The notes below the pieces were generated by a model. The model ran no database searches. It saw only the letters and a program-made list of their open reading frames with translations, and was not told the DNA's origin. 13,626 nt of DNA. Source: an uncultured bacterium (lineage in GTDB: Bacteria > Chloroflexota > UBA5177 > JANWHV01). Made by a program: the position numbers and the translations under genes. Shown here piece after piece: positions 1-13,626 of the stretch. Numbering within the stretch: the first letter of the stretch is position 1; the number at the start of each line of letters is the position of its first letter. Where the stretch lies: positions 1 through 13,626 of the forward strand of contig CAVSOU010000006.1 of NCBI GenBank assembly GCA_963729625.1, given 5' to 3'.

Positions 1-185
1 CGTTGCACACAAATTGGCGCGCGGGCCACTTGCCGGTCGTCTGCCGGACCGTGCCCCGCACTCTGCGGCCGATCGTTGGACAGCGCCGCGCATGGCAAGT
101 GGGCGCTCCGAGCCAACGTGCGCCAGGGGGACGTGGCCATAACCTGAAGTCGGTCGAGATCTTGTCACCGAAGCTGGGACACTGC

Positions 186-1187
186 CTACAACCTGCCGGC
201 GGCCTTCAGCACGTACAACGCGTTGACGGACACGAAAGGGTTTTGCTGCGTCCTGCCGCCCGGTCCCCAGTCTGCGAAGCTGCCACGGCTCGTTATCATT
301 GGCGAATGCGCGCAGGTCCTGATCTCCAGCGGGAAGCCCCCATCCGGCAACTGCTTTGCGGCAAGCAGGTCGAGGGCGGCACCACATCGCGGATCGCCGA
401 GCATGCCGCATTCCGCCATGACCGTGAGCGCGAAGAGGACGTCGTAGAACTGGATCGGGTACTGAATGGCAGCTATCTCCCTGCCCCAGTCTGGGCGAAT
501 GAGGGCGCCGTCGTGCACGCGATACAGGAGCCGTCTGCGCAAGAGATACTCTGCGGCCCGTTCCGCACAGGCCAAAGCCGGGCCACTTCCATAAATGCGG
601 CCATAGTGCCAGAGTGCGCGCAGAGGGATGAGGGTCTCCTGCACCGAGGAGGTGCGCGCCTGCGGCCGCTTATCACAGTTCCAGCCGCCATCAGGCCACT
701 GCCAAGCCACCAACCGCCGGGCGAGGTCGTGGATCCGCTCATCGGCGAGTCCCAGCTTCATCGTGTACCAGAGCGCATTGCCCTCCTGGGACGCGCACCG
801 ACGCACTCGGTCCTGCTGGCCAGCAAGAACGAGGGTGCTGGGGAAACGCAGGTGCGCGGGCGCAAACAGCCAGGCCCATATCTGGTCGTGCAGAGGCACC
901 AACGCCTCGTTGTCACTCTCCGGATAGGCGATCAGAGCCAGGCTGTACAGGGTCCAGTGCGGACCCTGCCACTTCTTGTACGGATGGGTACGGATGGTGC
1001 CGTCCGCCTGCCGGTGGCCGAGCAACCGGCGCGCCATCTCGCAGGTCCGGATTGCCTCGCGCAGCCGCACCATCGGTGGAGAGGCAGGCGGCTCGTCGAG
1101 GAGCAGATATCGCGTGCGGAAGGCCACAACTGGATTGGCGGATGCGCCCAGTTGGGATATCAGCCGTTCTATCGTCGCGCTGCGCAT
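186..1187 (-). CDS. Prenyltransferase/squalene-cyclase QW-repeat (alpha/alpha toroid) family hypothetical protein
   Basis: 333-aa intact ORF with three QW-like repeats (RQADGTI, QWPDGGWNC, KQLPDGGF) separated by helical segments. No DxDD cyclase motif seen. Confidence 0.75.
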   Translation of the reverse strand: MRSATIERLISQLGASANPVVAFRTRYLLLDEPPASPPMVRLREAIRTCEMARRLLGHRQADGTIRTHPYKKWQGPHWTLYSLALIAYPESDNEALVPLHDQIWAWLFAPAHLRFPSTLVLAGQQDRVRRCASQEGNALWYTMKLGLADERIHDLARRLVAWQWPDGGWNCDKRPQARTSSVQETLIPLRALWHYGRIYGSGPALACAERAAEYLLRRRLLYRVHDGALIRPDWGREIAAIQYPIQFYDVLFALTVMAECGMLGDPRCGAALDLLAAKQLPDGGFPLEIRTCAHSPMITSRGSFADWGPGGRTQQNPFVSVNALYVLKAAGRL

Positions 1188-1312
1188 ACCGGTCCACTTC
1201 CCACCTGGGGGTCACAGGGCGCTCGCCACTCCCCCGATTGCGTCTTCACCGACTATCTTCCTCAGGCGGACGCGTCAAGAAGAGGGGCGCCGTGGATATG
1301 CGTGGTGTCCCA

Positions 1313-1981
1313 TCAGGCGGCACCCTTCCGCACAAGATATACGCCCGTCGTCCCGCCCGCAGCGACCCTGGCGTCGGCGACGCGGAGGTGCGCGGCGTCA
1401 AAGAGCGGCGGTAGCCCGCGCTGGGCGATGAAGTGCCGGTAGTGCGCGAAATGCTGGCGGCCGCCGATGATCAGCTCCAGGGCCAGGATGAGGCCTTCGT
1501 AAATCCACCCGGTGGGGAGCGCGTACGGGCCGGCACGGAAGTCGGCGACGACGATCGCGCCGTCCTCGCGCACCACGCGCGCGCACTCGTCGAGCACGGC
1601 CCCGCGCAGCCTGGCCGGCAGCTCATGGAGGACCAGCACGACGTTGACCAGATCGAAGGTGCCGCTGGCGAAGCTGGTCTGCGCCGCGCTCTCCCGGCGG
1701 AGATCGGCATCTTGGCCCAGCTTCCTCCTGGCGAGTGCGAGCATGGCGGGCGACGTGTCCACGCCGGCGACCGGGCAGCCGGCCCGCTGGTAGACGGCCA
1801 GTTGGGTGCCGGTGCCGCAGCCCATGTCTAGGACACGCAGCCCAGGTCGGGGCGGACACAGGGCATAGCCGATGGCTCTATTCCTTCCGGCGGCGGGTTC
1901 GACGAGCCGATCGTACCACCGGCCCACCTTCCTGTACGGGTCACGGTCCAGTGCGGCAGTCGGCTGGGATCCGGCAGGCAC
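1313..1981 (-). CDS. Class I SAM-dependent methyltransferase (UbiE/Methyltransf_11/25-like); start uncertain
   Basis: Motif I VLDMGCGTG, followed by GVDTSPAML, FDLV and LHEL; N-terminal 'PYRKVGRWYDRLVEP'. The GTG at 1981 is the nearest common start codon, but the frame stays open up to the ATG at 2359. Confidence 0.85.
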   Translation of the reverse strand: MPAGSQPTAALDRDPYRKVGRWYDRLVEPAAGRNRAIGYALCPPRPGLRVLDMGCGTGTQLAVYQRAGCPVAGVDTSPAMLALARRKLGQDADLRRESAAQTSFASGTFDLVNVVLVLHELPARLRGAVLDECARVVREDGAIVVADFRAGPYALPTGWIYEGLILALELIIGGRQHFAHYRHFIAQRGLPPLFDAAHLRVADARVAAGGTTGVYLVRKGAA

Positions 1982-2112
1982 GGCCTCGGCGCGTCGGCGT
2001 GAGTGACTCACGGAATCTCTCCCGAATCGGGCGGCGTTACTGCGCACGCTCTCGGGTTGCTGGACGCTGGCTGGTTCAAGAGCGCCGCGTTCGCGCCTGA
2101 CTCTAGGAGTAC

Positions 2113-2470
2113 TGTAAGGCACCGGCCTCAACCGTGCAACAGAGTCGCCCGCGGCTACGGTGACGTGCGGCACCCGGCTGCCGAACTGCTCCAGCGCCGC
2201 ATAGCCGCCTGTCACAAAGCGGGGCTTCCAATAATTGAACGTGCGCCGACCCACGTGGGCCACCTGACAGGCCTGCGCCACGCTGCCCGTCGCCTGCCTG
2301 GTCTCGAACAACAACCGCCGTTGGGACGGCGTGGTGAGCGGGAAATAGGTGCGTGCCATGGCGTCCGCCTTGCGCTACGCCAGGAACAATCGTGGGTGCT
2401 CCGCCTGGCCCGGTCAGCACGGCACAGAAGCCCCCGCGATGCAACCTGTTTCTGCCCAAAACACACTACA
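2113..2470 (-). mobile_element. Truncated insertion-sequence remnant (IS481/IS630-like HTH; TGT-type end)
   Basis: Transposase-type HTH fragment at 2165-2359. The minus strand reads TGTAGTGTGTTTTGGGCAG from 2470, resembling an IS481-type TGT terminus. A weak facing TGTAAGG starts at 2113 on the plus strand. No target-site duplication is visible. Confidence 0.5.
2165..2359 (-). pseudogene. Transposase-associated helix-turn-helix N-terminal fragment
   Basis: MARTYFPLTTPSQRRLLFET...GSVAQACQVAHVGRRTFNYWKPRFVTGGYAALEQFGSRVPH fits the 'SVAxAC...GRxTFYxWxxRF..GG..AL...SRxPH' pattern of IS481/IS630-like HTH domains. The resemblance ends after SRVPH. Confidence 0.7.
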
Positions 2471-2717
2471 TCCATAAGGGAGTCAGCGCTCGGCTCTGGG
2501 CAGCTTCATCCGGCTCCGCTTTGGCAGAGGCCATCCACAAACACGCTCGTGACGTTGGGCCGTGCAGGAACTCGCGTCTCGCACATTATCCACCGACGTG
2601 CTAGGGTAGAGTCTGGTCTCGCGCTCCCCGGCTTCGGGTATGGACCATCAACCCGGGGTGGGGTAGAGCCATCGTTCCCGCAGCAGGCAGAGTGTACCAG
2701 AAGGAGGAAGACAGGCG

Positions 2718-3158
2718 ATGTCCTTGATCATGACCCGTGACGAGCGGGAAGCGTTTCTGGCAGCGCTGCATGTCGGCGTGATCAGTATCGAGCAGCAAGA
2801 CCGTGCGCCGCTCGCAGTGCCGGTCTGGTACAGCTACATTCCGGGCGGCGAGCTGCACCTGACCACGTTTGGGGACTCACGCAAGGCGCAGGCGCTGCGT
2901 GCTGCAGGCAGGTTCAGCCTTTGCGCGCAAGCCGAGGCGTTTCCCTACGCGTACGTGTCGGTGGAGGGCGAGGTGTTGGCGATAGAGGCAGTGGATGTCG
3001 AGCGCGATCTGCGCCCACTTGCACGGCGCTACCTGGGGACTGAGGGTGGTGACAAGTATGTAGCCGAGAATGGAGGCAGCGACGCGGGCAAGGGCCTTAT
3101 TCTCGTGCGTATGCGTCCACAGCACTGGTTGTCGACAGACTACGCGAAGGCTGTTTGA
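2718..3158 (+). CDS. Pyridoxamine 5'-phosphate oxidase-like (PPOX split-barrel, FMN/F420-binding) protein
   Basis: 146 aa: MTRDEREAFLA...GVISI...PLAVPVWY...SRKAQALRAAGRFSLC...YVSVEG...LARRYLG. Strong AAGGAGG RBS at 2701-2707. Confidence 0.9.
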   Translation: MSLIMTRDEREAFLAALHVGVISIEQQDRAPLAVPVWYSYIPGGELHLTTFGDSRKAQALRAAGRFSLCAQAEAFPYAYVSVEGEVLAIEAVDVERDLRPLARRYLGTEGGDKYVAENGGSDAGKGLILVRMRPQHWLSTDYAKAV

Positions 3159-3273
3159 GGAAACACGATCGCTATCTTTGTCGCGGCAAACGAGTACGCG
3201 GATGCGGCTCATGGCGGTCCCCGTGGCGCAGATGCGCCGTGAAGTCAGGGATGATCGAGCAGGGGAGGGGATG

Positions 3274-4190
3274 ATGGCAGAGAACGGCACGGTGACGGTC
3301 ATTGGTCTTGGACTGATGGGTTCGGCTGTGGCACATGCCTTCTTGCGCGCCGGGCACGACCTCACGGTGTGGAACCGAACGCCGGAACGAGCGGCGCGGT
3401 TCCAGGGTCTCGCACGGATCGCAACCGACGTGCGGGAGGCGTGTGCCGCGAGCGACACCATCGTGGTCTGCGTGCGCGATTATGAAGTGAGCAACGCCCT
3501 CCTGCACACCGCTGCCGTCGAGGAAGTCACGAGTGGCAAGGCACTGGTGCAGTTGACCACCGGGACGGCCGCCGACGCCCGTGCCAGTGCAGCTTGGGCC
3601 AGGCAGCACGGTCTTGCCTACCTCGATGGGGCGATCTTGGCCGGTCCTGGCGACATCGGCGGGGAAACGTCCTCGATCCTCTGTGCTGGCGAGGCGACTG
3701 TATACGAAGAGCACCGAACGCTACTGGGCGCCCTTGGGCAGACGACCCATTGCGGCGAGGAGATCGGCGCGGCAGCGACACTGGACATGGCATTCTGCGA
3801 GGTGGGGATGCCCAGATCGCGGCGCTCCTTCATGGCGCCGCACTCTGCGCAGCTGAGTTGGTCCCGTTGGATCTTTACTTTGGCATTGTCAACCCCTCTG
3901 CAGAATTGCTCGCCTCGTGCACGCTCGATGGTCCAGCCGACGAGCGCCCGCCAGCTACGGCAGCGTCGGCCGCGCAGGCCATGGCGCGGCCGCGCAAATA
4001 TCGTGAAGCCGTTGATGCCAGCATGAACATCTGGGCAGCGGGAGCCGAGCACCTCGTCCAGGCAAGTCGAGAAGCAGGTATAGATAGCCGGATCCAGGAG
4101 GCGACGCTCGCGTGCTTCAGGAAGGCTGTTGACCGCGGACATGGCTTGCACGATTTGCCGGCGCTCTACGAGGCGTTCGTGCGCGAGTGA
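3274..4190 (+). CDS. NAD(P)-dependent oxidoreductase, imine reductase / beta-hydroxyacid dehydrogenase family (one apparent frameshift near 3804-3807)
   Basis: VTVIGLGLMG, VWNRT, YLDGAI and GAAATLDMA in ORF 3070..4026. The C-terminal helical domain (ALLHGAAL...GHGLHDLPALYE) continues in ORF 3594..4190. Adding one G to the GGGG run joins them. GGAG RBS at 3264-3267. Confidence 0.85.
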
Positions 4191-4194
4191 ATCG

Positions 4195-4237
4195 AGGACC
4201 ATCGTTGGAGTCTGAGCGTCCATCGCGGGTCCTTTTT
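4195..4237 (+). terminator. Probable intrinsic terminator
   Basis: AGGACC..CG.TGGA / TCCA.CG..GGTCCT interrupted stem followed by a T run, starting just after the stop at 4190. Confidence 0.5.
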
Positions 4238-4298
4238 CACTGATGAAACGGAGTTTGCGCTTGCTCGCGCGAAGCCGGCGCAGCAAAAGAGGTGCAGC

Positions 4299-5491
4299 AT
4301 GAAGGTGGTGATCCTGGGCGGAACCGGGGGCGTGGGTCAGGCGGCTGCGCGCCTGCTCGTGGCAAGCCCCGACGTGGACGAGGTGCAGGTTGCCGGCCGC
4401 ACCCAGGCGAGAGCGGACGACGTGGCAGCTGGGCTGGGTCCCAAGGCTTCCGGTGTGGCCGTTGATGTGCGGCACCACGACCGTCTGGTGGAGATTGCAT
4501 CCCGTGCCGATGTGCTGGTCAATACGGCGGGACCCGACTTTGAGATGCAGCTTCCCGCCGTCAAGGCAGCGATCGCGGCCGGCGTCAATTACGCCGACAT
4601 CGCCGCGGACGGCCGTGCGACCGATGAGGTGCTTGCCCTCGACGGCGAGATGCGTGTCAAGCGTAGAACGGCGCTGATTGGAGTGGGAGCCGCTCCCGGG
4701 TTGACGAACCTGCTCGCGATACAGGCTCTGCGGCGACTCGACGTGGTCAGCGACATCCACTTCGGGTACCTGTGGGGAAGCTTGGCTGGTTGGCGTGATG
4801 CCGGGGCCACGGCGGCTGCATGGCGCGTCTCCGGCAGCGTGAACGCTTCATGGCAGACGGTGATGGCGTTTGTGCGGGGTCCGGTGCGGATCTATCGCGA
4901 CGGGCAGCCCCAGACGGTCGACCCATTCACCCATGGAGTGACGGTTACCTGGCCGACCGGCGAGTCGCTGGTCGCCTATCCGGTGGACAGCGCCGAGACC
5001 CGCACGCTGCCGTTGCATCTTCCCGGAGCGCTGTCGTTCACCAGCCTGGTGTCGTTGTGGCCCCGCGGCTCAATGAGTTGTGGAGGGAGCAGAGCAGTCA
5101 CATGCTGGTTGGGATCATGGGCCCGGCAGAAGCGGCACAGGCACTGTACGAGGCTGTCGCCGCGCGGCCGGGGCACTGGCTTGCCAATGCCGGCCAGGAG
5201 CCGGAGCAGCTCGTGTGGTTGATTGCTCGCGGCCAGTCCGGCGGACGGCCCGCCCGCTATGCCTGCTGGCCACGGCGCTGGTTCTATTCGACGACAGAAA
5301 GTCTCCTCGCGGTGGCCACTCTGGCGATGGTGCGTGGTGAAGTGCGAGCCAGAGGGGTGGTGCCGCCGGAGGTCGCCTTCGAACCGTCAGATGCCCTGTT
5401 TGCTACGTTGGCGGGCTTCGCAGGGACAGACGCGTCGCAAGAACCCCTGTTTGACGAGTCGATTGTGTATGAGGACAGCGTGAGCGGGTGA
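4299..5491 (+). CDS. Saccharopine dehydrogenase-like NAD(P)-binding oxidoreductase (one apparent frameshift near 5061-5064)
   Basis: MKVVILGGTGGVG, LVNTAGP, GVNYADI, GVGAAPGLTNLLA and C-terminal 'RGVVPPEVAF'. One extra C in CCCC gives WPPRLNELW and joins ORFs 4299..5222 and 4820..5491. GAGG RBS upstream. Confidence 0.85.
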
Positions 5492-5553
5492 GCGGGCGGA
5501 AAAGCGGCGTGCTGACCTGCCAGGGCGTGAGTCTCATTGGCGAGGAGGTCAGA

Positions 5554-6069
5554 ATGACTACGCGAAGTGCGCGGTTCGATGTGCATGCGCCACAGGTGGT
5601 GCCCTGGGCACCCATGCTCGACAACGTGCGGTATCTGGAGACGCTGAGTATCGGAACTGTCTGGCTTGGCGACCACTACGCCTGGGTGCCCAGTCCAAGC
5701 GATCCCGCGCTGGAAGCCTGGACTACCCTCGCGGCCCTCGCTGCCGAGACCACGCGGGTGCGTCTGGGCACGTTGATCACCAACGTGGCTCTGCGGCACC
5801 CGGCCATGCTGGCCAAGCAGGCGGCAACAGTGGACTGCATCTCGGGGGGAAGGCTCGATCTCGGCCTTGGGCCTGGCTACTTTGAGGAGGGGACTTGGGC
5901 AAGCCGTGATTCCCTTGAAGCGTTCGCTGCTCAGGAGATAGATGACATGCAGGACACGGAGGGTAGCCTATTAACATTGCGAACTGGGAGCCGCCTTCTA
6001 TCTTGCTGTGGCGGCGTGTGCGGGCTACACTTCACGCGTCGACTACCAGCGAATGAGTCTTGGCGGTAG
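5554..6069 (+). pseudogene. LLM-class (luciferase-like) flavin-dependent oxidoreductase, internally deleted or truncated
   Basis: GAGGAGG RBS and ATG at 5554. Motifs VWLGDH, EAWTTLAALAAETTRVRLGTL, RHPAMLAKQAATVD and SGGRLDLGLGPG are present. Family resemblance breaks at about 5890, after only about 112 codons of a TIM-barrel protein that is normally about 300 aa. Confidence 0.8.
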
Positions 6070-6121
6070 GCGACCGAAGAGTAGCCCCGCGTGCCGCCGG
6101 CGAATCGCTGGAGGGTAGCAG

Positions 6122-6610
6122 TTGAACGGGCGCATTGTGGCAGTTGGTCGCATCCGAGGCGTGACCCTCCTGTGCTTCGCGGCAGCATCGGTCGCCATCG
6201 GTCTGGCAGGCTGTGGCAGCAGCTCGACCAGCGGACCACGGACAACGGTCGCTCCCAGCGCGACTGCCGGTACCGTGAACCTCGCAGGCTGTGTTCCGGC
6301 GTCGACGGATGGGAATGGCGGCCCCTACCCAGCCGCCACCTCAAGCGATTGCACGCGGCAGAAGACCGTGGAGATCGACGTCGTGAACGATCCAAAGACG
6401 ATTGGCGGATTCTCGCCCAGTAACGTCCGGGTGTCTCGCGGGACCACGGTGACGTTCGTCTGGAAGTCTTCGGGCCACAATCTCAGCCCGTTCCATACCG
6501 ATATTGAAGACACAGGCTACGTGTTCCGCAAGACTTTCGATCGCGCCGGAGAGTACGACTACAATTGCCAGGTCCACCCGGGCCAGAACGGCGTGATATT
6601 CGTCCGGTAG
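6122..6610 (+). CDS. Cupredoxin (plastocyanin/amicyanin-like blue copper) lipoprotein
   Basis: GGAGG RBS and TTG start; signal peptide with LAGC lipobox (Cys codon 6212); Ser/Thr/Pro linker; then FSPSNVRVSRGTTVTF, GHN and YDYNCQVHPGQNGVIFV. Confidence 0.88.
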   Translation: MNGRIVAVGRIRGVTLLCFAAASVAIGLAGCGSSSTSGPRTTVAPSATAGTVNLAGCVPASTDGNGGPYPAATSSDCTRQKTVEIDVVNDPKTIGGFSPSNVRVSRGTTVTFVWKSSGHNLSPFHTDIEDTGYVFRKTFDRAGEYDYNCQVHPGQNGVIFVR

Positions 6611-6811
6611 CGGCAAGCGATGCAGTATTGTATGCTAACGACAGGGGCAGCTCGATCGGTCCCCGGATTCGACGACGGTGCGTGAACTATGCTCGTTCAT
6701 TAGAAGGCCGCGAGGAGAGACAGTGTCCGCGGTGTTGCCATCGGTGTGCGCGGACAAGCCACGGCGTGTTTTGACACCTGTGCCTGCCAGTGCGGGAGGT
6801 TATCCAATACT

Positions 6812-8241
6812 ATGACTCAGACATGCGCCCGCTGCGGCCTCTTCCATCCGCAGAATGTGCCGTGCGTCTCGCAGGCATTGGCACTGGTCGAACAACCCGA
6901 TGAGCTGGTCGTCGATTCTCTCCTGGCGGGTCGCTACCGTATGCTGCGGACGCTGCATCACGGCGGCATGAGCGTCGTGTATCTGGCCGAAGATATTCTG
7001 CTTGGGAACCGCCACGTGGCTATCAAGGAGCTGCGGGTGCCGGCCTCTTCCGGGCCTGAGGAGCGGCGTGAAGCCGAGGCATGGTTTGCCCGCGAGGCAT
7101 ACATTCTCAGCGCCTTGAATCATCCTCTCGTCCCGGAGTTCTACAGCTCGTTCCCGGAAGGCGGCACAAGCTATATCGTCCAGGAGTACGCCGACGGCGA
7201 GAACTTGAATGACGTGGTGCGCGCGCGCGGACCGCTGCCCGAAGCCACCGTGCTGGAGTGGGCAATATCGCTCTGCGGACTCCTGAGTCACCTGCACGGG
7301 CTGGACGAACCGGTTCTGTTCCGTGATTTGAAACCCGCGAACATCGTGCTTCGGAACGCTGCGTCGACGAATCCAGACCGGGCGTGCCCGCTCAAGGTCG
7401 TGGACTTCGGCATCGCCAGGCACTATGAGCCGAAGACGGTTGGCACGGTCATAGGCACTCCGGGTTACGCACCCCAGAGCAATACCAGGGCCTCGCCACA
7501 CCGCAGAGCGACATCTACGCGCTGGGTGCGACGCTGCACAGGTTGCTCACCGGCTACGATCCCGAGCACGGCACCACATTCTGCTACCCGAGCATTCGCT
7601 CGCTGAATCCGTTGGTCTCAAGTGAGCTTGCCGATATCGTCGAGAGAGCTATCCGCCTGGACCCGGCCCAGCGCTATGCCACGGCCGGTGAGTTTGGCGA
7701 TGCCCTGCTTGACCTTGCCTGGGACCGTGGCCAGATCGGCGTTTCCGACGTGGCATCGCCGGGCGGTCACTGGTACCACGGACCGTCGACCAGGTCGCGA
7801 CAGGCGTTCCGTTGGACGGCCCTCGTAGTATGCCTGATGATGGTTGCGCCCGGCGTGTTCTCAGTGCTTGCCGGCATGAGCGTGAGCTCCCCGAGCGCGA
7901 CGATCGGCTTGGGAGACTACGCGTGTCCTCCAGCCTACTCTGATGGGGCCGGGGGTCCTTATCCTGCCCAGTCCCGATCGTCGTGCCTCGGTCAATCCCG
8001 GGTCTGGATTCAGGTCGTGCCGGACGCCAACCAAGGCGTCGGCTTCGCGCCGAGTAACGTCAGCGTCAGCGTGGGAACCACGGTAGAGTTTTGGAGCAGT
8101 AGTATCGGCTGCAAGGTCGCATGGTCGCCGAATACGGTCGGCGTGCGGACTCTGTCCGGAATCCAGTTCACGCGCACGGGTGACTATATGTACTCCTGCC
8201 AGGAAATGCCAAACGTGTTTGGGGTTGTGCATGTCGAGTAG
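6812..8241 (+). CDS. Membrane Hanks-type Ser/Thr protein kinase with C-terminal cupredoxin-like domain (one apparent frameshift near 7472-7475)
   Basis: GGMSVVY, VAIKE, alphaC Glu (FAREA), FRDLKPANI, DFG and GTPGYAP. One extra C restores APPEQY...SDIYALGATL...DPAQRY. A hydrophobic helix lies at about 7813-7878, followed by a cupredoxin-like beta domain. Confidence 0.88.
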
Positions 8242-8301
8242 GAGTCGGCACGGCAGGTTCTCCAGCAGTGCAGCTGATTTTCTGGGAGTGACGGCAACTG
8301 G

Positions 8302-9587
8302 GTGACTGAGCCAAGGCGAGACGGCGACACCTCGGCGCCCGCACCGGCCGTGGACACGCTCCTCTCCAAGAGCGTGATAGTCGTGCCCACGTACTGGAGT
8401 CGGTCGCACGGATTTCGTCGCCCGGGAGACAGCACGGAGGATCATCCGACTCCCGCCAACGAGTCGGGCACTATGGCCCGTCTGCTTGCCAGTCTGCAGC
8501 GGCTGGCGGAGAAACCCAGTCTGGTTCTGATACTCATCTCCAGCTCCGCGCCGGACGTGGCAACCAGTGCGTCGTGGCAGGCAGACACTATTCGAGACAG
8601 ATACCCCGATCTCCCGATCGCGCTTTGGCTGCCGACGCATGTGCAGATTCTGCATGGCCGGCTCCGTTCGCTGGGTCACGACGCGTGGATCTCCTGGTTT
8701 GATTCTCGCGGCTACCCGCTCATCCGGAATATGCAGCTTCTGGTGCCTTTCGTGCTTGGCATGGAGCTGGTCGTGGCGCTCGATGACGACGAGATCGTCG
8801 AGGACCCCCATTTCTTGCGGCGTTCCGCCGAGGCAATCGCGTGGGGTGACGCCCGCGGCGAACGCGTGTTCGGTGCCGGCGGGCACTACCTCGATGATGC
8901 CGGCCGGCGTTGGCACGAGGTCGGGGAGTCGGAGAAGACGCAAACCAACCCGTTCGAGAAGAAGCCCCACCTCATGAATGGGATCCTCGAACGTATTGCC
9001 GCGATGCCCGGAGAGATCGTGCCGAGCGCGTTCGCGCTCGGCGGAAACATGAGCTTCAGCCGTGAGCTCATGTGCCGGGTGGGGTTCGACCCTTCGATCG
9101 CACGGGGAGAAGATATCGACTACGTGCTCAACGCAGCGCTCGCTGGCATTCCCTATCACTTTGACAAGGAGCGACCAATCCGGCACCTTCCGCCCCAAGG
9201 ACGGTCCTACAAGGACTTCGATTATGCAAAACTGCAGCAGGACGTGAGACGCTTCCTTTACGAGCGCGAGAAGCTACGCGCCGCGGCGGAGGCCGGTGGC
9301 TTTGCAGCAGTGCGGCCGAGGATCTTGATCCATACCCGGGCGCCTTCTTGCATGACGACCTGGAGGTCGACGCGGTCGATTCGCTGACGCTGCACAGACC
9401 GAAGCTCTTCGACGTGAGCATCCAACAGCCCGACGTGTTCGTCCAGAACGCGCTGCATTTCGCGCGCGCCGCCGCCGAACGCTACATCACGTTTGCCCGA
9501 GCATGGCCTCAGGCGAGGATCGGCTTGCCGACAATCGCGTGCTCCGGCATGTCATCCGGGGCATTCTTCCCGGGTAGTCTGTCCTGA
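8302..9587 (+). CDS. GT-A fold (family 2-like) glycosyltransferase / conserved hypothetical protein (frameshift near 9316; possibly a second near 9514 giving a stop at 9577)
   Basis: N-terminal VIVVPTYW strand, DxD-type ALDDDE, ALGGNM, FDPSIARGEDIDY and IRHLPP. One added base gives RPEDLDPYPGAFL and joins ORF 9348..9587. Confidence 0.72.
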
Positions 9588-9608
9588 AGGGCCTCAGCCC
9601 GGCGATCG

Positions 9609-11172
9609 CTACAAGCCTTGAGGCGCGGACGCGCGTCTCCACCTCAGGTCTGGCTTCCGTGCCGCGAGAGCTTCGTCGATGCGCGATACCGGCGCATGGT
9701 GCGGCGCGCCGCGGACCTGGTCGCTTCCCGCTTCGACTTCCCGGGCAACCGCCAGCAGCGCCTCGGCAAAGCCCTCGAGAGTGGCTCGATCTTCCGTCTC
9801 AGTCGGCTCGATCATCAGGCACTCGTCGACGATGTGCGGGAAATAGATGGTCGGCGGATGGTAGCCGAAGTCGATCAGGCGCTTCACCATGTCTATCGTC
9901 TTCACGCCTTGTTGCTTCTGCCGCGTGCCCGACACCACGGATTCATACATGCGGCTGCCCGGGAAGGGCGCCTCGAACGCGCTGATCAGCAAGGAACGCA
10001 GGTAGTTGGCATCGAGCACGGCGTCGCGGCTTGCCAGCGTCAGGCCGTCGGGACCCATGGAGCGAACGTACACGTATGCTCGAATGAGCAGGCCAACGTT
10101 GCCGAAGAAGCTGCGCACACGGCCGATGCTGAGCGGCCGGTCGCTCGTGAGCGTGTAGAGCTCCGTGCCATCGGCACCGGTTCCCCGCTCGATCTGCGGT
10201 ACGGGCAGGAAGGGCGCCAGCGCGGCCTTCACCCCGACGGGACCCGTGCCCGGTCCGCCGCCGATGGGCGTGGTCATCGTCTTGTGCAGGTTGAAGTGCA
10301 CTACGTCGAAGCCCATGTCGCCGGGACGCGCGGTGCCCATGATCGCATTGAGGTTCGCTCCGTCATAGTAGAGACGTCCACCGGCATCGTGTACGATGCC
10401 GGCTATCTCCACGATGTCCTTCTCGAAAAGACCGCACGTATTCGGATTGGTGAGCATCAACGCCGCGGTTCGCGGTCCGGTTAACCGGCGTAAATCGTTG
10501 ACGTCGACCTGGCCCGAGCATTGGATTCACTTGCACGACGCTGTATCCTGCGGCAGCCGCACTCGCCGGGTTGGTTCCGTGGGCCGTGTCCGGCACCAGG
10601 ACCTCGCTCCGGTGATCGCCGCGACTCTCATGGAAGGCGCGAATAATCATCAGACCCGTGAGCTCGCCATGCGCCCCCGCTGCCGGCTGCAGCGTGAAGG
10701 CGTCCATGCCGCCTATCTCACAGAGATACTCCTGCAAGCGGAAGAGAAGCGCGAGCACGCCCTGGACTGTGGAGTCGGGCTGGTGTGGATGGAGACCGGA
10801 CCAGCGTGGATCGGCGACTAGGTCCTCGTGCAGTTTTGGATTGTACTTCATGGTGCACGAGCCAAGTGGGTAGAATCCGCCGTCGATGCTGTAATTCAGC
10901 TGCGAGAGCCTGGTGAAGTGCCTCACGACCTGCAGTTCACTCATTTCGGGCAGCTCAGCAGTTGTAGATCGCTGGAGTTGCGATGGGATGAGTGCCGCGA
11001 TCGGTTGCTCAGGCACGTCACAGGCCGGAAGGGAGAAAGCCGATCGACCGGGAGACGATAGCTCAAACACGGTCGGCTCGAGGACCTTGCGGTCGGCGGT
11101 TGTCGCGGCGGAGCTTGGCCGTGCTGGCGCCGCGTCCTGCATATCTTTCAAGGGCTGGCCTATCGCCATCAT
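9609..11172 (-). CDS. gcvPB: Glycine dehydrogenase (decarboxylating) subunit 2, glycine cleavage P protein beta (apparent frameshifts near 10514-10528)
   Basis: [49 protein letters not shown]-lysine motif [14 protein letters not shown] and MIEPTETE. The ATG overlaps the restored gcvPA stop (ATGA). Confidence 0.95.
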
Positions 11173-12510
11173 GCGCGCACCTCTCCCAGTGCCTGAGCCA
11201 GGGCATCGATATCTTCTCTGCCGTTCAGTCCGTGCAACACACGAGCAGTCCTTGCGGAATGCCCGCCTGTCCATCCAGCGGGATTCCGGCGAGGATGCCA
11301 CGCGTGACCAGGGCGTCGCGAATCTCCGCTCCCGGCAGAGGCGTGCGGACCGCGAACTCATGGAAGAAGGGCCGGTGAAAAGCCAGTTCATAGCCGGCGA
11401 CCCTGCCGATCTGGTCGGCCGCGTAGTGCGCCTTCTGCACGCACAGATTGGCTACGTGGCGCAGACCCTGCTTGCCCATGTAGCTGAGGTACATGGTGGC
11501 CGTCGTGGCGCAGAGCGCATGGTTGGAGCAAATATTGCTGGTAGCCTTCTCCCGTCGAATGTCTTGTTCGCGCGTGCGCAGCGTCATGACGTAGGCACGG
11601 CGCCCCCGCGAGTCGACGCTGGCGCCCACGATGCGTCCCGGCAAGCGACGCACGAGCGATTCCTTGCAGGCGATGAACCCTGCGTACGGTCCGCCATACG
11701 CGAGCGGCATGCCAAACGGCTGGGCATCACCCACCGCGATGTCCGCGCCCACTTCACCGGGCGTGCTCAACAGTGCCAGCGACAGCGGGTTTACACACGC
11801 GACATACAGTGCGCCGGCCCCGTGCGCGGCTTCGGCCAGAACCGCCTGGTCTTCGACAATCCCGAAATAGTTCGGCGACTGAGCGATCACGACCGCGCTG
11901 CGATCGTCGAGGGCCGCGGCCACCCGCGCGGCGTCCACGCTGCCATTCAGGGCCGGCACTTCAGTCAATGTAAGGCCCTGGCTCCAGCAGTACGTCCGGA
12001 GCACCTGCAGATAGTCGGGATTGAGTGTGCCGGGCACAATCACCCCACGACGCCCCGTGGCGTTCACGGCCATCATCGCCGCTTCCGCACATGCCGTGGC
12101 GGCGTCATAGAGCGAGGCGTTGGAGACGTCGAGCCCGGTTAGCTCGCAGATCATGCTCTGCCACTCGTAGGTCACTTGCAGCGTGCCCTGGCTAACCTCC
12201 GGCTGGTACGGCGTGTACGCTGTGACAAACTCGCCACGGGACGCCAATGCCGAGACAACGGCCGGAATGTGGTGATGGTAAGCGCCGCCCCCAAGGAAGG
12301 AGCGTGGCCCGGCACGCAGGCTATTGCGGTCGGCCAGTCTCTCCATCTCCTGGATGATCCCGGGTTCCGAGACCGCAACTGGCAGGTCGAGCGGACCAGA
12401 GCGCAGTCCTGATGGATGTCGGCGAGCAGGTCCTCCATGCTGGAGACGCCAAGCGAATCGAGCATCGCGCCGCGATCGGCATCGGTGTGAGGGAGATATG
12501 GTGTGGGCAT
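11169..12510 (-). CDS. gcvPA: Glycine dehydrogenase (decarboxylating) subunit 1, glycine cleavage P protein alpha (apparent frameshifts near 12414 and 11229)
   Basis: [36 protein letters not shown] and [17 protein letters not shown]. The restored C-terminus is [31 protein letters not shown] upstream. Confidence 0.95.
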
Positions 12511-12558
12511 TCTGCGGTGATCCTTTGAACTCGTCAATCTCGATGTGTCCCCGCGCTG

Positions 12559-12580
12559 CCCTGATGCCGCAGCTTCAGGC
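12559..12580. repeat. 22-bp palindromic direct repeat, copy 1 (REP-like)
   Basis: CCCTGATGCCGCAGCTTCAGGC, identical to 12692-12713; folds with a CCTGA/TCAGG stem. Confidence 0.85.
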
Positions 12581-12691
12581 CCACGGGCGCCATATCTCGT
12601 AGCCGCCGCAGCCGCGGGGTACGCATACAGTGGGTCGCCTTCCATTCTGCTGCAGCTGGAGGTCAATCAAGTGGAAGCCCCCCGTGCGCTC

Positions 12692-12713
12692 CCCTGATGC
12701 CGCAGCTTCAGGC
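12692..12713. repeat. 22-bp palindromic direct repeat, copy 2 (REP-like)
   Basis: CCCTGATGCCGCAGCTTCAGGC, identical to 12559-12580. Confidence 0.85.
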
Positions 12714-12754
12714 TTGGAACACATCGCGACGACTCCCCCCTTCACGTATCAGCC

Positions 12755-13126
12755 TCAGTGCGCGGCGGTCTCCTGGTACGTGGCCCGATCCATCAACAGT
12801 TCCCGATCGGCGACATTCCCTGAGATCTTTAGTAGCCAGCCGTCGCCGAACGGGCTGTTGTTCACGAGCTCGGGCTTGTCCACCAGCGCGGTGTTCACCT
12901 CCACCACGGTGAAATCGATGGGTGCGTACAGATCTGAAGCAGTCTTCACCGACTCGATGGTCCCGAAAGTCTCGCCGGCCTTGAACGCCTTGCCGACCGG
13001 CGGAAGCTCGACGTACACGACGTCGCCCAGCTGTTCCTGCGCGAAGTCGCTGATGCCAATGGTCATGGGGTCGCCATCGCTTGTCCACTCGTGGCTGCTC
13101 GCATAGCGGAGAAGATCCGGATTCAC
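12755..13126 (-). CDS. gcvH: Glycine cleavage system H protein
   Basis: [27 protein letters not shown], lipoyl-Lys motif [13 protein letters not shown] and [23 protein letters not shown] before the GTG at 13126. Confidence 0.96.
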
Positions 13127-13344
13127 GTCTGTCCCTCCTATGTGCTTCATCGGTGTACGGTCAACTGGCGAAACGATCGTCGACTCGGGCGCGCCCGGGA
13201 ATCGCGATCTGTGCTGATGAGTCAAATGTCCTGCCTGTGGCCTTTCCAGTGGCCGGGCCTCGGCCCGCGCGTCTGATACTCCCGCCTTCAGGCCGCCTCT
13301 GCTGTTGTGCCCTGGGAAACGTTACGAACGTGACAAGTGCCCCT

Positions 13345-13626
13345 CTAGGTTTGCTTTTGGCGTCGATAGAACGGTGTCTTGACTACCGTGGCTCGGTGCG
13401 GCTGGTCGCGCACCCGCACGGCAACCGTGGTGCCGATTGGCGACTCCGCGACCGGCAGATAGGCAAGGGCGATTCCCTTGCCGAGCGTGGGCGAGAAGCC
13501 GCCGCTCGTCACCTCGCCAAGCTGATTGCCTGCGCTATCGACGACAGCGTAGTGGGCGCGCGGCACAGCCCGATCATCCATGGCGAGCCCGGCAAGCACG
13601 CGTGTGAGACCTTCTCGCTGCTGCGC
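13345..13626 (-). CDS. gcvT: Glycine cleavage aminomethyltransferase T, C-terminal part (runs off the window)
   Basis: PRAHY...GEVTSGGFSPTLGKGIALAY...VVKTPFY; sits directly upstream of gcvH. Confidence 0.93.
   Translation of the reverse strand, partial: AQQREGLTRVLAGLAMDDRAVPRAHYAVVDSAGNQLGEVTSGGFSPTLGKGIALAYLPVAESPIGTTVAVRVRDQPHRATVVKTPFYRRQKQT

Follow-up and report, generated by a model that had tools for sequence, protein, structure and literature searches.

The window analysed here, a stretch of 13,626 nucleotides, comes from an uncultured soil bacterium. On its forward strand lie a gene for a predicted blue-copper lipoprotein, a gene for a predicted receptor Hanks-type Ser/Thr kinase and a conserved downstream gene, with the following features.

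6122..6610, forward strand: predicted blue-copper lipoprotein gene (162 aa), with a TTG start after GGAGG
6290..6607, forward strand: cupredoxin domain of the lipoprotein, with a Cys57-Cys77 loop and the predicted type-1 copper ligands
6611..6811, forward strand: spacer of 201 bp between the two genes; a GGAGG lies some 10 nt ahead of ATG 6812
6812..8241, forward strand: predicted receptor Hanks-type Ser/Thr kinase gene, broken in the window contig only; the intact product has 476 aa
6938..7677, forward strand: kinase catalytic domain (Pfam positions 65-311 of the 498-aa ORF)
7471..7472, forward strand: frameshift site, CCCC in the window and CCCCC in the C11 copy and two public-run contigs
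7813..7875, forward strand: single transmembrane helix, WTALVVCLMMVAPGVFSVLAG, assigned by inspection
7924..8238, forward strand: predicted cupredoxin-fold ectodomain of the kinase, with a Cys128-Cys148 loop (7924-7926, 7984-7986) and the Cys pair
8302..9387, forward strand: conserved downstream gene (425-444 aa when intact), shortened in the window by a deletion at 9315

The lipoprotein begins with a signal peptide and a lipobox, L28-A29-G30-C31, with the codon of its Cys at 6212-6214; a flexible linker leads on to the cupredoxin domain. By inspection, LAGC is kept throughout the family alignment. It belongs to the Pfam family Copper-bind (PF00127, 31.6 bits against a cut-off of 21.2), and its profile matched 5fc9 best among PDB sequences (E 3e-9), followed by plastocyanins, pseudoazurins and amicyanins. 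An AF2 model of the protein (pLDDT 79.5) gave 71 Foldseek matches at E<=1e-3, the best of which were cupredoxins; the CupA structure 4f2e was also matched. Ligand columns were taken from profile alignments to solved cupredoxins, in which C-Q-V-H-P-G-Q of the lipoprotein aligns with C-x2-H-x2-M of 9cck and 2ux6. These alignments place the ligands at His119 (6476-6478), Cys149 (6566-6568), His152 (6575-6577) and an axial Gln155 (6584-6586); the axial Gln is present in 21/21 lipoprotein rows of the family alignment and the His ligands are nearly invariant. The lipoprotein is thereby predicted to retain the blue-copper ligand set His/Cys/His with an axial Gln. Auracyanins are membrane-tethered proteins. 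The cited source, in the part consulted, describes them as blue copper electron carriers of the Chloroflexota, the phylum to which the window also belongs (PMC10873879). The present family differs from them in being plastocyanin/amicyanin-like with an axial Gln, and none of the 53 PDB sequences matched by the lipoprotein profile is an auracyanin entry.

The kinase gene starts at ATG 6812 (MTQTC...), where the GGAGG before the start is also seen in an orthologue, and the gap to the co-oriented lipoprotein gene therefore measures 201 bp, close to the roughly 200 bp of the original prediction. We aligned the spacer with those of the two other kinase-bearing genomes (G004 and G001). A promoter/terminator scan of positions 5900-8500 revealed no terminator-like site between the lipoprotein and kinase genes, and Rfam gave zero matches within the window. 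One minus-strand promoter-like site turned up in the same interval and is uninformative.

The window as assembled does contain a frameshift at 7472, and on its face this would make its copy a true pseudogene and the kinase dead in the organism. We regard that reading as extremely improbable. Another contig of the same assembly, C11, carries a copy 99.2% identical to the window in which the kinase is a single intact frame (498 aa from GTG, 476 aa from ATG). The two copies are separated by 10 gap events with 12 gapped positions, every one of them a deletion in the window, and the window deletions also disrupt two neighbouring genes, which is the signature of consensus errors. Furthermore, both independent public-run metagenome contigs across the site carry the extra C, one of them being otherwise identical over 150 bases; coverage of the stretch in the sequencing runs is incomplete, the best run containing at most 28% of the sampled words. 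The 7472 frameshift, once checked, is thus a fault of the window contig. Positions 6931-7470 are spanned by contigs, 90-95% alike, that come from a peat RNA library; this is not proof of transcription of the kinase gene.

In its intact form the kinase matches Pkinase PF00069 with 118.4 bits against a cut-off of 31.7, and the window's N-terminal piece still scores 92.7 bits. The best NCBIfam model for this part was PknB/Stk1, at 171 bits, covering the kinase domain only and lying under the 450-bit cut-off. Read from the translations, the catalytic motifs are complete (HVAIKEL, LFRDLKPAN, VVDFGIAR and GTPGYAPPE, the P-P-E of which straddles the deletion after 7471), with Phe replacing His in the catalytic loop LFRDLKPAN and a partly degenerate Gly-rich loop, HHGGMSVVY. 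In the membrane helix, WTALVVCLMMVAPGVFSVLAG, the first 17 residues and the AFR before them are nearly invariant in 5/5 kinases. The protein is predicted to be a Hanks-type receptor Ser/Thr kinase that crosses the membrane once.

The extracytoplasmic C-terminus of this kinase had been said to align almost without gaps to the lipoprotein, and the segments quoted for that claim are indeed present. When the lipoprotein (6122-6607) was compared by BLASTP with the C-terminal frame of the kinase (7543-8238), 56/144 residues were identical (39%), with 2 gaps and an E of 4e-23 for this single comparison. The match begins before the cupredoxin core and takes in the inter-cysteine loop, C-x-P-A-x-[ST]-D-G-x-G-G-P-Y-P...C. 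Judged from their sequences, the lipoprotein domain and the kinase ectodomain are true paralogues. Domain search recognised the lipoprotein alone of the two, Pfam returning no family at E<=1 for the window's kinase ectodomain; we call the latter a cupredoxin because of its paralogy with the lipoprotein and its fold model. This AF2 model (pLDDT 82.1, pTM 0.80) gave 36 Foldseek matches against the PDB at E<=1e-3, those listed being all cupredoxin-fold, with CupA 4f2e among them. VIA-align superposed it at Z 9.7-8.3 and an rmsd of about 2 A over 78-96 residues; the top 50 were all cupredoxin-fold, and the best matches include pseudoazurin and plastocyanin. In the ESM Atlas the clusters nearest the ectodomain were Copper-bind families (up to 0.88), which we take as a lead only.

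In a tree of these domains, all lipoproteins fall into one clade (98/94) with no kinase ectodomain inside it, and the duplication must therefore be old, not recent and local. The kinase ectodomains form a grade on the free tree; forcing them to be monophyletic costs 6.9 lnL (AU p 0.062), so that their monophyly is neither shown nor rejected. The original prediction had envisaged a local duplication that fused a cupredoxin copy to a kinase: its paralogy and fusion hold up, and a recent local duplication is contradicted by the tree.

A similar division applies to the proposed sensor domain, whose cupredoxin fold is borne out by the model and whose blue copper site is not. At the His1 position the ectodomain has a Cys (8110-8112), and the ligand Cys is retained (8197-8199), which leaves two cysteines at the former copper position. 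In the window's protein His2 has become Met and the axial Gln has become Val; across the 8 known kinase ectodomains the His2 column reads M/F/Q/Y/I/N/Y/L and the axial column is V in 7/8 and I in 1/8. As all eight are without both His ligands and the axial Gln, the ectodomain is not a blue-type copper cupredoxin. C5 is invariant in 8/8, as are C67 and C96, which form the Cys pair; in P0026 the N-terminal loop is without its second cysteine, and none of 25 lipoprotein-type rows has a Cys at the His1 position. These ectodomains share just 33-69% identity with that of the window and differ greatly in the region between the strands. The fixation of the His-to-Cys change in such divergent proteins shows selection on the pair; a structural disulfide would be selected too, and the two cysteines, lying outside the membrane, may form no more than a disulfide of this kind, in place of the lost metal. 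Since dS was saturated (1.1 to >2.9), we used pN, pS and dN instead in comparing the window's genome (G000) with G004. The ectodomain has a pN of 0.26 against a pS of 0.74, and its dN (0.31) exceeds that of the lipoprotein domain (0.12) and of the kinase domain (0.06). It is constrained yet fast-evolving, as is often the case for sensor domains.

The fusion of kinase, membrane helix and cupredoxin, as originally proposed, is real: beyond the C11 copy, intact orthologues of 475-502 aa occur in G004 and G001, and the same fusion is found in the metagenome proteins P0029 (478 aa, Pkinase) and P0055 (Pkinase and ectodomain). Only a single genus of uncultured Chloroflexota and a few metagenome proteins were found to carry this architecture. 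Among the 150 representative proteins closest to the ectodomain, just 3 contain a kinase domain, and when 401 genomes of the phylum were sampled, no match better than E 1e-25 fell outside the window's genus. A metagenome contig search with the 8-sequence ectodomain alignment gave a single locus, at 31% identity and without a kinase, and the G001 contig was the sole match of a genome contig profile search. Of two long open frames of the phylum sample that were looked at further, one, in G068, was a 372-aa cupredoxin lipoprotein about 1 kb from an unrelated kinase with another ectodomain, with an opposite-strand gene between them, and was judged coincidental. Among the papers listed in full-text literature searches, none described a kinase with a cupredoxin ectodomain, in agreement with the original remark that no characterised Hanks kinase of this type was known.

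The lipoprotein gene lies directly upstream of the kinase gene on the same strand in 3/3 kinase-bearing genomes (G000, G004 and G001, all of one Chloroflexota genus), despite differing genes further upstream: a luciferase-like gene in G000, RpiR and esterase genes in G004, and a response regulator with a histidine kinase in G001. The latter two-component genes are directly upstream of the lipoprotein in G003 as well, and in G000 and G004 they are found 26-39 kb from the pair. The downstream gene (8302..9387) has no Pfam family, and a glycosyltransferase model matches it just weakly and locally. The gene comes after the kinase in G000 and G004 and, with 64% identity between G000 and G003, directly after the lipoprotein in G003, where the gap is 18 bp. 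Indeed, in the sister genomes G002 and G003 (90-92% complete) the orthologous locus still contains the lipoprotein and, without an intervening kinase, the downstream gene, and no kinase with a cupredoxin ectodomain was found elsewhere in either genome. The lipoprotein must therefore work independently of the kinase in these genomes. The pairing thus stands for the 3 kinase-bearing genomes and fails in the opposite direction, from lipoprotein to kinase.

Within a single genus, such adjacency may be synteny inherited from the original tandem duplication. In its full form this account makes the arrangement a relic, in which a tandem duplication was followed by fusion to a kinase and the genes were never separated since; the lipoprotein would be an ordinary electron carrier of the blue-copper type, and the ectodomain a copper-free beta-sandwich with a structural disulfide that serves an unrelated ligand or dimerisation. 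The persistence of the lipoprotein without the kinase fits such a history, as do a second lipoprotein paralogue that stands alone in G001, the restriction of the pair to one genus and the variable region between the ectodomain strands. So does the kinase family of the window's genome, with at least 18 paralogues (20 matches, 2 being the window's own pieces), which swaps ectodomains freely: the closest paralogue shares 60% identity and the same N-terminus and has a different ectodomain. However, the pair has stayed unsplit while everything upstream was exchanged, including a histidine kinase that abuts it in G001 and G003 and lies 26-39 kb off in G000 and G004, and the His-to-Cys change is fixed in all eight ectodomains in spite of their divergence. 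On balance we consider the relic account rather unlikely, though well worth keeping in view.

A cupredoxin gene beside copper regulators is known from the cin operon of Pseudomonas putida. Another encodes CopI of Rubrivivax gelatinosus, which the consulted part of the source describes as a secreted, plastocyanin-like H/C/H/M protein that is copper-induced and whose gene adjoins copAR (PMC4600104). The lipoprotein of G001 and G003 similarly adjoins a response regulator and a histidine kinase; the differences are that the regulators of the known systems are without a cupredoxin domain and that in G000 and G004 the two-component genes are distant.

A further likeness is offered by CupA and the N-terminal domain of CopA, a pair of cupredoxin-fold domains in which the S1 site of CupA is a bis-thiolate Cu(I) site formed by C74 and C111, as given in the consulted parts of the sources (PMC5646241, PMC7558416). 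By these accounts, a membrane-anchored cupredoxin there works with a paralogous cupredoxin domain fused to a membrane protein, and the metal sits on two cysteines, not on His/Cys/His/Met; the ectodomain Cys pair occupies the His1 and Cys ligand columns. In the same accounts, CupA differs in facing the cytoplasm and feeding an export pump instead of a kinase. It also has a Met-rich second site (C-x-M-x-M) without equivalent in the kinase ectodomains, whose loops read C-Q-E-M-P-N, C-Q-Q-F-P-N and the like, the Met after Cys being confined to the window's protein and not conserved; and here it is the free partner, the lipoprotein, that retains a predicted classical blue-copper site. The comparison is one of fold, by way of the match of both models to 4f2e.

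Given this precedent, the ectodomain might itself be a direct Cu(I) sensor, holding the ion between two thiolates as in CupA S1 or in the linear manner of CueR, with the lipoprotein unneeded and the kinase reporting extracytoplasmic copper. Its two invariant cysteines do occupy sites whose residues in the homologues bind a single metal ion, both models match 4f2e, and the CopI gene provides a case of a cupredoxin beside copper regulators. We nevertheless find a direct sensor quite improbable, as a disulfide is favoured outside the membrane of an aerobe, most members have neither Met nor His close to the site to assist, and an examination of the window and three orthologous loci found no copper-export or copper-resistance genes.

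In overall design the kinase resembles PknB/StkP (PASTA), PknD (beta-propeller) and PknH, which likewise combine a cytoplasmic Hanks kinase, one transmembrane helix and a C-terminal extracytoplasmic sensor; it differs from them in that the sensor has a predicted cupredoxin fold. Lipoproteins encoded beside, or acting on, the sensor domain of a membrane kinase at the same face are known from MtrB-LpqB and CpxA-NlpE, in which, unlike in the pair described here, the lipoprotein is unrelated by paralogy to the sensor and the kinase is of the histidine type. Against this background we tentatively favour, at a little less than an even chance, a receptor kinase whose Cys pair reads out redox state or Cu(I), with the lipoprotein as its partner. 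The Cys pair would be the sensing element, acting either as a thiol/disulfide switch or as a two-thiolate Cu(I) site like CupA S1. The lipoprotein, tethered at the same membrane face, would deliver the signal, as copper or as oxidising equivalents, through a cupredoxin-cupredoxin contact with the ectodomain, and a change in the latter would be relayed by the conserved membrane helix and so act on kinase autophosphorylation. In addition, the lipoprotein would have a function independent of the kinase, in carrying electrons or handling copper, since it persists where the kinase is absent. The most specific version of this proposal, in which a blue-copper site was rebuilt into a two-cysteine switch that the kinase's own lipoprotein, of the ancestral blue-copper type, charges or oxidises by such a contact, strikes us as unlikely when taken as a whole.

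To conclude, the signal sensed by bacterial receptor Ser/Thr kinases is known for very few ectodomain types, and this locus would add the cupredoxin as a new sensor fold for such kinases. It offers a testable site in the form of two invariant cysteines where the homologues hold copper, as well as a clean natural case of a metal site turned into a Cys pair after duplication. Since a candidate partner is encoded next door, the ligand question is open to direct attack with two small soluble domains. If the rebuilt-switch proposal is true, this kinase would be the first extracytoplasmic copper or redox receptor among the Hanks kinases, and its exchange with the lipoprotein would be the signalling counterpart of the hand-off from CupA to CopA.

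The likeness between the blue-copper lipoprotein and the C-terminus of the downstream receptor Ser/Thr kinase, from which the original prediction started, was borne out by BLASTP (56/144 identities, 39%, 2 gaps, E 4e-23). It exceeds the cupredoxin core: a C-x-P-A-x-[ST]-D-G-x-G-G-P-Y-P...C loop opens the part shared by lipoprotein and kinase ectodomain. Pfam recognised Pkinase in the first kinase piece (92.7 bits) and matched no family on the C-terminal piece.

6122-6610, + strand: lipoprotein ORF, 162 aa
6746-7606, + strand: first kinase piece
7543-8241, + strand: second kinase piece, overlapping the first in a different frame

At position 7471 the window reads CCCC whereas a second copy on contig C11 of the same assembly reads CCCCC, and with this extra C, the kinase of C11 is a single ORF, 498 aa long if it starts at GTG and 476 aa long if it starts at a conserved ATG behind GGAGG. 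When four public sequencing runs were compared with the window, a contig across 7471 was found in two, both with the extra C, and one such contig is otherwise equal to the window over 150 bases. The window is the entire 13.6-kb contig C6 of a 5.4-Mb assembly in 21 contigs (87% complete, 5% contamination), and its positions 5965-13626 align with C11 (stretch L009, C11:132000-150000) over 7674 columns at 99.2% identity; the alignment shows 47 mismatches and opens 10 gaps. The gaps cover 12 positions, every one of them a deletion on the window side, and they also break the gene downstream of the kinase (at 9315) and the gene for a glycine-cleavage P-protein subunit.

Deletions in the window relative to C11: 7471, 9315, 9516, 9607 (2 positions), 10263 (2 positions), 10266, 10509, 10525, 11228, 12413

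This pattern suggests that the window is a contig of a second strain or haplotype that was left unpolished, and a consensus error in it is the best explanation of the kinase break. A true pseudogene would account for the broken frame as assembled; given the intact C11 copy and the extra C in both spanning run contigs, we consider it very improbable. The frameshift that had been marked for checking does not part the kinase from its outer region: judged by these sequence comparisons, kinase, membrane helix and C-terminal domain are truly fused in one protein. The left part of the window is less like C11 (93.8% over 1-2802; 90.4% with 84 gap openings over 3707-5852), and 2803-3706 has no match in the C11 stretch compared (132000-150000). 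At 5488-6069 it is the window, not C11, that gives the better reading of a luciferase-like gene, which implies errors in both copies or a mosaic region.

Since VAIK, (F)RDLKPAN, DFG and GTPGYAPPE are all present in the C11 translation, the kinase looks catalytically complete. The kinase domain is followed by one hydrophobic helix and then by a 121-residue outer part, comprising a linker and the ectodomain. The modelled domain of 109 residues (pLDDT 82.1, pTM 0.80) superposes on pseudoazurin, plastocyanin, amicyanin and the 9cck cupredoxin domain (Z 9.7-8.3, ~2 Å, ~80 residues); all 50 entries listed by structural superposition are cupredoxin-fold proteins, and the CupA structure 4f2e is among the Foldseek matches. 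The start of the helix, AFRWTALxVCxMMVAPG (window 7804-7875), is nearly invariant in five kinases whose ectodomains are 30-61% identical, suggesting that the helix may have a specific role in signalling or helix-helix contact. Near the N-terminus (window 6812-6870), a C-x2-C-G-L-x-H-P-x5-C motif common to the closest paralogues (genome stretches L061, L073, L074) resembles a small zinc knuckle, with no Pfam match. Contigs from run X8, a peat metatranscriptome library, are 90-95% alike over window 6931-7470, within the kinase domain; they may reflect expression of a relative's kinase in that sample, with DNA carry-over as the alternative.

The assignment of the upstream gene as a blue-copper lipoprotein stands as far as its family and a putative type-1 ligand set are concerned. 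Pfam matched Copper-bind (PF00127, 31.6 bits against a cut-off of 21.2), and a signal peptide ending LAG-C31 is followed by a linker and the cupredoxin domain. In a profile alignment with solved structures, the copper ligands correspond to His119, Cys149 and His152, and the axial Met of C-x2-H-x2-M loops to Gln155. The best structure match of the lipoprotein profile was 5fc9 (E 3e-9), followed by a nitrite reductase (C-terminal cupredoxin), plastocyanins, pseudoazurins and amicyanins, and an AF2 model (pLDDT 79.5) matched cupredoxins only (71 at E<=1e-3). The Gln is invariant in the family alignment (21/21 rows); throughout the family (alignments A2 and A6) it replaces the axial Met, within a short amicyanin-like C-x2-H-x2-Q loop. 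An axial Gln in a blue-copper site is known mainly from plant stellacyanins. Both His are gone in 2 of 25 lipoprotein-type rows of A2, the free lipoproteins P0016 and P0022, in which they are Ala and Asn while Cys and Gln are retained; the copper site has thus been lost more than once in the family.

The ectodomain reads differently. We collected eight, three from genomes (G000, the source genome, and G004 and G001 of the same genus) and five metagenome proteins (P0025, P0026, P0027, P0029, P0055), 33-69% identical to that of the window. The first His ligand has become Cys in all eight, a residue found at that column in 0/25 lipoprotein-type rows, and the ligand Cys is retained in all eight; the second His position holds M, F, Q, Y, I, N, Y and L, and the axial Gln position V (7/8) or I (1/8). 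Judged by these ligand losses, the ectodomain is not a blue-copper protein. Its two invariant Cys stand where homologues coordinate a single metal ion; the pair would be either disulfide-bonded or an open site of two thiols.

The module is narrow in distribution. A word-based search seeded with the ectodomain gave, among 130 candidates, one further full-length protein (P0002, 475 aa, Pkinase-annotated, 60% identical in the ectodomain), and an exhaustive profile search yielded 180 proteins at E<=1e-3, only two of them at E<=1e-30. Among the 150 proteins listed, three have a kinase domain; the remaining listed matches are free or repeated cupredoxin domains (20 scanned). Strong matches occur in 5/5 genomes of the window's genus, in 1/13 genera and 5/21 genomes of the class, and in no other genus of the phylum in a sample of 401 genomes, which takes in two unpublished genomes, G175 and G343, with one weak match each. 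In another genome of the phylum, G068 (L057, G068:C22:9000-18000; 5224-6342, minus strand), a lipoprotein of 372 aa ends in a plastocyanin-like domain (C-x2-H-x2-M), and an unrelated Ser/Thr kinase of 598 aa, whose ectodomain differs, is encoded ~1 kb away.

The kinase with a cupredoxin ectodomain occurs in G000 (both contigs), G004 and G001, and the pairing is kept in relatives, the lipoprotein lying immediately upstream on the same strand in all three genomes. Genes further upstream differ (luciferase-like in G000, RpiR and an esterase in G004, a response regulator and histidine kinase in G001), and lipoprotein and kinase are still together after a large upstream rearrangement: they are co-inherited. 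Comparison of the five loci of the genus shows that the slot between lipoprotein and downstream gene holds the kinase in three genomes and is empty in two. In G003 the order is response regulator, histidine kinase (71% identical to that of G001), lipoprotein, 18 bp and a 444-aa gene, the counterpart of the one after the kinase in G004 and in G000 (64% identical to the latter). In G002 the contig ends at the lipoprotein; a Pfam-less ORF occupies the downstream-gene position and, as in G003, an S58 peptidase is present. The closest kinases of G002 and G003 are paralogues (54-59% identical), the two best (54%) with a short low-complexity outer part.

window 8302-9387; L009:10200-11474; L021:10112-11443; L023:3386-4717: conserved downstream gene, 425-444 aa, no Pfam family
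L022:4991-6885 (G001); L023:742-2642 (G003): OmpR-type response regulator and HAMP histidine kinase, directly upstream of the lipoprotein
G000:C11:113795-114886: orthologous histidine kinase

As to family, the downstream gene gave a single signal, a weak local match (E 5e-4) to EpsD, a glycosyltransferase model, and its product has DDDE and GEDIDY motifs. In G000 and G004 the orthologous histidine kinase is found 26 and 39 kb upstream, and the lipoprotein may also be linked to this two-component system. The HAMP histidine kinase beside it in G001 and G003 has only ~20 outer residues. The lipoprotein clearly has a kinase-independent function. With this would fit a reading in which the adjacency is a mere relic and the ectodomain binds something else; set beside the persistence of the pair through rearrangement, we regard it as unlikely, though to be taken seriously.

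The local duplication that had been proposed as the origin of the pair was not upheld. In a maximum-likelihood phylogeny of 40 domains (8 kinase ectodomains, 23 lipoproteins and 9 others; fragments P0023, P0024 and P0057 left out), the lipoproteins form one clade (98/94) with every ectodomain outside, so that the window's two domains are not sisters and are old paralogues rather than a recent local copy; lipoproteins and ectodomains together stand apart from seven remote cupredoxins (92/86). The ectodomains form a grade, and as constraining them to one clade costs 6.9 lnL (AU p 0.062), a single origin is not rejected. Between G000 and G004, dN is 0.31 for the ectodomain, 0.12 for the lipoprotein domain and 0.06 for the kinase domain, dS being saturated; for the ectodomain, pN (0.26) is far under pS (0.74). 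G000 encodes at least 18 kinase paralogues, the closest with the same Cys-rich N-terminus and another ectodomain, which indicates that kinases of this family routinely exchange ectodomains.

The lipoprotein is an adjacent, membrane-tethered paralogue of the ectodomain, with a full type-1 site as predicted from its residues. We tentatively propose, at slightly less than an even chance, that the Cys pair does the sensing, with the lipoprotein as a partner that modifies the pair, either bringing copper to it or oxidising it. The nearest precedent is the pair formed by CupA and the CopA cupredoxin domain, in which two like folds interact and a two-cysteine site on the CupA fold binds Cu(I) (PMC5646241, PMC7558416). 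Such a site would also suit an ectodomain that senses Cu(I) without the lipoprotein, which we think improbable. A cupredoxin gene beside a copper regulator is known in the case of CopI (PMC4600104).

A full-text literature search found no description of a Ser/Thr kinase with a cupredoxin ectodomain, which does not prove absence. The cin operon, too, reportedly has a cupredoxin gene beside a copper regulator. The module is real and intact, and its cupredoxin-fold ectodomain is a new sensor-domain variant on the receptor Ser/Thr kinase theme. For the proposed signal the module offers a well-defined, testable site.
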